Sequence record: MT446411.1
Length of the DNA: 64,000 nucleotides
Source of the DNA: Escherichia virus TH40
Strand: one strand, 5' to 3'
Part shown: positions 1-64,000 of the stretch, piece by piece
Layout: each line of letters opens with the position of its first letter
Position numbering within the stretch: position 1 is the first letter of the stretch
Program-made: the position numbers and the translations under genes
Notes under the pieces: generated by a model
Database searches by the model: none
The model's input: the letters and a program-made list of their open reading frames with translations, nothing else
Told to the model about the DNA's origin: nothing

Positions 1-154
1 TTATGTTCATGATATCAGCATAAATCTGATGTTCAACATCAGTCTGGTCAGCAGTCATAGACCACTCACAAAGGTCTTTATCAAGTCCAGCAGTAACTGG
101 AGCTGTACCACATGATGCTACGGTAAGAATTGCCGCGATTAATAACTTTTTCAT
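1..154 (-). CDS. Partial ORF (N-terminal part only; continues past window start), lipoprotein-like signal peptide
   Basis: Hand translation from ATG at 154: MKKLLIAAILTVASCGTAPV... (lipobox LTVASC); GAGGAG SD upstream; not in ORF track because no in-window stop. Confidence 0.45.
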   Translation of the reverse strand, partial: MKKLLIAAILTVASCGTAPVTAGLDKDLCEWSMTADQTDVEHQIYADIMNI

Positions 155-211
155 TTCAATCTCCTCAGTAGTTGATAGGGATAATATACAGCATTATCCC
201 TTTGTTGTACA

Positions 212-451
212 CTATTTTAATGCATCTTTCAGATAAATTTTGCGGAATTTGCGTTTTGTCTGACGAATCTGACGCTTAGTAGGTTTCACAGGAAAATCGA
301 AGAACTCTACGTATTCTTGTTCATAATCATTGTGGCCGACTGAAAGAACTAGTTCCCAGCTGCTTACGGTGCGTTGGATAAACATATTATGCTTACCAAA
401 AGATTTATTCCAAAAAGAACTAGGGGTAGGTTTCATTAATGCGATATTCAT
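212..451 (-). CDS. Hypothetical small protein (79 aa), basic C-terminus
   Basis: ORF track; tightly packed same-strand cluster downstream of gene 41 (T4 61.x-equivalent position). Confidence 0.45.
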   Translation of the reverse strand: MNIALMKPTPSSFWNKSFGKHNMFIQRTVSSWELVLSVGHNDYEQEYVEFFDFPVKPTKRQIRQTKRKFRKIYLKDALK

Positions 452-655
452 TTAAATTTCCTCAATGCGGGCATCATATTCAAAAACTTTATTGTCATTA
501 ACAAAGGCTTTAACCAGCGCATTATTCACTTCTGCATACTGCACTGTAACCCATTCAATCATATTTTGGTCACTAACATCCAGCGCGGTTTCTTTGGTAA
601 ACATATTACCATTTTCAAACCAACCAATAAACACTACGTTCTCTAATTTATACAT
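452..655 (-). CDS. Hypothetical small protein (67 aa); positional candidate for a Dmd (61.5)-like protein
   Basis: ORF track; position in the small-ORF cluster after gene 41; no motif evidence. Confidence 0.45.
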   Translation of the reverse strand: MYKLENVVFIGWFENGNMFTKETALDVSDQNMIEWVTVQYAEVNNALVKAFVNDNKVFEYDARIEEI

Positions 656-973
656 TTAGATTTCCTCACAAAACGCCCAGGCGGCGTGATAAACTGTGGC
701 GCCTTTAGTATCATTTAAACAAACCACGTCAACAGGTGCAATCACACGATAAAGACGGGGTTCTCCTCCATATGAGCGGGCTGCTCTTCCTGCATAGATA
801 CGGGCCAAACCAATATCTTCAGTAAAAAACACACGCCCTAAATTTTTCTTGCGCCCAACTTCTGACAGAACACCAGTTGCATCAGGAGGGCAAAGCATAT
901 TTTGGATTCCAGCATTAGAGCTTGAGCCATGATAATAAACTTTGTATTCCGCCTTGCAATCAATAGTTTTCAT
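656..973 (-). CDS. Hypothetical protein (105 aa) with an H-G-S-S motif
   Basis: ORF track; preceded by type-A promoter-leader at ~980-1010; motif YYHGSSS noted but unverified. Confidence 0.5.
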   Translation of the reverse strand: MKTIDCKAEYKVYYHGSSSNAGIQNMLCPPDATGVLSEVGRKKNLGRVFFTEDIGLARIYAGRAARSYGGEPRLYRVIAPVDVVCLNDTKGATVYHAAWAFCEEI

Positions 974-1002
974 TTTATTCTCCAGTAGTTGATAGGGTCA
1001 TT

Positions 1003-1022
1003 ATAACATAAGAAAAAGGGGC
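1003..1022 (-). terminator. Intrinsic terminator-like hairpin after gene 41 (GC stem GGGGC..GCCCC with flanking U-run on both strands)
   Basis: Forward sequence aaaaaGGGGCTGTAAGCCCCtttt read directly. Confidence 0.5.
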
Positions 1023-1044
1023 TGTAAGCCCCTTTTAAAATATT

Positions 1045-2484
1045 TTAAAATTTCATTTGAGCAGCAAGGTCATCCAGGTCGCTCCTGTTGACCCTGGTTT
1101 GTCGATTCATTTCGGCCTGGCGATTCATCTCACCGGTGGCTTCTTTAACCGTAGGGCCTTGTTTAGGAGCCGAATCATCATCAACCTCATACCAGCGCTG
1201 ATTACCTTTCTTAACACCCATCTTGAATTTATTATAGTAGTTCTTATCACCATAACGAGACTTAAGCTGTTTGATTAACTGCAGCCCCATTTGAGCGAAT
1301 TCTTCGGTCTCAACAACACCCAACATAAAGTCAGCCGTGTGAGCAATACCAAAGGATTCTGCAATGTCAGCCATATCAATCTCAGCTGCAACGTTCGCGC
1401 CTCTGGTCGTCTGTGCCGCAGTCCACAGGACCACATTTTTCTCGACTGCCAGGCCACGAAGTTCTTCTGCAACCATCTTAATCAGACCGTAACTGTTTTC
1501 GGTAAACGTTTTCAGTCTTGAGCTTGCACAGATTGCCAGGTAGTCAACAATAATCACATCCGGCACAAACCCTTGCTTCAGTTTGTACTCGTTCAGTAAT
1601 GCACGGAAAGTATCCGCATGAGCACCACCAGTTGGATATTGTTTTATCTTCAGAGTCCCGAGAGTCCCGGAAGCACGCCATTTTTCCATCTTAGCTTTAT
1701 ATTCTGCCCATGATATATGACCTTCATCAATATCATCCAGAGATACATCCAGCAAGTTGGCATCAATACGTTTGGCACATACTTCTTCGGCCATTTCCAT
1801 GCTTATATAAAGAACATTATGACCAGTCTGAAGATAGTCAGCAGCTAACGAACAAAGTCCAAGGGATTTACCGACATTCGTCCCGGCCAGTAAAACGTTT
1901 TCTGTGCCATACTCAACTCCACCCTTCGTGATTTTATTCAGGATGTTAATGCGGAACGGAACCTTCTTCGATTTGTTCAGATAAGTCTGGAATCGAGCTT
2001 CGTAATCGTTTAACCAGTCATGGCCCAGGGCAGAGTCAAAACAGATAGACAATGCATCACGCATGATGTCAGGGATAGCACCGATATCCGGGATTCGTTT
2101 ATCACGTTTATCTTTAGGAAGTTCGGCATTACTCTGGATTTCGATAATCCGGGATGTGGCATTAAACATCGCAGACTTCTGTACATATTTCTCGGTTTCT
2201 TTAACCAACCATTCCTGGTCTTCTGGAGTATCAACCAGGGCTCCTAAGAGTTTCTTTGTGCCTTCATATTCGACTTCAGAAAGGTCAGAACCGTCGAGCG
2301 CGATATCAAGTGCAGTCTTAGTTGGAACTGCTTGATATTCTTTTACATGTTCGTTAATCGTATTAAAAAGGGTCTTCGCTGGACCCTTTTCAAAATATGT
2401 GCTATTCAGATATGGCCAGACTTTAACAAAATATTCCTTGTTAAAGAGTAGCTGGGATAAAATAGTTTCTACCACTTCCACCAC
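1045..2484 (-). CDS. 41: Replicative DnaB-family DNA helicase (T4 gp41-like)
   Basis: 479 aa; Walker A GTNVGKS; N-terminus and overall sequence match my recollection of T4 gp41; synteny uvsX-40-41. Confidence 0.93.
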   Translation of the reverse strand: MVEVVETILSQLLFNKEYFVKVWPYLNSTYFEKGPAKTLFNTINEHVKEYQAVPTKTALDIALDGSDLSEVEYEGTKKLLGALVDTPEDQEWLVKETEKYVQKSAMFNATSRIIEIQSNAELPKDKRDKRIPDIGAIPDIMRDALSICFDSALGHDWLNDYEARFQTYLNKSKKVPFRINILNKITKGGVEYGTENVLLAGTNVGKSLGLCSLAADYLQTGHNVLYISMEMAEEVCAKRIDANLLDVSLDDIDEGHISWAEYKAKMEKWRASGTLGTLKIKQYPTGGAHADTFRALLNEYKLKQGFVPDVIIVDYLAICASSRLKTFTENSYGLIKMVAEELRGLAVEKNVVLWTAAQTTRGANVAAEIDMADIAESFGIAHTADFMLGVVETEEFAQMGLQLIKQLKSRYGDKNYYNKFKMGVKKGNQRWYEVDDDSAPKQGPTVKEATGEMNRQAEMNRQTRVNRSDLDDLAAQMKF

Positions 2485-2813
2485 CTCTTTTTCATTTTAA
2501 TCTTATCAATTTCATCTTGTATTTGCATTGTAACACACTTTTCTACATGCACTGCAAGCTCCGCTTTGCGGTCTTCAGAAGGGGTGCCGAAATCAACTGA
2601 AACTTTTCCAGATGGTTCAATTTTAATTCCGGTTACGTACACAATGTGATTGGACCCATCAGGGAGTGATAACAGAATTTCCTGCCGTACAGTTCCCATG
2701 GATTGCCGGATAATCTCCAAACTTTTTTCGTAGTAAGGTACAGAAGGAGCCTTAGCTCCCTCCGCATCTTTCTCGAAATTATCTAAATCAGATAAATCGA
2801 TATCATTCATCAA
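2469..2813 (-). CDS. 40: gp40-like head vertex assembly protein
   Basis: 114 aa ORF between uvsX and 41, the position and size of T4 gene 40. Confidence 0.6.
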   Translation of the reverse strand: MMNDIDLSDLDNFEKDAEGAKAPSVPYYEKSLEIIRQSMGTVRQEILLSLPDGSNHIVYVTGIKIEPSGKVSVDFGTPSEDRKAELAVHVEKCVTMQIQDEIDKIKMKKRWWKW

Positions 2814-3981
2814 GGTCTTCCATCATATCTAAATCGTTTTCGATATCTGCCGCAGACGGTTTTGTCTTACCTTCAGGAGCAGAGTATTTTTCAACCTTGG
2901 AGGCAATAAGCGCATCAACTTCGGCGTCAACAACAGCATTGCTATCGATTGCACCCAGCTGGTAATGTCGTTTGATTGCATCACGGAAAGGTTCGTGCTT
3001 GAACAACGGACCCCAGAATTCGGTACAGTTAGTATCTTTTGCGCGCCATGATTTTTCTTCGCGGACCATTTCACCGGTCTCAACATCAAGATATTCACGG
3101 TTATACCAACCAACTTTCGGTTTCACCACAAATCCGATTTCCATTGCCATATCAAGCAGGCCAGAATACGGGTCAATACCACCATCGAATTTTACATCAA
3201 TGAAGAATTTACTTTTCTCTTTGACCATACGAGATTTTTCGGCGTTCAGAACAAATTGGAAACCTTCAAGTTCTTTACCGGTTTCTTTAATCTGGCGTTT
3301 GCCGATAATGAATACGGTGTCCGCAGAATACATAACACCTGTACCACCGGTCATAACGGTTTTGCTGTACATCTCAATCGTCTCGATTGTATGGTTAACC
3401 GCGACACAAGGAATATCCTTGATACTAAAATACGGGGTAACAATACGGAACAGAGATTTCAAGGATTTAGCACGAGTCATATCGCCAACGACTTTTTCGT
3501 TCATCGCATCTTCTGTTTCTTTTTTAGACGCCATGTTACCGATTGAGTCAATAAAGATAATGACTTTTTCACCGCGCTCAATTGCTTCAAGCTGGTTAAC
3601 CATATCAACTTTCAATTGTTCAACCGACTGGATTGGTGTATGGATAACACGCTCCGGGTCTACTTTCATTGCACGAAGATAAGCTTCGGTGATACCAAAT
3701 TCTGAATCATAGAACAAACAGATTGCGTCGGGGTATTTGTTCATATATGCAGAGACCATCGTTAAACCCATATTGGATTTAAAGTGTTTTGACGGACCAG
3801 CAAAAATAGTCAAACCTGACTGCATACCACCATCTAGTGCACCGCTGATTGCAATGTTCAGCATCGGGATTTTTGTACGAACTACATCTTTATCATTAAA
3901 AAACTTGGACTTAGTAAGAGTCGCAGTCATTTTGGATGTAGAAGCTTTAATCAAACGGGATTTCAAATCTGCAATAGACAT
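2803..3981 (-). CDS. uvsX: UvsX RecA-like recombinase
   Basis: 392 aa; RecA-fold ATP-binding loop GPSKHFKS; strong resemblance to T4 UvsX as recalled. Confidence 0.93.
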   Translation of the reverse strand: MSIADLKSRLIKASTSKMTATLTKSKFFNDKDVVRTKIPMLNIAISGALDGGMQSGLTIFAGPSKHFKSNMGLTMVSAYMNKYPDAICLFYDSEFGITEAYLRAMKVDPERVIHTPIQSVEQLKVDMVNQLEAIERGEKVIIFIDSIGNMASKKETEDAMNEKVVGDMTRAKSLKSLFRIVTPYFSIKDIPCVAVNHTIETIEMYSKTVMTGGTGVMYSADTVFIIGKRQIKETGKELEGFQFVLNAEKSRMVKEKSKFFIDVKFDGGIDPYSGLLDMAMEIGFVVKPKVGWYNREYLDVETGEMVREEKSWRAKDTNCTEFWGPLFKHEPFRDAIKRHYQLGAIDSNAVVDAEVDALIASKVEKYSAPEGKTKPSAADIENDLDMMEDLDE

Positions 3982-4060
3982 TCATTTTTTCCATAGGCAC
4001 CATTATATTTTTCTCACAGGTTTAAGATAGGATAATTATATCACTGTATTTTTAGAGCAA

Positions 4061-4189
4061 TTAACGATTGAATCCACGATTAATTGCACGTTCAACAATC
4101 TTCCGGGTCTGACGTTTGTCCCACCAGTACATAAAACCAATACCAAATGCAGACAACAGCCACAGACTAATCAATAGCATACCAATCAT
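4061..4189 (-). CDS. Possible 42-aa single-TM peptide (hand-called, below ORF-track cutoff)
   Basis: Hand translation MIGMLLISLWLLSAFGIGFMYWWDKRQTRK...; no clear SD. Confidence 0.25.
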   Translation of the reverse strand: MIGMLLISLWLLSAFGIGFMYWWDKRQTRKIVERAINRGFNR

Positions 4190-4216
4190 AATATTTTTCT
4201 CGCAGTTCGGAGTAAT

Positions 4217-4324
4217 TTAGTAAACGTTTCCGCGTTTCCAGTTTTCTTCAGCCAAATGCTTATTACGCTTTTCTAATAGCAGCAAACCAATTACTGTTCC
4301 AACAATCAGAAGTAATAATAGCAT
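4217..4324 (-). CDS. Possible 35-aa single-TM peptide, start overlaps lipoprotein stop (TGATG)
   Basis: Hand translation MLLLLLIVGTVIGLLLLEKRNKHLAEENWKRGNVY; 1-nt stop/start overlap suggests coupling. Confidence 0.3.
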   Translation of the reverse strand: MLLLLLIVGTVIGLLLLEKRNKHLAEENWKRGNVY

Positions 4325-4827
4325 CAGTTAATACCTTGGCGTGCTTTCTCTTTAGCTATACATTTATTAATATAGCTCAGACGGTTTTGAGCAGAACGCT
4401 GATACATATCGCGATACTCATTGGCTTTTGGAGAACCCGTCTCTGCTGCCTGATAAGCTTCCGCGCGCATGATGTTTATCTGCATATTGATGTATGACAT
4501 GCAGACCTGTGAAATCTGGTTAACAGTATCCAGGTCATTTTGGCGCTTGGTTTCTGCTTCCAGTTTAGCAATGATTTCGTCATGCTTCGCAGCTTGTTCG
4601 CGTTTGTACTCAATTTCACGTTGAGCATATTTCGCGCAGTTATTTCCACATTGATTGTTGTCGCGTTTGTAGATAAGTCCAGTACCACCTTTGAAATCAA
4701 AGGAACCATTATGCACCTGACGGTCTGCAGCAATTCGCGCTTTACCAATCTCATTGGCATTAACAACATCGCCCTGGTAAGCACAACCAGATAGCAGCAT
4801 AACAGCTGCGATAGCTAACTTTTTCAT
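4324..4827 (-). CDS. Lipoprotein with coiled-coil region (start taken at MKKLAIAAVMLLSGC)
   Basis: Signal peptide plus lipobox LLSGC; GAGGAAA SD before internal Met; ORF track gives 4324..4854. Confidence 0.6.
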   Translation of the reverse strand: MKKLAIAAVMLLSGCAYQGDVVNANEIGKARIAADRQVHNGSFDFKGGTGLIYKRDNNQCGNNCAKYAQREIEYKREQAAKHDEIIAKLEAETKRQNDLDTVNQISQVCMSYINMQINIMRAEAYQAAETGSPKANEYRDMYQRSAQNRLSYINKCIAKEKARQGIN

Positions 4828-4977
4828 TGTATTTTCCTCAATTAAAACATTCATAACGGGCTTGGAGTCCCAAAAATACCCAACCCAAAATTAAAGTTGG
4901 AATCATATGCGGAGTCATTATTGCCCAATAGATTGACATACTAAAAAATGCAATCAGTACAATAATTGTAATTATCT

Positions 4978-5220
4978 TCATTTGGTTTCCTTGATGATAA
5001 TTACATGTGCATTTGATTTACGCTCAGCAACGAGTGCCCAGATAAATGCAATAAACCATCCGACCATTGTCCAACCTAACAGGAGGTTAACAAAGAAGAT
5101 TCCGCAATTACTTTTGGTTCCTCGCAGTAGCGCGATAATCCACGGCAGAAAATATGCCAGTGCAGCCAGGAAGAAAGAACCAGCACCAAGAACAACAGTA
5201 CCTGCAATTAATGTTTCCAT
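4978..5220 (-). CDS. imm: Superinfection-immunity (Imm)-like two-TM membrane protein
   Basis: 80 aa, two hydrophobic helices, LLGWTMVGW..WAL motif; located just downstream of gene 43 as imm is in T4. Confidence 0.6.
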   Translation of the reverse strand: METLIAGTVVLGAGSFFLAALAYFLPWIIALLRGTKSNCGIFFVNLLLGWTMVGWFIAFIWALVAERKSNAHVIIIKETK

Positions 5221-5240
5221 TTTAATATCCTTAATTTAAT

Positions 5241-5290
5241 CATCAGTAGTTGATGGAGTAATCATACGGCAATCCTTTGCCGTTGTAAAC
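5241..5290 (-). promoter_or_regulatory. T4-early-type promoter plus conserved leader (type A) upstream of imm
   Basis: Minus strand reads GTTTACA ... cATAAT-like ... CCATCAACTACTGA ... AAGGA ATG; seen directly. Confidence 0.5.
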
Positions 5291-5292
5291 AC

Positions 5293-8007
5293 TTAAAAAT
5301 CAAACATATCAAAAAGAGATGCTTTTTTCTCGTAATCAACCTTAGCTGCTTCAGAGAACCCTGTTAACGGTTTGACAAAAGTCTTCTGGAACAGTGTGTT
5401 GTAGTCCATCCACTGCAGAACCTGGTCACGAATTTCAATCGGGAGTTCAATCCCTGATGGCCATGCAATCACGGTTTCGCCAAACGGGTTACCAACTTTA
5501 AGAGGAAGCACATACACCTTTTCCCCTTCCATGATTTGTGGAACAGTCTTCAGCCCTTTAGTTGCACGCATATATGCAAGCACACCTTTGATATGAGCCG
5601 GGCACTTAAATCCAGGGAAACCACCCTCATTATATTTCTGGATGTTGTTAACTGATGATACACCCGCGATGGTCATGTAGTTAAGCTCATTAAATTCCTT
5701 ATTGAATTCCTTGAAGTATGTCTGCAGAGATTCTTCACCTTCTTGCAGCATGCGACGGATACATTCTTTCAGAGCTTTCTGGCATGCTTTTGGGGTGCTC
5801 GACTTTTGAGTTTCCAGACCCATGATTTTAAGTTTCGGAACAGCATATCGTGTGCCTTCCATATCGTACACATTCAGAGCATAACGCTTCTTCGCTGTCC
5901 AGAATCCACCAACACCTTTAGAACCCAGCGGAGGGCATGCAATCGCTTCACGGTCCATAAACATAAGGTGCTGTTTGTTGTTCATGTATTCAGCCAGCTC
6001 ACGGAAAGCTTTATCGATTGCCGGTTCCAGACGGTCTTTCGCAAACTTGTCCATGAAGTCAACCAGGTGGTTTGTATCGCGGAATTTAGATTCGCCACCA
6101 ACCTTTTTAATCAGGTTATCGCACTGAATATAAATGGAGTCAGTATCGCCATAGAATACATATGTTTCACCACTTGTACCACAAACACTATCAAAATATT
6201 CGTTAACTTTACGCTCAATCCACTGCAATGCAAGTTGACCAAAAGATGTAATTGCGGTTGCATTTCGCAGGTCAAAATAACGGAACCAGATATTACCCAG
6301 AGCACCATAACAACTGTTGATAAGCAGTTTACGGTTAATCTGTGCGGTCATGCCTGCAACTTCTTCCATCTGCGCTTTGTACAACATACCATTCAGAACT
6401 GTTTGATTCAGACCATGCAAGGCTGTTTTCATATTGTCATCAAAGTCATAACGATAATCAACTTCAGGCTCGGTTGTACCAACTCCTGGATTACGCAGAG
6501 CTTCCTTAATCAGTTCACCATTACGTTGAGCCGCAAGCATATAACCTTTGTGCTCTTTACGCTGATTAAACACCTTGGTGACTTCTGTCGGAATAATACC
6601 TGCAACATCTTTAAAATACATCATACCGTTTGGAGCACAACTAAATGTATCAGATGGACGGTCAGCAGTTCCTGCGATGTATTCGTACATTGGCGCTGGT
6701 GCAAATGAGCCGGCAATCGTTTCTGGACTGATGTTAATCTGTCGGATGATGCTCGGATACAGAGATGTTAAGTCACAGCTCATAACGTATTTGTATGCGT
6801 TCGGAATCGGTTCCTTAACAAATGCACCAGGGAACGATTGGCGAACATGCGATTTGGTTTCCGGAATGACTTTGTTTTGAGTCTTCAGGCTGTTAAAGAT
6901 AATCGCATCCCAAGTTTTGATTGGGCTGAATACAGACTGAATCTGCATTTTTGCGTAATAACCCATTGACTGGCTAAGGTTAATAAACTGTCGTTTACGG
7001 TCAATCTGTACAACACGATAAACATCGATGATGTTATAAGAAATATACCGTTGGTGATTTGATTCACGCAGTTTAGAAATCGGACCATCATACGGGAGTT
7101 TACCAACACCCAGCTCAGATTCTGCAACATAATCCAACGAATAAGATGGTTGGTTTGTGAAGCTGAACTTTTTGTACAGGTCCAGATAATCCAGAACAGA
7201 GATACCCAGAATCTGAATGATTTCTTGTTCTTCACCGAAACCGTTGTTAATGACCTTAACTTTTGTACGACGATGTGGACTCAGTCGTTTTGCCGTAGCT
7301 TCACCAAATACATTTTTAAGGCGGTTGTAGATATATGGAATATCAAACTTCTCGATGTTCCAACCAGTTAACATAACCGGAGTTTTCTCGTTCCAGAATA
7401 CCAAATACTGCTGGAGCATTTCTTCTTCTGAATCGAAAGCCATATAAACAATTTTTTCCAGGATTTCTTCAGGGACTTCATCGCCGCCATCTTCTTGCAG
7501 CTTAGCAGCAATATCGATAGACCATTGCTCCACAGTGGCGTATGGTGAGCTCAAAAGGTCAAAGACATAGAATTTATCGTCTATCGAATCATAGTGCGTC
7601 AGGGCATCAATAGGGTGACGTGCTTCAGACGGCTCAGGGAACCCATCAGGAGATGTCACCTCGATATCGAAGTTAGCCACACGGATTTTACTTGAATCGT
7701 ATTTGATTTCGTGTGGGTAACGGTCGGACAAGTACGCGAGTTTAAAGTCATCCATACCCATAGCTTCGAGACCCATGTCATTCATTCGCTTCATCCACTG
7801 GGATGCATCACGCATGGAATCGAATTCTTTTTTCACACAACCTTTATTATAGATGTCTGTATACTTTGCAGCCTGGTCTTCGCGGGCATGCATAAACAGG
7901 CATGGAGCATAGGGGATTTCACGAACACGTTCATGACCATTCTTGTCAATGTATCGTTCGAGTAGGTTGTCACCGATTTGTTCGATAGTTAAATAAAATT
8001 CTTGCAT
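5293..8007 (-). CDS. 43: Family-B DNA polymerase with 3'-5' exonuclease (T4 gp43-like)
   Basis: 904 aa; exo motif FDIE, polymerase motif YGDTDS, overall T4 gp43-like. Confidence 0.96.
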   Translation of the reverse strand: MQEFYLTIEQIGDNLLERYIDKNGHERVREIPYAPCLFMHAREDQAAKYTDIYNKGCVKKEFDSMRDASQWMKRMNDMGLEAMGMDDFKLAYLSDRYPHEIKYDSSKIRVANFDIEVTSPDGFPEPSEARHPIDALTHYDSIDDKFYVFDLLSSPYATVEQWSIDIAAKLQEDGGDEVPEEILEKIVYMAFDSEEEMLQQYLVFWNEKTPVMLTGWNIEKFDIPYIYNRLKNVFGEATAKRLSPHRRTKVKVINNGFGEEQEIIQILGISVLDYLDLYKKFSFTNQPSYSLDYVAESELGVGKLPYDGPISKLRESNHQRYISYNIIDVYRVVQIDRKRQFINLSQSMGYYAKMQIQSVFSPIKTWDAIIFNSLKTQNKVIPETKSHVRQSFPGAFVKEPIPNAYKYVMSCDLTSLYPSIIRQINISPETIAGSFAPAPMYEYIAGTADRPSDTFSCAPNGMMYFKDVAGIIPTEVTKVFNQRKEHKGYMLAAQRNGELIKEALRNPGVGTTEPEVDYRYDFDDNMKTALHGLNQTVLNGMLYKAQMEEVAGMTAQINRKLLINSCYGALGNIWFRYFDLRNATAITSFGQLALQWIERKVNEYFDSVCGTSGETYVFYGDTDSIYIQCDNLIKKVGGESKFRDTNHLVDFMDKFAKDRLEPAIDKAFRELAEYMNNKQHLMFMDREAIACPPLGSKGVGGFWTAKKRYALNVYDMEGTRYAVPKLKIMGLETQKSSTPKACQKALKECIRRMLQEGEESLQTYFKEFNKEFNELNYMTIAGVSSVNNIQKYNEGGFPGFKCPAHIKGVLAYMRATKGLKTVPQIMEGEKVYVLPLKVGNPFGETVIAWPSGIELPIEIRDQVLQWMDYNTLFQKTFVKPLTGFSEAAKVDYEKKASLFDMFDF

Positions 8008-8066
8008 TTGGTTTCCTTTATAGTCGAGTGATTGACTTTTGTTTTATGACTTGATGTTATTATACT

Positions 8067-8086
8067 ACAAAAGGGACCGAAGTCCC
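8067..8086 (-). terminator. Hairpin GGGAC-TTCG-GTCCC followed by U-run, between the small ORF and gene 43
   Basis: Read directly from sequence 8067-8090. Confidence 0.45.
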
Positions 8087-8092
8087 TTTGCT

Positions 8093-8320
8093 TTAAATTT
8101 CTATTGTACGTCGTTCGATGGTTGGATTACCCTTTTCATCTTTAGTTCTAACCATAGCCTGGAAGACTCTCTGTCCAGGATGCAATAATTTCTTGAGTTC
8201 CTTTTGAAATTCTATTTGAAGTTCTTCGGAAAGGTCAAAAATGGTTTGAGTTGGGGAAAGTCCATATATTTCTTTAAGGCGTTCGCATGTTTCAATTTCA
8301 TACTTCATATCAATTACCAA
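8093..8320 (-). CDS. Hypothetical protein (75 aa) between regA and 43
   Basis: ORF track; same-strand, non-overlapping apart from a short overlap with regA. Confidence 0.45.
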   Translation of the reverse strand: MVIDMKYEIETCERLKEIYGLSPTQTIFDLSEELQIEFQKELKKLLHPGQRVFQAMVRTKDEKGNPTIERRTIEI

Positions 8321-8678
8321 TTGTATATTTGGCTACGAGCTTCCAGTCGTCTTTTTGTTTAAAGGAGATAACACGGAAGTTGTTTGTTACTGCGAACAAT
8401 TCATTACGCTCTTCTTCTTTGATAGTGATTAAGCCCCAGTCTTCGAGCAGTTGAGTGATGGAATCACGGCGCTGATAGTCTTCACCATCAATATCCACCT
8501 GGCGACCATCCATACGCAACATTTCTTTGAAGTGAACAATATAATAACGGCCTTGCTTCTGGAGGATGTGGCAGCTCTGGTACAGCACACGGTCTTTATT
8601 ATTTGCGATGCCCATACGGGTCAGAGTTTCTTTAACTTTCAGGAAGTCTTCAGGTTGCTTTAATGTAATTTCAATCAT
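8310..8678 (-). CDS. regA: RegA translational repressor
   Basis: 122 aa; position between 62 and 43; sequence resembles T4 RegA as recalled. Confidence 0.8.
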   Translation of the reverse strand: MIEITLKQPEDFLKVKETLTRMGIANNKDRVLYQSCHILQKQGRYYIVHFKEMLRMDGRQVDIDGEDYQRRDSITQLLEDWGLITIKEEERNELFAVTNNFRVISFKQKDDWKLVAKYTIGN

Positions 8679-8679
8679 T

Positions 8680-9258
8680 TTACCATTCCAATATTTGTTT
8701 TTTAATTTCTTTTTGTTCTTTCACATTACTGGTAACTGTCTTTAAGAATTCATCCGTTACCAGACCTTTTGTCTTTTTCAAAACATCTTTAAGACTACCT
8801 TTGACTTTCAATGTTTCCATATACATCAAAGCATCATCAGCATTAATTGTATAATATTTCATTAAAAGCTTTAACACAAGCTGGACGCTGACTACATCCG
8901 GTTCAGCCTTTGCCCATTTACCATAACGTTTGCCTTGTGGAACCGCATGCAGCAAATAATTATAATGCTGCTGGTCTGTTAACCCGGCACCGATTAAGTT
9001 CATCACATTGACCTGCATAATGCAATCGACATGTTGGCTCAATGCGTTTTCTAACCAGAATTTATTGTAGTTTTCCGATTGAATCAGGTTTCGTGGTTTT
9101 TTACTAACGGTTATATCATTAAGAATCGCGAACAATTCATTTTCTGCTTTCTCTTTGTATGAATCGGACAATTCCTGAATTTTGTTAAAGTCGCGTGATT
9201 TCCACGCAACCTCATGTTCGTTTAATTGAACGTCATCATCAAAGAGACTTACAGCCAT
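8680..9258 (-). CDS. 62: Clamp loader small subunit (gp62-like)
   Basis: 192 aa ORF immediately downstream of gene 44 with overlapping stop/start; synteny. Confidence 0.75.
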   Translation of the reverse strand: MAVSLFDDDVQLNEHEVAWKSRDFNKIQELSDSYKEKAENELFAILNDITVSKKPRNLIQSENYNKFWLENALSQHVDCIMQVNVMNLIGAGLTDQQHYNYLLHAVPQGKRYGKWAKAEPDVVSVQLVLKLLMKYYTINADDALMYMETLKVKGSLKDVLKKTKGLVTDEFLKTVTSNVKEQKEIKKQILEW

Positions 9259-10208
9259 TTCATTTCCCCAGCCAGTTGAGCAAACAGATAAGTCAAGTGA
9301 ACTTCGGTATTAGCTGCAATGCCATGGTACTGATTATTCTCACCCACAATCTCATACATACGGATGATGCTTGCACCAGTCAGTTTGCCGTACATTTCAT
9401 CAGCCAGCTTTGCAATGAAGTTTGAATAATCATTTGCGTGTTTAGGAGCCAGACCACGAAGAACTTTAAAGTTACGGTCCTTAAGGGCATCAATCACGTC
9501 ATCAATTGGCGTGCGATTGTTTGTCACGATGCTTAGAATACCGGAATCGATAACACCCTTTGCAGAGTAACGGTCAAGCTCATTAATTGTCTTACGCAGG
9601 TCCGGGAAGTTATGCTTAACCAGAGCAGCAACAACTTTCAGGTCTTCGATTTCAACGCCTTCGTTTTTACATATCGCGACTGCACGATGAATCATCTCTT
9701 TCATCATAGTGGTCTGGTCAGCTGGAGTTGCTTCACCAAACTTAATTACGCGACAACGAGACTGCAGCGGAGTGATGATGCCATCGATATTGTTCGCGGT
9801 CATAATGATTGAACAGTTGCTCGAATAAGCTTCCATAAAGCTACGAAGGTGTCGTTGTGATTCAGCCAGACCCGCGCGGTCGAACTCATCGATAACAATT
9901 ACCTTGCGGCGACCTTCGATTGATTTAGATGATGCAAAGCGAGTCAATTCATTACGCACAAAGTCAATTCGGCAATCGGAGCCGTTAACAAACAGCATAT
10001 CAGAATTCGTATCTGCGCACATAGCTTTTGCAACTGTTGTCTTACCAGTACCAGGGGAACTACTGACTAGAATCAAGTTAGGAATTAAACCTTTTTTAAC
10101 AATCGCCTCTAATGTTTCTTTATCATGAGCCGGGAGAATACACTCTGATAATGTACCTGGGCGGTATTTTTGTTCCCACATGAATTCTTTGTCATTAACC
10201 GTTAACAT
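9249..10208 (-). CDS. 44: Clamp loader AAA+ ATPase subunit (gp44-like)
   Basis: 319 aa; Walker A SSSPGTGKTT; Walker B VIVIDEFD; SRC motif LQSRC. Confidence 0.93.
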   Translation of the reverse strand: MLTVNDKEFMWEQKYRPGTLSECILPAHDKETLEAIVKKGLIPNLILVSSSPGTGKTTVAKAMCADTNSDMLFVNGSDCRIDFVRNELTRFASSKSIEGRRKVIVIDEFDRAGLAESQRHLRSFMEAYSSNCSIIMTANNIDGIITPLQSRCRVIKFGEATPADQTTMMKEMIHRAVAICKNEGVEIEDLKVVAALVKHNFPDLRKTINELDRYSAKGVIDSGILSIVTNNRTPIDDVIDALKDRNFKVLRGLAPKHANDYSNFIAKLADEMYGKLTGASIIRMYEIVGENNQYHGIAANTEVHLTYLFAQLAGEMKWL

Positions 10209-10264
10209 ATATTTTCCTCATATTAGTTTCTACTTTGTACTCCATGGGGCCGAAGCCCCATTTA

Positions 10265-10960
10265 TTAATCTTGGAATTCGTGGCTAGAGCCTTGTTCCAT
10301 TGCAATCACATAGCTTGCTTGTGTGCCTTCAAACTTCGTAGCAAATTTATCATCTTTCGCCCAAAGCATAACACGGTAATCAGCCGGAATCATTTTCATG
10401 TTCAGTTTGTTAATGATAAATTTAAACGCTGCATCACCTTCGTAGTCGCCGCACACCAGGGAATACAATGGACGCGCTAACTCTTTATCTTCGAGCTGAT
10501 TATAACCATGGATAACAATCTTACCGTCTTTGTTGGTGATTGCAAAAGTATCCAGAGACAAACCACCAGCCACACGCAGAAGTTGTTGCAGGTCACTACC
10601 TTTCAGGTCGAAAATAACCTTAGCTACCGGGAAAGGAATCTTCTTAGCAGGGAACACGATAGTGCTCGGGTCTGCTGCAGGCCAGTGAATCGTTGAACGT
10701 TGGTCTTTGATAATGATGTTTGATGCGTCTTCAGCCAGAGATACTTCAGCTTGGTCAGTTACCAGGCCCAGGATACTTAAGAAGCCGTTCAGGTCATAAA
10801 TTGCGGCTTCAAAGTCGATTGTATCATTGATTTCGGCTTCGCCATATGACGCTCCAGTTACGGAACGAGTCAGGATGGTATTACCTGGCTTAAGCATAAT
10901 GCCAGAGTAAATGGAAGTGAAGTTTTTCAGAACTGCGATAGTGTCTTTAGAGAATTTCAT
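10265..10960 (-). CDS. 45: Sliding clamp (gp45-like)
   Basis: 231 aa; strongly resembles T4 gp45 as recalled; synteny. Confidence 0.88.
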   Translation of the reverse strand: MKFSKDTIAVLKNFTSIYSGIMLKPGNTILTRSVTGASYGEAEINDTIDFEAAIYDLNGFLSILGLVTDQAEVSLAEDASNIIIKDQRSTIHWPAADPSTIVFPAKKIPFPVAKVIFDLKGSDLQQLLRVAGGLSLDTFAITNKDGKIVIHGYNQLEDKELARPLYSLVCGDYEGDAAFKFIINKLNMKMIPADYRVMLWAKDDKFATKFEGTQASYVIAMEQGSSHEFQD

Positions 10961-10990
10961 TTAATTACCTTTTATTCAAATCAAAATTAA

Positions 10991-11422
10991 TTAAGCAACA
11001 ACTGCCATTTGTTTGCGGATGGCTTCTGGAAGAGATTCAATATACTCTGGAAGTTGTGCAGCAATAATAGAACCAGCTTGCACCAGATGGTCGTCAGAGT
11101 TAACGCAATAATCATCTTCAAGACGTTCGGAACCATCACGGTCGATAACCAGTTTAGCACCAGCAGCTAGTGAATCGTTGTAGTGATTACGCATCAGTTC
11201 AATCCACTTATCAGATACATCAGTATCAATCACACCATACAGCATGAATTTAATTTCTTGCGGCAGAGACTGCAGACGGGTAGCAGATGCTTCATCGCAT
11301 GCCAGGACCCAGGATTTACGAACACGGTTTTGGTTATGCGGGTTAGCGTCAGTGCGGATGGTTTTAACTTGGATATCTTTAGCAGTTACGTTGTTCATAA
11401 TATTCTCTCTATTCATTATCAA
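10991..11422 (-). CDS. rpbA: RNA polymerase-binding protein RpbA-like
   Basis: 143 aa ORF in the rpbA position between 45 and 46; assignment by synteny only. Confidence 0.5.
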   Translation of the reverse strand: MIMNRENIMNNVTAKDIQVKTIRTDANPHNQNRVRKSWVLACDEASATRLQSLPQEIKFMLYGVIDTDVSDKWIELMRNHYNDSLAAGAKLVIDRDGSERLEDDYCVNSDDHLVQAGSIIAAQLPEYIESLPEAIRKQMAVVA

Positions 11423-11674
11423 TTAATCAAAGTATTCATATGCGAACCAGGCATTGTGTCTGTTCGCGATTATTTTAACATATTCTTCACCGAAAGCGTT
11501 TTGCAAGTCACGTTCAGTGACAAGGTGTTCATCTTTCGAAAAGGTATTAACTAACACATACCGTTTAATTTCAGGGACAGCCAATAAATGCTGCCCGGTT
11601 AAGAAGTCAGCCATAATAGCCTCTATTATAACATCCTTGTTTAAAGCATTATTCCATAACAGTGAATCGACCAA
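11423..11674 (-). CDS. Hypothetical protein (83 aa)
   Basis: ORF track; 45.x-equivalent position. Confidence 0.4.
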   Translation of the reverse strand: MVDSLLWNNALNKDVIIEAIMADFLTGQHLLAVPEIKRYVLVNTFSKDEHLVTERDLQNAFGEEYVKIIANRHNAWFAYEYFD

Positions 11675-13331
11675 CTTTTTTCATCTGGAGATGTTGCCCG
11701 TATGCTTCCGGGTCATGGTCTCGGTGACTGATAATAAAGATGTTGGTGTCTTCCAATTTGTTCAGGATGGTAGCAATTGCTTTAACACCCTCTACATCCG
11801 TGGCCGAGTCAAAAACTTCATCCAGAATCAAGGTGTTAATATTAACACCAGATACTTTCGCAGCAATATCACGCCATGTAAACAGCAATGCAATATCGAT
11901 ACGAGCTTTTTCACCCTGGCTAAATGATGCATAGCTGAAGTCTTCACGTCCACGAGATTTAATCGTTTCGTTGAACTCTTCATCTAACGTAAAACTATAA
12001 TCAGCTTCCATAACTTTAAGGTAAGCGTTTATCTGCTTATTAAAGATAGGAATATATTTCTTAATAATCGCGCCTTTGATACCGGAATCTTTCAACATAT
12101 CCGTTAGGATGCCACGTTGATATTTTTCCATCACAAGGTCGGATTTCTGTTTGACTATTTTATCAAGCTGGTCTTGAAGCATTTTAATGTCTGCTGCATG
12201 GTCAATAAATTCTGACTTAGCTTGCTCGATTAATGCTTTAACCTTTTTAGCTTTTTCGACAGTCTGGACTAAGGTTTGTTTCTTAGTTTGAATGTCTTGA
12301 GCTATTGTACGTTGTTTTTGTCTTGCAGCAGAATACGCATCAAATTGCTCCTGAACAGCTTTCTGGCGAGCTTTATGGTTATCAGCTGATACATTACATT
12401 CTTCAATCTTTGACTCAATCCTGGCGACAATAGGGTCTCCTGGATGCAACTGACTGGCACAAGTCTGACAACAACCACCTTTCTCGTACAGACCAACAAC
12501 CTTTCGGTAATCGTCTATCTTCGACTTAATCAGGAATGATTCCTGCTTTAACTTCGTTAGTTCATGCTCAGGGTCTTCTCCCAAGATTATCTCGGTCAGT
12601 CTTGTCGTTGCTTCTTCGATAGTTGTCTTAATTCCACGTGCTTCTGTGGCAAGTTCATCATACATCGTTTGCAGCCGCAACAGATTATCACCTGATAATT
12701 TTCTTTGACGGTCTTCGTTGTCCTGATAGATTTTAATCTGTTGAACAATACCATCATGCTGCACATCCATCACCTGGATTTGACTATTGACTTCGCGGAT
12801 AAGAGATTTGTTCAGCTTATCCATATCGGCCAGTACAGAAACCTCTAAAAGGTCTTCGACAAGTTTTCTTCTTGCAGGAGTGGATAGGCCCATAAAAGGG
12901 GTATATCCAGCTGTGCCGAGTACGACAATTTGTTTGAAACTGGCGTATGACATTCCGATAAGCTGTTCAAATTCCGCTTGGAAGTCTTTACTGCTGGCAG
13001 ATTCATCAAGACGTTTACCGCCACAAGAGATTTCAAAAACATTGGGTTTTTGCCCGCGTTTGATATAGTATTCTTTTCCATCATATTCCATCCACAATTC
13101 AACGAGCATATCTTTTTTGTTGCTCGAGTTAATCAACTGGCCTTTCTTTACATCACGGAAAGGCTTACCGAACATAGCAAAGGTAACCGCTTCAAGGAAC
13201 GTAGATTTACCTGCACCATTCTTACCGGTGACCAGAGTTTTCTGGACTTTATCCAGTTCAACAGTAATCGGTTGAGCACCAACCGACATAATATTTTTAT
13301 AGATAACTTTCTTAAGCTTAAAATTCTTCAC
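11649..13331 (-). CDS. 46: Rad50/SbcC-like recombination ATPase (gp46-like)
   Basis: 560 aa; Walker A GKNGAGKST; long coiled coil with CxxC zinc hook (CCQTC); C-terminal LILDEVFD. Confidence 0.9.
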   Translation of the reverse strand: MKNFKLKKVIYKNIMSVGAQPITVELDKVQKTLVTGKNGAGKSTFLEAVTFAMFGKPFRDVKKGQLINSSNKKDMLVELWMEYDGKEYYIKRGQKPNVFEISCGGKRLDESASSKDFQAEFEQLIGMSYASFKQIVVLGTAGYTPFMGLSTPARRKLVEDLLEVSVLADMDKLNKSLIREVNSQIQVMDVQHDGIVQQIKIYQDNEDRQRKLSGDNLLRLQTMYDELATEARGIKTTIEEATTRLTEIILGEDPEHELTKLKQESFLIKSKIDDYRKVVGLYEKGGCCQTCASQLHPGDPIVARIESKIEECNVSADNHKARQKAVQEQFDAYSAARQKQRTIAQDIQTKKQTLVQTVEKAKKVKALIEQAKSEFIDHAADIKMLQDQLDKIVKQKSDLVMEKYQRGILTDMLKDSGIKGAIIKKYIPIFNKQINAYLKVMEADYSFTLDEEFNETIKSRGREDFSYASFSQGEKARIDIALLFTWRDIAAKVSGVNINTLILDEVFDSATDVEGVKAIATILNKLEDTNIFIISHRDHDPEAYGQHLQMKKVGRFTVME

Positions 13332-13546
13332 AAAAGATTCCTTTTAATGTATCTTTTAGACCATTCTATCATATCATCATAATCTAAAAAGCATTCATCA
13401 AATTCAGCCATGCAAACAACACCTTGTGCTGCTTTTGATGTGATATAAATTATTCCAATATATCTAGAATCTTCTTCGGTATAATCAATATTTGCTACGA
13501 ATTCATCACCAAGATTAAATTCAAAAGTCTTCATCATAATAAGCAT
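13328..13546 (-). CDS. Hypothetical protein (72 aa)
   Basis: ORF track; between 46 and 47. Confidence 0.4.
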   Translation of the reverse strand: MLIMMKTFEFNLGDEFVANIDYTEEDSRYIGIIYITSKAAQGVVCMAEFDECFLDYDDMIEWSKRYIKRNLL

Positions 13547-13784
13547 CCTTGATGCATGATTCAGCCATATGAATTAATGTCTCTGGAGTATCATCTTCCA
13601 TTACATTAAAGCTAAATTCTACGGCCCAATCGGTGACTACATAGACTTTGATAAGTTGACCGGTTTCCCGGTCAGTGATAGCTTCAAACCAATACTTAAT
13701 AGTATTCGGTTGATTATCGTCGTCAACCACATCACATTCGCGGATATGTTCAAGCCCCGCTTCATTAAAATCATAAAGTCTCAT
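13521..13784 (-). CDS. Hypothetical acidic protein (87 aa)
   Basis: ORF track; between 46 and 47. Confidence 0.4.
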   Translation of the reverse strand: MRLYDFNEAGLEHIRECDVVDDDNQPNTIKYWFEAITDRETGQLIKVYVVTDWAVEFSFNVMEDDTPETLIHMAESCIKDAYYDEDF

Positions 13785-14800
13785 GGTTGCACCTCAAGAT
13801 ATAATTTGTTAGCCAATGCTTTGAGAGCTTTTGATTCTTTCTCATTGGCATCAGGCAATGCATCGATATATTCTGCCATCATATCAGTTAAGCGTTTTAT
13901 GTCTAACTCTTCTTCGGAGTCAGTCGTATCAACACTGTTATCAACCTTATTGACAACACGCAATTCATGCACACGCTTTTCTAATTCGGATTCGAACTTG
14001 GTCAGGTCTTTATCGACTTTTTCTACAATAACACGGACTGATAAGTCTTTGAAGTCGTCGTAGTTAATAGTTTCGTTTGGATAGAAAATCTTCCGATGCC
14101 AGGTGGTTTCATTCGGAATAAATTTCATCTCTTCGGTTTCGGTATCAAATTCCCAGAACCCACGCGGGTCGTTCTCATCACCCGCTGTTAATGTCCATGG
14201 TGTCCCGATGTACTTAACGTTCGCAGCTTCTGAAATGGTATGGAAGTGCCCAGACCAAACTTGTTTGTACTTCTTAAGGAAATCAGGCTCAAGCCCGTGG
14301 GATTTCAGTCCTTTATAGAAATAAAACCCGGTTAATTCCCAGTGACCGATGCAATATTCAGCCCCAGAAGTTTTGATGTGTTGATGAATGTCAGTCGCGT
14401 TCTCGTCACACATCCATGGAATCATATCAATCTGGCAACCGTCAAAATCAACAGTCGTTGGCTTATCGTAGATTTTAACATGGTCATACTTATTCAGGAG
14501 CTCAGTGATAGCATTAGGATGAATCTTATTCTTCAGATTCATGTCATGGTTCCCGACTATCGTGTGCATAGTAATTCCTGCTTCACGAAGGAGTTCCATA
14601 ATCTCACGGCTGAATTCCATCGTCTTATGCGTTACGGCCTTACGGACGTCAAAAATATCACCATACTGAATCCAGACTTTAATTCCATTCGCTTTGGAAT
14701 ATGCAATCGCCTGTAAAATACCATCACGTTGAATGTTTTGAGCCCATGGGTCGTCAGCTTTGACCCCTAAGTGCCAATCACCTAAATTTAAAATTTTCAT
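13781..14800 (-). CDS. 47: Mre11/SbcD-like nuclease (gp47-like); start taken at MKILNLGDWHLG
   Basis: Phosphoesterase motifs GDWHLG, GDIFD, GNHD; ORF track extends to 14827 but internal Met matches T4 gp47 N-terminus. Confidence 0.88.
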   Translation of the reverse strand: MKILNLGDWHLGVKADDPWAQNIQRDGILQAIAYSKANGIKVWIQYGDIFDVRKAVTHKTMEFSREIMELLREAGITMHTIVGNHDMNLKNKIHPNAITELLNKYDHVKIYDKPTTVDFDGCQIDMIPWMCDENATDIHQHIKTSGAEYCIGHWELTGFYFYKGLKSHGLEPDFLKKYKQVWSGHFHTISEAANVKYIGTPWTLTAGDENDPRGFWEFDTETEEMKFIPNETTWHRKIFYPNETINYDDFKDLSVRVIVEKVDKDLTKFESELEKRVHELRVVNKVDNSVDTTDSEEELDIKRLTDMMAEYIDALPDANEKESKALKALANKLYLEVQP

Positions 14801-15436
14801 AAGCCAAGCACCGTTATCGCAATGCAAAATAAAATTACTGAAATGAACCCGTCAGGAGTAGAAAAGAATCCTATCCAACAAGCTCTTGTGAATGTGTAGA
14901 ATGCCATGAATAGCACGACATATCCTAAAAATAATTCCATATACTCTCCTCAGTTGGTTCATTTTATCATCCCGAATATAAAGCAAAAAAGGAAGCACTA
15001 GGCTTCCTTTCCAATTAATACACCGTACAGAGGTTCGTGAGAAGACCTGAACTTGATAGGCTTATAGGTAATAGTACCTTCATTTTCTGCTTTAATACGA
15101 GCAGCTTCAAATTGAAGTATCATCTCATTTTTGTCAGATTTAATCTTATCAAAATCCGTCGAATTCGTCATTCATATAGCCTCTTAAACTTTTTCGTATT
15201 CGTCATTCATAAGTTTAAAAATCCGGGTGTTCGTCTTCAAAGCAACCGATATTCATCGCTGCCACCACTTCTTAAGTTGATGTGAATCCACCCAAACCTT
15301 GGCCACGGGCTCAATCTGAAAAATACCATCAGAATACTGCCCAACCATTTTATATTCGGTTTCGGTCTGCTTGATACAGATATTACCATATGAGCGAAGT
15401 CTGAAAGCGGCTCCAACAAGAAGCCGTTTAAAAGGT

Positions 15437-15748
15437 TTATTTACTAATGCCATTTACGATTTCCCAAATTTGTTTGCGAGTAGTTTCCCACATCAACTTA
15501 ATCAGGTCTTCCGTAACTGGTTGACGGTAAATTCCACGCAGTTTAACTAAAGCATATTTGTATGCTTCAAAATTGTTTTCCAGCACTGCGCCTTGAGCAT
15601 GTTTATTCAGACGTGCAATTTCACGAGCATTCTTTTTCAGAATCTTCGCTGCTTGACTGGTTGCTTCGAGCGCGTTCGCTTCTTCGAGACGTTCCTGTGC
15701 TTCTTCAATCTGCTTATCGGTCAGTTGAGAAATATCTGGAGCTTGCAT
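15437..15748 (-). CDS. Hypothetical protein (103 aa)
   Basis: ORF track; between 47 and 55. Confidence 0.4.
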   Translation of the reverse strand: MQAPDISQLTDKQIEEAQERLEEANALEATSQAAKILKKNAREIARLNKHAQGAVLENNFEAYKYALVKLRGIYRQPVTEDLIKLMWETTRKQIWEIVNGISK

Positions 15749-15749
15749 A

Positions 15750-16001
15750 TTAATCCTTGGGAGTTAACTCAATTGTAAAATATAGATTAGCATTATCTAC
15801 ATGATAACGGTAATCAACGTTATTATCCGGTGAAGTAAATTCCAGATTCCGGACGTTTAAAGGGTCGATATCAATTGGAAGACCTTTTATGTCTCGCAGA
15901 TAAAGTTTAATGAAATATGGGAGCGCAGTAAAGTCTTCCTCGATTTTATCTAAAAAATCGGTAATATCAAATTGATGTTCCATATAAAAAATCCAAATCA
16001 C
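15750..16001 (-). CDS. Hypothetical protein (83 aa)
   Basis: ORF track; short overlap with gene 55 end. Confidence 0.4.
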
Positions 16002-16524
16002 CTTCTTTATCTTTGGCGCTCTTATCAGACCCTGGCGCTTTAACTAAAGAGGATTCGTACTGTGTCATTTTGTCATAGATGTCCTGGATAAATGTTTCAT
16101 CAGCCAGAGCCACCATATCGTCGTCACGTGAATCATATACGTTATGGACGAAGTAGCTATATTTCTTTGCCATTTCTTTACGTTCTTTTTTGATACGCTG
16201 AACGAAAGCATTGAAGCAAGCCATTGTTATGTAAGCATGTGGATTATCGTATTTTGTTTCGTCGAAGTTGTGAAGACCTTTTATTGCGGCCTCAATTCCG
16301 TCTGCTATCATTTCTTGCTTCCAGGATTGGGTATATCCGGAGAAGTTGAAACGTTTGCTAAGACCTTCGGCTATAAGCATAATCGCCAGACCAATAACAT
16401 CGTTCTGGCGAATAATTTTGTTCGGGTTGGTGTTCGCATTCAGCTTCTGTTTCCACTCCGAAATAGCTTTCAAAAGCTCTTTATTATTTACATAGTTATT
16501 CTTGGTTAATTTAATTTCGTTCAT
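15967..16524 (-). CDS. 55: Late transcription sigma factor gp55
   Basis: 185 aa; long stretches match my recollection of T4 gp55 (e.g. [28 protein letters not shown]). Confidence 0.88.
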
Positions 16525-16572
16525 ATCGCCTCACTTAGTATATGAATATTATATCATCCTTAATACAAAGCA

Positions 16573-16839
16573 TTAGCGAAGTAAACAGTAAGCCTGAAAG
16601 ACCTTCTCCATAATTGCCTTAAATTCATGGATGTCAATATAAGGGATAACCTCGGCATCGCTAATGAATTCCATCAAACGGTCATGCTCGTTGCGGTATT
16701 GTCCTTCATTCAGCATACCGATATGGGACTCCCAAGAGCCATACCCTTCTGCGTGCGGGAAGAATGTTATTTTCATAAATTCATCCACCCAAAACGTTCC
16801 CAGGTCCTGGACGGATATCATTGTATGATTGATGTGCAT
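16573..16839 (-). CDS. Hypothetical protein (88 aa)
   Basis: ORF track. Confidence 0.4.
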   Translation of the reverse strand: MHINHTMISVQDLGTFWVDEFMKITFFPHAEGYGSWESHIGMLNEGQYRNEHDRLMEFISDAEVIPYIDIHEFKAIMEKVFQAYCLLR

Positions 16840-17105
16840 CAGTACACCATCTGGGCAGCTTCTAAAACATCGTCAAGCTTATCAAACTGGTCAACATAAT
16901 CAATCCCACCAACTTCATCTTTGGCATACAACCAATACTGATGGAATTCATATTCAATAATAAAGTGGTCACCTTCAATCTGGAGAACACCAACATCATT
17001 AAATTGAACTGCATAACCCGTCAAGCGGACATCATTCAGGAGTTCTTCTTTCATAGTAATCATTTCCAGGTTTTTATCGTAATTAGAGAGTTTTATTTTA
17101 ATCAT
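16839..17105 (-). CDS. Hypothetical protein (88 aa)
   Basis: ORF track. Confidence 0.4.
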   Translation of the reverse strand: MIKIKLSNYDKNLEMITMKEELLNDVRLTGYAVQFNDVGVLQIEGDHFIIEYEFHQYWLYAKDEVGGIDYVDQFDKLDDVLEAAQMVY

Positions 17106-17361
17106 TTAAGTAGTCCAGGAATTCGTCTAATGTCATGCCTTCCGCCCAAGCTTCCCAAGCATCGATTTTAGTGTACTTGGTTTTAGCACACATAGGATAG
17201 ATTCTGAATTCATATCCCATTGAAATGAAATAATTTAAAGTCCTTTGTAAATAGCAACCGTGACTAATTTTATGAGCTCGGCGAATTCCATTAGCATACT
17301 TATGTTTGTAAGATACTATTACCGCAACACCTTCAGGTAATTCAATAGCAGGGCACATCAT
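17098..17361 (-). CDS. Hypothetical protein (87 aa)
   Basis: ORF track. Confidence 0.4.
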   Translation of the reverse strand: MMCPAIELPEGVAVIVSYKHKYANGIRRAHKISHGCYLQRTLNYFISMGYEFRIYPMCAKTKYTKIDAWEAWAEGMTLDEFLDYLND

Positions 17362-17684
17362 TTCGCACCCTTAACAATTTTTAGGTCAACAAAACCTTTC
17401 TTGCGCTGGGACTTCATACGCTTGATGGCTTTGTCAGAAACTTCTTTGTTTTCACGTGGAAGCGGCAGGCCAAACGCTACTACATCAAATTCATTCAGGA
17501 TATACTGGACAAGGCTTTCACGAATACGCGCTTTACCCATTGTCTGACCTTCTGCAATAATCAGTTTCTGTACATCGCCTTCCCACTGGTCCAGAATCTC
17601 AGGGGTAACAAAACCAGATTTCATCAGAGTGTTAACTTTAGCAAATGCAAAATTAGCGATGATGTTAGTGATAGATGCAGTCAT
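17358..17684 (-). CDS. Hypothetical protein (108 aa)
   Basis: ORF track. Confidence 0.4.
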   Translation of the reverse strand: MTASITNIIANFAFAKVNTLMKSGFVTPEILDQWEGDVQKLIIAEGQTMGKARIRESLVQYILNEFDVVAFGLPLPRENKEVSDKAIKRMKSQRKKGFVDLKIVKGAK

Positions 17685-17757
17685 GATATATTCCTCAGTC
17701 TCATTAAATTAAAATTTTATTATCCTGGGGGTCATTATACCATGACCCCGTTGGTTT

Positions 17758-17955
17758 TTACTGCGCTTTAGCGCCTTTCCAACCTTCGTACATCAATGCG
17801 GCCGATAATAATATTGTTCCTGCACATTTTGAATAATAGAGATTCCAAAACCAGTTCAGAAAAACTTCATCATCAATACCTTGAGCTATCATATTTTCAA
17901 AGAACTGACGACGAGATTCAGCAATTCGCTGTGATAATTTAGATTCAGGATTCAT
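17758..17955 (-). CDS. Hypothetical protein (65 aa)
   Basis: ORF track. Confidence 0.35.
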   Translation of the reverse strand: MNPESKLSQRIAESRRQFFENMIAQGIDDEVFLNWFWNLYYSKCAGTILLSAALMYEGWKGAKAQ

Positions 17956-18094
17956 TTAAATTTTCCAGTTACCGTTTTCATCAATAAATTTAATCCAGTC
18001 ATTTACTGACCACTTAGTCGTATCGCCTTTTGGAGCAGAATTTAAAGCGTATAATCCTTGTTTAAAAAGCATTCGTTTGATATTCATGTTTTCC

Positions 18095-18388
18095 TCAGCT
18101 GTAACGATAACATTCGTTTGATTTACGTTTTGCAACACGATGAGAAGTATTGTAATCCAAATCATCCTCAACGTATACATCTTTTTTCAACTGACGAACT
18201 TCTTTACGCAGTTGACGATTCATCTCATTCTTGACTTCTGAATCAACGCCACAAAAACGTTTCCATTTGTCCGAACGGAAGATATTTTTATTCAAAGTTT
18301 CTTCTGATACACCGTCAGGTGCTTTACGTCTAGCTATGCAATTAAAATCTTTAGAAGACAATTCTTTACGACGGATAGTTTTACCCAT
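18095..18388 (-). CDS. Hypothetical basic protein (97 aa)
   Basis: ORF track; overlaps the 17956..18180 ORF, one of the two likely uses a later start. Confidence 0.4.
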   Translation of the reverse strand: MGKTIRRKELSSKDFNCIARRKAPDGVSEETLNKNIFRSDKWKRFCGVDSEVKNEMNRQLRKEVRQLKKDVYVEDDLDYNTSHRVAKRKSNECYRYS

Positions 18389-18390
18389 AG

Positions 18391-18645
18391 TTACCTCAAC
18401 AGTTTGTATCCAATAAGATTTTTAATGTACTGGATATCTTTGACATCCAAATCCAACTTAAGGTCTTTCAGACGGTCGCACAGGGTCAAAAAGGTTACAT
18501 GCTTCCAATTCTTCACTGGGCAGCAATAAGTCTTAGGACCATTTGCAATTTCAATATTCTTATCAGTGACGGTGAGAAAAATTAGGCGCTCATCATCCAG
18601 ATTAAGGGTAATGATATTTTTCATTGAGTGTAATTTCAGGCTCAT
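18391..18645 (-). CDS. Hypothetical protein (84 aa)
   Basis: ORF track. Confidence 0.4.
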   Translation of the reverse strand: MSLKLHSMKNIITLNLDDERLIFLTVTDKNIEIANGPKTYCCPVKNWKHVTFLTLCDRLKDLKLDLDVKDIQYIKNLIGYKLLR

Positions 18646-18818
18646 AATTTAATTTCCTTAGCTATCGAACAAAACACTCCACGGTCACAAATCATTTTAA
18701 TACCAAGGTCAATTATGGTATACCACACATCCAGGCTAGATATTTCAGTTACTAAAACAGCTTTGCCGTTGATTGAATAATACTGGTTGACTTTAATTTC
18801 TTTATCTTCAATAACCAT
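18642..18818 (-). CDS. Hypothetical protein, start taken at internal Met (MVIEDKEIKV...)
   Basis: GAGGAAA SD and type-A promoter-leader at 18829-18878 sit upstream of the internal Met; ORF track gives 18642..18896. Confidence 0.4.
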   Translation of the reverse strand: MVIEDKEIKVNQYYSINGKAVLVTEISSLDVWYTIIDLGIKMICDRGVFCSIAKEIKL

Positions 18819-18828
18819 TTTGTTTTCC

Positions 18829-18878
18829 TCATCAGTAGTTGATGGGATAATGATACACCGTTCAAAGGGGCTTGTACA
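18829..18878 (-). promoter_or_regulatory. Type-A early promoter-leader cassette overlapping a GC hairpin
   Basis: Forward cctcatcagtagttgatgggataatgatacaccg...ggggcttgtacacccc read directly. Confidence 0.45.
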
Positions 18879-18885
18879 CCCCTTT

Positions 18886-19203
18886 TTAATCTTCAATTAA
18901 GTCCTGGTCATACCCCAGGGATATCAGTTTTGTTTTAAAGGCAGGAATATTTGTCATTTTTTCATCATTGACAAAAATCACTGGGTAACGAATGTTAAGG
19001 GTAGGATATCCAGCACGCTTAGCCAAAGACACGATTAAAGGCCTGTCATAAGCGATTTCAGAGCCTTGTTTGTTAAGGACTGAATAGAATGTATAAGGAA
19101 GGTTTAAGGAGCCCAGAAGGCTCCTGACGTGCATACAACCAGGGCATCGACCGACTTCTTCGGGGATACCATAGATTTCAATCTTAGTCGAGTTTTGGCC
19201 CAC
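18886..19203 (-). CDS. Glutaredoxin/NrdH-like small redoxin (CPGC motif)
   Basis: 105 aa; CxxC after a beta-strand-like IEIYG; located beside nrdG/nrdD as nrdH is in T4. Confidence 0.45.
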   Translation of the reverse strand: MGQNSTKIEIYGIPEEVGRCPGCMHVRSLLGSLNLPYTFYSVLNKQGSEIAYDRPLIVSLAKRAGYPTLNIRYPVIFVNDEKMTNIPAFKTKLISLGYDQDLIED

Positions 19204-19483
19204 AGGAAATCACTCCTTGGTAGTTCCAGGTTTTAATAACTTCTTCATCGCTGGCGGTTGCATACGGGACATAAATCTGAATAAGGAAACCTGTGTCATC
19301 GAAAGAGAAATAAACCGTCGGTTTGATTCCATGAATCTCAGATAGAGCATAGATATCTTTAAGGTCTTCTTCTTTATCAGCAAAGAATTTCGGGTCCAGG
19401 TCACAGTCATGGAAGTACCATTCATCACCGAACTTGTCCCATGCGGTCCAATTAGTAGCTACATATTCTTCGAAACGTTTCAT
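19184..19483 (-). CDS. Hypothetical protein (99 aa)
   Basis: ORF track. Confidence 0.4.
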   Translation of the reverse strand: MKRFEEYVATNWTAWDKFGDEWYFHDCDLDPKFFADKEEDLKDIYALSEIHGIKPTVYFSFDDTGFLIQIYVPYATASDEEVIKTWNYQGVISCGPKLD

Positions 19484-19719
19484 TCTTTCACCTTCATCAT
19501 TTTAGCAATAACACTATGGACAGCCTGGATTCGTTTGTCGAACTCAGACCCTTCAAGGCCCTTTTCAGTACTCAGGGCACCAATCATCACAAACAGCAAT
19601 CCAAATGGGATAACCAGGATTAAAAGGCACACAATAAACAGGGCAAATGTAATATTGGCCAGGATATCAGAAACAGCATTACGAAATTTATTCATATTTA
19701 CCCTTAATTGATTAACCAA
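19480..19719 (-). CDS. Hypothetical membrane protein (79 aa)
   Basis: ORF track; long hydrophobic stretch. Confidence 0.4.
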   Translation of the reverse strand: MVNQLRVNMNKFRNAVSDILANITFALFIVCLLILVIPFGLLFVMIGALSTEKGLEGSEFDKRIQAVHSVIAKMMKVKE

Positions 19720-19809
19720 GCATTGATAAGCACTAAACTATATTGTGAATAAAATTCTGGACCAAAATGAAAAATCATATCATTTATAGTATCCATAATA
19801 TAATTAAAT

Positions 19810-20280
19810 TTAATCATGTTTCCACACCCCATCGGTATTTGACCAAAGTCGCTGATTATCTGACCCTCGCCACAGTTTTTTGGTCGGAAGATTTTTATCA
19901 TACTTCCCATCAATAATAACATCAACATATTTAAGCATTTCTAGTTGTTTAATATCTTCAAACTTATATCCTGTCCACATCCAAATACTTTTATTTGGAT
20001 AAAGATTTTTAACAGTTTGAACCACAGAGTGAATAACCTCTCGGTTATCGGGATAGAGAGGGTCTCCTCCAGTTATAGTTAATCCTTCTATATAATCATT
20101 ATTCAAACATTCAATTAATTGTTCTAGTGTTTCACCAGTGAATGGAACTCCATTTCTAGCATTCCATGTTGATTTATTATAACACCCTTCGCATTTATGC
20201 AAACAACCTGTGACGAAAAGAACGACCCTGCATCCAGGGCCATTAATAAAATCACAAGGATAAATTCTATCATAATTCAT
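19810..20280 (-). CDS. nrdG: Anaerobic ribonucleotide reductase activating enzyme (radical SAM)
   Basis: 156 aa; CxxxCxxC cluster motif (CLHKCEGC); directly downstream of nrdD. Confidence 0.9.
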   Translation of the reverse strand: MNYDRIYPCDFINGPGCRVVLFVTGCLHKCEGCYNKSTWNARNGVPFTGETLEQLIECLNNDYIEGLTITGGDPLYPDNREVIHSVVQTVKNLYPNKSIWMWTGYKFEDIKQLEMLKYVDVIIDGKYDKNLPTKKLWRGSDNQRLWSNTDGVWKHD

Positions 20281-22094
20281 TGGTGTTTAACCCTATGCAT
20301 GATTTCTTTATTTTTGCCGAGATTAAATCCGCGTTCGTTCGGATTTCCCAAATAACCGCAAGTTCTTCTTATTGTGTTCATCTTTTTAGGGTCAGTTTCT
20401 CCACAAATAGAACAAACAAATCCGTTTTCAGTAGGAGTCATTTCATGGGTACTTCCACACGTAAAACATTTATCTACTGGCATGTTAACACCAAAATAAT
20501 CTAAATGTTGCGCAGCATAATCCCATACAGCCTCAAGACCTTTTAAGTTATTTTTCATATCAGGAAGTTCAACATAAGAAATGTGACCACCTGTCGCAAT
20601 GAAATGATATGGAGCTTCGCGGGAAATCTTTTCAAACGGGGTGATATTTTCTTCTACTGAAACATGGAAACTATTAGTGTACCAGCCTTTATCAGTAACA
20701 TCCTTTACACTTCCATATTTTTCAGTATCAAGTTTACAGAAGCGATAACAAAGGTTTTCAGCAGGTGTAGAATACAAACTAAAAGCAAAACCGGTTCTTT
20801 CAGTCCACTGCTTAAGACGAGCATTCATTTTAGTTAAAATTTCTTGCCCAATATCACGACCGGCAAGAATATTCAATTCGTGAATACCAATGTATCCCAA
20901 AGACACTGAACTTCTACCGTTTTTAAATAACTCAATTATATCATCATCAGGTTTAAGACGAACCCCGAATGCACCTTCTTGGTAAAGAATAGGAGCAACA
21001 GTCGCTTTAACTCCTTTTAAAGAACTAATTCTACACATCAAAGCTTCAAAACACAAATCCATTCGCTCATTGAACAATTCGATAAATTTCTGTTCATTGA
21101 ACTGTGTTCCAATATAAGAATCTAACGCAATGCGAGGAAGATTCAGTGTTACAACGCCAAGATTATTACGTCCATCAAGAATTTCATTGCCAGTCGAATC
21201 TTTCCATACGCTCAAGAAACTACGACATCCCATTGGAGAAACAGGAATAGATGAGCCGGTGATAGCTTTATTGTTCTTAGCTGAAATAATATCAGGATAC
21301 ATTCTTTTGCTTGCACACTCTAGAGCAAGCTGCTTAATATCATAGTTCGGGTCGTCTTTATAAAGATTAACACCTTCTTCAACGAACATAACAAGTTTAG
21401 GGAAAATAGGAGTTATCCCATCGCGACCAAGACCTTTGATACGATTTTTCAGAATTGCTTTCTGAATCATTCGTTCAGTCCAGTCAGTTCCCGTGCCAAA
21501 CGTAATTGTCACAAAAGGCGTTTGCCCATTTGAACTAAAGAGCGTATTTACTTCATATTCATAAGCTTGGAATGCATCGTATACGTCTTTTTCTGTTTTA
21601 GATTGGGCATAATTCAATGCATCAGTGATTTGCCATTTTTCTGCATCTTCAATATGTTTTGCGTATGTACGTTTAACATAAGGAGAAAATACTTTGTCTA
21701 CATTAGCAAAAGTCGTTCCACCATATTGGTGAGAAGCAACCTGTGCAGTAATTTGTGCCATAATTGCAGTAGCAACACCAATTGATTTAGGAGTTTCAAT
21801 CTGCGCATTACCGAGCTTAAACCCGTTCTCAAGCATTCCTTTTAAATCTACTAAACAGCAATTAGTAAATGGAAGAGCAGGGGAATAATCAATATCATGG
21901 AAATGAATAATTCCACTTTCATGTGCTTTCATAATAAAAGACGCGACCATATTTTTGGCAATGTGTTTAGATACAATACCAGCCATAAGGTCCCGTTGAG
22001 TTGGAAAAACACGAGAATCTTTATTAGCATTCTCGTTTAAAAGGTCTTTATTAGTTTTATGAATCAATCCTTCAATTTCGTTTTCAATTGTCAT
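20277..22094 (-). CDS. nrdD: Anaerobic ribonucleoside-triphosphate reductase (class III)
   Basis: 605 aa; C-terminal glycyl-radical motif RTCGY and Cys-rich zinc site; uninterrupted reading frame. Confidence 0.95.
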   Translation of the reverse strand: MTIENEIEGLIHKTNKDLLNENANKDSRVFPTQRDLMAGIVSKHIAKNMVASFIMKAHESGIIHFHDIDYSPALPFTNCCLVDLKGMLENGFKLGNAQIETPKSIGVATAIMAQITAQVASHQYGGTTFANVDKVFSPYVKRTYAKHIEDAEKWQITDALNYAQSKTEKDVYDAFQAYEYEVNTLFSSNGQTPFVTITFGTGTDWTERMIQKAILKNRIKGLGRDGITPIFPKLVMFVEEGVNLYKDDPNYDIKQLALECASKRMYPDIISAKNNKAITGSSIPVSPMGCRSFLSVWKDSTGNEILDGRNNLGVVTLNLPRIALDSYIGTQFNEQKFIELFNERMDLCFEALMCRISSLKGVKATVAPILYQEGAFGVRLKPDDDIIELFKNGRSSVSLGYIGIHELNILAGRDIGQEILTKMNARLKQWTERTGFAFSLYSTPAENLCYRFCKLDTEKYGSVKDVTDKGWYTNSFHVSVEENITPFEKISREAPYHFIATGGHISYVELPDMKNNLKGLEAVWDYAAQHLDYFGVNMPVDKCFTCGSTHEMTPTENGFVCSICGETDPKKMNTIRRTCGYLGNPNERGFNLGKNKEIMHRVKHQ

Positions 22095-22564
22095 TTTAAA
22101 CTCTTTCTAAGCTGCTTCTTAAATGAAGCCATTAATTGTGTTTTTGTGTCAGATTCATTATAAGTCATACCGTTCAAAAGCATTTCCCGAATCATTTCTT
22201 CTTTCCCCAGACGGCCAAACTCTTTGGCTTTGTCTGTTACAAAATTGGGGTGAATATTGTTTTCGGTATAATCAGATTTCAGATAGACAAGCAAACTCTC
22301 CAACCATTCCAGGTAGTCAACATCACGACCTTTCAGACCCGAACGGCTGAACTTATGCTTCATTTGCCCTTCTGTTCCATTGCACAGATTGCATAGTAAC
22401 CCGCGAACCTTACCAGCTTTTGGCCCGTTCAATTCGTGGTCATGGTCAAGATGGTTGGCCTGAACATCAGAGTCCAAATCACGGTGGCAAATTGGACACT
22501 TACCAGCTTGTGCATCATAAAGTTTTTGTTTTTCTTCTTTGTATAATTTGCCAGTCAACAACAT
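22091..22564 (-). CDS. 49: Endonuclease VII (Holliday junction resolvase, gp49-like)
   Basis: 157 aa; CPICHRDL and HLDHDHE H-N-H/zinc motifs typical of T4 endo VII. Confidence 0.88.
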   Translation of the reverse strand: MLLTGKLYKEEKQKLYDAQAGKCPICHRDLDSDVQANHLDHDHELNGPKAGKVRGLLCNLCNGTEGQMKHKFSRSGLKGRDVDYLEWLESLLVYLKSDYTENNIHPNFVTDKAKEFGRLGKEEMIREMLLNGMTYNESDTKTQLMASFKKQLRKSLK

Positions 22565-22599
22565 AATAAACCCTTACCATTATTAGATAAGGGTATTTA

Positions 22600-22785
22600 T
22601 TATTTTTCAAATGTGCTATAGAACGAACGATGCAACCGTTTAAATTGACGAATCATCTTTTTGGTAGGACGAGTATACAATCCCACACAGGTGGCCATAA
22701 ACTGGTCAGTAGGGCTTCCTTTGATAAGGAGTTTCCAGACCTTGTCACCGTTTAACTTTTCGGTATAGACTAATGCAGTTTTCAT
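22600..22785 (-). CDS. Hypothetical basic protein (61 aa)
   Basis: ORF track. Confidence 0.35.
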   Translation of the reverse strand: MKTALVYTEKLNGDKVWKLLIKGSPTDQFMATCVGLYTRPTKKMIRQFKRLHRSFYSTFEK

Positions 22786-23057
22786 TAAACAATCCTAAAA
22801 CAAGGATAATGACATTCAACGTTACCATTATCAATTATCATATACTCAGTGATACAGGTCCATGACCCTTCAATTTCTATGGTATCAAAAAGGTATTCAT
22901 CTGTTTCAACAACGTCCCAAACATTACATTCAACATCAGGGTCAAAACGTTGTCTTAATGCCTGGATAACATCGCCATTTTTAAATCCTGCGTCTTGAAG
23001 CTCTTTCATAAATCCTGATTGAGCAGCCGCATGAATATTAACAATTTCTAAAAACAT
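22785..23057 (-). CDS. Hypothetical protein (90 aa)
   Basis: ORF track. Confidence 0.4.
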   Translation of the reverse strand: MFLEIVNIHAAAQSGFMKELQDAGFKNGDVIQALRQRFDPDVECNVWDVVETDEYLFDTIEIEGSWTCITEYMIIDNGNVECHYPCFRIV

Positions 23058-23248
23058 TAAAAGGCCTCATCAGAAAAGCGGAGTTGAGCTTCAAGCCAAT
23101 GAATATAGTCAGCTGCAGCAAAAATTAAAGCAGATTCTTCATCGGGTAACTTACGAGAATCTGACAATTCGTAAAGTGAATGTTCAATCAAACGGCCTTT
23201 GTGGCGGCCAACTTCAATTTTGGTACTCATATCCAAACTCCATATCAA
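23057..23248 (-). CDS. Hypothetical protein (63 aa)
   Basis: ORF track. Confidence 0.35.
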   Translation of the reverse strand: MIWSLDMSTKIEVGRHKGRLIEHSLYELSDSRKLPDEESALIFAAADYIHWLEAQLRFSDEAF

Positions 23249-23347
23249 TTAACTCATTGTTTGAAGGTTCATTATACTCTATTTCGGAATCGTTGTAAAC
23301 AGGTTCCTCTGGCTCGACGGTTTCCCATCGAGCGGTATACCATGGTT

Positions 23348-23668
23348 TTATAGCGTAATCCATTCTCTGATAGTTTGGGTTACGACACGTTCTTGGGGCT
23401 TAACCAGTTCAACAGTCGGGACCATATGGTCCCAGTCGGTATGATAAGAACCGGTACGAGTTTCGTTTACAGCCACATGCACATTATGTTTTTTGCTGAA
23501 ATAAATTGCCTGGCGATATTGGTATTTGCCGGTTTGTGTCCATTCGCCTAATTCAACCGGAACCAGGTAGTCCGAAAATTCAAACTCGTATGATTCAGTA
23601 AACGCATCATGGTCTTCAATGATTTCGCTTAAAACAGCATCAACATCTAATTCATTTTCAATAGTCAT
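23348..23668 (-). CDS. Hypothetical protein (106 aa)
   Basis: ORF track. Confidence 0.4.
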   Translation of the reverse strand: MTIENELDVDAVLSEIIEDHDAFTESYEFEFSDYLVPVELGEWTQTGKYQYRQAIYFSKKHNVHVAVNETRTGSYHTDWDHMVPTVELVKPQERVVTQTIREWITL

Positions 23669-23973
23669 TGGTCACTCCAATAGCTTGATACTTCAAAATC
23701 AGGCTCGCCGTCGTCCCAGTACCAAGGACCAACCGGATGCCAATCGCCATGCTTATCTTCTTCATATTCTTCAGATTCAAGCCCAACGTATTGCCATTGG
23801 ACTTCATAAGCAGTGCCACCAATTACGACAGTGTTTTCACCATACGGGTTAGCCACAGCAAAGTCAATGCCTTCTTCTTTCGCCAGGGCTACCATGTATT
23901 CATAGAGTTTATATTCCAGGTCGTCTTCGTTACCATCGCCCAGATAAATTGTTTGTCCACTTAATTCACTCAT
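23665..23973 (-). CDS. Hypothetical acidic protein (102 aa)
   Basis: ORF track. Confidence 0.4.
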   Translation of the reverse strand: MSELSGQTIYLGDGNEDDLEYKLYEYMVALAKEEGIDFAVANPYGENTVVIGGTAYEVQWQYVGLESEEYEEDKHGDWHPVGPWYWDDGEPDFEVSSYWSDQ

Positions 23974-24159
23974 AATTCCACCATAAATTCGTCAATCATT
24001 TAAAGTTCCAGAATGAAGCACCGACCAGAAATAAAGGCCAACAAATCATTGACGTCAGCCACCAACAAAAATCACCTGCACCGAAATCATCTAATTTAGC
24101 TAGGGTCTTAGCATAGCCAATACCAATGATAATATACAAAACACCCAACATTAATTCAA

Positions 24160-24423
24160 TCATTTGAAATATTCTCGCAGTTGGTCGAAGCCACCAATAT
24201 GACTTCCGTCAGGAGCAAACACTTGTGGCATAGTCAAACCAATTTGAGATTCGCGACCAAGTGCAGCCAGGAGTTGGGTAATCTTCTCATCATCAAACAC
24301 ACCTTTTTCTGGCATAACGTTGATGAATTCGTAAGGTTGTTTTTTAACATCCAAAAAACGTTTTGCATTATCACAGAAAACACAGCGATGGATAGATGAA
24401 TCGTAACCATATACTTTAAACAT
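24160..24423 (-). CDS. nrdC: Phage glutaredoxin/thioredoxin (NrdC-like)
   Basis: 87 aa; active-site CVFC near N-terminus; size and position match T4 nrdC. Confidence 0.8.
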   Translation of the reverse strand: MFKVYGYDSSIHRCVFCDNAKRFLDVKKQPYEFINVMPEKGVFDDEKITQLLAALGRESQIGLTMPQVFAPDGSHIGGFDQLREYFK

Positions 24424-24424
24424 A

Positions 24425-24682
24425 TTATTCCTTAATTCCTAATACTTGTTTGAAGGTCTCAGTATAATCGGGGTATTGACCGGTTTGTTCTTTATGTTTG
24501 ACCATAATACCATAAACTTCTGAACGCATATTATTATATGAACGAGTTAAAGCAGATTTCAATACTGAATAACTATCCGGAAGTTTACCGTGTTCTTTAT
24601 AATAGGCCAGAGTTAATTCACGGACCACTCTTTCAGCGGTCTCAACATATTCTTTACGCTTTGCCATTTTCTTCTCGCTCAA
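24425..24682 (-). CDS. Hypothetical protein (85 aa)
   Basis: ORF track. Confidence 0.4.
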
Positions 24683-24878
24683 ATCGGTGTTTACAATGTC
24701 TGCATTTATATTGAAGCGGAGAGCTACGCCAATAAGTCAATTGGACCTGTTCAGTTCCGCATTCAGGGCAGTTCGGAACGTTTTTAGAAGCTTGTTCACG
24801 TCGTTCGACAATTTTAATAATCGCATTCCAATCAGGAATCCCGTATTCTGCGATATCTTCTCTTAAACGTTGTTTCAT
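24654..24878 (-). CDS. Small zinc-ribbon protein (CPEC ... CRHC)
   Basis: 74 aa; two CxxC pairs. Confidence 0.4.
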
Positions 24879-25867
24879 TTCAGCAGCTCCAGAGCCTGTT
24901 CCAGTTTATCCAGACGATTGGTTGATTCTTCCCAAAGTCGCTTGGCTTTTGTATAGTCTTCCGTTGCCTTTTTATTAACAGCAAGAGCTTCATTATACGC
25001 TGTTTCCAGGGCAACAATTTCAGGCGCTTTTTGTTTCACTGGTTCATTATTCAGATTATCAATCAGGTCTTCAAGGGTGGTAACTTCTTGCGGTGTATTC
25101 ATAATTTCCTCATTTTTCTTTTTATAGATTTCTGCAATAGTTGGTTGTTTTGCGCATTTAACTTCGCGTAATGTCACCGCAATTTTCCAACCTTTCCAAC
25201 CATGAGCACTGGTGATAGGGTCTACTTTAATTTTTTCAACAGTGCGCATATAATTAAGGGCACACTGCACCTGATGAGTAAGCGTACAGGCAGCATCAAG
25301 ATACTTTTTAACATTTTCTGGAGTAGCCACCGGCGTAAAGAATTCATACTTAACTGTAATAATTACCTGGTTTTCACCAGACTCTTTAACATTTATCATG
25401 TTCTCAGCTAAATGGGAGATAGTGCGAAAATCACCGCCCATCAATTTTGTCGCTGATTTTATGATAGACATTTTGTTATCTCTGAATTCACGAGACCAGC
25501 AATTTGCGAATTCAGAAACAGCATAGCCTTGCTTATCAAGGTAGTATTTTTCAACATCACCAAACCAATGATATCCAATTGTACCTTTACCGCGTCTGGA
25601 TTCAACACCAAACTTATTAAGAAGGTCCTTATTAACCAGGTATGCCAGGACTCGGGAACCTTTAAAAGTTTTCTTGATATCATCTTTACCTGCACGATTC
25701 GCAATAGCCGCAATGTCTTTCTTGAAGCGGCCAGATGCAACAATCGTCGAGTCAATCTGATTTAACCAGAAATTGATAATTGAAATGATAGCCGATTCAC
25801 CTGTTAATGGTTTTACTTTTGTATCGATAGTGGTGTTAAAAGCCTGGATATATTCGTTACGCGTCAT
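24875..25867 (-). CDS. Hypothetical protein (330 aa) with C-terminal coiled coil
   Basis: ORF track; heptad-like C-terminus (..[13 protein letters not shown]). Confidence 0.5.
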   Translation of the reverse strand: MTRNEYIQAFNTTIDTKVKPLTGESAIISIINFWLNQIDSTIVASGRFKKDIAAIANRAGKDDIKKTFKGSRVLAYLVNKDLLNKFGVESRRGKGTIGYHWFGDVEKYYLDKQGYAVSEFANCWSREFRDNKMSIIKSATKLMGGDFRTISHLAENMINVKESGENQVIITVKYEFFTPVATPENVKKYLDAACTLTHQVQCALNYMRTVEKIKVDPITSAHGWKGWKIAVTLREVKCAKQPTIAEIYKKKNEEIMNTPQEVTTLEDLIDNLNNEPVKQKAPEIVALETAYNEALAVNKKATEDYTKAKRLWEESTNRLDKLEQALELLK

Positions 25868-25925
25868 AGTGTTCTCCTCATAAAGTAGGAATTCATTATA
25901 CTCCCTCCATCCTTGGAAGTAAACA

Positions 25926-26882
25926 TTATTTTAATGCTTTGATTGCAGCTTGCAATTTATTGCGTTGTTTTTCCATGTTCTTGATGCGATTCAGGACGTC
26001 CTGAATACCCTTTTTCTCATCTTCAATCAGACCATTTAAGCGGTTGACTGATTCCTGGATAGCATCAGCATGATGGCTCTCAATAGGTTTCATTGATGGG
26101 TTAAAGATTCCAAGAGAGCTGGATGGCTGGACATTCCATTTGTACATATTTTTAACGTCATGCGGTGAAATTTTAGTCTGGTCATAAGATTTAAACTGGC
26201 CTGCAAATGCTGGGCCATATGAGGCAGATGATGCAGTAGGGTTTTCCATTTCTGGTTCCTTTTTCTCTTCTGGTTCATTTTTCTCTTGATAAGGAGCATA
26301 AGACAAAAGATATTCTTTAGTTAATTTAATATCAATAGCTATAGTTTTGAAGAATTTTTCAGTCTGATGAATATAATTGGTATCTTCATCAAATGTATAT
26401 CCTTCAACGGCGTGCCGCATATAAAACAGTGCAATACCCATAACCTCTTTAAAGTTATGACAAAGAGCAACATCGCCCTTGGTAGTTGGTTTGAACTTAA
26501 TCTGTACACCATCATTCTTAATATTGATAATCAAGTTGTCAGAGTTAAAATTATAGTTCTTGATGTTAACCGGAGCTTTGCGAATACGAAATCCGCCGGC
26601 CAGAATTTCCTTGATACTCTTACGAACCGTGGCACCAAACAAAAACGCTGGGCGGCGGCAGTAATCATTCAGAGAGTTAATTCTTACAATACGTTGACCA
26701 TACCCCTGGGTAGCAGAACCTGATTTGATTTTGCCAAAGTTAACCAAAGAATTCATTGCGATAAGACGAGTCACACGACCGTCATGTGGTTCATAACTAC
26801 TAGCATATTCTTTACGTGTTTTAATTTTCATATCATAGTCCAAATAATTTTTCATAGAATTTAGCAATTGGCCAAAACACAA
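25926..26882 (-). CDS. Hypothetical protein (318 aa) with C-terminal coiled coil
   Basis: ORF track; C-terminus ..NRIKNMEKQRNKLQAAIKALK. Confidence 0.5.
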   Translation of the reverse strand: MCFGQLLNSMKNYLDYDMKIKTRKEYASSYEPHDGRVTRLIAMNSLVNFGKIKSGSATQGYGQRIVRINSLNDYCRRPAFLFGATVRKSIKEILAGGFRIRKAPVNIKNYNFNSDNLIINIKNDGVQIKFKPTTKGDVALCHNFKEVMGIALFYMRHAVEGYTFDEDTNYIHQTEKFFKTIAIDIKLTKEYLLSYAPYQEKNEPEEKKEPEMENPTASSASYGPAFAGQFKSYDQTKISPHDVKNMYKWNVQPSSSLGIFNPSMKPIESHHADAIQESVNRLNGLIEDEKKGIQDVLNRIKNMEKQRNKLQAAIKALK

Positions 26883-27048
26883 TCATAATTGCCAAAGCAA
26901 ACCAAAGCAGAGGCCATACTAGTGTAATGAATACTGCATCATAGCTTGATTCAATTTCGATTGGATTCCAATCACCCGATTTATGAATGATAATGGTCGT
27001 CATGAATCCTAGCACAAAGTAAAGGAGAATAAAACCTACAATTTCCAT
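26833..27048 (-). CDS. Hypothetical small membrane protein (71 aa)
   Basis: ORF track; two hydrophobic segments. Confidence 0.35.
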   Translation of the reverse strand: MEIVGFILLYFVLGFMTTIIIHKSGDWNPIEIESSYDAVFITLVWPLLWFALAIMIVFWPIAKFYEKLFGL

Positions 27049-27132
27049 ATTAACCTACAATATTTGAGAATATAAGCCACAGAATACCTGTGGCAACGAA
27101 TACATAACCAAGAACGGCGAGCCATTCCATAA

Positions 27133-27981
27133 TTAATCCTTAAGCAATTTAATAACGTTCATCAGTTTATGACGTTCAGCTTTTGCTGCACTGTTCAGTC
27201 CTGACAGGCGGAAAATTTCATCATCTTGTTGCTGGATGGTGATGTTAAGTTCTTCAATCTGTTTAGTGAAAAGCTCAATTTGCTCTGAATATTTTTCATT
27301 GCTTCGCACTGGAACAGGTTCCATTTTAGGAGCTTGTTCTGAAGGACTCTCAACTACAACTCGGTCTTTAATTTGGCATAATTTAATACGCTGGACGCCT
27401 CCAGTTTTAACATCATAGAAGGTAAGAACCCCATGATGTTCGAGTTCAGACAAAGCCAAACGGAGGTGGAATTTCCAGTTTTCGTATTGACATCCGCTAA
27501 AAGAAGAAATACTGTATTCGCCTTCATTTTGACCTTTAATAACATTAAATAGTTTGTAATCTAAAGAATTATTGGTTTTAAAGGTCATTTGTTTATCTTG
27601 ACCGCTTGCCAGACGAGCACCAAGAGCTAATAAACGTCGTTGGTTAGTATGAAGGTCTTTGACCACTTCATCAAATGTCATGGTGCTAATCGCACGACCA
27701 TAAAGGTCATAACCTTTATTATAATTTTTAAGTAAAATTTTGGCATTAGCACGAGACAACATACCCGAACGTTGAAGAGATTTCATGACTCGGTCTTCTA
27801 ATGTAAGCAAGCCCGTTGTTTTATTAAAGATTTTAGTGAATTCAGCAGAATTAGTACAAACATTGAACTTATTCCACATCATATATAAAACATTTAAAAC
27901 CACATCTTTAGTGCTCGGAATACTGTTAAATTTAACAACTTTTTTAACTTCAGAACGAATTTCATTAATTGCTTGTGACAT
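27133..27981 (-). CDS. Hypothetical protein (282 aa) with C-terminal coiled coil
   Basis: ORF track. Confidence 0.5.
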   Translation of the reverse strand: MSQAINEIRSEVKKVVKFNSIPSTKDVVLNVLYMMWNKFNVCTNSAEFTKIFNKTTGLLTLEDRVMKSLQRSGMLSRANAKILLKNYNKGYDLYGRAISTMTFDEVVKDLHTNQRRLLALGARLASGQDKQMTFKTNNSLDYKLFNVIKGQNEGEYSISSFSGCQYENWKFHLRLALSELEHHGVLTFYDVKTGGVQRIKLCQIKDRVVVESPSEQAPKMEPVPVRSNEKYSEQIELFTKQIEELNITIQQQDDEIFRLSGLNSAAKAERHKLMNVIKLLKD

Positions 27982-28043
27982 ATTATTTTCCTCAATAGAT
28001 TATCAAAGGTCAGAACCATTATACCATCCTTGGTATAAAGCGT

Positions 28044-28568
28044 TTATGCGAGAACCGTCTTTAAACGCTCTTCAAACTTCTGAAGGAGTACCTGGCGCTC
28101 TACTCTTTGTTTGGTATAGGTTTCAATACGCTCTGAAGTGAGATTGTATTGTTCATTAACTGATTCCCGCATGAATTCAGGAATCTCTTTACATGCTTTG
28201 ATTTCATTAAACTTATCAAGCACTGCTTGTTGTTCAGCAATCAGACCATCATAATATTGGATATCTGATTTGATGTTTTGTACATCAGATTCAGTAGGCA
28301 TATTTTTCTTTGCTCTTGCCGCCTGGTACTCAGCATTAGTCTCTCTTGACCAGAACAAAGAGCGGTTTTTGTTGGTGTTTTTATACACATCAACAATACC
28401 AACTGAATCAACATTCACAATCCAGTTCCAGGCGTTTTTATAAGTTTGACCACCTGATACTGTAATCTCACCCGCACAAGCAACATCATTAAAGAACTTG
28501 CTTTGTGCTTCTGATTTAAAATTACCATTATTGTAATTAATCAGATTAAAGATTGATTTAGCTTCCAT
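28044..28568 (-). CDS. Hypothetical protein (174 aa)
   Basis: ORF track; preceded by type-B promoter-leader. Confidence 0.5.
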   Translation of the reverse strand: MEAKSIFNLINYNNGNFKSEAQSKFFNDVACAGEITVSGGQTYKNAWNWIVNVDSVGIVDVYKNTNKNRSLFWSRETNAEYQAARAKKNMPTESDVQNIKSDIQYYDGLIAEQQAVLDKFNEIKACKEIPEFMRESVNEQYNLTSERIETYTKQRVERQVLLQKFEERLKTVLA

Positions 28569-28574
28569 TTTATT

Positions 28575-28634
28575 CTCCAGTATTTGGTAACTCAGTATGG
28601 GAACATTATACGTCTATCCCCATACCATGTACAC
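28575..28634 (-). promoter_or_regulatory. Type-B early promoter-leader cassette
   Basis: Forward tatttggtaactcagtatgggaacattata...tgtacac read directly; near-identical copies at 29160, 48663, 49172, 49683. Confidence 0.45.
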
Positions 28635-28636
28635 AT

Positions 28637-28939
28637 TTAATTAAAAGTTCTTTCAGTATTTTCACCACTGAACCAGGCGCTCTTAACGGCTTGCTGTGCG
28701 CGTTGTAGCTGTTCTGCCATGTAAACACTAAGGGCTTCTGCTTTTCTTGTTCTGTGAGCTTCTGCGGCGACTATTTGCAACTTATCCATCATGATAAGAG
28801 CTTTACATTTCTCCTTCAGAGCATATCGCTTCTTCTCTTCTGGGGTTTTGACCATCCCTCTTAACTTGTGCATTTTCAACTTAAAATGGTCAGCAGATTT
28901 CAGACATGCCTCAATCATGTCAAGTTCATACTTTTTCAT
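28637..28939 (-). CDS. Hypothetical protein (100 aa)
   Basis: ORF track. Confidence 0.4.
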   Translation of the reverse strand: MKKYELDMIEACLKSADHFKLKMHKLRGMVKTPEEKKRYALKEKCKALIMMDKLQIVAAEAHRTRKAEALSVYMAEQLQRAQQAVKSAWFSGENTERTFN

Positions 28940-28945
28940 AATTCC

Positions 28946-29152
28946 TCACTTGCGACGACGTTTTGGTAATGGTTTAGGGAAGAACATTGCTTTACCTGCA
29001 GGGGTCAAAGTCACATGCAAAGCATTACCAATACCAAGGGATGCTTTAACCAGACCTTTAGCTTTTAACTCACCAAATGCTTGACGTTGTTCAGGGTCAC
29101 GAGTGTTAACCATCAGACCTTTTTCACCAGCAGCTTTGATTAATTCTAACAT
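28946..29152 (-). CDS. Hypothetical basic protein (68 aa)
   Basis: ORF track; preceded by type-B promoter-leader. Confidence 0.45.
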   Translation of the reverse strand: MLELIKAAGEKGLMVNTRDPEQRQAFGELKAKGLVKASLGIGNALHVTLTPAGKAMFFPKPLPKRRRK

Positions 29153-29159
29153 TTTATTC

Positions 29160-29223
29160 TCCGTTTGTTTATTTGGTAACTCAGTATGGAATCATTATGC
29201 ATCATGACCATCTGGTTGTACAC
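29160..29223 (-). promoter_or_regulatory. Type-B early promoter-leader cassette
   Basis: Forward tttatttggtaactcagtatggaatcattatgc...ttgtacac read directly. Confidence 0.45.
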
Positions 29224-29269
29224 ATATACTAAATAAAAATACTTAATAAAACCATAAAGGAGAAAGTTT

Positions 29270-30016
29270 ATGATTTTATCCGGAAGAACTGTTGATGAAC
29301 TCAATGAAAAAGTCCAGGCTGCCTTGGCTGATAATTGGTATTTGTTTGGTTCTACTATGGTGTTGCCGAATACCCCTACAGATAGCAAAGAGCGTTTTTT
29401 CCAAACTATGTCCAGCTCGGAAACTCAGATACCGGGTCCGCCTGGTCCCAAAGGAGAACCGGGTGTACCAGGACCAAAAGGAGACCCAGGTGGGGATGGA
29501 AAATCTTCTTATCAGATATGGCTTGACTTGGGAAATACAGGAACTGTTGATGATTTTTTAACTGATACAGCAGGAAAGAGGGAAAAATCCGAGGTGTTTT
29601 GGAGTGGTATAAACGTTCTATTAACTAATGGTACGACTTCAAACATAATTAGTGTTTTAAAGGGGATTCCACCGACTGCAGGGACTCTATCTCCGTTTTT
29701 TAGAACCACTGATGATAAGTTGTGGCCATATAACCAAGACAGAAGCCTAATGTTTAAACTCAACCTTATTGGTAATTTTGCAGGAGCCTCGCAAGCTCGA
29801 AGTATAACATTAAATTTCGTTGGAACCAACGGAAACACTTATATACAGAATCGTCCGGAAAATGCTACAGATATTTTGTCTTTTACAACGTTCTTTAGCA
29901 TTGATAAAGATGGGGCAATGGCAACCAATGGTACAGCTATAACTGTTATGCCAAATGGCGGCAACTTTACAATAACCTCTGCATTGTTAGTAGCCGAACA
30001 AACAGCGACTTCATAA
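29270..30016 (+). CDS. Collagen-like repeat protein with tail-fibre-type motif (plus-strand island)
   Basis: 248 aa; GPPGPKGEPGVPGPKGDPGGDG Gly-X-Y run followed by KSSYQIWLDLGNTGTVDDFL; AAAGGAGAAAG SD; opposite strand to all neighbours. Confidence 0.6.
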   Translation: MILSGRTVDELNEKVQAALADNWYLFGSTMVLPNTPTDSKERFFQTMSSSETQIPGPPGPKGEPGVPGPKGDPGGDGKSSYQIWLDLGNTGTVDDFLTDTAGKREKSEVFWSGINVLLTNGTTSNIISVLKGIPPTAGTLSPFFRTTDDKLWPYNQDRSLMFKLNLIGNFAGASQARSITLNFVGTNGNTYIQNRPENATDILSFTTFFSIDKDGAMATNGTAITVMPNGGNFTITSALLVAEQTATS

Positions 30017-30017
30017 A

Positions 30018-30038
30018 CAAAAAAGGGCCGTATGGCCC
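30018..30038. terminator. Bidirectional terminator hairpin GGGCC-GTAT-GGCCC between convergent genes
   Basis: Forward acaaaaaaGGGCCGTATGGCCCtt; U-run is on the minus-strand transcript side. Confidence 0.45.
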
Positions 30039-30281
30039 TTAGATTGCACTCCAAAAATTATGGAATCTTATAGTATTGATAGCCCAGTTAACAAACCTGC
30101 GAGTTTGCTTGGGAGTTGGTTTGCATGTGTACTTGATATTGTCCCGACGACCAGTTTCACGACAGACTGCTTCGAGATACCAGCGGCGACCTTTATGAGG
30201 TCTTCCATACGATAAGAAGACCTTGATTTCCTGGTTATCGATAATAGGAATTGTGGTTGTCAAGATATACCTCCTCAACAA
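30039..30281 (-). CDS. Hypothetical basic protein (80 aa)
   Basis: ORF track; overlaps the end of the nucleotidyltransferase gene. Confidence 0.35.
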   Translation of the reverse strand: MLRRYILTTTIPIIDNQEIKVFLSYGRPHKGRRWYLEAVCRETGRRDNIKYTCKPTPKQTRRFVNWAINTIRFHNFWSAI

Positions 30282-31245
30282 ACTTGTCCCAGAACTTCAT
30301 GTCCACCTTCGCAGGCATACCGTTCTTATGAGCCCAGATGGCATTAGTTTCGACTTCATCAACGATAGCTTCAAGTTCAGCCTGTACATCTTTAAAAGCA
30401 TGTAGCCCTTGTTTGATTTCAAGGATAAACGGTGCTGTTCGTAAAGGATATTGAAGGTCACCGGTCATATAAATTTCCTTCAGCTGATATCCAGCACGAT
30501 AAGCATGGCTCAGAGCTTTCCAATCAATGCCTTCATTAGCTTCGGCCTTACGAGCACGTTCACCATATTCAGCATCAAGTTTATTCAGAGATTGCTTGAG
30601 CTCGATTAAGGACAAAGTGGTTTGGTATTTACGACCGAGGACAGTATAGAACGTTTGAGGACCTGTTTTCTCATGGTTATGGAATACCCATTCACAGAAC
30701 TCGTTTTCGGGGAGTCGGTGCTTAATATCTTCTACCTTAGTTCGACGTTGCTTAACAGAACCATCTTCTTGATAATCGACCCACTGTTCAGGAATCTGGT
30801 TAACTATAGCTAGTACACCACGCAGTGCAGCCAGACGAGAACCTTTAACACCATATTTGGAAGCTTGCTTACGGACGTACCCTAAATAGGCTTTCATGTT
30901 AGTTGTATAGAACCGCGAACGGTTGTCTTGAATAAACTTCCATACATCTGGTAAATCGGATTTGACTACCAGGTCAGCCGGTGTGTGAATCATATCCAGG
31001 GCAACGGTTTCACCTTCGGCTGCCAGTTTAAAGAAATATTTCAGGCTATAAAGTTCATGGTCAACATCGTCTTTTGTGTTCTTTGATGCAGTGTTATTCG
31101 TGCTCAGGTTTGTATGGTTCATCGCGGTTCCGAGCAGGATATCTCGCGGATGTGGAACAAAGATTTCTTTAAAATCGACATCAGATTCTGGAGTACTTGT
31201 TCCATAAAGGTGGGAGCCAAAATATCCCTTCATAACTGTTTTCAT
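30235..31245 (-). CDS. Pol-beta-superfamily nucleotidyltransferase-fold protein
   Basis: 336 aa; N-terminal GSHLYGTSTPESDVDF matches the G[SG]-x(9-13)-D-x-[DE] NTase signature. Confidence 0.6.
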   Translation of the reverse strand: MKTVMKGYFGSHLYGTSTPESDVDFKEIFVPHPRDILLGTAMNHTNLSTNNTASKNTKDDVDHELYSLKYFFKLAAEGETVALDMIHTPADLVVKSDLPDVWKFIQDNRSRFYTTNMKAYLGYVRKQASKYGVKGSRLAALRGVLAIVNQIPEQWVDYQEDGSVKQRRTKVEDIKHRLPENEFCEWVFHNHEKTGPQTFYTVLGRKYQTTLSLIELKQSLNKLDAEYGERARKAEANEGIDWKALSHAYRAGYQLKEIYMTGDLQYPLRTAPFILEIKQGLHAFKDVQAELEAIVDEVETNAIWAHKNGMPAKVDMKFWDKFVEEVYLDNHNSYYR

Positions 31246-32048
31246 TATTCACCTCTTTCATAGTCTTCAATAAATTGCATAATTAAACGCTGATAATTGG
31301 ATTTAGGGTATCCTAATTTACTAATATGAGTACCAAAAGCTCCACGCTTTGGCCTATTTAATTTAAGCCATAACGAGTAAAGCAAATCATAATCTTGCCA
31401 CTGTTTTCCTATTCTTTGTTTTGCTTTAGAAGCATCAGATTGTCTCTTTTTAGTCTCTGGATTATTTAAAGATTTCTTAACAGCATTCGAATGACGTTCT
31501 CTAACATCTGGCCGTTTAAATGCTTCTTTAATCGCTTTAGAAATTTTCTCTTTAACTTCAGGACGGTTTTGGGCTTCTATTTGAACAGCCGACATTTTAT
31601 CCTTTATTTTGGGCAGACTCATAGTTATAGAGCGTTTGTTTCTATATTCTTTGGTCTTCCATATTTCTTTCATTGTATTCGAATGAATTTCTGAAAATTT
31701 TTCTCTAACTAATTGGTATCCCCTAGAAGTTAATTTAAGGTTTCTTCCCAGAGAATCTTCGCCGAAGTTATAAAATGACCACCAGGCATAAATTAATCCA
31801 GAAGAATCGGAATGAATTCTAGCTAGAAGCCAGTGTGCTATAAAATGTTCTCTAGCTGTCAACAGAACCAAATTATTAGGTTCATCACTCCCGCCAATAC
31901 ATGACGGGATTATATGATGGGACTCTGTATAAAAATTTAATTTGGATTTGTCTAATCCTCTAAGTTTACCTCTTTGGATTAGACTATCATAAAGCTTGAT
32001 ATAATTCATTATGAATTTGTTTTGTTCTCGAAGTGGATTACCGGACAC
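31245..32048 (-). CDS. HNH homing endonuclease with NUMOD-like C-terminal repeats (mob-like)
   Basis: 267 aa; HHIIP..GGSDEPNNLVLL..EHFIAHW HNH core; repeated RPEVKEK / RPDVRERH / NPETKKR modules; AT-rich. Confidence 0.8.
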   Translation of the reverse strand: MSGNPLREQNKFIMNYIKLYDSLIQRGKLRGLDKSKLNFYTESHHIIPSCIGGSDEPNNLVLLTAREHFIAHWLLARIHSDSSGLIYAWWSFYNFGEDSLGRNLKLTSRGYQLVREKFSEIHSNTMKEIWKTKEYRNKRSITMSLPKIKDKMSAVQIEAQNRPEVKEKISKAIKEAFKRPDVRERHSNAVKKSLNNPETKKRQSDASKAKQRIGKQWQDYDLLYSLWLKLNRPKRGAFGTHISKLGYPKSNYQRLIMQFIEDYERGE

Positions 32049-32467
32049 ATCTTAGATTTACGAGCTTTAATATATTGAATGAAAACATTTTCTTTAATTT
32101 CCTTTCCTTCACGTTTAGCTTTAATGCGTTCCCATTCTTTTTCTTCTTTACGTAAATCGTACCAGGCCCATAAATTCATTAGACCATACATTAGACCAAA
32201 TGCTACCGTCAGAATAAGAGCCAGTGTAGCTAGTCCTAAAATAAACCCTAAGCCTAAACCGACCGGGGTGCTTAATACAAAGAAATGCTCTAATACACCT
32301 GCACCCGCGACAGTTAATCCAAAAACCATACTACCGATAAAAACGGCACAAACAAAACAAGCCCAAACCATTTTCCAGAAATAAGCACACAAAGAGTGTG
32401 GACGAGAATGACGGTCATAAAAACGGTCGTGGAAACGAGCATGCCATGAGTTTGTATTGATAATCAT
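32009..32467 (-). CDS. Hypothetical multi-TM membrane protein (152 aa)
   Basis: ORF track; several hydrophobic helices. Confidence 0.45.
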   Translation of the reverse strand: MIINTNSWHARFHDRFYDRHSRPHSLCAYFWKMVWACFVCAVFIGSMVFGLTVAGAGVLEHFFVLSTPVGLGLGFILGLATLALILTVAFGLMYGLMNLWAWYDLRKEEKEWERIKAKREGKEIKENVFIQYIKARKSKMCPVIHFENKTNS

Positions 32468-32478
32468 AATAATTTTCC

Positions 32479-33039
32479 TTAAGAGTTCATAGTTGGGATA
32501 ACAGAGTTCAGATAAGAGACTAAAACTTTTAGCTCGTCCTTAGTAAATACCACTTCATTAAAACCATCGTGTACTTGGGTAATACATAGTTGGTCACGGC
32601 CGCCATGTTGAACAACAGCCAGTTCAGTATTATAATTCAATTCTTCTTCGTCGCCATCAAAGGTTTCACTGGAGTGAATCAGCGCATCTTGACCTGGCAC
32701 TTTCCATTCAACTTCTGGCTTACATTCTTCCTGGAAGAGTTTGAAAATACAATCAAAGAATTTATCAGAATCGCTGATACTTAGACATTTTTCATCTGTT
32801 TCAATATTAAACCCGCCATCGTGCTTATAAATGCGAGCGCATACGTCATCGTTAATATCAAATACACCACTAAAACTACCGCTAAGATATTCATCTTTAT
32901 CCAAAACCTTTAAATCATAAAGTGGTTTGATATCTTGGATAGTCAGTACGATTTTATCGTCTTCTTGACAAAGCTCAATTGCGTTATTAACTACTTTAGC
33001 GGTCAGTTCGCCAAACAATTCAGTTGTTTCAATAATCAT
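32479..33039 (-). CDS. Hypothetical acidic protein (186 aa)
   Basis: ORF track. Confidence 0.45.
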   Translation of the reverse strand: MIIETTELFGELTAKVVNNAIELCQEDDKIVLTIQDIKPLYDLKVLDKDEYLSGSFSGVFDINDDVCARIYKHDGGFNIETDEKCLSISDSDKFFDCIFKLFQEECKPEVEWKVPGQDALIHSSETFDGDEEELNYNTELAVVQHGGRDQLCITQVHDGFNEVVFTKDELKVLVSYLNSVIPTMNS

Positions 33040-33051
33040 TTTAATTTCCTC

Positions 33052-33342
33052 TTAACGGTTATGTTTTAAAATACTATAAAGAGCTTCTACTTGGCTTGCA
33101 TCCAGGTAAATAACATCATCATCTTGCTCAATGGAAATACCACCAGTATTACCTGCAACAAAATTACATTCGCACACTTCAACGGGACGGTATACGTCAC
33201 CAACTGGATGCTCAGGCTCCAGAACAATAATACCATTTTCAGAATTACCACTAGGGTCATATAACATTACAGTTTCCTCGCTAACCATGAAAAGAATAAA
33301 CCAATTAAAACAGGCCCTACAGCCATTATTAACCAAGCCCAA
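33052..33342 (-). CDS. Hypothetical protein (96 aa)
   Basis: ORF track. Confidence 0.4.
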   Translation of the reverse strand: MGLVNNGCRACFNWFILFMVSEETVMLYDPSGNSENGIIVLEPEHPVGDVYRPVEVCECNFVAGNTGGISIEQDDDVIYLDASQVEALYSILKHNR

Positions 33343-33358
33343 GGTTCAAGATAGTAAA

Positions 33359-33616
33359 TCATCTCATGCTCCTATGCCAACAGTTTCTTGGTTCACGTTT
33401 AAAAACTTTATCATGCATTGATTGGCAACCAACACAATATATCACACCTTTAATCGCTTGTCTCCGCGCTTCAGGAATTTTTTCATCGCAGTCAAAACAG
33501 AATTCAGCAGACTCCCTTTCAACTGCAACCTGTGCTCTTGCATGGGTGATAGCGGCTTGTACAACCGCTTCCATCTCTAACTGTTCAGCGCCATCTTTTG
33601 CAAATCCAACAGCCAT
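33359..33616 (-). CDS. TraR/DksA-type C4 zinc-finger protein
   Basis: 85 aa; CFDCDEKIPEARRQAIKGVIYCVGCQ (CxxC-x17-CxxC). Confidence 0.5.
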   Translation of the reverse strand: MAVGFAKDGAEQLEMEAVVQAAITHARAQVAVERESAEFCFDCDEKIPEARRQAIKGVIYCVGCQSMHDKVFKREPRNCWHRSMR

Positions 33617-33798
33617 TATGCTTTCAACTCATTCAGATACTCAACCAAGGCTGCTTTAGAGTTAGCCAAATCTCGTTTACACTGCTCTATTCCGGAATAT
33701 GAATATCCTTCACAATGTTCTACTGCAATATCATAAGAATCACGTTCAATAGCAGTAGCAAGTTTAAGGATTTTTTCAATTTGTTCTAAAGTAATCAT
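33616..33798 (-). CDS. Hypothetical protein (60 aa)
   Basis: ORF track. Confidence 0.35.
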   Translation of the reverse strand: MITLEQIEKILKLATAIERDSYDIAVEHCEGYSYSGIEQCKRDLANSKAALVEYLNELKA

Positions 33799-33801
33799 AT
33801 G

Positions 33802-34005
33802 TCACCAGTATTTGTTAATGGTAGAAATTAATTCTTGGACTTGAGTATTTTTCAGTTTACACCCACAACTTTTTAATGTTTCTTTAAAAAGTTCAACATC
33901 TTTAAGTTGTTCCTTTTCCAGGCGGATTCTGTACCCCCCTGTAATCAGCAAATATACTTCTGTCATCAAATATCTTAATTTCAAGAATATGATTATTGGT
34001 TTCAT
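33802..34005 (-). CDS. Hypothetical protein (67 aa)
   Basis: ORF track. Confidence 0.35.
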   Translation of the reverse strand: MKPIIIFLKLRYLMTEVYLLITGGYRIRLEKEQLKDVELFKETLKSCGCKLKNTQVQELISTINKYW

Positions 34006-34038
34006 ATTCCAATGAAACCATGGTATTTGTAAGTTTCA

Positions 34039-34242
34039 TTATTCCACCACATATGATAATGAGAAAATTGCTGATGAAAGATGAGTAGCATCTTCTTCAC
34101 ACAGTTCAAATGGAGCTTTCTGTAAGAGTTCAACCACTTCTTCATCAGTGGCACTGTCCATAAAGATTGCATAATCATTAAGATAGATAACAACCTCATC
34201 ACCAGTATTAACTGCATCAATCTTGATATTTTTAATTCTCAT
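34039..34242 (-). CDS. Hypothetical acidic protein (67 aa)
   Basis: ORF track; type-A leader upstream. Confidence 0.4.
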   Translation of the reverse strand: MRIKNIKIDAVNTGDEVVIYLNDYAIFMDSATDEEVVELLQKAPFELCEEDATHLSSAIFSLSYVVE

Positions 34243-34341
34243 TGTGTTCTCCTCAGTAGTTGATGGGATAATAGTACACCCTTTTTATGAGGATGTAAAC
34301 CCCTAAATGAAAAAGGTCCACCCGAAGGCAGACCTTTTGAA

Positions 34342-34725
34342 TTACTCTAGTGTTAACAGATACTTAGTTTGAAAGAAAACTCCAACGATATCGTCCAGAG
34401 TCGATTGAATAGCCTTAGGTACAACTTTATAGACTCTTTCAGAGCTTTTAATCATTTCATCTAAAAACAAAATTGTATCTTTCGGCAAGTCCGAGGCGGA
34501 CGGTAATGCAGCTTTGTATTGTTTCCCACTGTAACCTAACCATTGTTCACTGAACTGGTCGAGTGGACCTTGGATTTCTGTGAAGTAGAAATCATAAGCT
34601 TTATGGCGGGCGTAACTTTTGGTTTCAAGATGGGCGGACTTAAAATATGCTAAAGAGGTTAATAGCCACCCAATGTATGAATCCACCTCAGACCCACGAC
34701 CTGTTACGAAATCATCGAATTTCAT
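34342..34725 (-). CDS. Hypothetical protein (127 aa)
   Basis: ORF track. Confidence 0.4.
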   Translation of the reverse strand: MKFDDFVTGRGSEVDSYIGWLLTSLAYFKSAHLETKSYARHKAYDFYFTEIQGPLDQFSEQWLGYSGKQYKAALPSASDLPKDTILFLDEMIKSSERVYKVVPKAIQSTLDDIVGVFFQTKYLLTLE

Positions 34726-35056
34726 CTTCCAATTTTACCTTCATTAATTTAGCGTATTCGACTGCAGCAGCCCGGCCATCAATTTGACATGTGATTTCAT
34801 TTACACATTGACTCTTATTGTTCCATTCAGTTTTAATAAAAGCCCAAAATTGTTCGGACTGCTCGACGCTGGGTTCTTTGAATTGCGAATAGATTTGCAT
34901 CGCACTATCTGCATATTGTGTAAATTTACCATCTGTAGCAGAGGACAGATTTGGGCCTAAACAGCCCATTAGTAATAGACTTAGAGAAAGTCCTCGAATA
35001 AGGTCCATAAAGGACTCCTTATTGTTGGTCATGATTACGCTTTGCAGCCTTAACAT
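34712..35056 (-). CDS. Putative lipoprotein (lipobox LLMGC); late-promoter-like TATAAATA upstream
   Basis: ORF track; LSLSLLLMGC signal; minus-strand TATAAATA at 35080-35087. Confidence 0.45.
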   Translation of the reverse strand: MLRLQSVIMTNNKESFMDLIRGLSLSLLLMGCLGPNLSSATDGKFTQYADSAMQIYSQFKEPSVEQSEQFWAFIKTEWNNKSQCVNEITCQIDGRAAAVEYAKLMKVKLEDEIR

Positions 35057-35082
35057 AGCGGAATACTAGTTAGTAACTGTAT

Positions 35083-35358
35083 TTATAATCTTTTAAACTT
35101 GAAACAATATATTGCAAATAAATCAGAAAAATGTCTATCAACCCATATTCTTTGCACTGGACTAGTAACAGTCAGCATATAATGTGCTTTTTGTAAATTT
35201 ATTCCATTTTTATTCGGGCATTCTTTATTAACAGAATGGTACGTGCTTGCTACTATTTCAATTTCCCTTTCATATCTCTCGCTATCTGTTTGTGTGGGGA
35301 TAAATGCAATTCCAGCAATAACAAAAATAGAGATATACGTCCAAATCTTATATATCAT
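35083..35358 (-). CDS. Hypothetical protein with N-terminal signal anchor (91 aa)
   Basis: ORF track. Confidence 0.4.
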   Translation of the reverse strand: MIYKIWTYISIFVIAGIAFIPTQTDSERYEREIEIVASTYHSVNKECPNKNGINLQKAHYMLTVTSPVQRIWVDRHFSDLFAIYCFKFKRL

Positions 35359-35365
35359 AAGGACC

Positions 35366-35938
35366 TCAGCTTGTCAATTCGAGCCAATGTTTCCTGCATA
35401 AAGATACGTACGATTCATTCCCACCAACTAACACTTGCTCGCCGTCCTTTACAGCAGCACCGTCGATTACTCGAGCGGTCATGGTTGCTTTCCGGCCGCA
35501 ATGGCAGACGCCCTTTAATTCAACCAGTTTATCCGAAATAGCCAGAAGTCTGGCTGAACCGGGAAATAACTGACCCCGAAAATCTGTTCTTAGCCCGTAA
35601 CACATAACGGGGATATTGTAATTATCAACCACTCGTGCTAACTGGTCAATTTGCTCTGGTAGCAAAAATTGAGCTTCATCGACCAGGACACAATGGATAT
35701 CCTTTTGAGACTCGGCCCATTTATAGAATTCAAACAGGTTCATGTCGGCCGTTACCAGGTTTGCTTCCTGGCTAATACCAATACGTGATTTAATTTCAGA
35801 TTCCGAGTCCCGATTATCAATAACAGGTTTTAGCAAAAGCACACTCATTCCACGCTCTTTATAGGAATAAGCTGCAGTCAGCAATGAAGCTGTTTTGCCT
35901 GCATTCATTGCTGCGTAATGATAAATTAAACTCGCCAT
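35366..35938 (-). CDS. tk: Thymidine kinase
   Basis: 190 aa; P-loop MNAGKT, zinc-site CHCGRKA..C, overall TK1 family pattern. Confidence 0.9.
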   Translation of the reverse strand: MASLIYHYAAMNAGKTASLLTAAYSYKERGMSVLLLKPVIDNRDSESEIKSRIGISQEANLVTADMNLFEFYKWAESQKDIHCVLVDEAQFLLPEQIDQLARVVDNYNIPVMCYGLRTDFRGQLFPGSARLLAISDKLVELKGVCHCGRKATMTARVIDGAAVKDGEQVLVGGNESYVSLCRKHWLELTS

Positions 35939-35947
35939 ATCACCTTC

Positions 35948-36133
35948 TTATTCTGTAATACTTTCCAGATAATTTTCTAAATCGTCTGAAGCCTTATTAA
36001 GGGCTTCTAGCGCTTTATAATAGTCTTCACGGGAGTAATATTCTGTATGAAGTTCTTCGTCGTATTCGCTTTTAGCATCAACAACAGTTTCAATCATATC
36101 CAGAATTTTATTTTTCTGTTCTTTAGTAATCAT
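35948..36133 (-). CDS. Hypothetical acidic protein (61 aa)
   Basis: ORF track. Confidence 0.35.
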   Translation of the reverse strand: MITKEQKNKILDMIETVVDAKSEYDEELHTEYYSREDYYKALEALNKASDDLENYLESITE

Positions 36134-36141
36134 AATATACC

Positions 36142-36327
36142 TTAAAGAGTATTCACATAAGCAATTAATTCGTTTTCTTTCTCATCAAACCGATTAGCAA
36201 ATTCTTCCTGATGTTCGGCATCTATCGGGCCGTATCCATCATAAAAAGCGTTCGCTTCCGTATGCTCGTCCAAAAGCTCATGGATAAGCTCAAACAATCT
36301 ACTTTTCTGACTAATACTTAAACTCAT
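36142..36327 (-). CDS. Hypothetical acidic protein (61 aa)
   Basis: ORF track. Confidence 0.35.
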   Translation of the reverse strand: MSLSISQKSRLFELIHELLDEHTEANAFYDGYGPIDAEHQEEFANRFDEKENELIAYVNTL

Positions 36328-36530
36328 TTCGGTTCACCTTGTTTTACAAAGTCTGGATACGGTTGAAACCCGGAATAGAAACCAGCGCCTGCATGATTCA
36401 CACACCCTTTATTAGAACAATAGCACCAATAATCAAAGTCACATATCATTTCATCGTTGCATAAAGCAAAAACAACTGGCCATTTACACTTTTCACAGTG
36501 AGCATTTTTAAGAATACTAGTTTGACTCAT
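36324..36530 (-). CDS. Cys-rich small protein (68 aa)
   Basis: ORF track; many Cys/His (CEKC..C..C..C.C..C..H). Confidence 0.4.
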   Translation of the reverse strand: MSQTSILKNAHCEKCKWPVVFALCNDEMICDFDYWCYCSNKGCVNHAGAGFYSGFQPYPDFVKQGEPK

Positions 36531-36981
36531 AATCCACCACTATCAAATCAATATCAGGAGTAAACATATCAATTAACCGGGAAACCTTATCCCAATCACC
36601 ACCTGCAATACCACAACCAATCCTGGGAATATAAATCACAGGCTTGAACAAAAGTGATTCTGCTTGTCGATTTAATTCTATCATGCAATTTACTAAAGCA
36701 CCATAATCCAGATTTGGACCCGGTTCATACTGGGTATAAAGGTTATAACACATACCAAATCCAGTTGGTTTATGTTTAAAAACGATAGACATATCACCGA
36801 GTTTTTCCCGGGAACCGTACTCAGTTGATGTCTTATCCATTTCTAAAATTTTTGGGTAAGCCTTTGCCAGTTGACCAGCAACGCCTGAACCCATTGTATG
36901 GAAGCAGTTACAGCCATGAGCTATGATGTTTCCTTCGAGAAAGAGGGCGACAATATCGCCCTTAATATAGTTAACAATCAT
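36517..36981 (-). CDS. Macro-domain protein (ADP-ribose binding/hydrolase fold)
   Basis: 154 aa; GDIV..NIIAHGCNCFHTMGSGVAGQL and later GCGIAGGDW match macro-domain glycine-rich loops. Confidence 0.65.
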   Translation of the reverse strand: MIVNYIKGDIVALFLEGNIIAHGCNCFHTMGSGVAGQLAKAYPKILEMDKTSTEYGSREKLGDMSIVFKHKPTGFGMCYNLYTQYEPGPNLDYGALVNCMIELNRQAESLLFKPVIYIPRIGCGIAGGDWDKVSRLIDMFTPDIDLIVVDYESN

Positions 36982-37337
36982 TTAGAGTTCAATCCTCTAT
37001 TATAGGAATCGACTAACCTGTCAACCATACTGGTGCAGGCCGCTTTATATTTGGCACTCGACAGAATACAATCCATTTCAAATAGTTTCTTTTCATATTT
37101 GTTGGATAAAGTACTCTTTTTCATAAGAGTGTGTTCAACATCATTTTGGCCGTCTTTATATGCCGCGGTGAGCTTGGCACTAAACCGGATTACACAATCC
37201 ACATTGCTTGATGCGCAATAATCTTTGGCCGTCCTCGTTGCATATTCTATGATGCTATTATTATCATCGCTCTGTACTGAAGCTATTCCTCCCGTGCTGA
37301 ATACTAACCCTATGGCTAAAGTTATGACTCTTACCAT
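36978..37337 (-). CDS. Hypothetical secreted protein (119 aa)
   Basis: ORF track; N-terminal signal peptide. Confidence 0.4.
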   Translation of the reverse strand: MVRVITLAIGLVFSTGGIASVQSDDNNSIIEYATRTAKDYCASSNVDCVIRFSAKLTAAYKDGQNDVEHTLMKKSTLSNKYEKKLFEMDCILSSAKYKAACTSMVDRLVDSYNRGLNSK

Positions 37338-37880
37338 TTAATCCACCATTTTTAATAGGCCTCGTGATTTTAAGTAGTTAGCTTTTTCTAGGACCTGTGA
37401 AGCATACGTATTTCCAGCTTTCACATTCCACCCTGCGTTATATGATGATAGTGTTTTTCTTATGTCCCCCTTGTGAATGTTCAACCAGTATGAAAGCTCA
37501 ATATAAGCCCAGCGCGCGCTGTTTTCTCTCTTGCTTATCATCTTGATTATTTCTTTATCTGTCATTGTCCACCCAACCTGTTTCACGCGTTCGCGCACGG
37601 TTGGAAGATAATTTTGGAATATACCATATGCATGATGCTTATCTTTATTTAATCCTGTATTAACACCAGCAGATGATTCCTGCCAGGTTAAACCAGCCAT
37701 GATATATCCCAAACCATTATGTTGGTGCGGATTTTCTTTGTACTTACCATTTTTCTGGAACTGTTCTCCAAATGCATACGCATATTGAAGATTTTCCATC
37801 TGTTCATTACTGAAAGTAGGCTCTACGCTATGGGCAGACATACTAACTGTCAATAGTAAGGTGGCGATTACTTTTTTCAT
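37338..37880 (-). CDS. Secreted lytic-transglycosylase-like (SLT domain) protein
   Basis: 180 aa; signal peptide; catalytic-region motif WQESSAG ... AYGIFQ. Confidence 0.55.
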   Translation of the reverse strand: MKKVIATLLLTVSMSAHSVEPTFSNEQMENLQYAYAFGEQFQKNGKYKENPHQHNGLGYIMAGLTWQESSAGVNTGLNKDKHHAYGIFQNYLPTVRERVKQVGWTMTDKEIIKMISKRENSARWAYIELSYWLNIHKGDIRKTLSSYNAGWNVKAGNTYASQVLEKANYLKSRGLLKMVD

Positions 37881-37890
37881 GAATTCCTCA

Positions 37891-38349
37891 TTAGATATAA
37901 ATCACTTTTGTGCTAATTTTTCCTTCCAGACGATTAGAGTTAACAAACGCCATACGACAACACATGGTCGGAGACTTCCCAGGAAGAGCCGGGTTAACTG
38001 TCATTCCTAGCCATAAGTTCTTGTCTGTGATTTCCAGACGAAGTGGACGGTAGTTCACATTCGGGTCAATTTGTGCTTCAACTTCTGGAAGCGGTTCCAT
38101 TTTTAAGAATTCAACAATTTCTTTTACATGTGGTGTGATTTTTCCAAACAAGTCAAAAACATATTGTTCGTCAATTTCACGTTGGATTGCACGGTCCAAC
38201 AGGTGCGGACTGTACTTAATGAAGAATGCTTCAAGGCCTGCTTCTTTACAAGCCTTGTTGATAGCATTATTAATTTTGAGGAACTCCGTTTCAAAAATAC
38301 GACGAAGTTTATTGCGGCGAATGTAAACACTTGAATCGATAGTAGTCAT
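37891..38349 (-). CDS. regB: RegB-like sequence-specific endoribonuclease (start at internal Met MTTIDSS)
   Basis: Resembles T4 RegB as I recall it (..VYIRRNKLRR.., ..HLLDRAIQREIDE..); AAGGAG SD before internal Met; ORF track gives 37891..38406. Confidence 0.5.
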   Translation of the reverse strand: MTTIDSSVYIRRNKLRRIFETEFLKINNAINKACKEAGLEAFFIKYSPHLLDRAIQREIDEQYVFDLFGKITPHVKEIVEFLKMEPLPEVEAQIDPNVNYRPLRLEITDKNLWLGMTVNPALPGKSPTMCCRMAFVNSNRLEGKISTKVIYI

Positions 38350-38403
38350 GATTATCTCCTTTTGTTTGATGGGATAATCATAACTCATTTCAACCTGCTT
38401 GTA
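38350..38403 (-). promoter_or_regulatory. Type-A early promoter-leader cassette upstream of regB
   Basis: Forward ctccttttgtttgatgggataatcataactc...ttgtacac read directly. Confidence 0.45.
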
Positions 38404-38405
38404 CA

Positions 38406-38753
38406 CTATTCTTTAAAACGAATTAGCTTATTTAATGACTGTGAGACTTCAGCACGAACAGCGTGTAAATTCTTAAGCTGTTCAAGGCGTTGCTCGTAGT
38501 AAGCAATTTCATCTTCTTCAAGACAGTCGTTTGAATCTTCTTTAAGATAGTTCCCGTAGTCCTGAAAGGCCTTACGAATAACTTCTTGGAAATCGTCTAG
38601 ACTTTGAATTTTTGGTTGTTTCGATGTGAATCCAAACGGATTGGAATCATTTATGCGGCGATGAGAAGCGGTTGATAACTCATAACCAAAACCAGAATTA
38701 ATCTGCGCCATTAGTATTTTTCCTCGGGTCGAAATACTGCACGACATGCCCAC
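38406..38753 (-). CDS. Hypothetical protein (115 aa)
   Basis: ORF track. Confidence 0.4.
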
Positions 38754-39031
38754 ATGCTGGCTTCTTTTAGATGTTGCTTAGCATACTTAAGAGCCTGCAC
38801 TGCATCCATATCTTCTTTGGTTTGTTGCTCTGTTTCATTTTCTTTCAAGATATATGCTTCTTCAATCAGAGCATCAAACATCAATCCAAGACGGACTTCT
38901 GCATCTTTAATAGCGTTCACTTTACCGATTTTATCATCGGTATGTGGCTTGTAACCTTTGATATCTTCAATCATTTCACTTCCTCGCCAGTTGCGATATC
39001 GTATTCTACCAAACGAAGTCCGTCGGTCCAC
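38711..39031 (-). CDS. Hypothetical protein (106 aa)
   Basis: ORF track. Confidence 0.4.
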
Positions 39032-39204
39032 CCTTGCACGGAGATATAAGTGCTAGGATAAACCAGTTCTTTACCGTTCCACTGACCACCGTCCCAAACT
39101 TCCAGAAAGTCTTGTTCGCCCGGGCCATTAAACCATTCAACGAATCTTTTCAAGGCTGCATCAGAGCCTTCAATCGTCAGTTTAGACATATTTTTTCCAG
39201 TCAC
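38971..39204 (-). CDS. Hypothetical protein (77 aa)
   Basis: ORF track. Confidence 0.4.
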   Translation of the reverse strand: MTGKNMSKLTIEGSDAALKRFVEWFNGPGEQDFLEVWDGGQWNGKELVYPSTYISVQGWTDGLRLVEYDIATGEEVK

Positions 39205-39478
39205 TAATTAATCGCACATCCTGGTCATACGTCAGGAGGCTACGAGTTATAATACCCTTACATGGTCCAGAAATAAATTCCAGAGTAAAGTAAGGAACCA
39301 ACTTCATCAAGCGAATACTCGGAGCAGTGCAACGAAATCTGGACCCAATAAAAGGTCCAGACAAAAACACATACTCAAAGAAATTAGCTTTATTAAAGAT
39401 TTCAAAATTCTTTACGAAATCCTCAGACCTAACCTTTGGAATAAAATAGATTTGGTCAAAAAGCTCTTCATGGGTCAT
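39182..39478 (-). CDS. Hypothetical protein (98 aa)
   Basis: ORF track. Confidence 0.4.
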   Translation of the reverse strand: MTHEELFDQIYFIPKVRSEDFVKNFEIFNKANFFEYVFLSGPFIGSRFRCTAPSIRLMKLVPYFTLEFISGPCKGIITRSLLTYDQDVRLISDWKKYV

Positions 39479-40023
39479 TATTGCATTCCAATCACAAAAA
39501 ATTGAGGACGAACTGTTTCACCCGTTTTAAAACAATGAGCATGACAGCAGTGTTGTACAGTTTTCATATGGATATCGTAAATCTTGTCCATATCAGGAGC
39601 TTTAATAGGTTCATCAATTATATACAATACGCGTGAAAGTGCAAGGCCACGGAATTTAGAACCTTCATTACCGATAAAGCTACGTAATGAATCATGGAAA
39701 AGCCGGTAACGAATATCTTCCGCGCTAAAACGAATAAAATCATTTTTGATAGAATCGGATGAAATTCTTGCATAAGCCGAGGTATTAGACAGGACAATTA
39801 CTGTACCTCCGTCATAAATCCAGTTAGCGGCAAAATTAGTTACTGCAGTAGATTTACCTGATTGTCGCCCGCCATCCATACGGAGTGTGCAGTATTCTTT
39901 GAGCAAGACTTCCATTGGAGGAATATAACAATCGGTCTTACAAAGTTCTTCTATTCGAGCATCAGAATGGTGGGTAAAAGCATTCATCAGGGATAGATAA
40001 GGTCCAGTTAAAAAAGTTCTCAT
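39478..40023 (-). CDS. Small P-loop NTPase
   Basis: 181 aa; Walker A GGRQSGKST; Walker B-like VLYIIDEP. Confidence 0.5.
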   Translation of the reverse strand: MRTFLTGPYLSLMNAFTHHSDARIEELCKTDCYIPPMEVLLKEYCTLRMDGGRQSGKSTAVTNFAANWIYDGGTVIVLSNTSAYARISSDSIKNDFIRFSAEDIRYRLFHDSLRSFIGNEGSKFRGLALSRVLYIIDEPIKAPDMDKIYDIHMKTVQHCCHAHCFKTGETVRPQFFVIGMQ

Positions 40024-40187
40024 ATTGTTTCTCTTAAGGTTTTGGGGCCATTCCTTGGCACATTAATTCGTCCATGTATCCGAATGTAAACCCCTTACCG
40101 CACTCGGGCTCGACCTTATTACAGGTAGGGAAAGGTCCATCACTCAGAGGACACGACGTTCATGAGGAGAGGGTCGGTTTGCCTTTA

Positions 40188-40487
40188 TTAAAAAGAACCA
40201 GAGCCTTTAATTGTGTTCTGGCGACCTTTATTTTCGAATTCAGAATGGTCGATTTCGTATGCTTGTGCTACGCCAAAGGCCTTTTTAACTTTAGCTAAAG
40301 AACCTTTAGTTGTAACAATATTAAAAGTATTGCCTTTGGTAAAATCAACCAAATCCACTTGCACCCCTTGTTTACCAAGGCTTGCTACAATAGCATCAAC
40401 ATATTGTTGGTCTAAATTGCCTTGAACCCCAATTTGAAATGCTTTAGGAACTTTGGCTTCTGTGATAAATTCTTGATATGTTTTCAT
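40188..40487 (-). CDS. Internal-protein-like (capsid-targeting N-terminus MKTYQEFITE)
   Basis: 99 aa; N-terminal 10 residues match the T4 IP capsid targeting sequence MKTYQEFIAE. Confidence 0.65.
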   Translation of the reverse strand: MKTYQEFITEAKVPKAFQIGVQGNLDQQYVDAIVASLGKQGVQVDLVDFTKGNTFNIVTTKGSLAKVKKAFGVAQAYEIDHSEFENKGRQNTIKGSGSF

Positions 40488-40500
40488 ATTGTTTCTTTAA

Positions 40501-40815
40501 TCAAGCTTTAGGGAAATCGCGCAAAAATGCATCATAAAGTTTATTACCAATGCGACGAAATGCTTTTGCTGCATGAACGTTATCTGGGTTTGCAATTTTA
40601 ATCTGCATTACATGACTACCAGCCCATGATTTAGCTTCGTCATAATAACCTTTAATTTCTTTAATAGTCTTGCGTTTTCCACCAGGACCATCAACAGTAA
40701 TTTTCCACGAACCAGTGCTTGTTTCACTTGGTGGGGTTAACTGTTCAATCCAGACATAACCACCTTCAACACGTTGTTGAGTAGATTCAGTAATAAATTC
40801 TTGATAAGTTTTCAT
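40501..40815 (-). CDS. Internal-protein-like (start at internal MKTYQEFITES)
   Basis: ORF track gives 40501..40854; conserved CTS begins at the internal Met. Confidence 0.6.
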   Translation of the reverse strand: MKTYQEFITESTQQRVEGGYVWIEQLTPPSETSTGSWKITVDGPGGKRKTIKEIKGYYDEAKSWAGSHVMQIKIANPDNVHAAKAFRRIGNKLYDAFLRDFPKA

Positions 40816-40863
40816 TTTATATTCCATTGTTTGGTTGATAAAATCATTATACAACCTTTTTAG

Positions 40864-41280
40864 TTAAGCGTACACAGCTTTCCCATAGTATTTGTACCAG
40901 GTAGGCTTTTGAGAAATTTTCTCATTCAGTCTGGCTTGACTGATTTCAATTGACCAGATTGATGGTTGATAATCATTCTTCCATTCATCAGGAATATCAT
41001 TTAAATCTTGGGTAGAAATATCTTTTATATTAAACCCTCGCTTTAAACATTCAGCAATAAGTTCTTGATGACGGTTTTTAAGGAACAAAAGCTTATCATA
41101 AAAGAAGGTGACATGACCAGTCCCTAAAAGAAAAGATGATGGGATTTTAAAGTCAGACACCTTTTTACCATTTTGTACATGCTTACGAACAGCACCAAAC
41201 ACGCGAGGAAGCTCACGATATTCAGCCATAAGGTGTTGGTCAGCAAGTTCAGATACCAGGGTTAAATTAATGCGAGTCAT
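40864..41280 (-). CDS. denV: Endonuclease V (pyrimidine dimer DNA glycosylase, DenV)
   Basis: 138 aa; N-terminus [28 protein letters not shown] and most of the length match T4 endo V as recalled. Confidence 0.88.
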
Positions 41281-41287
41281 GTTTGTT

Positions 41288-41336
41288 CTCCGTAGTTGAT
41301 AGGGTCATTATAACCCTATCGTTTGGAGATGTAAAC
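41288..41336 (-). promoter_or_regulatory. Type-A early promoter-leader cassette upstream of denV (with GTTTACA -35)
   Basis: Forward ctccgtagttgatagggtcattataaccc...gatgtaaac read directly. Confidence 0.45.
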
Positions 41337-41824
41337 TAATAAGCGTCAAAAGTTCCAGTACGGAAAGTTTCAATAACTCGTTTGGCCCGGTTCGGAGTCT
41401 GGACTTTATACCATCTTGAGTCCGCCAGTTCCTTAGCAGCAGCTTCCCATGATTTAGCCTTGAGCAATCGCATACCCTTAGGAAAACCAGCAACACCAGC
41501 TACACCCATTTGGAATACCATATTAATGAGTGCGCAACGACGAACTTCATCCAGTACATCATAAACAGGTTTTAAGACAGGATGTTTCAAGATTCCAGAT
41601 TTAGCTTTTTCGACCGAACGATTAAACAATGTTTCGGCTTCGTGCTGGGTTATACGGCCATTACAGACGCGACCCATGAGCTTATCGAGCTCGGCACGAG
41701 CAACATCTTTCGATGGGTTCTTAGTTATCAGTTGTCCGATACCAATGGTCCAATAACCTTCGGTATCTTTATACAAATCCAACTTACAACCTTCATCTAT
41801 GCGTAACATTTCGAATATATTCAT
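41336..41824 (-). CDS. e: T4-type lysozyme (endolysin e)
   Basis: 162 aa; [25 protein letters not shown].. closely resembles T4 lysozyme. Confidence 0.93.
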
Positions 41825-41850
41825 AATACCCCCTTATATAGGGGTATTTA

Positions 41851-42312
41851 TTATCCGAAAATTTGAGTCAAAACCTTATACATCGATTTACCCATTACGT
41901 ATTGCCATTGACTTGGTTTAATCAGAGCAAATGCATCAAACTCTGGGACCGAACTACCATCCGGGAAGGTATGATATGCGGAGCATTTACTATGTCTGAA
42001 TTGCTCATGCTCGACCGGAACCGTGTACAAAAACAGGTGAAGGTTTTTATTATCTGAATAACGAAACTCGCCTAGGTCTTTTAAGAATGCCGGGTCATAC
42101 TTGGTAAAACCTGTTTCTTCTTCACATTCACGCATAGCTGCTTCAATCAGGGATTCACCGGCTTCAACATGACCCTTAGGGATATCCCATTTATGCGCAG
42201 GCATACCCGGTTTGCGAGAACCAGTCACGCGCCCCATGAATAACTCTTTATCTTCAGTCATGAAAATAATACCAGCAGATAATTCTTTCGCCGCGTTTTT
42301 CTTACTCATCAT
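41851..42312 (-). CDS. nudE: Nudix hydrolase (NudE-like), start taken at internal Met
   Basis: Nudix box GHVEAGESLIEAAMRECEEETGF; ORF track gives 41851..42438. Confidence 0.75.
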   Translation of the reverse strand: MMSKKNAAKELSAGIIFMTEDKELFMGRVTGSRKPGMPAHKWDIPKGHVEAGESLIEAAMRECEEETGFTKYDPAFLKDLGEFRYSDNKNLHLFLYTVPVEHEQFRHSKCSAYHTFPDGSSVPEFDAFALIKPSQWQYVMGKSMYKVLTQIFG

Positions 42313-42538
42313 CACGTTCCCAAGATTTTTTAAAGATTTCAGCCATAATAATTTCAATGCGTGTTTCTGTTGAAGGAGATTCACTACTAGAAGTTTGAAC
42401 TCTGTATTCAGAAATCGGGCGGAACAAGTCCAGGTCAATTTCTAAATCATCTTTGATTTCAACTTCGGGTGTACCTTTATCATAGGAATACAGGTAAGAA
42501 TCACATGACTCTGATTTAATATAAATTGCAATACTCAT
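42302..42538 (-). CDS. Hypothetical acidic protein (78 aa)
   Basis: ORF track. Confidence 0.35.
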   Translation of the reverse strand: MSIAIYIKSESCDSYLYSYDKGTPEVEIKDDLEIDLDLFRPISEYRVQTSSSESPSTETRIEIIMAEIFKKSWERDDE

Positions 42539-43116
42539 TTACGACATTCCTCAATAAAAGAGTTCAATGTATTTTTCTTTGTGATATTGTCATATACCTT
42601 TTTAACTTTAGAAATACGAAAAGGTACTTCAATAATCGCAGTCCATAAAAATGAGGCGATAATACCTGCAATGGCCGCAGTCACTGCTGCCCCGAATATG
42701 CAAATTGGCAAGTCATTTTTCGTTGTCAGGAAAAACCACAGGATTGGAAAAAATAGTATTCCCATCCAGGCATAGAACCTGGAGCACACTAACTTGTCAT
42801 ATTCATCGCTCCATGTACGAAAACCATATTTTTCACTATAACAAATCAATGGGTCAGGTGTTTGTTCTTTATGTGGTTCTGGTTGCCAACCTTTAACGAT
42901 GTGCTTCATTTTATATTCCTCAATTAAAAGCTCTTTCATATGGCGATTGCATCGCGACCAATCAACGTTTTCCACCTTGATTCCTTCATCGCCATCATCA
43001 AGGTCAGCCCAATATCTTTTGGTAATCATAAATTCATCCCTTGGAACTGGAATACCTGCACATCCTTGTGGACCTTTCATATCACCCATGCAACCGGGTT
43101 CATACATCATTACCAT
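42535..43116 (-). CDS. Hypothetical membrane protein (start uncertain; alternative start at 42908)
   Basis: ORF track; TM helices in C-terminal half; ends ..SFIEECRK. Confidence 0.45.
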   Translation of the reverse strand: MVMMYEPGCMGDMKGPQGCAGIPVPRDEFMITKRYWADLDDGDEGIKVENVDWSRCNRHMKELLIEEYKMKHIVKGWQPEPHKEQTPDPLICYSEKYGFRTWSDEYDKLVCSRFYAWMGILFFPILWFFLTTKNDLPICIFGAAVTAAIAGIIASFLWTAIIEVPFRISKVKKVYDNITKKNTLNSFIEECRK

Positions 43117-43796
43117 CCCTCCATAGGGAATTCCAGATATACTTGAGCATTAACGCGGATTTCATTGGTAATATTTTTAACACGGTCAGTGTTACGAGAT
43201 ACACGACCAAACCAGCGCCAACCGTTACTTACTGCACGAGAACCTGTATGCCATGTCTGCCAATCAAACTGGAGCAACGTGCGGTCAGGAGCATCCCACT
43301 TGGTTAATTCATTGGACTCAATTTTTTCCAGAACTTCTTTATGCCACTGGCGATAGATAAGTTCGCCTTCAGGAATCTGACTAAATTGTGCAGTTCCGGT
43401 TGCAAAATAAGTAGGGCACACATCAGCGTTAACAAGACCAAGAATATGTTCAGAATGGTAACGAGGATTATCATAATCAGGTTGCCCTGCAGTAATAAAG
43501 TGTTGACCAACCGGAATATCCGGGCGTGGTACATCGTCATGATGATAGCCAGGGATAGCTGGATACCAACCAGGCATCAACATATGAACCCGAGAATCAA
43601 ACACAACATGTTGATTAGTCCAATCAATTGGGAGATTGGCAATAAAGCTACGAGTGATTGGCCCGCCATTATCCCAAGCAAAACTCAAATCACAGTTAAA
43701 GAACATTGGTTCATTTTTGATTTGGTCATTTTGTACGTTATGTGCAAAACCACCTACTGCACGAGCTTGACTATTAAAAGTTTTAGGACCGTTCAT
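43110..43796 (-). CDS. Hypothetical protein (228 aa)
   Basis: ORF track; type-A leader upstream. Confidence 0.5.
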   Translation of the reverse strand: MNGPKTFNSQARAVGGFAHNVQNDQIKNEPMFFNCDLSFAWDNGGPITRSFIANLPIDWTNQHVVFDSRVHMLMPGWYPAIPGYHHDDVPRPDIPVGQHFITAGQPDYDNPRYHSEHILGLVNADVCPTYFATGTAQFSQIPEGELIYRQWHKEVLEKIESNELTKWDAPDRTLLQFDWQTWHTGSRAVSNGWRWFGRVSRNTDRVKNITNEIRVNAQVYLEFPMEGW

Positions 43797-43855
43797 AATA
43801 TTTTCCTCATTGATTGTGGGACCATTATGTCATAGCCCCATTTGGTTGTACACAC

Positions 43856-44866
43856 TTATTTTGAAAAAGGACGAATTAAATGTTGGTTAGCCTTGAAACG
43901 TTTAACATAGTCTTCGCGACCCAGGGTGTTGTACATATTCACTACTTCCTGGTAATGTTCCCAGGCATACTCACGAAACCATCCAGAAGTAATGGAGGTG
44001 CAGACTTTTTCCAGAGCAATATGGAAGCTCACGGATGGAGAGATACTAAACTCGTTAGGAACCTGCGAACGCTCCAGAGCGAGCACACATGCTTCTTCAT
44101 AAACCCCTGCCAGTTTAATAACATCAGGGAGTGCTTCAAATTTTTCACGCGAGGTCATGACTTCCGAATCATCCTTCATATAGAACTTATATGCAGGCTT
44201 ATCAGCAAGCGCCACGGCCTCGTGGATGGAGTCATGGTCAAGGGTATAGATTGTATCATTAAAGAAAGTTTTCTTGCCCACGTCTAGTTTAGGGTGGCTA
44301 TATGACAGTGTTTCTGCCTGACGTTGTAACATAATTTTCTGCAGTTCATCATTAAGAACAACACCCTTATTACGAAGGTAATTAATATGGCTCATGGTCT
44401 TCAGGAAGAATGGATTGTTCTTCAGGTAACGATGAGACAATTTAATTGCCAGACAAATATCAGGGGTCGCCCAATAGAAACCTGTAAGACGGTCTTTCTT
44501 AATATGATTTTCAGCGTATTTCAAGAGACGATAACTTGAGGTGAAATCTTCATCTTGAAGCTCACCAGTAATTTCTCGTACGTTGGTCAGGGCACGGACA
44601 ATATAAGCTTCAAAATAGGTTTCTTTGCCATTGTACATACATTTAAAAGCTTGGACATCAGGGTTATCCACAGGAACATGAGCACCGAACATACGTGCTT
44701 TAAAGTGGTTCCATGAGCCCTGGTCAGCGATGAAGTCCCAATCAGAGTTTTCAATTTTCTGACTTTCAATCAGACCAGCGTTATGTAATGCACGAGAACC
44801 AATAACTAACATCATAATATTTTCCTCAGATAACTTAAATTTCAGCAGCAGAGATATTAGATTCAT
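43856..44866 (-). CDS. Hypothetical protein (336 aa), possible nucleotidyltransferase-like N-terminus
   Basis: ORF track; N-terminal VIGSRALHNAGL..SDWDF loosely fits the NTase GS..D.D pattern. Confidence 0.5.
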   Translation of the reverse strand: MNLISLLLKFKLSEENIMMLVIGSRALHNAGLIESQKIENSDWDFIADQGSWNHFKARMFGAHVPVDNPDVQAFKCMYNGKETYFEAYIVRALTNVREITGELQDEDFTSSYRLLKYAENHIKKDRLTGFYWATPDICLAIKLSHRYLKNNPFFLKTMSHINYLRNKGVVLNDELQKIMLQRQAETLSYSHPKLDVGKKTFFNDTIYTLDHDSIHEAVALADKPAYKFYMKDDSEVMTSREKFEALPDVIKLAGVYEEACVLALERSQVPNEFSISPSVSFHIALEKVCTSITSGWFREYAWEHYQEVVNMYNTLGREDYVKRFKANQHLIRPFSK

Positions 44867-45065
44867 CTATCATCTCGGAGGCGGACCCCTTAACGATAGG
44901 AACCAATTTGCCATAGAGGTCTTCATTATAAGGGTCGTTGATACAGTGCGCATCTTCAAAACGAACACCGTAATCAGACTTCTTATAAACGAGACCGTAA
45001 ATCTTTGTAAACTTAGCGCGACTAATTTTTACGGGCTCATCAGCCATTGGAGCATAATACCACAT
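44835..45065 (-). CDS. Hypothetical protein (76 aa)
   Basis: ORF track; type-A leader upstream. Confidence 0.4.
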   Translation of the reverse strand: MWYYAPMADEPVKISRAKFTKIYGLVYKKSDYGVRFEDAHCINDPYNEDLYGKLVPIVKGSASEMIDESNISAAEI

Positions 45066-45168
45066 AATATTTTCCTCATTAGTTGACGAGATAATGATAC
45101 TACGTTTCTTTAGGCTTGTACACTAAATTTCTGCGCATAAGTCCTCCTATCACATCCTTGTGATTAAA

Positions 45169-45396
45169 TTATTTTCCTAACGAAATACGAGTAGGTTTTT
45201 TACCGAAATATTCTTCATAGGAACCATCTAAACGGCCCGCTTTAGACCGACAGTACGAATCATACTTTTTGTAATAAGTCAACTCTGTATTGTAACGTGG
45301 ATGTCTATCAGCCATAATAATACTTAACGGCCAACCTTTGGCGTAATCACGAAGACCATTTATTTTACGAATATATCTTTTCTTTAATTTTAACAT
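45169..45396 (-). CDS. Hypothetical basic protein (75 aa)
   Basis: ORF track. Confidence 0.4.
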   Translation of the reverse strand: MLKLKKRYIRKINGLRDYAKGWPLSIIMADRHPRYNTELTYYKKYDSYCRSKAGRLDGSYEEYFGKKPTRISLGK

Positions 45397-45614
45397 GAGC
45401 TCGGATACCAGATTTTACCATCCGGGTGAGCAACAAAGGTGCGTCCAGCTTCTTCACCATAACAAGAGCTATTCAACCAGTCTTCAAGACGAACTTCACC
45501 ATCATAATCGTCGAGCTCAATACCGAAATCTTGGGCAGAAGCCATATCTTTAACTTTCTTATACAGCGCAGCCAGTTCAAGAGCTGCTTTTTCTAATTCA
45601 TTAATATCAGACAT
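45390..45614 (-). CDS. Small protein, member of W-x-S-S-x-x-C C-terminal family (ends WYPSSC)
   Basis: 74 aa; C-terminal motif shared with the three following ORFs. Confidence 0.45.
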   Translation of the reverse strand: MSDINELEKAALELAALYKKVKDMASAQDFGIELDDYDGEVRLEDWLNSSCYGEEAGRTFVAHPDGKIWYPSSC

Positions 45615-45623
45615 TTTTATTCC

Positions 45624-45821
45624 TTAGCATTCGTAAGAGGAGGACACCCAAGAGGTACCACTAATAGTAATACAACCGTTATAAAGCGTGATATGTCGTT
45701 CTAGGTCACGAACACCGTCGATATAGATATCAGCTTCTTCTCGTTCTTCTTTACAAATCTGGATAACGTTTTCAATAGCTGCGGCTGCAGTACGGATTGC
45801 ACAATCTAATTCACGAGACAT
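45624..45821 (-). CDS. Small protein, W-V-S-S-S-x-E-C C-terminal family
   Basis: 65 aa; ends SWVSSSYEC; 3' nucleotide block conserved with neighbours. Confidence 0.5.
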   Translation of the reverse strand: MSRELDCAIRTAAAAIENVIQICKEEREEADIYIDGVRDLERHITLYNGCITISGTSWVSSSYEC

Positions 45822-45830
45822 AATAATTCC

Positions 45831-46112
45831 TTAACATTCAGAAGAGGAGGACACCCAACCACCTTTTTCCAGGTCAGTTGTATAGTCATGTTGGTTAACG
45901 ATAGCGTATTGGGCTTCACCGTAGTTTTCCCAATGAGCAAGGTCAGCTTTCAGGGCGCCAGGAGAATAATAGTCACCGCCCATACCGCGAGCAGGGTATA
46001 TATTAAAATGAGTCTCATATTTGTTTGCAATTTCCTCGGCACGACGAATAGCTTTATGGATATCATTTACTGCGTTGGCCAGTTCTTTATTTTTACTGTA
46101 ATCGTTCATCAT
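45831..46112 (-). CDS. Small protein, W-V-S-S-S-x-E-C C-terminal family
   Basis: 93 aa; ends GWVSSSSEC. Confidence 0.5.
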   Translation of the reverse strand: MMNDYSKNKELANAVNDIHKAIRRAEEIANKYETHFNIYPARGMGGDYYSPGALKADLAHWENYGEAQYAIVNQHDYTTDLEKGGWVSSSSEC

Positions 46113-46121
46113 ACCATTTCC

Positions 46122-46412
46122 TTAACACATCTCAGAAGAGGAGACCCAAGCACCAACGGTAACAACACCATTTTCAACCCGACCGCCATTGGCTTCAATA
46201 TGATGGGTAAACCATTCAGAGCATTCATAACCAACTGGATGATATGTACGGCCGGTGCCGTAATCACCAGTGCTGAATTCGATACCATATTCATCTGCGA
46301 TTTCTTCACAGTGTTTTTCAATTTCAGAGGTCTTATTTAGAAGAGAATAGATAGCTTTTTCTGCAGATTTCTCATCATAATACTTGGGGATAGCAATTTC
46401 AATTTTATTCAT
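46122..46412 (-). CDS. Small protein, W-V-S-S-S-x-E-C C-terminal family
   Basis: 96 aa; ends AWVSSSEMC. Confidence 0.5.
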   Translation of the reverse strand: MNKIEIAIPKYYDEKSAEKAIYSLLNKTSEIEKHCEEIADEYGIEFSTGDYGTGRTYHPVGYECSEWFTHHIEANGGRVENGVVTVGAWVSSSEMC

Positions 46413-46762
46413 GATTTACATTCCTTAATAAAGGTTTCAAGGTCATTACGTTTTGTTTTGTCTAGGAACTTATTATACTCAGCCATTGCTGAAGCATATC
46501 TCTTATATATGGGAGCATTCAAGGCGTTTGTATAACAGATATCATACACAACCGGGATAAAATAGGCCACAACAGCCGGAGCAATTATCATAAAGAAGCC
46601 CATCTCAATAGGCATGACTCCCTCGATTGCAGCCATAACCGTGGTCATTACCAGACCAACCAGACCACCGAGCATGGCAGTGACAATCCCTAATAATAAA
46701 TTGGCACCAATATCATATTCAGCCAATTGATAAACATGTGATGCAAGACTAGGCCGTTCCAT
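46409..46762 (-). CDS. Hypothetical membrane protein (start at internal Met with AAGGAGG SD)
   Basis: ORF track gives 46409..46855; strong SD before MERPSLASH; ends ..ETFIKECKS. Confidence 0.45.
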   Translation of the reverse strand: MERPSLASHVYQLAEYDIGANLLLGIVTAMLGGLVGLVMTTVMAAIEGVMPIEMGFFMIIAPAVVAYFIPVVYDICYTNALNAPIYKRYASAMAEYNKFLDKTKRNDLETFIKECKS

Positions 46763-47108
46763 TACGAACCTCCTTAATAAATTCTTCGGCACATTTAATT
46801 TTGTGCTCTTCTTGTAGGGAAACACATTTTTGTTCCCACTCTTTAACTCGTCCACGATATCCTTTATTCATATGATTTTGATGCCACACATTTATCAATA
46901 TCATACACAAGACCGTAATAAAAGGAGCGGCGATTATTAGTGCCCAGGCAACTCCAACACTAATGATATCCATATCCCCACAAAGCACCATCATTATAAC
47001 CCCAACAATGCATATAGACAGAGCCCCAAATGGAGGCATAAGGTCTTTATCAATTTTGTCTGCGTATACAAATTTTTCTGGTTTACTTGGTAGATATAGC
47101 GTTCGCAT
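46749..47108 (-). CDS. Hypothetical membrane protein (start at internal Met)
   Basis: ORF track gives 46749..47282; SD before MRTLYLPSK; ends ..EEFIKEVRNGTA. Confidence 0.4.
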   Translation of the reverse strand: MRTLYLPSKPEKFVYADKIDKDLMPPFGALSICIVGVIMMVLCGDMDIISVGVAWALIIAAPFITVLCMILINVWHQNHMNKGYRGRVKEWEQKCVSLQEEHKIKCAEEFIKEVRNGTA

Positions 47109-47655
47109 TTTGAGCCCCTTTAGCATATTCACGACATTCAGTAATAAAACGATTAAGCTTCCGTTGTTGTTTACGACTCTCTGATGTGTATTCAGCCGCC
47201 AAATCAAGAAGTTCAGCTTTATCATAATTTTTAATATCAGCATAAGCTGGACGACGGTCAACCATTCCAAAGTGGTCACCATTTTCTAACATCAAATAAC
47301 ATACCAAATGGTCATCATCATCCGCATCAATAAGTCGTTTATAATCGCTTGGGTCGTTTAATGCATACACTGAATAACGTAGTCCAGCGAATTCCACTCG
47401 TTGGATACCCAGATTTACGTCAATAATTTCCAAGGCATCTGCAAAAGAAAGGTCTTCAGCTAAAGCAAAAATAAAAGGCAATTTTGTAGTATCACCACGG
47501 CTAGTTGTTCTTCTTAAGAAATCATTGGAATAACCTAGGTCACCACGGATTCTATAAAGAACTGTATTAGTTTCAGTGGCAAGACCACTACCGCCAAACC
47601 ATTCTACATTTGATATAAGATTATCGTATGAAGTCATAATATTCTCCTCTCCCAA
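47083..47655 (-). CDS. Hypothetical protein (190 aa)
   Basis: ORF track; contains ..NRFITECREY.. near C-terminus. Confidence 0.45.
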   Translation of the reverse strand: MGEENIMTSYDNLISNVEWFGGSGLATETNTVLYRIRGDLGYSNDFLRRTTSRGDTTKLPFIFALAEDLSFADALEIIDVNLGIQRVEFAGLRYSVYALNDPSDYKRLIDADDDDHLVCYLMLENGDHFGMVDRRPAYADIKNYDKAELLDLAAEYTSESRKQQRKLNRFITECREYAKGAQNANAISTK

Positions 47656-47681
47656 TTAAGGGGGCAAAGCCCCCTTTTATC

Positions 47682-48275
47682 TTACTTAAGTGAATTGATG
47701 TATTCTTCAATGTCAGCGGATGTGGTATCCACACCGACCTGCGGGCCTTTGAAGGTTTCAACACGCATCAGAGTGTCTTCAATATCAATCTTAGTCAATG
47801 CAGCGATTTCAACAACATCATCTGCAGTCGCAATACCCAGGGCAGATACCTTACGAGTTTCGCGGATGTATTCCAGTTTAACAGCTAGTTCCTGACGAGA
47901 ATCATCCAGCTCTTTAACTTTCAATTTAATTTCATTACGCATTTCAACATAATCATCTGCCTTCTTACGAAGTTGTTTAGCAGTGCGACGATACAGAAGA
48001 CCCAGTTTAGCATGGACTTGCACATCTGCTCCATCAGCAATCAGTTTACGGATTTCACGCTCTTTTGAAGCAGCGAGCTGGTCTTTTTCATTCGCTAACT
48101 CGCGGATGCGTTTTTCTTCATTAACAGACTTAACGTGGGCAGTCTGGAGCTCAGTAATCTTGTCAATCAGGGTAGAAGCCGCTTTGGTATACTGGTCTTC
48201 AATAGACAGGTTTTGTGCCATTGCAGTACCCAGTTTGGAGCGGATGAATTCAACAAGTTTCTTTAAAGTATTCAT
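47682..48275 (-). CDS. Hypothetical coiled-coil protein (197 aa)
   Basis: ORF track; heptad-rich, charged. Confidence 0.45.
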
Positions 48276-48351
48276 GGTATTTCCTTCAGTTGGTTAATGT
48301 TTTATTATCCAGGGAACATACTATCATGTTCCCGTTAAAGCGTACACTGAT

Positions 48352-48657
48352 TTAGATTTTATTTTCCTGCACACCATAATACAGTTCATCAGATACAATA
48401 TTCAGGATGTGGCGAACATATTCATCATGGTATTGACAGTCAAAATCAAATGCAACAGTAGTTTCCGCTTCACGAGTGAATTTAACTTGCACATTCAGGT
48501 GATTAGTAACGTGAGTTAATTTATCAGTAAAGAACTCTTTTGCTACCGCCTGCTGGACTTGCACTTTGAACTTGGTGTTGCGAATCATATTTTCAGCAGA
48601 TGCGAAATTACCAGTTTTATCAAAGTCAACAAGCGCCAGGTTGATGATGAATTTCAT
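48352..48657 (-). CDS. Hypothetical protein (101 aa)
   Basis: ORF track; type-B leader upstream. Confidence 0.45.
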   Translation of the reverse strand: MKFIINLALVDFDKTGNFASAENMIRNTKFKVQVQQAVAKEFFTDKLTHVTNHLNVQVKFTREAETTVAFDFDCQYHDEYVRHILNIVSDELYYGVQENKI

Positions 48658-48662
48658 TTTAT

Positions 48663-48726
48663 TCTCCAGTTTTATTTGGTAACTCAGTATGGAATCATTA
48701 TGCCTTAAAGCAGGGGGCTTGTATAC
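48663..48726 (-). promoter_or_regulatory. Type-B early promoter-leader cassette
   Basis: Forward ttctccagttttatttggtaactcagtatggaatcattatgc read directly. Confidence 0.45.
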
Positions 48727-48737
48727 CCCCTTTTGAA

Positions 48738-49169
48738 TTAAATTTCAAATTCTTTGCGGAAGTTGGAAGCATAAGATTGAACTGATGCTTTGTTGAATCC
48801 AAACTCACGCACAATCATATCAATAACAGCTCTGCGAGCAGCACCATTAGACATATTAACAGTTTTGAACATATCATAGCATAAATCTTTGTTGCTCATA
48901 CCGGAGCGTTTAGGTGCCTTACGCTCAGCTTTTGGTTCAGCTTTAGGAGTAGGTTTAACCTGTCCATCATTCAGACCTTTAAAAATTTTACCCGCCAGAG
49001 TTGCCAGTTTAGCAGCTTCGCCACGAGTGATACCAAATACTGCCGGGTTAAATGAAATACCTTCAGCTGTTAAACGTTTGAAGAACATACGCGCTGCGGA
49101 TTGCGCTTCAGCTTCAGAAGAGTTGTTTAATGCCAGTTTAACGTACTTAATCAGTTTTGAAGTTTTCAT
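48738..49169 (-). CDS. Hypothetical protein, paralog of 49253..49678 (shared C-terminal ..VQSYASNFRK)
   Basis: ORF track gives 48738..49220; type-B leader sits before internal Met MKTSKL. Confidence 0.45.
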   Translation of the reverse strand: MKTSKLIKYVKLALNNSSEAEAQSAARMFFKRLTAEGISFNPAVFGITRGEAAKLATLAGKIFKGLNDGQVKPTPKAEPKAERKAPKRSGMSNKDLCYDMFKTVNMSNGAARRAVIDMIVREFGFNKASVQSYASNFRKEFEI

Positions 49170-49171
49170 TT

Positions 49172-49245
49172 TATTATCCCGTTTGTTTATTTGGTAACTC
49201 AGTATGGGATAATTATACACTATCCCACCTGGAAGTAAAACACTT
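49172..49245 (-). promoter_or_regulatory. Type-B early promoter-leader cassette
   Basis: Forward cccgtttgtttatttggtaactcagtatgggataattatacac read directly. Confidence 0.45.
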
Positions 49246-49252
49246 TTCTCAA

Positions 49253-49678
49253 TTATTTTTGAGCTTTGCGGAAGTTAGAAGCATAAGACTGAACAACAGT
49301 CTTTTTGATATCATGGGTAGTAACCAGAACATCAATCAGAGCGCGGCGAGCTGCATTATCATTCATATCAATTTCTGCAAATGCCTGGAAGCAAATGTCA
49401 CGGGCGTTACCAGATTTGGACTGGATTTTTTCTTCTTTAACTTCTTCAATTGGGAATTCAATCATTTCAGCTTGGATTAATTCAATGATGGACTCTTTTG
49501 ACTGTTTGGTGTTTACCTTCAGTTCAGAATTAAGGGACTTAGCGATGGCAACAATCTGGGTTGAAGTCAGATGGATAAGGGCATCTTCACGAATGCAGAT
49601 TTCACATACTTCGTCAGCAACCATTTTGTTAGTGATGCGGGTAACAGAAAATGCAGAGGTCAGGGTCAGAAAGTTCAT
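49253..49678 (-). CDS. Hypothetical protein, paralog of 48738..49169
   Basis: 141 aa; C-terminal ..NAARRALIDVLV...VVQSYASNFRK matches neighbour. Confidence 0.45.
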   Translation of the reverse strand: MNFLTLTSAFSVTRITNKMVADEVCEICIREDALIHLTSTQIVAIAKSLNSELKVNTKQSKESIIELIQAEMIEFPIEEVKEEKIQSKSGNARDICFQAFAEIDMNDNAARRALIDVLVTTHDIKKTVVQSYASNFRKAQK

Positions 49679-49682
49679 TTTA

Positions 49683-49758
49683 TTTCTCCAAAGTTTTTGT
49701 GATTCAGTGTGTAACTCAGTATGGAATCATTATGCACCCGGTCAATTCGGATGTACAC
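49683..49758 (-). promoter_or_regulatory. Type-B early promoter-leader cassette
   Basis: Forward gtgtaactcagtatggaatcattatgcacccg...gatgtacac read directly. Confidence 0.45.
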
Positions 49759-49805
49759 TACTTTTTGAAGAAATATTAAAAATAAACCCGCCGGAGCGGG
49801 TTTGA

Positions 49806-50360
49806 TTAGTTCTTATAAAAACGGAAGGGATTGATATGAAAGGCTAACATAGCTTTCGGGATAGGACGGGACAGAAGACTTTTTAGCTTCCAACCACAAT
49901 ACACGCGCAGATAAAAGGTGATTCCACCAACTTTAAGATAAGGTACGGAAGCGAACACGCCCCATGCATTATCATTCCACATCCAGAGCCAGCCATGGTG
50001 AGCTTTATCCGGGGAGCCCGATTCAACATCAGGATTACCTTTATAATGGAATTTAGAATCACAATCGCGGCCCAGCTTATGATAAGCAAAATTGTAGGCT
50101 TTGTTTCGCCAGAGCCAGGCCACTCGCTGGAAGTAAACGCCTAACGGCCATTTTCTGATTTTTTCCCAGCGTTTAACATGACCACGGTCGCCATCAATTG
50201 GGTTGTCGTATGTCATCATCCAGTCAAATCCAAACGGAAGCTTACCAGTCTTTTTGTTATGGAACGGCACTACAAATGGTGTAAGGATAACAGCCAGAAT
50301 CATGGAGATAAAATCCAGTGGCACTAACAGAATCCAGCTTAGATATTTTAAAAGTTTCAT
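49806..50360 (-). CDS. Hypothetical membrane-anchored protein (184 aa), late-promoter-like TATAAATA upstream
   Basis: ORF track; N-terminal TM; minus-strand TATAAATA at 50387-50394. Confidence 0.45.
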   Translation of the reverse strand: MKLLKYLSWILLVPLDFISMILAVILTPFVVPFHNKKTGKLPFGFDWMMTYDNPIDGDRGHVKRWEKIRKWPLGVYFQRVAWLWRNKAYNFAYHKLGRDCDSKFHYKGNPDVESGSPDKAHHGWLWMWNDNAWGVFASVPYLKVGGITFYLRVYCGWKLKSLLSRPIPKAMLAFHINPFRFYKN

Positions 50361-50393
50361 AAATTTCCTTAGTTATGGGTACGTTATATTTAT

Positions 50394-50421
50394 AAAAAAG
50401 CCCCAACCTTTCGGAAGGGGC
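50394..50421 (-). terminator. Rho-independent terminator (GC hairpin followed by U6 on minus-strand transcript)
   Basis: Forward aaaaaaGCCCCAACCTTTCGGAAGGGGC read directly; follows the 127-aa gene. Confidence 0.55.
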
Positions 50422-50459
50422 TATACCTTGTCGGGGTTCCACCTGCAAGGCAAGTGTTC

Positions 50460-50843
50460 TTATCCGCGGGCGAATGCCATTGCAGCGCGTTCGTTGGCAC
50501 GGTCAGTGATGTTCAAGAATTTATCACGAGCGATTTCGATTGGAGCGCCAACCCAGTCAGCGGCTCCATTACCTGGAGATTGTTTAGGACGAACCATATA
50601 AGTTGAAACTTTGGAACCAGCTAGTTTAGCACCAGGTGCAGCGGCATTCTTAACGTCTTTAGCTTTGATACCAAAACCAGTTACAATGCCCCAAGAAACA
50701 CCATTAACTGGTTTCTTGAACATAACACGGTCGCCAATTGAAACCCCAGCTTTTTCTGGAGCTACTAAAGAAAATTTACCGGCTTCAGTCAGTACGGATT
50801 CGGTGATGGTATTGCGATTTAAAAATTCTGCATATGTAAGCAT
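50460..50843 (-). CDS. Hypothetical protein (127 aa) with CTS-like N-terminus MLTYAEFLNR
   Basis: ORF track; N-terminus loosely resembles MKTYQEFI; GC-richer codon usage than neighbours. Confidence 0.45.
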   Translation of the reverse strand: MLTYAEFLNRNTITESVLTEAGKFSLVAPEKAGVSIGDRVMFKKPVNGVSWGIVTGFGIKAKDVKNAAAPGAKLAGSKVSTYMVRPKQSPGNGAADWVGAPIEIARDKFLNITDRANERAAMAFARG

Positions 50844-50899
50844 TTTGTTTTTCCATTATTAGGGTTGTTGTTAATATTTATATTCCATAGTACCGGATG

Positions 50900-50985
50900 C
50901 ACCACCCGCTCGGATTTCTCATACTACCGGGCGCACCGCCCGCTCTGGAAAAACTCCGTAAAAGGTGCGCCGTTTCAGCTGTGAT
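50900..50985. repeat. GC-rich non-coding stretch with a tandem direct repeat and an 8-bp inverted repeat
   Basis: accggatgcaccacccgctc / accgggcgcaccgcccgctc direct copies; ggcgcacc ... ggtgcgcc inverted; no ORF of 60 aa or more. Confidence 0.4.
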
Positions 50986-51084
50986 ATAAGGGGCCATTAA
51001 CAAAACATAAAGATTTATTAATGTCAGTCCTTAAACAGGGAACTTCAGTCCGACGACTTACCGGTAGCGACCCGGTTTCTTGTT

Positions 51085-51160
51085 TGGTCGAGACAGTAGG
51101 AATCGAACCTACGACCCAGGACTTAGAAGGTCCTTGCTCTTCCTTCTGAGCTATGCCTCG
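51085..51160 (-). tRNA. tRNA-Arg (anticodon UCU)
   Basis: Manual fold of reverse complement: 7-bp acceptor CGAGGCA/UGUCUCG, anticodon loop CUUCUAA, T-loop UUCGAUU, encoded CCA. Confidence 0.7.
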
Positions 51161-51293
51161 TGCTTGTTCATAGCGGGGTGGACTCGAACCACCAATATTA
51201 AGTCACTCATGCTCCAAGCATGCAGGGCACTTACCCCGGACGGAATCGAACCGCATCTACAATACCTATCGCCATGATAATTTAAAATAAGTT
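51161..51293 (-). ncRNA. tRNA-like structured RNA candidate (two T-arm-like hairpins, no canonical cloverleaf)
   Basis: GGUUCGAUUCC and GGUGGUUCGAGUCCACC T-arm-like elements between two tRNAs; could not be folded into a standard tRNA by hand. Confidence 0.3.
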
Positions 51294-51367
51294 TGGTGGC
51301 CCTGGGTGGAATCGAACCACCATCCAGCGATTATGAGTCGCTCGCTTGACCGTCCAGCTACAGGGCC
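51294..51367 (-). tRNA. tRNA with CAU anticodon (Met or lysidine-type Ile)
   Basis: Manual fold: acceptor GGCCCUG/CAGGGCC, anticodon stem-loop AGCGA-CUCAUAA-UCGCU, T-loop UUCGAUU, encoded CCA. Confidence 0.7.
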
Positions 51368-51445
51368 TTAATTCTATTATGAAAGGCTCTTTGAGGGAAG
51401 AACCTTTGGTAATAGAGGGTACTTATTAATAATAACGCGTTTTTA

Positions 51446-51922
51446 TTAAAGCATATCAAGTGCTTTAACGTTCAGGATTTGGATTTCTTCTTCGATGATG
51501 TATAATTTCACCCACGAAACTACGCGTATAAAATCACTATCATATTCCACTGGCTCGCCCAGCAATTCCTGGAGAGAACACAATAATTCAAATTCCTGGT
51601 CATTGTCACCTTCAACCAGATTTTCAATACAAAGTGTTTTGTTAATGAATTCAGGAGTTAATTGACCAGATTTTACACCAGATTCAATGTGTGCGATAAT
51701 CAAGTCTTTAACTATGTCCCATTCTGAATTACCACATTTATTGCGGTTATTACAATGAGAGCCTTGAAAAAGTTCCAGGATATATTTGTACTGCTGGATT
51801 TCTTGTTCTTCTACACCAAATATTGTCTGGGTTTTATAGTTGTCACCATCATTTTCCAAGGTTTCAATTTCAATCACATAACCTTTAGGGATGGTCTGAC
51901 CAAATTTAATATTCATAATCAA
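51446..51922 (-). CDS. Hypothetical acidic protein (158 aa)
   Basis: ORF track. Confidence 0.45.
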   Translation of the reverse strand: MIMNIKFGQTIPKGYVIEIETLENDGDNYKTQTIFGVEEQEIQQYKYILELFQGSHCNNRNKCGNSEWDIVKDLIIAHIESGVKSGQLTPEFINKTLCIENLVEGDNDQEFELLCSLQELLGEPVEYDSDFIRVVSWVKLYIIEEEIQILNVKALDML

Positions 51923-52347
51923 CCTTCATCAACAATAGTATGGGTATTAGCATTAACAATCTGCCACCAGTCAAAACGGTTAGAACCATATTGAGGCTTA
52001 TTCTCGTTTTCTTTAATGATATCACGCAGTTCATCTTCGGTAGCGGCTTTTGCGATTAGGTCTGCATAACCGCCACGGGGATAATAGTTATCGCCAGCAA
52101 AGAGTAAAAAGTTTGTTTTGATATTCTTGAATTCTTCAAGAGTAATAACCGTTCCAGATGGTTGAACAATATCTACGTAACTATATCCTAATTTCTGGGC
52201 ATTATCTACCGCTTCAAGCAGGGTGTCATGTGCCCACCCAATTTGACATTCTGGTTTTTCAGATGGATTTGCCTGATAATCTGCATACACTTTATACATT
52301 TTACTCACCTTTAGAGATTTTATCCATAACGAAAGAGATTGAACCAA
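51919..52347 (-). CDS. Hypothetical protein (142 aa)
   Basis: ORF track. Confidence 0.45.
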   Translation of the reverse strand: MVQSLSLWIKSLKVSKMYKVYADYQANPSEKPECQIGWAHDTLLEAVDNAQKLGYSYVDIVQPSGTVITLEEFKNIKTNFLLFAGDNYYPRGGYADLIAKAATEDELRDIIKENENKPQYGSNRFDWWQIVNANTHTIVDEG

Positions 52348-52486
52348 TTAAGAATGCAACTACTAAAGAGATTATATTCTCAGAAGTTGAAAGCATATTC
52401 AACATAAAGCCAGCAAACATGCTAAAACCAAAAGCGGTAACAGCAACAAGGGCAGTAACATTTCTAATTAATTCGCAACGTTTCAT
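52301..52486 (-). CDS. Hypothetical small membrane protein (61 aa)
   Basis: ORF track; type-A promoter-leader immediately upstream supports expression. Confidence 0.4.
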   Translation of the reverse strand: MKRCELIRNVTALVAVTAFGFSMFAGFMLNMLSTSENIISLVVAFLIGSISFVMDKISKGE

Positions 52487-52492
52487 TTTATT

Positions 52493-52543
52493 CTCCTCAG
52501 TAGTTAATGGGATAATTATGCACTATCCCATTCAAAAGTACAC
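52493..52543 (-). promoter_or_regulatory. Type-A early promoter-leader cassette
   Basis: Minus strand reads GTGTAC -17 nt- CATAAT TATCCCATTAACTACTGAGGAG; seen directly. Confidence 0.5.
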
Positions 52544-52777
52544 TTATTTTTTACGGAAAATTGATTTATACTGTTTAGCCCATTTCTCGATAACTTCTGC
52601 CGGACCCTGGATAACAAAATAGTCCCCAAACTCTTCACCGCCGAGCTGACCGTAATTATCTAAGGCGTCGCGGAGAGTTCCATAAGGCATTTCGCCCATT
52701 TTATCTTTCTTGCCGGTGTAAATGAATTGCACTTTAACATCAGCAGTTTCATTAATAAATTCTTGATAAGTTTTCAT
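52544..52777 (-). CDS. Internal-protein-like (CTS MKTYQEFINE)
   Basis: 77 aa; T4 IP-type capsid targeting N-terminus; GGAGA SD. Confidence 0.65.
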   Translation of the reverse strand: MKTYQEFINETADVKVQFIYTGKKDKMGEMPYGTLRDALDNYGQLGGEEFGDYFVIQGPAEVIEKWAKQYKSIFRKK

Positions 52778-52778
52778 G

Positions 52779-52830
52779 TTGTCTCCAGTAGTTGATGGGA
52801 TAATTATACTGCAGTTATCCCAGCGCGTAT
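52779..52830 (-). promoter_or_regulatory. Type-A early promoter-leader cassette upstream of an ip-like gene
   Basis: Forward ctccagtagttgatgggataattatactgcagttatccc read directly. Confidence 0.45.
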
Positions 52831-52832
52831 AC

Positions 52833-53075
52833 TTATTTTAAGTCTTCCAGACGTTTTTTCATCTTGGTACCATTCTTAGCAATTTCGCCTGCATCAGAAC
52901 AAAGAGCAAGGAGAGCTTTAACTTTACCCTGGTCGCCTTTAAAAGATGATGCATCTACAGAATCAGCAAGTTCTTTGATGCGAGCAAACAGACGCTCTGC
53001 TTCAGCAAGGGCTTGACCAAGTTTAACTTCCATACCATGAGAAGATTCATTAATAAATGTTTGATAAGTTTTCAT
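52833..53075 (-). CDS. Internal-protein-like (CTS MKTYQTFINE)
   Basis: 80 aa; CTS-like N-terminus. Confidence 0.6.
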   Translation of the reverse strand: MKTYQTFINESSHGMEVKLGQALAEAERLFARIKELADSVDASSFKGDQGKVKALLALCSDAGEIAKNGTKMKKRLEDLK

Positions 53076-53083
53076 TTGAAATC

Positions 53084-53356
53084 CTATTTTAGATAAATTG
53101 CGTATTTTTTATACCCAGCTGTCTCATGGCGGAGACCCTTGTCATTGGCAAAACGCTCAATGTTATTAATTTGGTTCTGGTCAAGTTCTGAAATGTCAAA
53201 CGCGAAAAAGTTGCGTTTGTTTCCAATTGTTATATGGTCAGTTAAGTCAATGCTATACAGGTGATTGATATTGTCAATCATAGCTTTGACTGCTTTACTA
53301 ATTTTTACTTCTTCATTCAGTTGGGACTCGTTGAAAAGTTCATTAAAAGTTTTCAT
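53084..53356 (-). CDS. Internal-protein-like (N-terminus MKTFNELFNE)
   Basis: 90 aa; diverged CTS; minus-strand TATAAATA late-promoter-like box at 53366-53373. Confidence 0.55.
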   Translation of the reverse strand: MKTFNELFNESQLNEEVKISKAVKAMIDNINHLYSIDLTDHITIGNKRNFFAFDISELDQNQINNIERFANDKGLRHETAGYKKYAIYLK

Positions 53357-53364
53357 AAGAAACC

Positions 53365-53697
53365 TTATTTATACAGTTTAGCTAGTTCTTTACGTCCGCG
53401 AGCAGACATAATGAATTGTTCATCACCAATTTTGAAATAAGCCATGCCGCCGTCAACAGCGATACCAATTTCTTTAGTACCTTCTTTACCTTTCCACTTG
53501 CCACCAGATTTTAGGACAGCTTCAACTGCAGCTTTGGAATATTTGGATGTTTGAAAACGTTCATTACCAATCTGAAAGAAAACACCATCTGCATTTTTGG
53601 ATAAACCAAATTTCAGAGAGCCTTCACTATCATCAATTGATTTAGTCTCATTGATGGCGGATTCGGCTAAAAACTCATTATAAGTCTTGATGTTCAT
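53365..53697 (-). CDS. Internal-protein-like (start at internal MNIKTYNEFLAE)
   Basis: ORF track gives 53365..53730; GGAG SD before internal Met; CTS-like N-terminus. Confidence 0.55.
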   Translation of the reverse strand: MNIKTYNEFLAESAINETKSIDDSEGSLKFGLSKNADGVFFQIGNERFQTSKYSKAAVEAVLKSGGKWKGKEGTKEIGIAVDGGMAYFKIGDEQFIMSARGRKELAKLYK

Positions 53698-53757
53698 TTT
53701 AACTCCGTTTGTTCGTTGGTGTAGGAACATAATACTGTGCCTACACTCATTTGTACA

Positions 53758-54448
<691 letters not shown>

Positions 54449-54449
<1 letters not shown>

Positions 54450-55126
54450 TATATTACCTTATTAATTTTATCAAAAAGTTCTTCGAGTGTGCCATCGTTT
54501 TTAATAACAATGTCACTAGCTAGTGGTGGAAGTCCAGCTTCCGTAATGTGTGTATCAGTAGAATGATTTGCTTCATCGCGTTCTACAAAGATTATTGTAG
54601 CACCCATCGCCCGAAGCGAATCAAGTTCGTTCTTTTGGCGAACATCAGGGACAACGTAATATTTATATCCAGAATAGAGGTTGTCAAGATAATCGCACGC
54701 AAAAGTTTTAATCCAAAACATGCTGTCGAACTCTGTACAAACGATGTCAGTTCCAAGGGTCTGCATGAAACGTCTAACTGTCCAGGGCTCAACATTATTT
54801 AGTGTGTGAAATTCAATGATTTTACGAACCATATCTGGATTCGGAAGGTCAAGATTATATTGTTGTTTTAACCATTCAAGAGCATCAACCAGAAGAATAT
54901 AAGCTTCGGTATTGTTCATTATCAAGGTTTTTTCACGGTCATAACCTTGTCCATCAAAATTTTCCAGGGTCAAATTGTGTGGCAGGTCTTGACGAACCCA
55001 CGCTTTATAAAGCGCTTCTTTAATTGGACCAGCAAGTTGCCACTTTGTTCCGTTTTGACTAATAACATAATCAGCGGTCGTATCTTTACCACTGCGTTTT
55101 TTACCCACAATCGCAATTAATTTCAT
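54449..55126 (-). CDS. 1: Deoxynucleoside monophosphate kinase (gp1)
   Basis: 225 aa; P-loop GKKRSGKDT; N-terminus similar to T4 gp1. Confidence 0.8.
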
Positions 55127-55722
55127 ACGTTTCTCATAGATGGATGCATTGACTTAGACCTGATTTCCTGTTGCATTGCTGCATTACTATCAATCTGTGG
55201 TCTACCTTCTATTATTATACCATCAATTTCTACAGCAAAAGACTTAAAGTTAAAAGTTGCTGTTGCGTTGATAGCAGGGTCAGAATCTTCTTTATATGAA
55301 TACTGAATCTCTGACAGGTCGGACGGCCATGCTCCATAGTAATGGATTGACATGACAATTTTGTCCTTGTTGTTATCTAAGATATGAAGCGTGACCGCTT
55401 CGGGACGACCCTTTGGATGCCATGCCTTTGATTCGTGTGTGATGTAGTTATTAAGCGAGAGCATCCATTTATAGATATCAAGCCATGCTCTTAAGTCTTT
55501 GTCACACAGAAAGTTAACAATCAGCGGGTCGAATTCTATTGTACTACCAGGAAGGCTGGAGCGATTTATACCTTGCGTTCCGCCGGGGACATCTGTAACA
55601 GGAATGTGAACTCCTGGGAGGGTAACGTCTTGAACGTTGAGTTTAAAAGTCTGTGTGAGGTTTGAGTCGCTTACCTCTAATATAAAGTTAGTCGTGTTAG
55701 TTTGATTATATAAACCTGACAT
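55123..55722 (-). CDS. 3: gp3-like tail completion protein (start at internal Met)
   Basis: ORF track gives 55123..55887; assigned by synteny (1-3-2-4); start uncertain. Confidence 0.5.
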   Translation of the reverse strand: MSGLYNQTNTTNFILEVSDSNLTQTFKLNVQDVTLPGVHIPVTDVPGGTQGINRSSLPGSTIEFDPLIVNFLCDKDLRAWLDIYKWMLSLNNYITHESKAWHPKGRPEAVTLHILDNNKDKIVMSIHYYGAWPSDLSEIQYSYKEDSDPAINATATFNFKSFAVEIDGIIIEGRPQIDSNAAMQQEIRSKSMHPSMRNV

Positions 55723-55807
55723 AGTGCACCTTGTTTGCTTTAAACCAATCAGTGTTATAATGGTTCTAGACCTTTTGTCCTTACCAATAACACTGACCGA
55801 TAATAGA

Positions 55808-56641
55808 TTATGAATTTCTCCATACTTTCTGGGAAGAGAATCTTTTGCCTTTCGACATGAACTGCTGAAGGGGGAGTAATACCACATTTGCCCAGTCGCT
55901 GGGCTTGATTTCAGTGATACTACCTTTTATATTACCAGGTATATATGCTTTAATCATCTGGTCAGCCCCTTTAAATCCCTTCACCTTTGACCAATCAATC
56001 TTCAGATGAGTCTTGTTTGTAATCGTAGGAGTATTAGCATATTGCTTAAGAAGTTCCTCAAGGAACTCTTGACGTGCCTTCGGTGGAATATAGTGCAAGT
56101 TCAAACCGTACATCAAATTATGCTTACCTAGACCAAGATAAATGATTAACGGATATTTATCCCAGTATGGAAGAGTATCCTTATGCTTTGCATCATAGAT
56201 ATAAGCATAAAGTTTGCCTGGTTGAGGTTTAGCCGTTACGTGACCGCGAACTGATTTCTTAATTGTCTCTGCGAACCATCTGGCGGATTTGGTGTTGCTT
56301 GCAGCGCCTTCGTTAGCAATCTTATCTCTTATGCTCTTCCTAAAGCTATTCACCATTATCAGCTGGCGTTCCGCCTTCGTAAGTTTACCAGCAGGTTTCT
56401 TTTTGAGCTTAGATACTTTATAAGCAGTCTGAATTCTTGAATGATACCTCGACATGCTTTTGGTAAAGGTCGAATAGTTGATTCCTTTCTCTTCAGCAAA
56501 CTTCTTCGAGGTCATTCCTTTTTCTTTTGCTGTATAAAATTCAACCCCTATCTCAACCCATTGTTGTTCGGATTTACTGGGTTTCGGACCTGGTTTATCT
56601 GCAGATTCATTGATAAATGTAAAAATACTCATCCTTTCCAT
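55808..56641 (-). CDS. 2: gp2-like DNA end protector protein
   Basis: 277 aa; synteny between 3 and 4. Confidence 0.55.
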
Positions 56642-57078
56642 CCTAATTTTTTCAGTGAGTTTTCAGTGATTATCCTGAACGTTATACCCATCTTATCCGC
56701 GGTAGCTTGCGCAGCTTTCCATTTGTCAGAGTTAACGCTCCAGGTGTACATCTCGTTAATAAATCTCTTTTTACTCGCGGCTGTATTATTAACCGGTTTG
56801 GTTGGAGGTCTTGTTTCTTTTAATGGCTTAACTTCAAAAAAGAACTGTTGTCCTGTATCAAACTTAACCCAGAAATCCATATAATATCTGCGCTTTTTCC
56901 CTTCAGCATTGCAGAAGTATGGAATAATCACAGTCTCAGAGCCCCATTGAACAACGTTCGGATGGTTGTCGAGCCATCTCATCAACCAAGCCTCCCAGCT
57001 TGACCGGTATTGTATTTTCTTCCAGTCGCCCTTATATTTTTCTATATTAGTGGGCTTAAATTTCCCGGAGTATGCCAT
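56629..57078 (-). CDS. 4: gp4-like head completion protein
   Basis: 149 aa; synteny; TATAAATA late-promoter box upstream on minus strand. Confidence 0.6.
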
Positions 57079-57106
57079 ATAGCCTCCTAATAAATATTGA
57101 TATACT

Positions 57107-57118
57107 TATTTATAAATG
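57107..57118. promoter_or_regulatory. Overlapping divergent late-promoter boxes (minus TATAAATA for gene 4; plus TATAAATG for gene 53)
   Basis: Forward cttatttataaatgga; T4 late promoter consensus TATAAATA is established knowledge. Confidence 0.55.
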
Positions 57119-57126
57119 GAGGCTTT

Positions 57127-57729
57127 ATGCTTTTTTCATTTTTTAACCCAATTGATTATGATGCTAAAACAATCAGAAAAAACTCGGCATCATTAACGAA
57201 AGAAGATGTCTTAAGCATCCCAATGACTGACATCTTCAGAAACTATCGTGCGTATTTTGATAAGGTTGCGGTTAATTATACACCGAAAACATATTACATC
57301 GCCGGAGCTCCGAGACCTGAAGAACTTGCATATCAGCTCTATGGTAATACTCAACTCTATTGGGTTCTCCTTATGCTTAATAATATCTATGACCCGTATT
57401 ATGGTTGGATATGTTCACAAGAATCATCATATCAGGCATCAATTCAACGCTATTCGAATATAGGTGGTAATCAGGTTCTTTATCATGTAAATGAAGATGG
57501 TGAAAAATTCTGGAATCTTGTTTCTTATCCTGATAATCCATACACATGGTATGATAAAGGTGATAAGAACAAATTATACCCACAGTATGAAGGCCCATTA
57601 GCTGCAGTGGATATCTACGAAGATGCTATTCGCAAAAATGAATATAAACGAGAAATAAAGATAATCGACCCTAATGATATCGAATCATTTATTTCGGCAT
57701 TAATCCGCGAGATGGAGAAGGCGCTATGA
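57127..57729 (+). CDS. 53: Baseplate wedge protein gp53 (start at MLFSFFNPIDY)
   Basis: ORF track gives 57097..57729; internal Met with GGAGG SD matches T4 gp53 N-terminus as recalled. Confidence 0.8.
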   Translation: MLFSFFNPIDYDAKTIRKNSASLTKEDVLSIPMTDIFRNYRAYFDKVAVNYTPKTYYIAGAPRPEELAYQLYGNTQLYWVLLMLNNIYDPYYGWICSQESSYQASIQRYSNIGGNQVLYHVNEDGEKFWNLVSYPDNPYTWYDKGDKNKLYPQYEGPLAAVDIYEDAIRKNEYKREIKIIDPNDIESFISALIREMEKAL

Positions 57730-59468
57730 TTAATATGTCAGATAGTGTAAGTTGGTTCGTCGGTGTTGTCGAAGACCGAATGGACCCACTTCAACAAGGT
57801 CGTGTTCGTGTTCGGGTATGGGGTATGCATCCATATGAGAAATCACAAGGGCCTGTAAAAGGTATCAGAACTGAAGACCTACCATGGATGTCCGTACTGA
57901 TGCCAACATCATCTGCATCGGTTTCCGGTATTCAAACTGCCATGACTGGTATGGTACCAGGGACTCAGGTATATGGTCACTTTTTGGACAAGTGGAAGCT
58001 CAATGGATTAGTCCTTGGTACATATGGCTCAGCATCAAGACAGAAGGCAAACACAACAGAAGGTTTTAGTGACCCCACAGGGCAATATCCACTTTATGTG
58101 GGCAATGATGCTGCTGCGCTTAACCGAGGCGGTGAGGTCGGTTATGATGACACTTCAAACGTAATACAAGATGCAAACACTGATGTAGGTATTAATCCAG
58201 ACGGGTTAGATTTAAGCCAAGTTAAGCCTGATGATAATCCTAATTTCACAATAGAAAACATGCTTCACCGCGATGAAGGTCTTCGTCTGAAAGTATATTG
58301 GGACACTGAAGGTTATCCTACTATAGGTATAGGACACTTAATTACACCACAACCTATTAGAGATATGAATCAGATAAACAAAATATTATCTAATCAAATA
58401 GGCCGTGAAGTTAAAGGTAACCCTGGTGCAATATCAATGGACGAGGCTTCTAAGTTATTCCAAGAAGACCTTAAAAAAGTCCAAAATGATATAGGTAGAC
58501 ATAGTGTTGTAGGTCCGGTTTACAATAAAGAAAACCGTTCAAGACAAATGGCTCTTGAAAACATGGCTTTCCAAATGGGATTAGGTGGACTTGCTAAATT
58601 CCGTGGAATGCTTAGTGCAATGTTAATAGGCGATTATAAAAAGGCATTTGAAGAAGCTCGCAATTCAGTATGGTTTAACCAAACTAAAGGACGTGCATCA
58701 AGGGTATCAATGATTATCCTCACCGGTAATATGGAATCATACGGTATTATGGCCCCAAAAGAAATGGAATTTAATGGGCGTTCTTATAGGATGATTCAAA
58801 CCTTTGCAGCCCCTACAAATTCCGACCCGGCCGACCCGTGGACTCCAGAAGATACGAGGATTCTGTTTAAAGAGCCAGAATCAAGTTACAAGGGCGAATA
58901 TCCTTATGTGCAGACAATGCAAACTGAAGGCGGTCATATTCAGGAATTCGATAACACTCCAGGACAAGAACGTTATCGACTGATTCATCCGACCGGTTCC
59001 TATGAGGAAGTTGCACCAGATGGTCGTAAGACTTCGAAGACGGTAGCCGATGGCTATTATATGACCCAGGGCGATTCAAGCACTTATGTTGGTGGGAATA
59101 ATAAAGTCAACGTTGGTGGTGATGAAACCTATTACAATATGGCTAACGTTCGTCGTCAGACCGATGGAAACGAAACCATCCATATTCGTGGTAACGAAGA
59201 GAAAACTGTAGAAGGTAATGGAACACTCAGAGTTAAAGGCAACGTTACTGTTATTGTTGAAGGAAATGCTGATGTTACTGTTAAGGGTGATGCGACTACC
59301 TTAGTAGAAGGTAATGAAACTCGCACGACTAATGGTAATTTAAACTGGACTGTAAATGGTACCGTATCTTGGACTTGTGCAGGTGCTTGGTCCGAGACTA
59401 TGGCTTCAATGAGTTCTATTACATCTAGTCAATATACTATTGATGGTTCGAGGATTGACATTGGCTAA
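57726..59468 (+). CDS. 5: Baseplate hub/cell-puncturing protein with lysozyme domain (gp5)
   Basis: 580 aa; internal T4-lysozyme-like domain (HRDEGLRLKVYWDTEGYPTIGIGH); C-terminal VxGxxxxx beta-helix repeats. Confidence 0.93.
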   Translation: MINMSDSVSWFVGVVEDRMDPLQQGRVRVRVWGMHPYEKSQGPVKGIRTEDLPWMSVLMPTSSASVSGIQTAMTGMVPGTQVYGHFLDKWKLNGLVLGTYGSASRQKANTTEGFSDPTGQYPLYVGNDAAALNRGGEVGYDDTSNVIQDANTDVGINPDGLDLSQVKPDDNPNFTIENMLHRDEGLRLKVYWDTEGYPTIGIGHLITPQPIRDMNQINKILSNQIGREVKGNPGAISMDEASKLFQEDLKKVQNDIGRHSVVGPVYNKENRSRQMALENMAFQMGLGGLAKFRGMLSAMLIGDYKKAFEEARNSVWFNQTKGRASRVSMIILTGNMESYGIMAPKEMEFNGRSYRMIQTFAAPTNSDPADPWTPEDTRILFKEPESSYKGEYPYVQTMQTEGGHIQEFDNTPGQERYRLIHPTGSYEEVAPDGRKTSKTVADGYYMTQGDSSTYVGGNNKVNVGGDETYYNMANVRRQTDGNETIHIRGNEEKTVEGNGTLRVKGNVTVIVEGNADVTVKGDATTLVEGNETRTTNGNLNWTVNGTVSWTCAGAWSETMASMSSITSSQYTIDGSRIDIG

Positions 59469-60000
59469 TATACTTCCGATGAGCACTGACCTAGGAGACT
59501 CCATGGAAGGAGCCTCAATCGATGTTACGTTTACAGCTCAATTAGAAACAAACGAAACATTAGTCGAAATAAATATAACTGAATATGAGGCCACCCCTGG
59601 CGTTAATGTTGAGGGAAATCATCTTTATGGTGTTTATGAATCCGTGTTCGGATTTGCAGATGATGCACTTAAATATCGGCTTAATGATGAATTTAAAACT
59701 GCTGGTTCATGGGAAGACCTTCCTACCGATAAGAGTACTCAATTGTATCTCTGGAGGGCCCCATCGAGCCTCCAGAAGGTCTTTTCATACACGGTAACCC
59801 TAACCTATGATTTTCAAGAAGAGAGCTCTGGTGGAGACACAGGGAACTCTGGTGGCAGTAATAGCCGTACAGGTAATGAGACCGACCCACCTCCTGCTCC
59901 AGTAAGAAAGACAATGACAAAAGTTTACACAAAAACTATCGTTGGCAACTGGTCAAGATGGGCCGATAAATTGCGTTCATACGTATACGCGAGGGATTAA
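59440..60000 (+). CDS. 5.1: gp5.1-like protein
   Basis: 186 aa ORF between 5 and 5.4; synteny; start uncertain. Confidence 0.5.
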
Positions 60001-60293
60001 TGGCTGGATTAAGTTTTAATCAATGTGTTACAGCAGGCCACGAAGCATGGCCGCCGACTGTAATTAATGCAACTCAAGGTAAAGTATTCACCGGGGGAAT
60101 TCCAGTATTAGTTGCCGGAGACCCTATTACCGAGCATACCGAAATTAAAAAACCATATGAAACCCACGGCGGAGTAACACAACCGCGTACATCAAAGGTA
60201 TTCGTTACCGGTAAGAAAGCTGTTCAAATGGCAGACCCGATTTCATGTGGTGATACTGTGGCTCAAGCCTCATCAAAAGTCTTTATAAAATAG
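60000..60293 (+). CDS. 5.4: PAAR-repeat spike tip protein (gp5.4-like)
   Basis: 97 aa; position after gene 5; Gly/Pro-rich repeats consistent with PAAR fold. Confidence 0.65.
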
Positions 60294-60301
60294 GAAATAA
60301 A

Positions 60302-62248
60302 ATGGCTACTCCTACGAATTACCAATTAACAAGAACCGTTAACGCTATCCCAAAAGTATTTGTGGGAGCTACGTTTGAAGAAATTAAAAAGAACATCATC
60401 GACTGGTTATCAAGCCAGGATGAATTTAAGGATTATGATTTCGTAGGTTCGCGAATGAATATCCTGATTGACATGCTTGCATATAATACATTGTATATGC
60501 AGCAGTTTGCTAATACAGCGGTTTATGAATCATTTATCGGAACTGCAAACTTAAGGTCTTCAGTTGTTCAGGCTGCGCAGGATAATGGATATCTTCCATC
60601 TTCTCGCTCGGCTGCAAAGACTTCGGTTATGTTGACATGTTCTCATGCTCTACAACCATCGAATATTGAAATCCCACGAGGAACTAAATTCCTGGCTTAT
60701 GCTCGTGATACATCAGCTGACCCTTATGTTTTTGTTACCACGGAAAACGTTATCGCGGTTAAAGATATTAACAACCAATACCTTCCGATTGTATCTCTGG
60801 CACAGGGTCGTATTATTCGTACGGAACTTTTATATGACCCGAAACAACCTATTCTTATCCGCGACCCGGATATTGACCGCAAAGAAGTTAAGTTATATGT
60901 GAATGGTGTTGAGTGGGATGACTGGACGAACAAATCAATGGTTCACGCTGGTTCGACTTCCACCATATTTTATATGCGTGAAACAATTGATGGCTATACC
61001 GAATTTTTCTTCGGTGAAGGTGAATCCACCAAATCTGTGGCCGGTGGCGTTATGGAAGCCAACTATATTGGCGGTCTTAAACCTGTGCAAGATTCAACAA
61101 TTGTTATTGAGTATCTTCGCACTTCCGGGGCAGATGCAAACGGCGCTGTTGATTTTAGTTATGCTGATACTTTGTCTTATATTACAGTGGATAAAATTAC
61201 CGAAAACTATAATAACGACCCTGATTATGTCGGTGCTGATGGTGGCGGTGACCCAGAAGATATCGAACGTATCCGTGAACTGGCTGTTGTTAAACGTGAA
61301 GCGCAGATGCGTGCTGTCACCGGAACAGATTATGATACCTTCGTATCCGAAAGATTTGGGTCAATTGTACAAGCCGTGCAGACGTTTACAGACGCTAATA
61401 AACCTGGATATGCGTTTATATCAGTTAAGCCTAAATCGGGCTTGTATCTCACTGCAGTGCAGCGTGAGGACATCCAGAACTACCTTAGCGAGTTCAACGT
61501 ATCAACAATTACACCATCGGTAATTTCTCCGGATTATTTGTTCCTTAAACATAATATCAAAGTGTCTTATGCGCTGAACAAATTGCAAGAATCTGAACAA
61601 TGGTTGCAAGCACAAATCATTAATCAGATTGACCGTTATTATATTGATGAAGTTGAAATCTTTAACAGAAGTTTTGCTAAGTCAAAAATGCTTACATACG
61701 TGGATAATACCGACCATAGTATTCTTGGCTCGTCTGCAACCATTTCGATGGTGCGTGAAGTCCTGAACTTCTTTAAGACTCCGGAATCCGGCATTAAATA
61801 CTATAACCAGTATGGCAACCGTTCAGTCGAATCAAGCGAATTTGAATTTGTTCCGACTACGGGTGAAGCCTATAACGTTCGCATTGTTGCAACTGATAAA
61901 GATTCTCGCGGTGATGGCAAAATGGTAATTGGTCCATTCCGTCCGGGTGATGTTATCGAAAACGTAAACATCCAGCCTTACCTACAAGATGACTTTAATA
62001 AAATGGAAGCTCCGGCTGACCAAACAGTTTATTACGCAATTGGCGAAATTGACTATTACTCTGACTATATTTTTTGGGATATCGCCGCGATTGGATTGAC
62101 ATCCGAGCGCTTTGAAGTTCAATCAATCGAACTTTATGCAAGTCCCAACCAAGATAATATATACACGCAAGATGGTTCACTGATTGTATTTGAGAATGAC
62201 CTTCGTCCGCAATATACAAAGATTGACCTTGAACCGATTACACTATAA
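60302..62248 (+). CDS. 6: Baseplate wedge protein gp6
   Basis: 648 aa; synteny 53-5-6-7. Confidence 0.8.
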   Translation: MATPTNYQLTRTVNAIPKVFVGATFEEIKKNIIDWLSSQDEFKDYDFVGSRMNILIDMLAYNTLYMQQFANTAVYESFIGTANLRSSVVQAAQDNGYLPSSRSAAKTSVMLTCSHALQPSNIEIPRGTKFLAYARDTSADPYVFVTTENVIAVKDINNQYLPIVSLAQGRIIRTELLYDPKQPILIRDPDIDRKEVKLYVNGVEWDDWTNKSMVHAGSTSTIFYMRETIDGYTEFFFGEGESTKSVAGGVMEANYIGGLKPVQDSTIVIEYLRTSGADANGAVDFSYADTLSYITVDKITENYNNDPDYVGADGGGDPEDIERIRELAVVKREAQMRAVTGTDYDTFVSERFGSIVQAVQTFTDANKPGYAFISVKPKSGLYLTAVQREDIQNYLSEFNVSTITPSVISPDYLFLKHNIKVSYALNKLQESEQWLQAQIINQIDRYYIDEVEIFNRSFAKSKMLTYVDNTDHSILGSSATISMVREVLNFFKTPESGIKYYNQYGNRSVESSEFEFVPTTGEAYNVRIVATDKDSRGDGKMVIGPFRPGDVIENVNIQPYLQDDFNKMEAPADQTVYYAIGEIDYYSDYIFWDIAAIGLTSERFEVQSIELYASPNQDNIYTQDGSLIVFENDLRPQYTKIDLEPITL

Positions 62249-62267
62249 GCCTCTTCGGAGGCTTTTT
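62248..62267 (+). terminator. Hairpin AGCCTCTTCGGAGGCT followed by TTTTT between genes 6 and 7
   Basis: Read directly from sequence. Confidence 0.4.
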
Positions 62268-62277
62268 AAGGAAACCA

Positions 62278-64000
62278 TGATGAGTGTTAAAGCCCCTTAT
62301 GTAACCAGCTTACGGATTGATAAACTATCTGCTAACCAGGTTAGCATAAAATGGGATAATGTTGGCGCCAACTTTTATTATTTTGTTGAGATTGCTACGA
62401 CAAAAGAAAATGGTGTTGCTATTCCAGAAGAAAATCTGTTATGGAGGAATTTAGGTTATACTCCAGACAATGAATGGTTCGAACAAAATTTTATTCGTCC
62501 AGTATCATTTTACAAAATGCGTGTTGCTGTTGCAGCAATGGGTTTTGAACAATCTGATTGGGTTTATACCGAAGAATTTGAAACCTTTGCAACTAACGCA
62601 TATACATTTGAGCACATGCGTGAATTTACATTAACAAATAAATTCATCGAAGAAAAATTTACAAACAATAACCAAGCTTATATCAACTTTAATAATGATG
62701 CAATTATGGCATCGCTGATGTCTGAAGATTTTAGCTTTACTCCTGCGTATTCTCATTTGTCTTCAATTTCAAACTATGTATTAAAAGAAGACCAATACCA
62801 CGAAATCCAGGGTAGCATTCAGCCGGTGTGTAACGATGTTAATCGTACGATGATTGCTGAACTCGGTGGCGTACTGTATTTGTTTGAACGATTCCAGACA
62901 ACTGTCAAAGTCTCCAATGATAAAGGGCAGAACTGGTATTATGTAAAATTGTTTAATGACCGTATCGGTAACCCGGTATCGCGCACAATTTATTATCAAT
63001 CAGATACGACAACTTATGTACTCGGGTATGACCGAATTTTTTACGGCCGCAAATCAAGTGACATAAGATGGTCTGCTGATGATATTCGATTCAGTTCCCA
63101 GGATATAACATTTGCAAAAATTGGTTCGGATATCAATCTTGGATTTGATATTGAAATATTTGGCACATACGCAAGACTTCCTGCTTATATCTCGACAATT
63201 GCCGAAGCAATCACTACGACCGATTCCATGATTTACGTTGCCGGGCGCGACCGCGTGTACAAAGCTAAATCTTCTGATGCTCCAATTGATAACGACCCCA
63301 ACTCCCCAACATTCGGTGAAAAATTATTTGAAGCTGGATATAGCACAATAAGTGGTAACCCAAAAGCTGTTTGTTATAAGATGGATGCAATTGATGGTGA
63401 AGTATTTGCATTAATCACGGGGGAAGTAAAAGAAGAGCGACAAGACCCGACTAAACCTGAAAACGTTGTCGATTCGTTATCTAAGGGCGTTTATAAATTA
63501 AATGCTGACACCGATACATGGACACGAGTTTTTGGTAACACAGAGGATGAACGTCGACGTATTGAACATGGTTACACAAGCATGTCAACCGACGGAATTG
63601 AACTTTTTATCAGTTCAAGTAACTTCCGTTATTCCGTAGAGCCGGATACTGAACTCCCTGCTAAGTATCCTGAAGAAGTTAATGAAGCAGTCAAATATGT
63701 GTATGACGAACAATGGATACATGACAAGCATTATTTGATGATGAGTTTTAGGTCGAATAAAGATTCAGGTTGGGAAGAGTTTAAACCTGGCCGTATGTCA
63801 TATTACGCTGAACCGTTCTTTAACTGGTCTCGTCGTGATGATACTCGTTGTTGGATTACTACGTCAGACAGAGCTCTGGTTGTATATAATGACATGCTGT
63901 ATCAAAAGATTATCGATACCTTTGGTGGTTCATCCCCTGAACGTATTGTACACGAATACTGGAATAAAGGTCAAGTAAAAGTTACTTCTCCTAACATCGA
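62278..64000 (+). CDS. 7: Baseplate wedge protein gp7 (N-terminal part; continues past window end)
   Basis: Hand-called from ATG 62278; MMSVKAPYVTSLRIDKLSANQV.. matches T4 gp7 N-terminus as recalled; no stop before window end. Confidence 0.8.

What the first reader, a model, noticed from the sequence alone, without database searches (positions are those of the whole stretch)
29270..30016. Plus-strand collagen-like ORF with a tail-fibre-type motif inside the minus-strand early region
This is the only plus-strand gene between the window start and gene 53. It has its own strong SD and ends at a hairpin shared with a convergent minus-strand gene. The product has a Gly-X-Y collagen-like run (GPPGPKGEPGVPGPKGDPGGDG) followed by KSSYQIWLDLGNTGTVDDFL, which resembles the collagen-plus-conserved-motif arrangement seen in some phage tail-fibre and receptor-binding proteins. 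It sits next to a homing endonuclease and a nucleotidyltransferase gene, so it looks like an acquired accessory gene.
Basis: partly seen in the sequence, partly recalled or inferred. Interest (0 to 1): 0.7.

Follow-up and report, generated by a model that had tools for sequence, protein, structure and literature searches.

The report
Collagen-stalked knob fibre, probable head decoration
A T4-like phage carries an optional late gene for a three-part fibre: a small domain related to a known capsid-binding domain, a short collagen stalk, and a TNF/C1q-fold knob of the kind that tips the tail needle of phage Sf6. It is more likely a head-surface adhesin than the "tail needle knob" that databases call it.

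Summary
The ORF at 29270..30016 (+, 248 aa) is real and matches the description. The window is a Gaprivervirus (T4-like). In the annotated relative vB_EcoM_RZ this is the only + strand gene between gp065 and gene 53.

The protein has three parts:
- Residues 1-50 are a divergent DUF1737 domain. A 2026 cryo-EM preprint on phage phi24B shows that DUF1737 binds capsid hexons.
- Residues 56-98 are seven Gly-X-Y triplets plus a helical "KSxYQxW" stalk module. Its length and copy number vary among homologues.
- Residues 99-244 are an Sf6-type knob (Pfam PF16532, E 2.6e-32; PDB 3RWN, TM 0.88-0.89). All four L-glutamate-site residues are conserved.

Orthologues in five other T4-like genera are likewise lone opposite-strand genes near nrdC.11. 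They carry an exact or near-exact T4 late promoter motif 22-28 nt before the ATG and a hairpin right after the stop.

Best reading: a dispensable, late-expressed trimeric fibre attached to the virion, probably to the head, with an adhesin knob. Nobody has shown where it sits. Relatives encode Hoc, which fills the hexon centres in T4.

RefSeq already labels relatives "tail needle knob", and T4-like knob homologues were reported in 2013. The N-terminal anchor assignment is the new element. Interest is moderate.

The parts
29224..30034 (+). Window-specific cassette (promoter-like motif, SD, ORF, most of the hairpin), defined by comparison with phage VR7
   Evidence: blastn of the window against VR7. 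The flanks align at 28900-29223 (96.9%) and 30035-31255 (87.2%). VR7 holds 397 bp with ORF099c/100c in between.
29234..29241 (+). T4 late-promoter-like octamer TAAAAATA (one mismatch to TATAAATA), 28 nt before the ATG
   Evidence: The motif is not significant alone (108 one-mismatch sites in the window against 134 expected). Orthologues have exact TATAAATA (AnYang, C6, fHe-Yen9-01, PEi20) or CATAAATA (RB43, IME-CF2) 22-25 nt before their ATG.
29257..29262 (+). Shine-Dalgarno AAGGAG, 7-nt spacer to the ATG
   Evidence: Read directly from the sequence.
29270..30016 (+). ORF, 248 aa plus stop: DUF1737-like domain, collagen/helical stalk, Sf6-type knob
29270..29419 (+). Residues 1-50: divergent DUF1737 domain (strand, helix, strand, long loop, strand), the putative virion (capsid) anchor
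   Evidence: Pfam DUF1737 scores 17.7 bits for the window fragment (cut-off 24). All 10 family members tested match, best E 2.7e-6. A profile search returns proteins that pass the Pfam DUF1737 cut-off. hhalign to the phi24B gp84 N-terminus gives E 3.8e-5. AF2 topology is E2-5, H8-20, E24-31, E43-48. BFVD structural neighbours are named DUF1737.
29435..29500 (+). Residues 56-77: seven Gly-X-Y triplets (collagen-like stalk), about 60% GC
   Evidence: pLDDT is below 50 in the monomer model. Length varies among homologues and the run is absent in the RB43 type.
29501..29563 (+). Residues 78-98: KSSYQIWLDLGNTGTVDDFLT helix-loop-helix stalk module
   Evidence: AF2 predicts helices at 80-86 and 93-101. 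Modules of this type recur several times in P0014 and P0025 and are also found in the collagen-like phage proteins P0011 and P0012. PHROG tail-fibre families match this stretch.
29564..30001 (+). Residues 99-244: Sf6-type knob (TNF/C1q-like jelly roll), presumed trimer
   Evidence: Pfam PF16532 at 112 bits. phrog_1030 at E 8.5e-67. PDB 3RWN at E 1.3e-31. Foldseek TMt 0.88-0.90, rmsd about 2 A. The L-glutamate-site residues are E108, K163, S210 and D212 (after PMC3741392).
30023..30040 (.). GC-rich hairpin AAGGGCC-GTAT-GGCCCTT shared by the convergent genes; the T-run is on the minus strand only
   Evidence: Equivalent hairpins follow the stop codon in the other seven T4-like orthologue loci (RZ, AnYang, C6, fHe-Yen9-01, PEi20, RB43, IME-CF2) and in the siphovirus Carvaje. 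They have T-runs on both sides in RB43, fHe-Yen9-01 and PEi20.
30039..30281 (-). Convergent small ORF (DUF7279); its stop codon lies inside the hairpin stem. Context only, not part of the cassette
   Evidence: Pfam DUF7279 at 34.5 bits, cut-off 24.5. Not annotated in RZ.

Best explanation
The gene encodes a dispensable, late-expressed, fibre-like virion protein.

Shown:
- The C-terminal 150 residues are an Sf6-type knob of TNF/C1q fold, with the inter-subunit L-glutamate site intact.
- The middle is a short collagen run plus a helical module. The number and length of these units vary between homologues, as expected of a spacer stalk.
- The N-terminal 50 residues belong to the DUF1737 family.
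- Orthologues carry T4 late promoter motifs.

Inferred:
- gp55-RNA polymerase transcribes the gene late from the opposite strand of the early nrdC block, and the transcript ends at the shared hairpin.
- Three chains trimerise through the knob, which nucleates the collagen triple helix.
- The DUF1737 domain anchors the fibre to the virion surface, most probably the gp23 capsid lattice. This is by analogy with phi24B gp84, whose DUF1737 domain forms a hexameric plug on hexon pores. Six anchors could carry two trimers.
- The knob is then held roughly 10 nm out and acts as an adhesin for a host-envelope or environmental (for example glycan) ligand. That would make it functionally parallel to Hoc or T5 pb10.

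The whole unit (promoter, gene, terminator) behaves as a cassette in the variable nrdC.9/nrdC.10-nrdC.11 slot.
For: Knob:
- Pfam PF16532 E 2.6e-32; PDB 3RWN/4K6B E 1e-31.
- The AF2 knob has pLDDT around 90-97.
- Foldseek gives TMt 0.88-0.90 to 3RWN/4K6B. The next hits are phi812 spike knob, ExsFA, C1QL, PRD1 P5, EDA, collagen X NC1, adiponectin and TNF-like lectins.
- E108, K163, S210 and D212 are conserved. They match the residues listed in PMC3741392.

Fibre logic:
- The N-domain and knob are conserved while the stalk varies from 0 to more than 20 G-X-Y triplets and from one to several helical modules.

Knob as a distal tip elsewhere:
- It occurs as T7-tail-fibre N-domain plus knob in P0105 and as the Sf6/HS1 needle tip.

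Late expression:
- Exact TATAAATA lies 22-25 nt upstream in AnYang, C6, fHe-Yen9-01 and PEi20.
- One-mismatch versions occur in RB43, IME-CF2, the window and RZ.
- In the siphovirus Carvaje the gene directly follows terL. In Aeromonas 44RR2.8t a knob protein sits in the gp23-gp24 head operon.

DUF1737 anchor:
- Searches support the family assignment.
- Capsid-binding function comes from bioRxiv 10.64898/2026.04.10.717836.
- Jk06 JK_26P has two DUF1737 domains, a collagen run and a beta-rich C-terminal domain, and is encoded next to the major head protein gene.

Virion association of a knob homologue in a myovirus:
- Sajous1 gp119 gave 16 spectra from CsCl-purified virions.

Accessory cassette:
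-.
Against: - No experiment places this protein, or any full-length homologue, in a virion.
- The window's own DUF1737 score is below Pfam's cut-off (17.7 against 24 bits). hhalign probability to phi24B gp84 is only 71%.
- The anchoring Tyr42 of gp84 aligns to Thr37 here. It is Tyr in the fHe-Yen9-01, RB43-type, P0014 and P0025 homologues.
- DUF1737 also occurs in giant viruses and in thousands of single-domain proteins, so capsid binding may not be universal.
- RZ, RB43 and 44RR2.8t all encode Hoc, which occupies the hexon centre in T4. The phi24B-type site may therefore be taken.
- The same N-domain occurs in T4-like myoviruses and in roughly 57-60-kb Klebsiella siphoviruses with different capsids.
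- There is a 6-fold (anchor) against 3-fold (stalk, knob) mismatch.
- The window's promoter motif has one mismatch and is not significant alone.
Confidence: 0.5

Rival explanations
1. It is a tail- or baseplate-attached accessory receptor-binding fibre. The N-domain docks on a tail component and the knob contacts the host envelope during adsorption, widening or tuning host range.
For: - The knob is the distal tip of tail organelles elsewhere: the Sf6/HS1 needle and T7-type fibres (P0105).
- The phi812 central-spike knob is the best structural hit outside the Sf6 type.
- The stalk matches tail-fibre PHROGs.
- The 44RR2.8t knob protein carries a Phage_fiber_rpt repeat.
- The Kuttervirus knob-only protein is found in virions.
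Against: - The N-domain matches only DUF1737, not any tail-fibre attachment domain in Pfam or PHROGs.
- It occurs once per genome, so no other fibre gene shares the adaptor.
- Related DUF1737-collagen and knob genes sit next to capsid genes, not tail genes.
- The gene moves between myoviruses and siphoviruses whose tails share no obvious docking site.
Confidence: 0.25
2. It is a soluble, non-virion trimeric lectin-like protein made late and released at lysis. It might coat host debris or receptors, or bind environmental glycans. The DUF1737 domain would serve only for oligomerisation or transient association.
For: - TNF-like lectins (BC2L-C N-domain, PLTL) and C1q domains are structural neighbours.
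- In phi24B the functional domains of the DUF1737 protein are proposed to be cleaved off the capsid after release.
- The gene lies outside all structural modules in T4-like genomes.
Against: - There is no signal peptide or cleavage motif comparable to the SISSP linker of gp84 (seen by reading).
- An N-anchor, variable stalk and distal knob is the typical build of an attached fibre.
- A knob homologue was found in purified Kuttervirus virions.
Confidence: 0.15
3. It is a true 'tail needle knob', as RefSeq/PHROG annotation says: the tip of the central tail spike or needle.
For: - Annotation of relatives as 'tail needle knob'.
- phrog_1030 at E 8.5e-67.
Against: - T4-like phages have no P22-type needle. 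In the relative RZ the gene 53 cluster encodes the gp5 hub/lysozyme and a PAAR tip protein, and the gp5-sized ORF is present in the window (57726..59468).
- The protein lacks the gp26/gp9 N-terminal plug and coiled-coil shaft. Only residues 99-244 align to Sf6 gp9.
- The label is carried over from the domain name.
Confidence: 0.03

Closest known systems
Sf6 gp9 / HS1 tail-needle knob (Pfam PF16532; PDB 3RWN, 4K6B)
   Same: The C-terminal domain is homologous: about 38-45% identity, TM 0.88-0.90, and the same four L-glutamate-site residues. A trimeric TNF/C1q-like jelly roll sits at the distal end of an elongated protein.
   Different: There is no P22/Sf6 needle N-terminal plug or coiled-coil shaft. 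The host virion is a contractile-tailed T4-like phage. The stalk is collagen-like and the N-terminus is DUF1737-like.
phi24B gp84 (NanS-p esterase) N-terminal DUF1737 decorating capsid protein (bioRxiv 10.64898/2026.04.10.717836)
   Same: Same domain family at the N-terminus and the same topology: one helix, three strands and a long beta2-beta3 loop. An unrelated 'payload' sits C-terminal to the anchor. The gene lies outside the head module and is late-expressed.
   Different: The payload is a collagen stalk and knob, not an esterase. The anchoring Tyr42 is Thr here. The capsid is T4-type prolate with Hoc, not T=9. No proteolytic linker motif is evident. Capsid binding is untested.
PRD1 spike protein P5 and the metazoan C1q/collagen X/adiponectin family
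   Same: The same logic: an N-terminal anchor, a short collagen-like triple helix and a C-terminal trimeric TNF-fold head. All are structural neighbours of the model (1YQ8, C1QL, 1GR3, 6U66). That PRD1 P5 has a collagen-like segment is from my own knowledge.
   Different: There is no detectable sequence homology (7-16% identity in the structural alignments). PRD1 P5 sits on five-fold vertices of a membrane-containing virus.
T4 Hoc and T5 pb10 (hexon-centre decoration proteins that display adhesion domains)
   Same: The proposed role is the same: a dispensable capsid-surface protein that presents a binding module away from the shell.
   Different: The folds are unrelated (Ig-like domains; the capsid-binding domain is C-terminal in Hoc). 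Hoc and pb10 are monomeric. Relatives of this phage encode Hoc as well.
Jk06 JK_26P and related T1-like 'collagen-like proteins'
   Same: DUF1737 domains, about 8 G-X-Y triplets and a beta-rich C-terminal domain. Encoded beside the major head protein gene.
   Different: There are two tandem DUF1737 domains. The C-terminal domain is not PF16532. hhalign of A3 to its first domain is weak.

Membership tests
Phage_tail_NK (PF16532), Sf6-type knob domain | Sequence match above the curated Pfam cut-off | tested here: met
   112.3 bits against a cut-off of 27, residues 99-244. 3RWN E 1.3e-31.
Phage_tail_NK (PF16532), Sf6-type knob domain | TNF/C1q-like jelly-roll fold superposable on 3RWN | tested here: met
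   AF2 model (knob pLDDT about 90-97) against 3RWN/4K6B: TMt 0.88-0.90, rmsd 2.0-2.4 A. This is a predicted structure, not a solved one.
Phage_tail_NK (PF16532), Sf6-type knob domain | Inter-subunit L-glutamate site residues (Sf6 E146, K200, S248, D250) | tested here: met
   E108, K163, S210 and D212 are conserved. Residue list from PMC3741392.
Phage_tail_NK (PF16532), Sf6-type knob domain | Homotrimer | not testable with these tools
   Only monomer prediction was available. Trimer is inferred from 3RWN (three chains) and the collagen run.
P22/Sf6-type tail needle protein (gp26/gp9) | N-terminal tail-plug domain and trimeric coiled-coil shaft preceding the tip | tested here: not met
   Only residues 99-244 align to gp9. 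The N-terminus is DUF1737-like and the stalk is collagen-like.
DUF1737 (PF08410), capsid-binding decoration domain of phi24B gp84 | Sequence match above the curated Pfam cut-off | tested here: inconclusive
   The window fragment scores 17.7 bits (13.7 in the full protein) against a cut-off of 24. All 10 family N-domains match at E<=1, best 2.7e-6.
DUF1737 (PF08410), capsid-binding decoration domain of phi24B gp84 | Reciprocal profile link to accepted members | tested here: met
   The A3 profile against 1.84 billion proteins retrieves 51-146-aa proteins that score 25.6-65 bits on PF08410. hhalign to gp84 residues 9-50 gives E 3.8e-5, probability 71%.
DUF1737 (PF08410), capsid-binding decoration domain of phi24B gp84 | Fold of one helix plus three antiparallel strands with an anchor loop | tested here: met
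   AF2 predicts E2-5, H8-20, E24-31, loop, E43-48 with pLDDT 79. BFVD neighbours named DUF1737 have TMq 0.61-0.83. No DUF1737 structure is in the PDB copy.
DUF1737 (PF08410), capsid-binding decoration domain of phi24B gp84 | Anchoring aromatic 'tooth' (gp84 Tyr42) in the beta2-beta3 loop | tested here: not met
   The aligned column is Thr37 in the window. It is Tyr in the fHe-Yen9-01, RB43-type, P0014 and P0025 homologues.
DUF1737 (PF08410), capsid-binding decoration domain of phi24B gp84 | Binds capsid hexons | not testable with these tools
   Needs virion proteomics, cryo-EM or binding assays.
Collagen triple helix (PF01391) | Uninterrupted Gly-X-Y repeats rich in Pro | tested here: met
   Seven triplets at residues 56-76 plus Gly77; 9 Pro in residues 55-73. 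The Pfam score is below cut-off because the run is short (17.9 against 27.2). Homologues P0008 and P0025 pass.
T4 late gene (gp55-dependent promoter) | TATAAATA octamer shortly upstream of the coding start | tested here: inconclusive
   The window has TAAAAATA, one mismatch, which is not significant alone. Four orthologue lineages have the exact motif at -22 to -25. No transcript data.
Hoc-like head decoration | [quoted passage not shown] | tested here: not met
   No Ig or Hoc match in Pfam or PHROGs. At most a functional analogue.

The most novel reading that the evidence does not exclude
DUF1737 may be a portable capsid-docking module. T4-like, T1-like and other coliphages would use it to plant C1q-style fibres (collagen stalk plus TNF-fold knob) on their heads. 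Here, two trimeric fibres would arise from one six-membered anchor ring, or the fibre would compete with Hoc for hexon centres. That would give T4-like phages a second, swappable head-borne adhesin system, which current annotation hides under the name 'tail needle knob'.
Probability: 0.35. Interest if true: 0.6.

Novelty: new variant of a known kind. Interest (0 to 1): 0.45.

Why it matters
If the fibre sits on the head, T4-like phages would have an exchangeable capsid adhesin besides Hoc, built like complement C1q. This bears on three things:
- how phages adhere to mucus, debris or host surfaces;
- phage display and vaccine scaffolds, because a small N-terminal tag that docks onto capsids is useful;
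- annotation, because dozens of RefSeq entries call this a 'tail needle knob' in phages that have no needle.

It would also extend the phi24B finding on DUF1737 from one podovirus to several virion types.

Tried and rejected
- **PDB sequence search with the N-domain profile.** It gave only GCN4-type helix noise.
- **Foldseek of the N-domain model against PDB.** Nothing below E 1.8. The NanS-p crystal structures lack the DUF1737 part, so no direct structural comparison with a solved DUF1737 was possible.
- **AFDB50.** It was not available.
- **The window's one-mismatch late-promoter motif as evidence on its own.** Rejected, because such sites are no more frequent than chance.
- **Foreign origin by base composition.** Rejected (GC 0.411 against 0.394).
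- **Anticorrelation with the VR7 collagen protein ORF196w in the hoc region.** That gene occurs in only three phages, so no test was possible.
- **Literature searches for virion proteomes of carrier phages** (fHe-Yen9-01, Pseudotevenvirus, RB43). No data on this protein were found.
- **Bhardwaj 2011 (PMC3162447).** It is not held in the paper library.
- **hhalign of the N-domain profile to the first DUF1737 domain of Jk06 JK_26P.** Weak (probability 8%). The link to that protein rests on Pfam and the fold search only.
Full report
**What is there**

The window is a T4-like phage of the genus Gaprivervirus (Straboviridae). The 2.4 kb around the finding is 96.5% identical to phage TH54 and about 93% identical to vB_EcoM_RZ and others.

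The ORF at 29270..30016 (+) is present as described: ATG start, 248 codons, and the two quoted peptide strings verbatim. AAGGAG lies 7 nt before the ATG. A 7-bp/4-nt hairpin at 30023-30040 follows the stop. The hairpin's T-run is on the minus strand. There it ends a small convergent ORF, 30039..30281, which matches Pfam DUF7279. That ORF's stop codon lies inside the stem.

In the annotated relative RZ the orthologue (gp126) is the only + strand CDS between gp065 and gene 53. The neighbours are nrdC.11, an RlaP-type nucleotidyltransferase, and beyond it a mobD-like HNH gene.

**Domain anatomy**

*C-terminus.* Residues 99-244 match Pfam Phage_tail_NK (PF16532) at 112 bits and phrog_1030 at E 8.5e-67. 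[quoted passage not shown]

An AlphaFold2 model built on 63 homologues gives the knob pLDDT of about 90-97. It superposes on 3RWN/4K6B with TM 0.88-0.90 and rmsd about 2 A. The next neighbours are the TNF/C1q superfamily: phi812 central-spike knob, ExsFA, C1QL, PRD1 P5, EDA, collagen X NC1, adiponectin and the TNF-like lectins BC2L-C and PLTL.

Leavitt et al. 2013 (PMC3741392) identified four residues that hold L-glutamate between subunits: Sf6 E146, K200, S248 and D250. They are conserved here as E108, K163, S210 and D212.

*Middle.* Residues 56-77 are seven uninterrupted G-X-Y triplets. Residues 78-98 (KSSYQIWLDLGNTGTVDDFLT) are predicted as two short helices.

Among homologues the collagen run ranges from none (RB43 type) to more than 20 triplets. 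The helical module is repeated several times in P0014 and P0025. The same module occurs in the collagen-like phage proteins P0011 and P0012 and matches tail-fibre PHROG families. This is how a spacer stalk behaves.

*N-terminus.* Residues 1-50 are conserved in every full-length homologue and occur once per genome.
- As an isolated fragment the window's copy scores 17.7 bits on Pfam DUF1737 (cut-off 24).
- All ten family N-domains tested match that family and no other consistently, best E 2.7e-6.
- A profile of these N-domains, searched against 1.84 billion proteins, retrieved 51-146-residue proteins. Eight of the ten I scanned pass the Pfam cut-off for DUF1737 at 25.6-65 bits.
- The predicted fold is strand, helix, strand, long loop, strand. 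Its structural neighbours among viral proteins are dominated by entries named 'DUF1737 domain-containing protein', with TMq 0.61-0.83.

**Why the N-terminal domain matters**

A cryo-EM preprint on the Stx phage phi24B (bioRxiv 10.64898/2026.04.10.717836) reports on the DUF1737 domain of the NanS-p esterase gp84. It describes the domain as one helix and three antiparallel strands, with a Tyr42 'tooth' on a loop. The domain forms a hexamer seated on the central pore of capsid hexons, and the authors rename it a decorating capsid protein.

I located that gene (vb_24B_21, HM208303 23314..25251). The N-domain profile aligns to its residues 9-50 by hhalign at E 3.8e-5, probability 71%. Tyr42 aligns to a column that is Tyr in the fHe-Yen9-01, RB43-type, P0014 and P0025 homologues, but Thr37 in the window.

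No DUF1737 structure is in the PDB copy, so the fold comparison rests on predicted models and the preprint's description.

**Genomic behaviour**

Full-length homologues (N-domain, stalk, knob) occur in 41 of 50,697 phage records. Among T4-like phages they are found in:
- Gaprivervirus (eight close relatives);
- Dhakavirus (AnYang, C6);
- Tegunavirus (fHe-Yen9-01);
- Kanagawavirus (PEi20);
- Pseudotevenvirus (RB43, IME-CF2, Miller and others).

In each T4-like locus examined the gene is a lone gene on the strand opposite to the surrounding early block. Where the neighbouring genes are named (AnYang is not), it lies close to nrdC.11. Homologues also occur in roughly 57-60-kb Klebsiella siphoviruses (Carvajevirus), where the gene directly follows the large terminase gene.

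T4 has nrdC.10 and nrdC.11 with no + strand gene between them. VR7 and SP18 carry other small genes in the slot. Relative to VR7 the window-specific DNA is 29224..30034: promoter-like motif, SD, ORF and most of the hairpin.

Between the window and RZ, identity is 99-100% over ORF098c, the intergenic region and the knob ORF (four differences, two synonymous). It drops to 89% just past the hairpin, 85% in nrdC.11 and 92% in nrdC.6. That is a recombination mosaic with a boundary at the hairpin. Base composition is unremarkable.

**Expression timing**

The T4 late promoter is the octamer TATAAATA (established T4 biology).
- The exact octamer lies 22-25 nt before the ATG in AnYang, C6, fHe-Yen9-01 and PEi20, although the sequences around it differ.
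- RB43 and IME-CF2 have CATAAATA at -22.
- The window and RZ have TAAAAATA at -28.

The window's one-mismatch site means nothing alone: 108 such sites against 134 expected by chance. The six exact sites in the window all lie on the minus strand at 35-57 kb, and four of them fall in the 53-57 kb stretch that corresponds to the internal-head-protein to gene-4 block annotated in RZ. Conservation of the octamer at a fixed distance across genera is the evidence for late transcription. There are no transcript data.

**Where the protein goes**

This step is inferred. For a virion location:
- the expression is late;
- the build is anchor, stalk and knob;
- the knob serves as the distal tip of the Sf6 needle and of T7-type fibres (P0105 is Phage_T7_tail plus knob);
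- a knob-only homologue, Sajous1 gp119, gave 16 spectra from CsCl-purified Kuttervirus virions (PMC10892097).

For the head specifically:
- the DUF1737 homology;
- the Aeromonas phage 44RR2.8t knob protein (Phage_fiber_rpt plus knob) is encoded between the major capsid protein and vertex protein genes;
- Jk06 JK_26P has two DUF1737 domains, eight G-X-Y triplets and a beta-rich domain, is encoded beside the major head protein gene, and is mis-annotated 'DNA polymerase'.

Against the phi24B-type site:
- RZ, RB43 and 44RR2.8t encode Hoc, which fills hexon centres in T4;
- the anchor Tyr is missing here;
- a six-membered anchor ring must be reconciled with trimeric stalks. Two trimers per ring is possible, and Sf6 resolves a similar 3:6 mismatch at its needle (PMC9728967).

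**Verdict**

But it missed the N-terminal domain and the late-promoter evidence, both of which point away from 'early region' and away from the tail.

The gene family is not new. RefSeq already labels relatives 'tail needle knob', and Leavitt et al. 2013 listed RB43, phage 31, 44RR2.8t and ViI-like homologues as proteins of unknown function.

Three things are new here:
- the DUF1737 assignment and the head-decoration hypothesis that follows from it;
- the modular-stalk analysis;
- the conserved late-cassette organisation.

I rate it a new variant of a known kind, of moderate interest. Confidence is about 0.85 that it is a late, trimeric knob-tipped fibre, about 0.65 that it is virion-bound, and about 0.45-0.5 that it is anchored on the capsid.

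Noticed in passing
window 30039-30281 (-): An 80-codon ORF matches Pfam DUF7279 (34.5 bits, above cut-off). It overlaps the 3' end of nrdC.11, and its stop codon lies inside the shared hairpin. It is not annotated in the close relative RZ. VR7ORF100c sits at the equivalent position.
   Followed up: partly
window 31245-32048 (-): A mobD-like HNH homing endonuclease gene (weak Pfam HNH, 17.8 bits) lies directly after nrdC.11, as mobD does in T4. It is absent at this position in RZ and VR7, so it is a second presence/absence polymorphism within 2 kb of the knob cassette.
   Followed up: partly
window 26999-31245 compared with L001 (RZ): Identity is sharply mosaic: 99-100% from ORF098c through the knob ORF, but 85-92% in nrdC.6, the DUF7279 region and nrdC.11. 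The switch occurs at the hairpin, which suggests recent recombinational exchange of this segment.
   Followed up: partly
window 35080, 50387, 50875, 53366, 54660, 57107 (all minus strand): All six exact TATAAATA octamers in the window are on the minus strand. Four lie at 53-57 kb, the stretch that corresponds to the internal-head-protein to gene-4 block annotated in RZ. Gene 53 on the + strand has only one-mismatch versions upstream (AATAAATA at 57089, TATAAATG at 57111).
   Followed up: no
L009 (VR7) 9817-11100 (+), next to hoc and a second Hoc-like gene: VR7ORF196w is a 427-aa collagen protein (Pfam Collagen 141 bits, no DUF1737) annotated as 'tail fiber protein'. It sits in the head-decoration (hoc) region. 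Its C-terminal domain is found in only three phages (VR7, VR5, ESCO10). RZ lacks it, the second Hoc-like gene and the second gp24 copy.
   Followed up: partly
L017 (Jk06) 14751-15587 (-): JK_26P is annotated 'DNA polymerase'. It actually has two DUF1737-like domains, eight G-X-Y triplets and a beta-rich domain, and it lies beside the major head protein gene. phrog_22681 ('DNA polymerase'), which also weakly hits residues 1-75 of the window protein, probably carries the same mislabel.
   Followed up: partly
L013 (Aeromonas phage 44RR2.8t.2) 2066-2932 (+): A 288-aa knob protein with a Phage_fiber_rpt repeat and no DUF1737 is encoded between the major capsid protein and capsid vertex protein genes.
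   Followed up: partly
P0126 (520 aa) and P0131 (151 aa): Metagenomic proteins carry the same N-domain fused to other payloads. P0126 has two tandem N-domains followed by repeated '...IQWR...' modules. P0131 has one N-domain followed by an Ala/Thr/Val-rich repetitive segment. This suggests the domain is a general anchor for displayed modules.
   Followed up: no

Follow-up and report, generated by a model that had tools for sequence, protein, structure and literature searches.

NrdC.11 of a T4-like Escherichia phage, an RlaP-family nucleotidyltransferase with a proposed role in tRNA repair, and the mobD homing cassette beside it

The 64,000-nucleotide stretch of Escherichia virus TH40 analysed here (MT446411.1; hereafter the window) belongs to a T4-like phage (Straboviridae, Gaprivervirus-like) and carries the orthologues of T4 nrdC.11 and mobD, which encode a nucleotidyltransferase (NTase) and an HNH endonuclease, respectively (Table 1). 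As both genes have long been catalogued in T4, the pair is a real but ordinary observation of a kind already known; it is textbook T4 gene content and nothing new by itself. The interpretation favoured here, and considered reasonably probable, is that NrdC.11 is an RlaP-family nucleotidyltransferase that would refill cleaved tRNA before sealing by Pnk and Rnl1, with mobD as a selfish homing cassette next to it.

Results

Gene pair and its T4 counterparts

The 336-aa NTase was 83% identical to T4 NrdC.11 (336 aa) over its full length, and matched PHROG 388 (nucleotidyltransferase; E 5e-132) as well as Pfam RlaP (PF10127; E 1.3e-10, 41.9 bits against a cut-off of 23). The HNH protein shared 79.4% identity with T4T MobD and 96% with its counterpart in phage E33, and matched PHROG 655 (homing endonuclease; E 6.6e-57), so that the neighbour is of the type named in a preliminary description of this locus. 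Gene order was mobD then nrdC.11, as in T4, and synteny around nrdC.11 was kept: nrdC.9/.8 flanked it, as did, at the opposite end, mobD.1, rI and tk. NrdC.11 thus occupied the same position as in T4, downstream of mobD and the genes on the mobD.1 side, and differed from the T4 protein only as an allele; the window phage lacked an adjacent nrdC.10 and had a tail-needle-knob-like ORF on the + strand instead.

T4 MobD is a free-standing HNH homing endonuclease whose activity entry reads 'ND' (PMC2988022). Its counterpart in the window (79% identity) lay at the same locus directly upstream of nrdC.11, with no own promoter evident. In T4, a 74-nt gap separates mobD from its upstream neighbour mobD.1, and the overlap with nrdC.11 is 17 nt long, whereas in the window a membrane-protein gene (annotated as such in VR26, RZ and VR7) lay upstream and both junctions were 1-nt TAATG overlaps. 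At the nrdC.11 junction, the HNH TAA stop (31247..31245) and the NTase ATG (31245..31243) shared one base. The T4 late promoter (TATAAATA) was not found near nrdC.11 or mobD, and a sigma-70 promoter scan around the genes gave a result not above shuffles.

Table 1. Features of the window discussed in the text
Feature	Position	Strand	Remarks
Terminator-like hairpin, then T run	30023..30040	-	Consensus scan only; ~195 nt past the stop codon of nrdC.11
NTase gene, nrdC.11 orthologue	30235..31245	-	336-aa RlaP-family (PF10127) Pol-beta-type nucleotidyltransferase
NTase motif, codons 10-25 (GSHLYGTSTPESDVDF)	31171..31218	-	G10, S11 and metal-binding D22, D24
Synonymous-difference cluster, nrdC.11 codons 6-11 (KGYFGS)	31214..31228	-	6 differences in 15 nt; travels with mobD
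HNH gene, mobD orthologue	31245..32009	-	Probably 254 aa; predicted free-standing HNH homing endonuclease; mechanical ORF up to GTG at 32048
mobD cassette, 770 bp	31250..32019	-	BLASTN breakpoints and junction alignment; clean insertion
Upstream gene	32009..32467	-	152-aa predicted membrane protein; TAA stop overlaps mobD ATG
Second NTase-fold gene	43856..44815	-	Pfam DUF7277 and DUF7275; 319 aa from M18; unrelated to nrdC.11

NrdC.11 as a divergent long form of RlaP

The Pol-beta signature proposed for the 336-aa ORF was recovered as YFGSHLYGTSTPESDVDF at residues 8-25, using the superfamily pattern hG[GS]-x(9-13)-Dh[DE]h, which is completed by a third acidic residue on one of the later core strands. 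Among 48 homologues with 34-83% identity, G10, G15, S21, D22 and D24 were invariant and S11 nearly so (at least 90%), which preserves the aspartates on which the NTase proposal depended. Further conserved aspartates were D60 and D84 (both invariant) and D62 (at least 90%), the latter aligning with a conserved Asp of canonical RlaP in hhalign; the third acidic residue of the pattern was present as D60/D62, on strand 61-67. The predicted structure was a Pol-beta nucleotidyltransferase fold containing the minimal NTase alpha/beta core (pLDDT 91), in agreement with the fold anticipated.

Pfam RlaP was also matched by 47 of the 48 homologues. The match was partial, aligning residues 8-135 with profile positions 25-143 of 249 and leaving the C-terminal helical domain uncovered, and hhalign of NrdC.11 with canonical RlaP likewise covered 124 N-terminal columns (E 2.6e-6). 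Compared with the Pseudomonas enzymes PfRlaP and PaRlaP (cluster 1a, RtcB operons; PMC12776372), NrdC.11 shared the Pfam family, the G-S...D-x-D...D core, the succession of an NTase domain and a helical domain, and the association with RNA-repair genes. Its homology to them was limited to ~125 N-terminal residues, and it was ~70 residues longer, with a variable insert rich in beta structure at residues 149-212 and a C-terminal half that has diverged. The NrdC.11 clade is a divergent long form of the RlaP family. As the insert and the C-terminal half are specific to the clade, its substrate or specificity may differ from that of other members.

Among the three subfamilies suggested earlier (CCA-adding, RlaP-like or cyclic-nucleotide synthase), the placement was RlaP. 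The PolyA_pol head with neck and body domains of CCA-adding enzymes and poly(A) polymerases was absent, and cGAS/DncV-like cyclic-nucleotide synthases gave no Pfam or PADLOC match and did not figure among the structural matches. Sequence searches of the PDB, run with the protein alone and with a profile of 48 sequences, returned no solved relative, the PfRlaP structure being absent from the searched copy or too distant. Many GenBank records label NrdC.11 as 'thioredoxin', a wrong label that can be corrected.

RNA-repair genes around NrdC.11 homologues

Gene neighbourhoods were inspected in cellular genomes at 72 loci, each with a gene for a full-length NrdC.11-like protein. A canonical RlaP gene lay directly downstream (+1) on the same strand at 16 of them, and Pnkp ligase, Hen1, RtcB or Ro/TROVE was encoded within 6 kb at 10, for example in the order Hen1-Pnkp-NrdC11L-RlaP. 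Since the NrdC.11-type and canonical RlaP genes occur as neighbours in the same cells, they are paralogues rather than equivalents, and their frequent pairing suggests non-redundant roles.

In T4-like phages, NrdC.11 occurred without this partner: canonical RlaP was sought there and not found, its phage occurrences being confined to jumbo Pseudomonas, Caulobacter and Brevundimonas phages and a few others. In the close relative VR26, pseT and rnlA are present but not beside nrdC.11; ligase and kinase genes were not adjacent to nrdC.11 in phage genomes, and a search beside NrdC.11 homologues in distant phages found none.

The preliminary description had left the substrate open; the substrate class reported for the RlaP family is RNA 3' ends (PMC12776372). 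In that 2025 preprint, the Pseudomonas enzymes append one or two NMPs to an RNA 3'-OH, a Mn2+-dependent transfer reported only for PfRlaP and PaRlaP (PMC12776372). A broken-tRNA mimic was preferred, and aminoacylation of a tRNA minus one nucleotide was partly restored; full-length tRNA and rRNA were labelled as well, with little NTP specificity, and the assayed enzymes accepted neither proteins nor DNA (PMC12776372). The RlaPs assayed belong to cluster 1a, and T4 NrdC.11 was assigned to a different one, PF10127 cluster 5 (PMC12776372). An RNA-repair role for phage RlaP has also been predicted (PMC7824862), whereas the T4 nrdC.11-mobD.3 segment is dispensable under laboratory conditions (PMC9825161).

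Proposed role of NrdC.11

NrdC.11 of the window is orthologous to that of T4 and has an NTase fold with conserved catalytic residues, and its cellular homologues are embedded in RNA-repair operons. From these observations we infer an RNA substrate and a repair role in the phage, most likely the refilling of nucleotides on cleaved tRNA that phage Pnk and Rnl1 then seal. A host anticodon nuclease would cut a tRNA and trim a nucleotide, as RloC does, and the ends would be healed by the phage polynucleotide kinase/phosphatase (PseT). The two-metal site of NrdC.11 (D22, D24, D60/D62) would then extend the RNA 3'-OH by one or two NMPs without a template, and RNA ligase 1 would seal the break, part of the products being functional tRNA. 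Weighing against this scheme are the membership of the assayed RlaPs in another cluster, the restriction of the family match to the N-terminal ~125-130 residues, the clade-specific insert and C-terminal half, the frequent cellular pairing with canonical RlaP, the lack of ligase or kinase neighbours in phages and the dispensability of the T4 segment.

The best-surviving alternative, though a distinctly less probable one, is that NrdC.11 tails RNA 3' ends for a purpose other than repair, for example to restore the CCA terminus of tRNA or to mark host or phage RNA for decay or protection. The labelling of intact tRNA and rRNA by the Pseudomonas enzymes and their low NTP specificity (PMC12776372) would fit such an activity, as would the lack of linkage between phage nrdC.11 and ligase or kinase genes; moreover, HalB, the best structural neighbour of NrdC.11, extends 3' ends without a template. 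The substrate might instead be a small molecule or a protein, with NrdC.11 acting like ANT, LinB or MntA, for example by neutralizing a host toxin or metabolite. This is improbable: likeness to ANT, LinB and MntA exists at the fold level only (7-14% identity), the assayed RlaPs act on neither proteins nor DNA (PMC12776372), and the gene neighbourhoods point to RNA repair. PADLOC returned no match for NrdC.11 and the NCBIfam MntA match was sub-threshold (18 residues, E 0.052, 13.4 bits against 60), so there is no real toxin-antitoxin match. Very little probability is given to NrdC.11 making, or interfering with, a signalling oligonucleotide or cyclic nucleotide in the manner of HalB or CD-NTases. 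Hailong HalB and the kanamycin nucleotidyltransferase ANT(4') have 10-14% identity to NrdC.11, act on other substrates and do not match it in sequence at the family level.

mobD as an inserted cassette

The HNH residues of MobD were H31-H32...N46...H55, with a Pfam HNH score of 17.8 bits, below the cut-off of 21.4. Residues 101-200 had a 17-residue period (z = 6.6, reached by none of 2000 shuffles); the repeats that had been called NUMOD-like therefore exist, but not as NUMOD, no Pfam NUMOD model matching MobD at E <= 1. Judged from its sequence, MobD is predicted to be an HNH homing endonuclease of the free-standing type, its DNA-binding region being built from repeats. The stop/start overlap with the NTase gene noted previously was confirmed, but the 267-aa length given for the HNH protein was not: it is an ORF-calling artefact, because its GTG (32048) falls within the upstream gene, beyond the limits of the inserted cassette. 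The likely start of mobD is the ATG at position 32009; it would give 254 aa, forms a TAATG overlap with the stop of the upstream gene and is the annotated mobD start in VR26.

The cassette was present in VR26, E33 and T4 and absent from RZ, TH54, VR7, SP18 and others; all 8 best-matching genomes and most close relatives lacked it. This polymorphism of a 770-bp insertion among close relatives matches the expectation that a homing endonuclease marks an insertion site. In phage records, MobD (at least 60% identity) was found in ~54, compared with 1,542 for NrdC.11, which is nearly universal in T4-like phages and, as the comparison with the HNH gene called for earlier shows, widespread in related phages without mobD. 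In RZ, which has no mobD, the stop of the upstream gene overlapped the nrdC.11 start as ATGA. The mobD cassette is interpreted as a selfish element placed exactly between the membrane-protein gene and nrdC.11, translationally coupled on both sides (TAATG), and what joins it to nrdC.11 would be the homing site rather than a shared function. The idea of one functional two-gene system, which could draw on the TAATG overlap and on the same adjacency in T4, is brought close to refutation by the presence/absence data: most phages by far, and 72 of 72 cellular loci analysed, have NrdC.11 but no mobD, the upstream gene couples to nrdC.11 likewise when mobD is missing, and MobD relatives adjoin many unrelated genes.

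A mobD-linked tract in nrdC.11

Over 1,463 nt of flanking sequence, the sites separating the 3 mobD-containing genomes from at least 75% of 12 mobD-less ones fell almost all within nrdC.11 codons 6-11, apart from a single site at -78 and the junction base. The haplotype was found in 3/3 mobD-containing and 1/12 mobD-less genomes, the latter being SP18. The window allele was AAGGGATATTTTGGCTCC, and the empty-site allele of RZ and TH54 was AAAGGCTACTTCGGTAGC. Identity to mobD-containing genomes was elevated for only ~100 nt downstream of the cassette. No clean equivalent of the tract emerged in the T4 clade, where T4 and several mobD-less T4-type phages were nearly identical at this position, and the association test was limited by the only 23 loci that two IMG/VR pattern scans provided. 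The 5' end of nrdC.11 in alleles without mobD is the probable recognition target of MobD, and the tract is a candidate for either a MobD-resistant target or a co-conversion tract. Lying in the codons of the NTase G-S motif, these 15 nt offer a concrete candidate MobD site.

A second nucleotidyltransferase-fold gene

The weaker NTase-like N-terminus reported elsewhere in the window belongs to an existing 336-aa ORF, called at 43856..44866, whose homologues begin at M18. Its product had an NTase fold of the MenT/AbiEii-like type with catalytic motifs I and II. In contrast to MenT/AbiEii toxins, it had no Pfam AbiEii/DUF1814 match but DUF7277 and DUF7275 instead, was phage-encoded, and had no adjacent antitoxin-like gene identified. 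Sequence comparison ruled it out as a relative of NrdC.11 or T4 NrdC.10. The DUF7277/DUF7275 protein occurred in 731 phage records, and no paper mentioning either domain was found. GenBank leaves it unannotated as 'hypothetical', a label that can be corrected.

Discussion

A wider scheme can be put forward tentatively, as a possibility well short of the reading favoured above. NrdC.11-type proteins may form a distinct second NTase of RNA repair, working in tandem with canonical RlaP in cells and alone in T4-like phages, where they would restore the wobble nucleotide excised by RloC-type anticodon nucleases, for resealing into functional tRNA by Pnk and Rnl1. The insert at residues 149-212 might then be a substrate-recognition module diversifying in an arms race, MobD might home by cutting the catalytic G-S codons, and the DUF7277/DUF7275 protein might be a MenT-like tRNA NTase in the same phages. 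The family biochemistry published in late 2025 and the operon contexts together lead to the prediction that NrdC.11 would protect the phage against nucleases that trim tRNA as well as cutting it.

The nrdC.11/mobD gene pair and its genomic context

The two ORFs of the preliminary description, an NTase ORF overlapping the stop of an HNH ORF, were both found as described, with a TAATG junction in which the last base of the HNH stop is also the first of the NTase start. GC content of the window was 37-42%, and its minus strand holds nearly all genes. A megablast search with window positions 29000..33500 matched 389 phage records, the best matches all being T4-like Straboviridae (Gaprivervirus and Dhakavirus; TH54, RZ, VR26, SP18, VR7 and E33) with 87-93% identity. 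Annotated relatives name the pair 'nrdC.11 / nucleotidyltransferase' and 'mobD / homing endonuclease', flanked by nrdC.9/.8 on one side and mobD.1, rI and tk on the other. In direct comparisons with phage T4T, NrdC.11 shared 83% identity over all 336 residues and MobD 79.4%. The gene order in T4 is likewise mobD then nrdC.11, with an overlap of 17 nt there. Orthology with the known T4 nrdC.11/mobD pair is near certain, and the adjacency of the two genes is a homing-site relationship.

Features of the window and of cellular loci carrying NrdC.11-type genes
Feature	Position	Strand	Description
Plus-strand ORF	29270..30016	+	collagen-like G-x-y run; tail-needle-knob domain
NTase ORF (nrdC.11)	30235..31245	-	336 aa; N-terminus MKTVMKGYFGSHLYGTSTPESDVDF
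HNH ORF (mobD)	31245..32048	-	267 aa as called; includes ESHHIIPSCIGGSDEPNNLVLLTAREH
mobD cassette	31250..32019		770 bp
MotA-box-like element	31360..31384	-	TGCTT + spaced TAnnnT (TGCTTTACTCGTTATGGCTTAAATT)
MobD.1 homologue	32479..33039	-	T4_y05I_N/C domains
Second NTase-fold ORF	43856..44815	-	319 aa from M18; Pfam DUF7277 + DUF7275
tRNA-Arg(UCU)	51085..51160	-	phage tRNA gene
tRNA-Met(CAU)	51294..51367	-	phage tRNA gene
NrdC.11-type gene, then canonical RlaP	~6001-6950 (NrdC.11-type gene)		loci L007, L012, L013, L022, L025, L031, L037, L042, L050, L053, L060, L061, L064, L078, L081

The plus-strand ORF, lying among minus-strand early genes, encodes a Sf6-type tail-needle-knob domain (Pfam Phage_tail_NK, E 2.6e-32) and occupies the T4 nrdC.10 position, which in VR26 and VR7 holds two small ORFs; the plus-strand ORF was found in RZ and is missing from VR26. 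The domains matched by the MobD.1 homologue are described in Pfam as 'putative transcription factor' domains. Many NrdC.11 homologues in GenBank and UniRef carry a 'thioredoxin' label, an annotation error apparently derived from the gene name nrdC, and one entry is mislabelled 'HNH homing endonuclease'.

Family, conserved residues and predicted fold of NrdC.11

The proposal that the 336-aa protein is a Pol-beta-type nucleotidyltransferase was borne out by its match to RlaP (Pfam PF10127, an RNA-repair nucleotidyltransferase family), its invariant D22/D24 and its predicted NTase core. The RlaP match covered residues 8-135 only (41.9 bits; cut-off 23), and PHROG 388 'nucleotidyltransferase' matched with E 5e-132. 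Database searches gave 2,585 close clusters and, at E <= 1e-3, 3,045 50%-identity representatives (777 of these at E <= 1e-30); nearly all of the best 150 of the 3,045 were full length. In a conservation alignment of 48 sequences with identities down to 34%, 47 of which matched PF10127, the invariant residues were G10, G15, S21, D22, D24, N56, D60, G78, D84, Y131, R230, D241, K243, H247, R250, P267 and G280; S11 and D62 were at least 90% conserved.

The AlphaFold model was confident (pLDDT 91.3): its N-terminal alpha/beta NTase core is accompanied by a helical hairpin, a small insert rich in beta structure (~150-210) and a helical bundle at the C-terminus; sequence searches for a related solved structure found none. 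The predicted insert, taken as residues 149-212 (window 30610..30801), was the least conserved segment (20% identity vs 31-57% elsewhere, residues 263-310 having 33%). Among close relatives the insert is mosaic, with two sharply different alleles recombining, as in the P0076 mosaic.

NrdC.11-type genes in cells and phages

Full-length homologues turned up at 80 loci when one genome per prokaryotic species was scanned with the 48-sequence alignment; they shared 32-51% identity and came from Desulfobacterales, Nitrospirota, Alphaproteobacteria, archaea and further groups. ORFs were called and neighbours clustered in 72 usable loci. The commonest neighbour, a ~265-aa protein present in 16 loci, always at +1 and on the same strand, was a canonical full-length RlaP (253 bits). 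Other recurrent neighbours included Pnkp ligase, Hen1, RtcB, Ro60/TROVE and a sigma-54 activator, and in 10/72 loci Pnkp, Hen1, RtcB or Ro, singly or in combination, lay within 6 kb. The pair was often located inside Hen1-Pnkp or Ro-RtcB operons (e.g. Hen1-Pnkp-NrdC11L-RlaP and Ro-RtcB-x-NrdC11L-RlaP-Hen1). Profile-profile comparison of the two types gave E 2.6e-6 over the N-terminal 124 columns only. Because of this confined match and the frequent pairing, the NrdC.11 type is, judging from sequence and gene order, a separate long-form paralogue, often found together with canonical RlaP. The RlaP preprint (PMC12776372) makes no mention of this two-NTase pairing. Among phage records, the NrdC.11 type occurred in 1,542 and canonical RlaP in 86 (jumbo Pseudomonas, Caulobacter and Brevundimonas phages, and a few others), none of them a T4-like phage.

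The mobD cassette and a candidate MobD target

A review of mobile DNA in T4 describes mobD as a free-standing HNH gene with 'nrdC.11/mobD.1' as its insertion site, giving its activity as not determined and its target as unknown (PMC2988022). That the HNH gene marks an insertion was confirmed by comparison with mobD-less relatives, which lack the cassette. In RZ, which has no mobD, the membrane-protein gene upstream runs into the nrdC.11 start through an ATGA overlap; in the window that gene ends TAATG into mobD, which itself ends TAATG into nrdC.11. The mobD start annotated in VR26 corresponds to ATG 32009, probably the true start (254 aa), since GTG 32048 falls outside the cassette. The earlier call of a 267-aa endonuclease with NUMOD-like repeats holds for the HNH gene, in which H31-H32...N46...H55 can be seen, and probably not for its length; a statistically significant 17-residue repeat is present (residues 101-200), and no Pfam NUMOD model matched MobD. 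Only ~54 phage records encoded MobD-like proteins sharing 60% identity or more. In E33 (L084, 1503..2266), the annotated mobD product is a 143-aa fragment, yet tblastn aligned all 254 residues as a single stretch with 96% identity, probably a start-site annotation problem rather than a pseudogene. The MotA-box-like element, which sits towards the 3' end of mobD and ~115-140 nt ahead of the nrdC.11 start, could be a putative middle promoter for nrdC.11; the pattern is enriched across the window (30 found vs 13.8 expected).

Three independent mobD+ genomes were set against 12 mobD- genomes sharing their backbone over 1,463 nt of flanks, retaining positions that separated all mobD+ from at least 75% of mobD- genomes. 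Among these genomes, which are not independent samples, separating positions were confined to 31228..31214, except for the base at the junction and a single position at -78. The tract consists of six synonymous changes in nrdC.11 codons 6-11 (AAG GGA TAT TTT GGC TCC vs AAA GGC TAC TTC GGT AGC), overlying the codons of the catalytic G-S motif, and identity to mobD+ genomes was raised over only ~100 nt downstream of the cassette. It resembles a short tract of co-conversion or a target resistant to cleavage, and possibly represents a candidate MobD site. Shigella phage SP18 (L087) carries the mobD-type haplotype yet lacks mobD, consistent with past mobD loss or a co-conversion remnant. The mobD-linked pattern was not reproduced in the T4 clade.

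A second NTase-fold protein

The NTase-like N-terminus noted in ORF 43856..44866, most likely starting at M18, was upheld by G-S, D-x-D and E motifs (G6, S7, D25, D27, E69) invariant in 28 homologues, as were K125, H128, R129, D193, H194 and D195. Its best structural matches were the tRNA-nucleotidyltransferase toxins MenT1, TglT and MenT4, and sequence comparison showed it to be unrelated to NrdC.11. It was present in 731 phage records, mostly labelled 'hypothetical', and its PHROG entry (2141) is 'unknown'; DUF7275 and DUF7277 were not mentioned in the literature searched. Of the window's two NTases, this one is less well known.

A proposed role in RNA repair

A December 2025 preprint described two RlaP enzymes from Pseudomonas whose genes lie between rtcB and rtcA: RNA 3'-OH ends receive one or two NMPs (or dNMPs) from them, whereas DNA and protein are not modified. 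Both enzymes prefer Mn2+, act preferentially on the 5' half when given a broken-tRNA mimic, and partly restore aminoacylation of a tRNA lacking one anticodon-loop nucleotide (PMC12776372). The same work assigned T4 NrdC.11 to PF10127 cluster 5, 'of unknown function', and proposed RlaP as an antidote to cut-then-trim nucleases such as RloC, as Iyer and colleagues had predicted for phage RlaPs (PMC7824862). The close relative VR26 encodes pseT and rnlA, and healing and sealing partners are therefore present in the lineage. T4 can lose its nrdC.11-mobD.3 block under laboratory conditions (PMC9825161), in keeping with an accessory role that depends on the host. Three leads of modest residual value emerge: the pairing of two RlaP types in cells, the candidate site for MobD and the second, MenT-like NTase, which is unannotated. 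For NrdC.11 itself, the best-supported reading, and a reasonably probable one, is that it would act in RNA 3'-end fill-in repair.

What the first reader, a model, noticed from the sequence alone, without database searches (positions are those of the whole stretch)
36517..36981. Macro-domain protein in the early region
The 154-aa product has the glycine-rich loops typical of macro domains, which bind or hydrolyse ADP-ribose adducts. T4-like phages use ADP-ribosylation to reprogram the host, and some host defences ADP-ribosylate DNA or protein, so a phage macro domain could act either in self-regulation or as a counter-defence.
Basis: partly seen in the sequence, partly recalled or inferred. Interest (0 to 1): 0.5.

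Follow-up and report, generated by a model that had tools for sequence, protein, structure and literature searches.

The report
Phage macrodomain that counters DarTG2
This gene is the ortholog of phage T4 tk.4 (AdfM), a small macrodomain enzyme that most likely strips ADP-ribose off phage DNA to defeat the bacterial DarTG2 defence, so it is real but already described.

Summary
Window 36517..36981 (minus strand) is a 154-aa ORF that passes the Pfam Macro threshold. Its model is confident (pLDDT 95), and the best PDB matches are TARG1, BT1257, Poa1p, DarG and SCO6735, all ALC1/TARG1-like macrodomains.

The window is about 98% identical to Escherichia phage VR20/TH15 (Gaprivervirus). The gene lies in the T4 order vs.1-vs-tk.4-tk.3-tk.2-tk.1-tk, and the protein is 59% identical to T4 Tk.4.

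A 2025 preprint (HIDEN-SEQ) showed that T4 tk.4 is the single gene needed to resist DarTG2 and named it AdfM.

My own addition concerns the active site. The catalytic lysine of DarG (K80) and TARG1 (K84) is replaced here by an invariant glutamine (Q84), as in SCO6735, where Q85 is essential for removing ADP-ribose from thymidine. The protein is not a DarG by the tests run here. It is also only distantly related to the Lys-type PhiKZ protein that carries the same name, AdfM.

Biochemistry of this protein is untested. Verdict: ordinary, already known, low-to-moderate interest.

The parts
36517..36981 (-). Coding sequence of the 154-aa stand-alone macrodomain protein, ortholog of T4 Tk.4 / AdfM
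   Evidence: ORF. Pfam Macro 35.1 bits against a cut-off of 22. PHROG 335 at E 5e-70. 59% identity to T4 Tk.4 over 152 aa. 99.4% identity to VR20 gp109 and 100% to TH15.
36871..36918 (-). Loop 1, the phosphate-binding loop, residues 22-37 HGCNCFHTMGSGVAGQ. H22, G23, N25 and C26 are invariant. H22 and N25 align with SCO6735 H24 and N27, and N25 also aligns with PhiKZ AdfM N23.
   Evidence: Conservation. Alignment with reference macrodomains. Mutating the conserved asparagine (N23A construct) reduces PhiKZ AdfM activity (PMC13309987).
36730..36744 (-). Motif N80-L-Y-T-Q84. Q84 occupies the position of the catalytic Lys of TARG1 (K84) and DarG (K80), and of the essential Gln85 of SCO6735.
   Evidence: AAC CTT TAT ACC CAG read. 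Q84 is invariant in 121 of 121 homologs. Alignments. SCO6735 Q85A is inactive (PMC9411070).
36592..36627 (-). Loop 2, the second glycine-rich loop, residues 119-130 PRIGCGIAGGDW. A126 sits where TARG1 has the catalytic Asp125.
   Evidence: Sequence read. Conservation. Alignment.
36978..36981 (-). ATGA overlap: the start codon of the macro gene overlaps the stop codon of vs, which suggests translational coupling within one transcript
   Evidence: ORF coordinates and sequence. An AGAGGA Shine-Dalgarno-like element lies at 36993-36998 on the minus strand, 12 nt upstream of the ATG.
36978..37337 (-). Context: upstream neighbour vs (valyl-tRNA synthetase modifier)
   Evidence: PHROG 1256 at E 5e-33. 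Same gene order as T4 and VR20.
36324..36530 (-). Context: downstream neighbour, a tk.3-like phage zinc-binding protein whose start overlaps the last 14 nt of the macro gene
   Evidence: Pfam PF23895 at E 1.3e-28. ORF coordinates.

Best explanation
The ORF encodes the Gaprivervirus ortholog of T4 Tk.4 (AdfM). It is a stand-alone macrodomain of the ALC1/TARG1-like class, expressed with the early/middle genes vs, tk.3 and tk. When the host carries DarTG2, the released DarT2 toxin ADP-ribosylates thymidines (TNTC motifs) in single-stranded phage DNA and blocks replication. I infer that this enzyme binds the ADP-ribose in the cleft formed by its two glycine-rich loops, cleaves the N-glycosidic bond to thymidine, and releases free ADP-ribose and intact DNA. 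In effect it acts as a phage-borne antitoxin that has no toxin-binding domain. Its chemistry probably follows SCO6735 rather than DarG: an invariant Gln84, with H22 and N25, positions the distal ribose and a water molecule in place of the catalytic lysine. What is shown here: the fold, the class, the orthology and the active-site residues. What is shown elsewhere for the T4 ortholog: the genetic requirement against DarTG2. What is inferred: the hydrolytic activity of this protein and the Gln-based mechanism.
For: Fold and class. Pfam Macro is above threshold. The model has pLDDT 95. The top Foldseek PDB hits are TARG1, BT1257, Poa1p, DarG (T. aquaticus and M. tuberculosis) and SCO6735, at TM 0.70-0.80. 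A family profile hits the same set at E 4e-19 to 1e-10.

Orthology. The protein is 59% identical to T4 Tk.4 with no gaps. Gene order is the same as in T4.

Function of the ortholog. T4 tk.4 was the only significant hit in the DarTG2 screen, and the knock-out was sensitised.

Activity in the class. DarG, TARG1 and SCO6735 all remove ADP-ribose from thymidine in DNA. PhiKZ AdfM does so in vitro.

Active site. Q84 aligns with SCO6735 Q85, whose Q85A mutant is dead, and with DarG K80 and TARG1 K84. Q84, H22, G23 and N25 are invariant in 121 homologs.
Against: No biochemistry exists for this protein, nor for T4 Tk.4 in the papers I read. The T4 result is genetic and comes from a preprint. Identity to T4 Tk.4 is only 59%. 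The protein lacks the lysines K34 and K89, and the longer mobile loop, that SCO6735 uses for DNA binding. It is acidic (pI 5.1), although the active PhiKZ AdfM is equally acidic. SCO6735 V25 corresponds to G23 here, so the proposed backbone-mediated step may differ. A catalytically dead SCO6735 also inhibits DarT by binding, so protection need not be purely enzymatic.
Confidence: 0.75

Rival explanations
1. It is a small-molecule enzyme of NAD metabolism: an ADP-ribose-1''-phosphate phosphatase like yeast Poa1p, or an O-acetyl-ADP-ribose deacetylase like YmdB. This is what the database labels 'phosphatase' and 'O-acetyl-ADP-ribose deacetylase' imply.
For: Poa1p is the best single-sequence PDB hit (6lfu, E 8.7e-10). 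The HGCNC motif resembles Poa1p's HSCNC. H22 and T29 align with Poa1p H23 and S30, the residues mutated in PDB entries 6lfs and 6lft. PHROG 335 is labelled 'phosphatase', and JGI names homologs as deacetylases.
Against: Position 29 is not conserved: it is T or S in 75 of 121 homologs and is replaced by L, V, Q, A or M in at least 37 others. The NCBIfam deacetylase models score 17.7 and 12.8 bits against cut-offs of 291 and 252. The only phenotype known for the T4 ortholog is sensitivity to DarTG2. No phage pathway in the window is known to produce ADP-ribose-1''-phosphate. The database labels are transferred names, not tested functions.
Confidence: 0.08
2. Self-regulation: the enzyme erases ADP-ribose placed on host or phage proteins by the phage's own transferases (Alt, ModA, ModB), tuning host take-over.
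For: It is an early-region gene in a phage lineage that uses ADP-ribosylation. SCO6735 and TARG1 also de-modify proteins.
Against: tk.4 was non-essential on K-12 and was depleted only when DarTG2 was present. From general knowledge, not tested here, Alt/ModA/ModB are arginine-specific and macrodomains are not known to cleave arginine-ADP-ribose. No alt or mod gene lies next to this gene in the window.
Confidence: 0.04
3. It is a broader counter-defence enzyme. Besides DarT2 adducts it removes ADP-ribose placed on other targets (protein Glu/Asp, RNA or DNA phosphate ends) by other toxins or defence systems, or it protects partly by binding DarT2 rather than by catalysis.
For: SCO6735, which shares the Gln active site, also acts on protein substrates and inhibits DarT even when catalytically dead. 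The family occurs in 2782 phage records from many genera and hosts. It also occurs as a stand-alone gene, without DarT, in many bacteria.
Against: CmdTAC, an mRNA ADP-ribosyltransferase, still defends strongly against T4, which carries tk.4, so that adduct at least is not reversed. SCO6735 was inactive on RhsP2-type 2'-OH RNA ADP-ribosylation, and the same paper is internally inconsistent about its activity on phosphate-end adducts. The T4 screens I read reported tk.4 only for DarTG2.
Confidence: 0.13

Closest known systems
T4 Tk.4 = AdfM (anti-DarT factor Macrodomain), bioRxiv 10.1101/2025.11.20.689424
   Same: Same length (154 against 155 aa). 59% identity with no gaps. Same position between vs and tk.3. 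The same invariant residues H22, G23, N25, Q84 and the two glycine loops.
   Different: A different genus (Gaprivervirus, not Tequatrovirus) and 41% of residues differ. In loop 2, T4 has GAGIGKGNW where this protein has GCGIAGGDW. Protection against DarTG2 has been shown for T4 only.
Streptomyces coelicolor SCO6735 (PDB 5e3b) and Bacteroides BT1257 (PDB 2fg1/2afc), stand-alone Gln-type ALC1-like macrodomains
   Same: These give the best pairwise scores among the references (52.8 and 54.7 bits), and BT1257 is the best profile hit (4e-19). Gln sits at the catalytic-lysine position, the H-x-C-N motif is present, loop 2 is GCG[IL]AGG, and neither has a toxin partner. SCO6735 cleaves thymidine-linked ADP-ribose on DNA and rescues cells from DarT.
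   Different: Identity is only about 25%. The 'mobile loop' after the Gln is 6-8 residues shorter here and lacks K89/K93. K34 is Ser or Ala here. V25 is Gly here. The protein is acidic rather than basic (pI 5.1 against 9.7). It is phage-encoded.
DarG antitoxin macrodomain of DarTG2 (T. aquaticus 5m31/5m3e, M. tuberculosis 5m3i)
   Same: Same fold and class (TM 0.70-0.74). It is the best NCBIfam and PADLOC match. The presumed substrate is the same, ADP-ribosyl-thymidine in ssDNA.
   Different: It scores 30 bits against a cut-off of 250. There is no C-terminal DarT-binding domain. Catalytic Lys80 is replaced by Gln. There is no adjacent DarT. Pairwise scores are lower than to BT1257/SCO6735.
PhiKZ gp104 'AdfM' (Cell Rep 2026, PMC13309987)
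   Same: A phage-encoded stand-alone macrodomain that counters DarTG2. It has the same name, and the conserved Asn (N23 there, N25 here) is shared.
   Different: It is a Lys-type, DarG-like protein with an FPTK motif. It scores 97 and 82 bits with the DarG proteins but only 21-24 bits with the Tk.4 proteins. It is imported into the phage nucleus. The two 'AdfM' proteins therefore belong to different subgroups of the class.
Human TARG1/OARD1 (PDB 4j5r/4j5s)
   Same: It is the top Foldseek hit (E 4.7e-10, TM 0.73-0.80), is a short single-domain protein with a short mobile loop, and cleaves thymidine-ADP-ribose.
   Different: Both residues of the TARG1 catalytic dyad are missing here: K84 is Q84 and D125 is A126.

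Membership tests
Macro domain (Pfam PF01661) | Score at or above the Pfam gathering threshold across the full domain | tested here: met
   35.1 bits against 22, residues 22-136 on profile positions 2-117 of 118.
Macro domain (Pfam PF01661) | Mixed alpha/beta macro fold with two glycine-rich ligand loops | tested here: met
   The model has pLDDT 95 and pTM 0.90. 122 PDB chains match at E <= 1e-3; the 50 best listed are natural macrodomains plus the designed OSH55 hydrolases. The loops MGSGVAG and GCGIAGG are present.
Macro domain (Pfam PF01661) | Binds ADP-ribose | not testable with these tools
   Needs a binding assay or a co-crystal structure.
T4 Tk.4 / AdfM orthologous group | Full-length sequence similarity to T4 Tk.4 | tested here: met
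   59% identity and 75% positives over 152 of 154 aa, E 8e-71. PHROG 335 at E 5e-70.
T4 Tk.4 / AdfM orthologous group | Conserved position between vs and tk.3 in the tk-regB block | tested here: met
   Window order regB, vs.1, vs, macro gene, tk.3-like, two DUF7438 genes, tk, compared with T4 and VR20.
T4 Tk.4 / AdfM orthologous group | Required for growth on a DarTG2-carrying host | not testable with these tools
   Shown for T4 only. Needs a deletion mutant of this phage.
DarG antitoxin (NCBIfam NF048014, PADLOC DarG) | Score at or above the equivalog cut-off | tested here: not met
   30.1 bits against a cut-off of 250. PADLOC DarG scores 29.1 bits.
DarG antitoxin (NCBIfam NF048014, PADLOC DarG) | C-terminal DarT-binding domain | tested here: not met
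   The protein is 154 aa and matches only positions 2-138 of the 338-position model.
DarG antitoxin (NCBIfam NF048014, PADLOC DarG) | Catalytic lysine (K80 in T. aquaticus and M. tuberculosis DarG) | tested here: not met
   Gln84 occupies that column and is invariant in the family.
DarG antitoxin (NCBIfam NF048014, PADLOC DarG) | Encoded next to a DarT toxin | tested here: not met
   tblastn with a DarT2 protein finds nothing better than E 0.19 in the window, and nothing better than E 0.8 in 80 bacterial loci that hold relatives.
SCO6735/BT1257-type (Gln-type) ALC1-like macrodomain hydrolases | Gln at the position of the TARG1/DarG catalytic lysine (SCO6735 Q85) | tested here: met
   Q84 in the NLYTQ motif aligns with NMIGQ85. 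It is invariant in 121 of 121 homologs and found in 75 of 80 bacterial loci.
SCO6735/BT1257-type (Gln-type) ALC1-like macrodomain hydrolases | His24 and Asn27 of the H-V-C-N motif | tested here: met
   H22-G23-C24-N25 aligns with H24-V25-C26-N27. H22 and N25 are invariant.
SCO6735/BT1257-type (Gln-type) ALC1-like macrodomain hydrolases | Val25 (or Ile), stated to be SCO6735-specific and to position the catalytic water through its backbone | tested here: inconclusive
   The residue here is an invariant Gly23. The proposed role is through the backbone, so the side-chain difference does not settle it.
SCO6735/BT1257-type (Gln-type) ALC1-like macrodomain hydrolases | Extended mobile loop, 5 aa longer than in DarG/TARG1, carrying K89 and K93/94 | tested here: not met
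   The loop after Q84 has the DarG/TARG1 length and has no lysine.
Poa1p-type ADP-ribose-1''-phosphate phosphatase | Equivalents of Poa1p H23 and S30 | tested here: inconclusive
   H22 is invariant. T29 aligns with S30, but the position is variable across the family: T or S in 75 of 121.
Poa1p-type ADP-ribose-1''-phosphate phosphatase | Phosphatase activity on Appr-1''-p | not testable with these tools
   Needs an enzyme assay.

The most novel reading that the evidence does not exclude
The T-even 'AdfM' is not a captured DarG antitoxin. It would be an independent recruitment of a different, Gln-type branch of the ALC1/TARG1-like macrodomains, the branch that in bacteria exists as stand-alone chromosomal genes such as SCO6735. 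The nucleus-forming phages recruited a Lys-type DarG-like domain instead. On this reading phages evolved two convergent macrodomain answers to DarT2, with different catalytic chemistry. The Gln-type enzyme might also have a wider substrate range, for example protein Glu/Asp-ADP-ribose.
Probability: 0.45. Interest if true: 0.4.

Novelty: already known. Interest (0 to 1): 0.25.

Why it matters
DarTG2 is a widespread toxin-antitoxin defence that stops phages by ADP-ribosylating their DNA. A phage that carries this enzyme should be insensitive to it, which matters when predicting host range or choosing therapeutic T4-like phages.

The gene's role has already been reported for T4, so the finding mainly confirms that the ortholog in this VR20-like phage keeps every conserved active-site residue.

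The one point that goes beyond the papers I read is the active site. The T-even enzyme has a glutamine-type site like SCO6735, not the lysine-type site of DarG or of the PhiKZ protein with the same name. If confirmed, this would mean two separate origins and two chemistries for the same counter-defence. It would also make current database labels such as 'phosphatase' misleading.

Tried and rejected
- **Promoter and terminator scan, 35000-40500.** It found fewer promoter-like sites than in shuffled sequence (12 against 16.4), so it says nothing about how the gene is transcribed. A MotA-box pattern search found no site just upstream of the gene, only one inside it.
- **Origin from a DarTG operon.** I tested whether bacterial relatives sit in DarTG operons. 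tblastn with a DarT2 protein taken from PMC13309987 found nothing in 80 loci. Pfam scans of 106 neighbouring ORFs showed housekeeping genes instead. Only the 25 most frequent families were listed, so a rare DarT neighbour cannot be excluded.
- **Net charge and pI as a proxy for DNA binding.** This did not discriminate, because the experimentally active PhiKZ AdfM is as acidic as this protein.
- **HMMER pairwise alignment to BT1257.** It mis-registers the N-x-x-x-Q motif. I relied on MAFFT alignments that include the whole family.
- **Poa1p structural paper.** I could not find it in the library, so the roles of Poa1p H23 and S30 rest only on the titles of the PDB entries.

Full report
**1. The observation**

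Window 36517..36981 holds an ATG-initiated ORF of 154 aa on the minus strand.
- HGCNCFHTMGSGVAGQ, residues 22-37, at 36871-36918.
- PRIGCGIAGGDW, residues 119-130, at 36592-36627.

The ORF is a real gene, not a chance reading frame:
- It scores 35.1 bits on Pfam Macro (PF01661) against a gathering score of 22, over nearly the whole profile.
- It matches PHROG 335 at E 5e-70.
- tblastn finds relatives in 2782 phage records, and a protein search finds 788 relatives at E <= 1e-3.

The start codon overlaps the stop codon of the upstream gene (ATGA at 36978-36981). The downstream gene starts 14 nt before this ORF ends. This tight packing is typical of a co-transcribed phage block.

**2. Where it sits**

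The neighbours, all on the minus strand, are thymidine kinase, two DUF7438 genes, a phage zinc-binding protein, the valyl-tRNA synthetase modifier vs, an SLT-like vs.1 and the endoribonuclease RegB. This is the T4 order vs.1-vs-tk.4-tk.3-tk.2-tk.1-tk.

The region is about 98% identical to Escherichia phages TH15 and vB_EcoM_VR20, genus Gaprivervirus. The protein is 100% identical to the TH15 product and 99.4% identical to VR20 gp109, annotated 'phosphatase, similar to T4 Tk.4'. It is 59% identical to T4 Tk.4 over its full length, without gaps. It is therefore the tk.4 ortholog.

**3. Fold and class**

An AlphaFold2 model built on 53 homologs is confident, with pLDDT 95.0 and pTM 0.90.

Foldseek against the PDB returns, in order, TARG1, BT1257, Poa1p, T. 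aquaticus and M. tuberculosis DarG, and SCO6735. E-values run from 5e-10 to 1e-7 and TM-scores from 0.70 to 0.80. Viral MacroD-type domains come later.

A profile of the family hits the same set by sequence: BT1257 4e-19, TARG1 6e-17, SCO6735 1e-15, Poa1p 8e-15, DarG 1e-12 and 1e-10. These proteins make up the ALC1-like (TARG1-like) class as defined in PMC9411070.

**4. What is already known**

A 2025 preprint (HIDEN-SEQ, bioRxiv 10.1101/2025.11.20.689424) infected a DarTG2-expressing host with a T4 transposon library. It found tk.4 as the single significant hit. A clean tk.4 knock-out became sensitive to DarTG2. The authors noted similarity to the M. tuberculosis DarG macrodomain and named the gene adfM. 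They proposed, without biochemistry, that it removes ADP-ribose from DNA.

Independently, a Cell Reports paper named PhiKZ gp104 'AdfM'. It showed in vitro that this protein removes the DarT2 adduct from a TNTC oligonucleotide, and that it rescues cells from DarT2.

DarG, TARG1 and SCO6735 all cleave thymidine-linked ADP-ribose.

**5. Active site (my own analysis)**

I aligned the family with reference sequences. T. aquaticus DarG, SCO6735 and BT1257 were read from the printed alignments. PhiKZ gp104 was translated from the paper's methods.

The column holding the catalytic lysine of TARG1 (K84) and DarG (K80) holds Gln84 in the window protein and in T4 Tk.4. SCO6735 (Q85) and BT1257 also have Gln there. 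TARG1 Asp125 corresponds to Ala126.

In SCO6735, Q85A abolishes activity on both DNA and protein substrates. That paper states that the Gln distinguishes SCO6735 and ALC1 homologs from TARG1 and DarG homologs.

Q84, H22, G23 and N25 are invariant in all 121 sequences examined. The Gln is also found in 75 of 80 bacterial relatives.

Pairwise scores point the same way. The Tk.4 proteins score best with BT1257 and SCO6735 (40-55 bits), 26-44 bits with DarG, and only 21-24 bits with PhiKZ gp104. PhiKZ gp104 has the FPTK lysine motif and scores 97 and 82 bits with the DarG proteins. The two proteins called AdfM therefore belong to different subgroups.

The window protein is not a plain SCO6735 either. 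Its loop after the Gln is short, as in DarG and TARG1, it lacks K34 and K89, and it has Gly where SCO6735 has Val25.

**6. Membership in DarG**

The defining features were tested and none is met:
- The NCBIfam DarG equivalog scores 30 bits against a cut-off of 250, and only the macro part of the model is covered. PADLOC DarG scores 29 bits.
- There is no C-terminal toxin-binding domain.
- The catalytic lysine is absent.
- No DarT lies nearby.

The protein probably works like a DarG macrodomain, but it is not a DarG.

**7. Bacterial relatives**

A scan of one genome per species returned 369 relatives, and 80 loci were kept (35-42% identity). No DarT2 homolog was found within 5 kb by tblastn.

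The neighbouring ORFs are housekeeping genes. These include ileS directly upstream in 8 alphaproteobacterial loci, rpoC in Ruegeria and metH in one locus. A few loci have NADAR, NUDIX or TIR neighbours.

This fits a stand-alone 'genome protector' macrodomain like SCO6735 better than a captured antitoxin. The neighbour listing showed only the 25 most frequent families, so it is not exhaustive.

**8. Rival explanations**

*Phosphatase or deacetylase.* These database labels rest on similarity to Poa1p and YmdB. Poa1p is the best single-sequence PDB hit, and H22 and T29 align with Poa1p H23 and S30. Against this, position 29 varies freely across the family, and the deacetylase models score far below their cut-offs.

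*Self-regulation of Alt/ModA/ModB.* tk.4 matters only when DarTG2 is present. From general knowledge, those transferases are arginine-specific.

*Broader counter-defence, or protection by binding DarT2.* This stays open. SCO6735 also acts on proteins and inhibits DarT when catalytically dead. However, CmdTAC still defends strongly against T4, which carries tk.4.

**9. Verdict**

The gene is the ortholog of an already described anti-DarTG2 factor. It is present in near-identical form in deposited genomes, so I rate it already known and of low-to-moderate interest.

The residual novelty is the glutamine-type active site. It implies that T-even phages and nucleus-forming phages use different macrodomain lineages, and probably different chemistry, against the same toxin. 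This claim rests on alignments only and needs the assays listed under next steps.

Noticed in passing
L008, L016, L020, L033, L038, L056, L063 and similar loci (upstream ORF ending about 40-120 nt before the match at about 5001): In 8 alphaproteobacterial genomes the bacterial relative of this macrodomain sits directly downstream of isoleucyl-tRNA synthetase (ileS). In the phage it sits directly downstream of vs, the valyl-tRNA synthetase modifier. This is probably lineage-specific synteny and coincidence, but it is an odd echo.
   Followed up: partly
window 36675-36700 (-): A MotA-box-like middle-promoter pattern (TGCTTTAGTAAATTGCATGATAGAAT) lies inside the macro gene, oriented to drive tk.3, tk.2, tk.1 and tk. 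The pattern is enriched in the window, mostly on the minus strand: 24 matches against 10.8 expected.
   Followed up: no
window 35948-36133 (-) and 36142-36327 (-): Two DUF7438 paralogs of 61 aa each lie here, like T4 tk.1 and tk.2. The closest annotated phage, VR20, has only one, which accounts for the gap in the megablast alignment.
   Followed up: partly
window 53761-54213 (-), 24428-24667 (-), 41854-42309 (-): The window holds orthologs of other T4 genes. 57B/acb1 (anti-CBASS) and nrdC.1 (reported as a Septu inhibitor in the HIDEN-SEQ preprint) have counter-defence roles. The Nudix hydrolase nudE could, from memory, degrade the free ADP-ribose released by the macrodomain.
   Followed up: partly
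PhiKZ gp104 (sequence from PMC13309987) compared with window 36517-36981: Two unrelated papers gave the same name, AdfM, to proteins from different subgroups of the ALC1-like class. PhiKZ gp104 is Lys-type and DarG-like, and T4 Tk.4 is Gln-type. They score only 21-24 bits against each other.
   Followed up: yes
window 36978-37337 (-): The upstream gene vs was the most strongly depleted T4 gene in minimal medium in the HIDEN-SEQ preprint. It is translationally coupled to the macro gene here through an ATGA overlap.
   Followed up: no
PMC11833690: That paper is internally inconsistent on SCO6735. The results section says it is inactive on 5'-phosphate ADP-ribosylated RNA and DNA, while the discussion says it is active on RNA phosphate ends. 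This is relevant if that activity is extrapolated to the phage enzyme.
   Followed up: no
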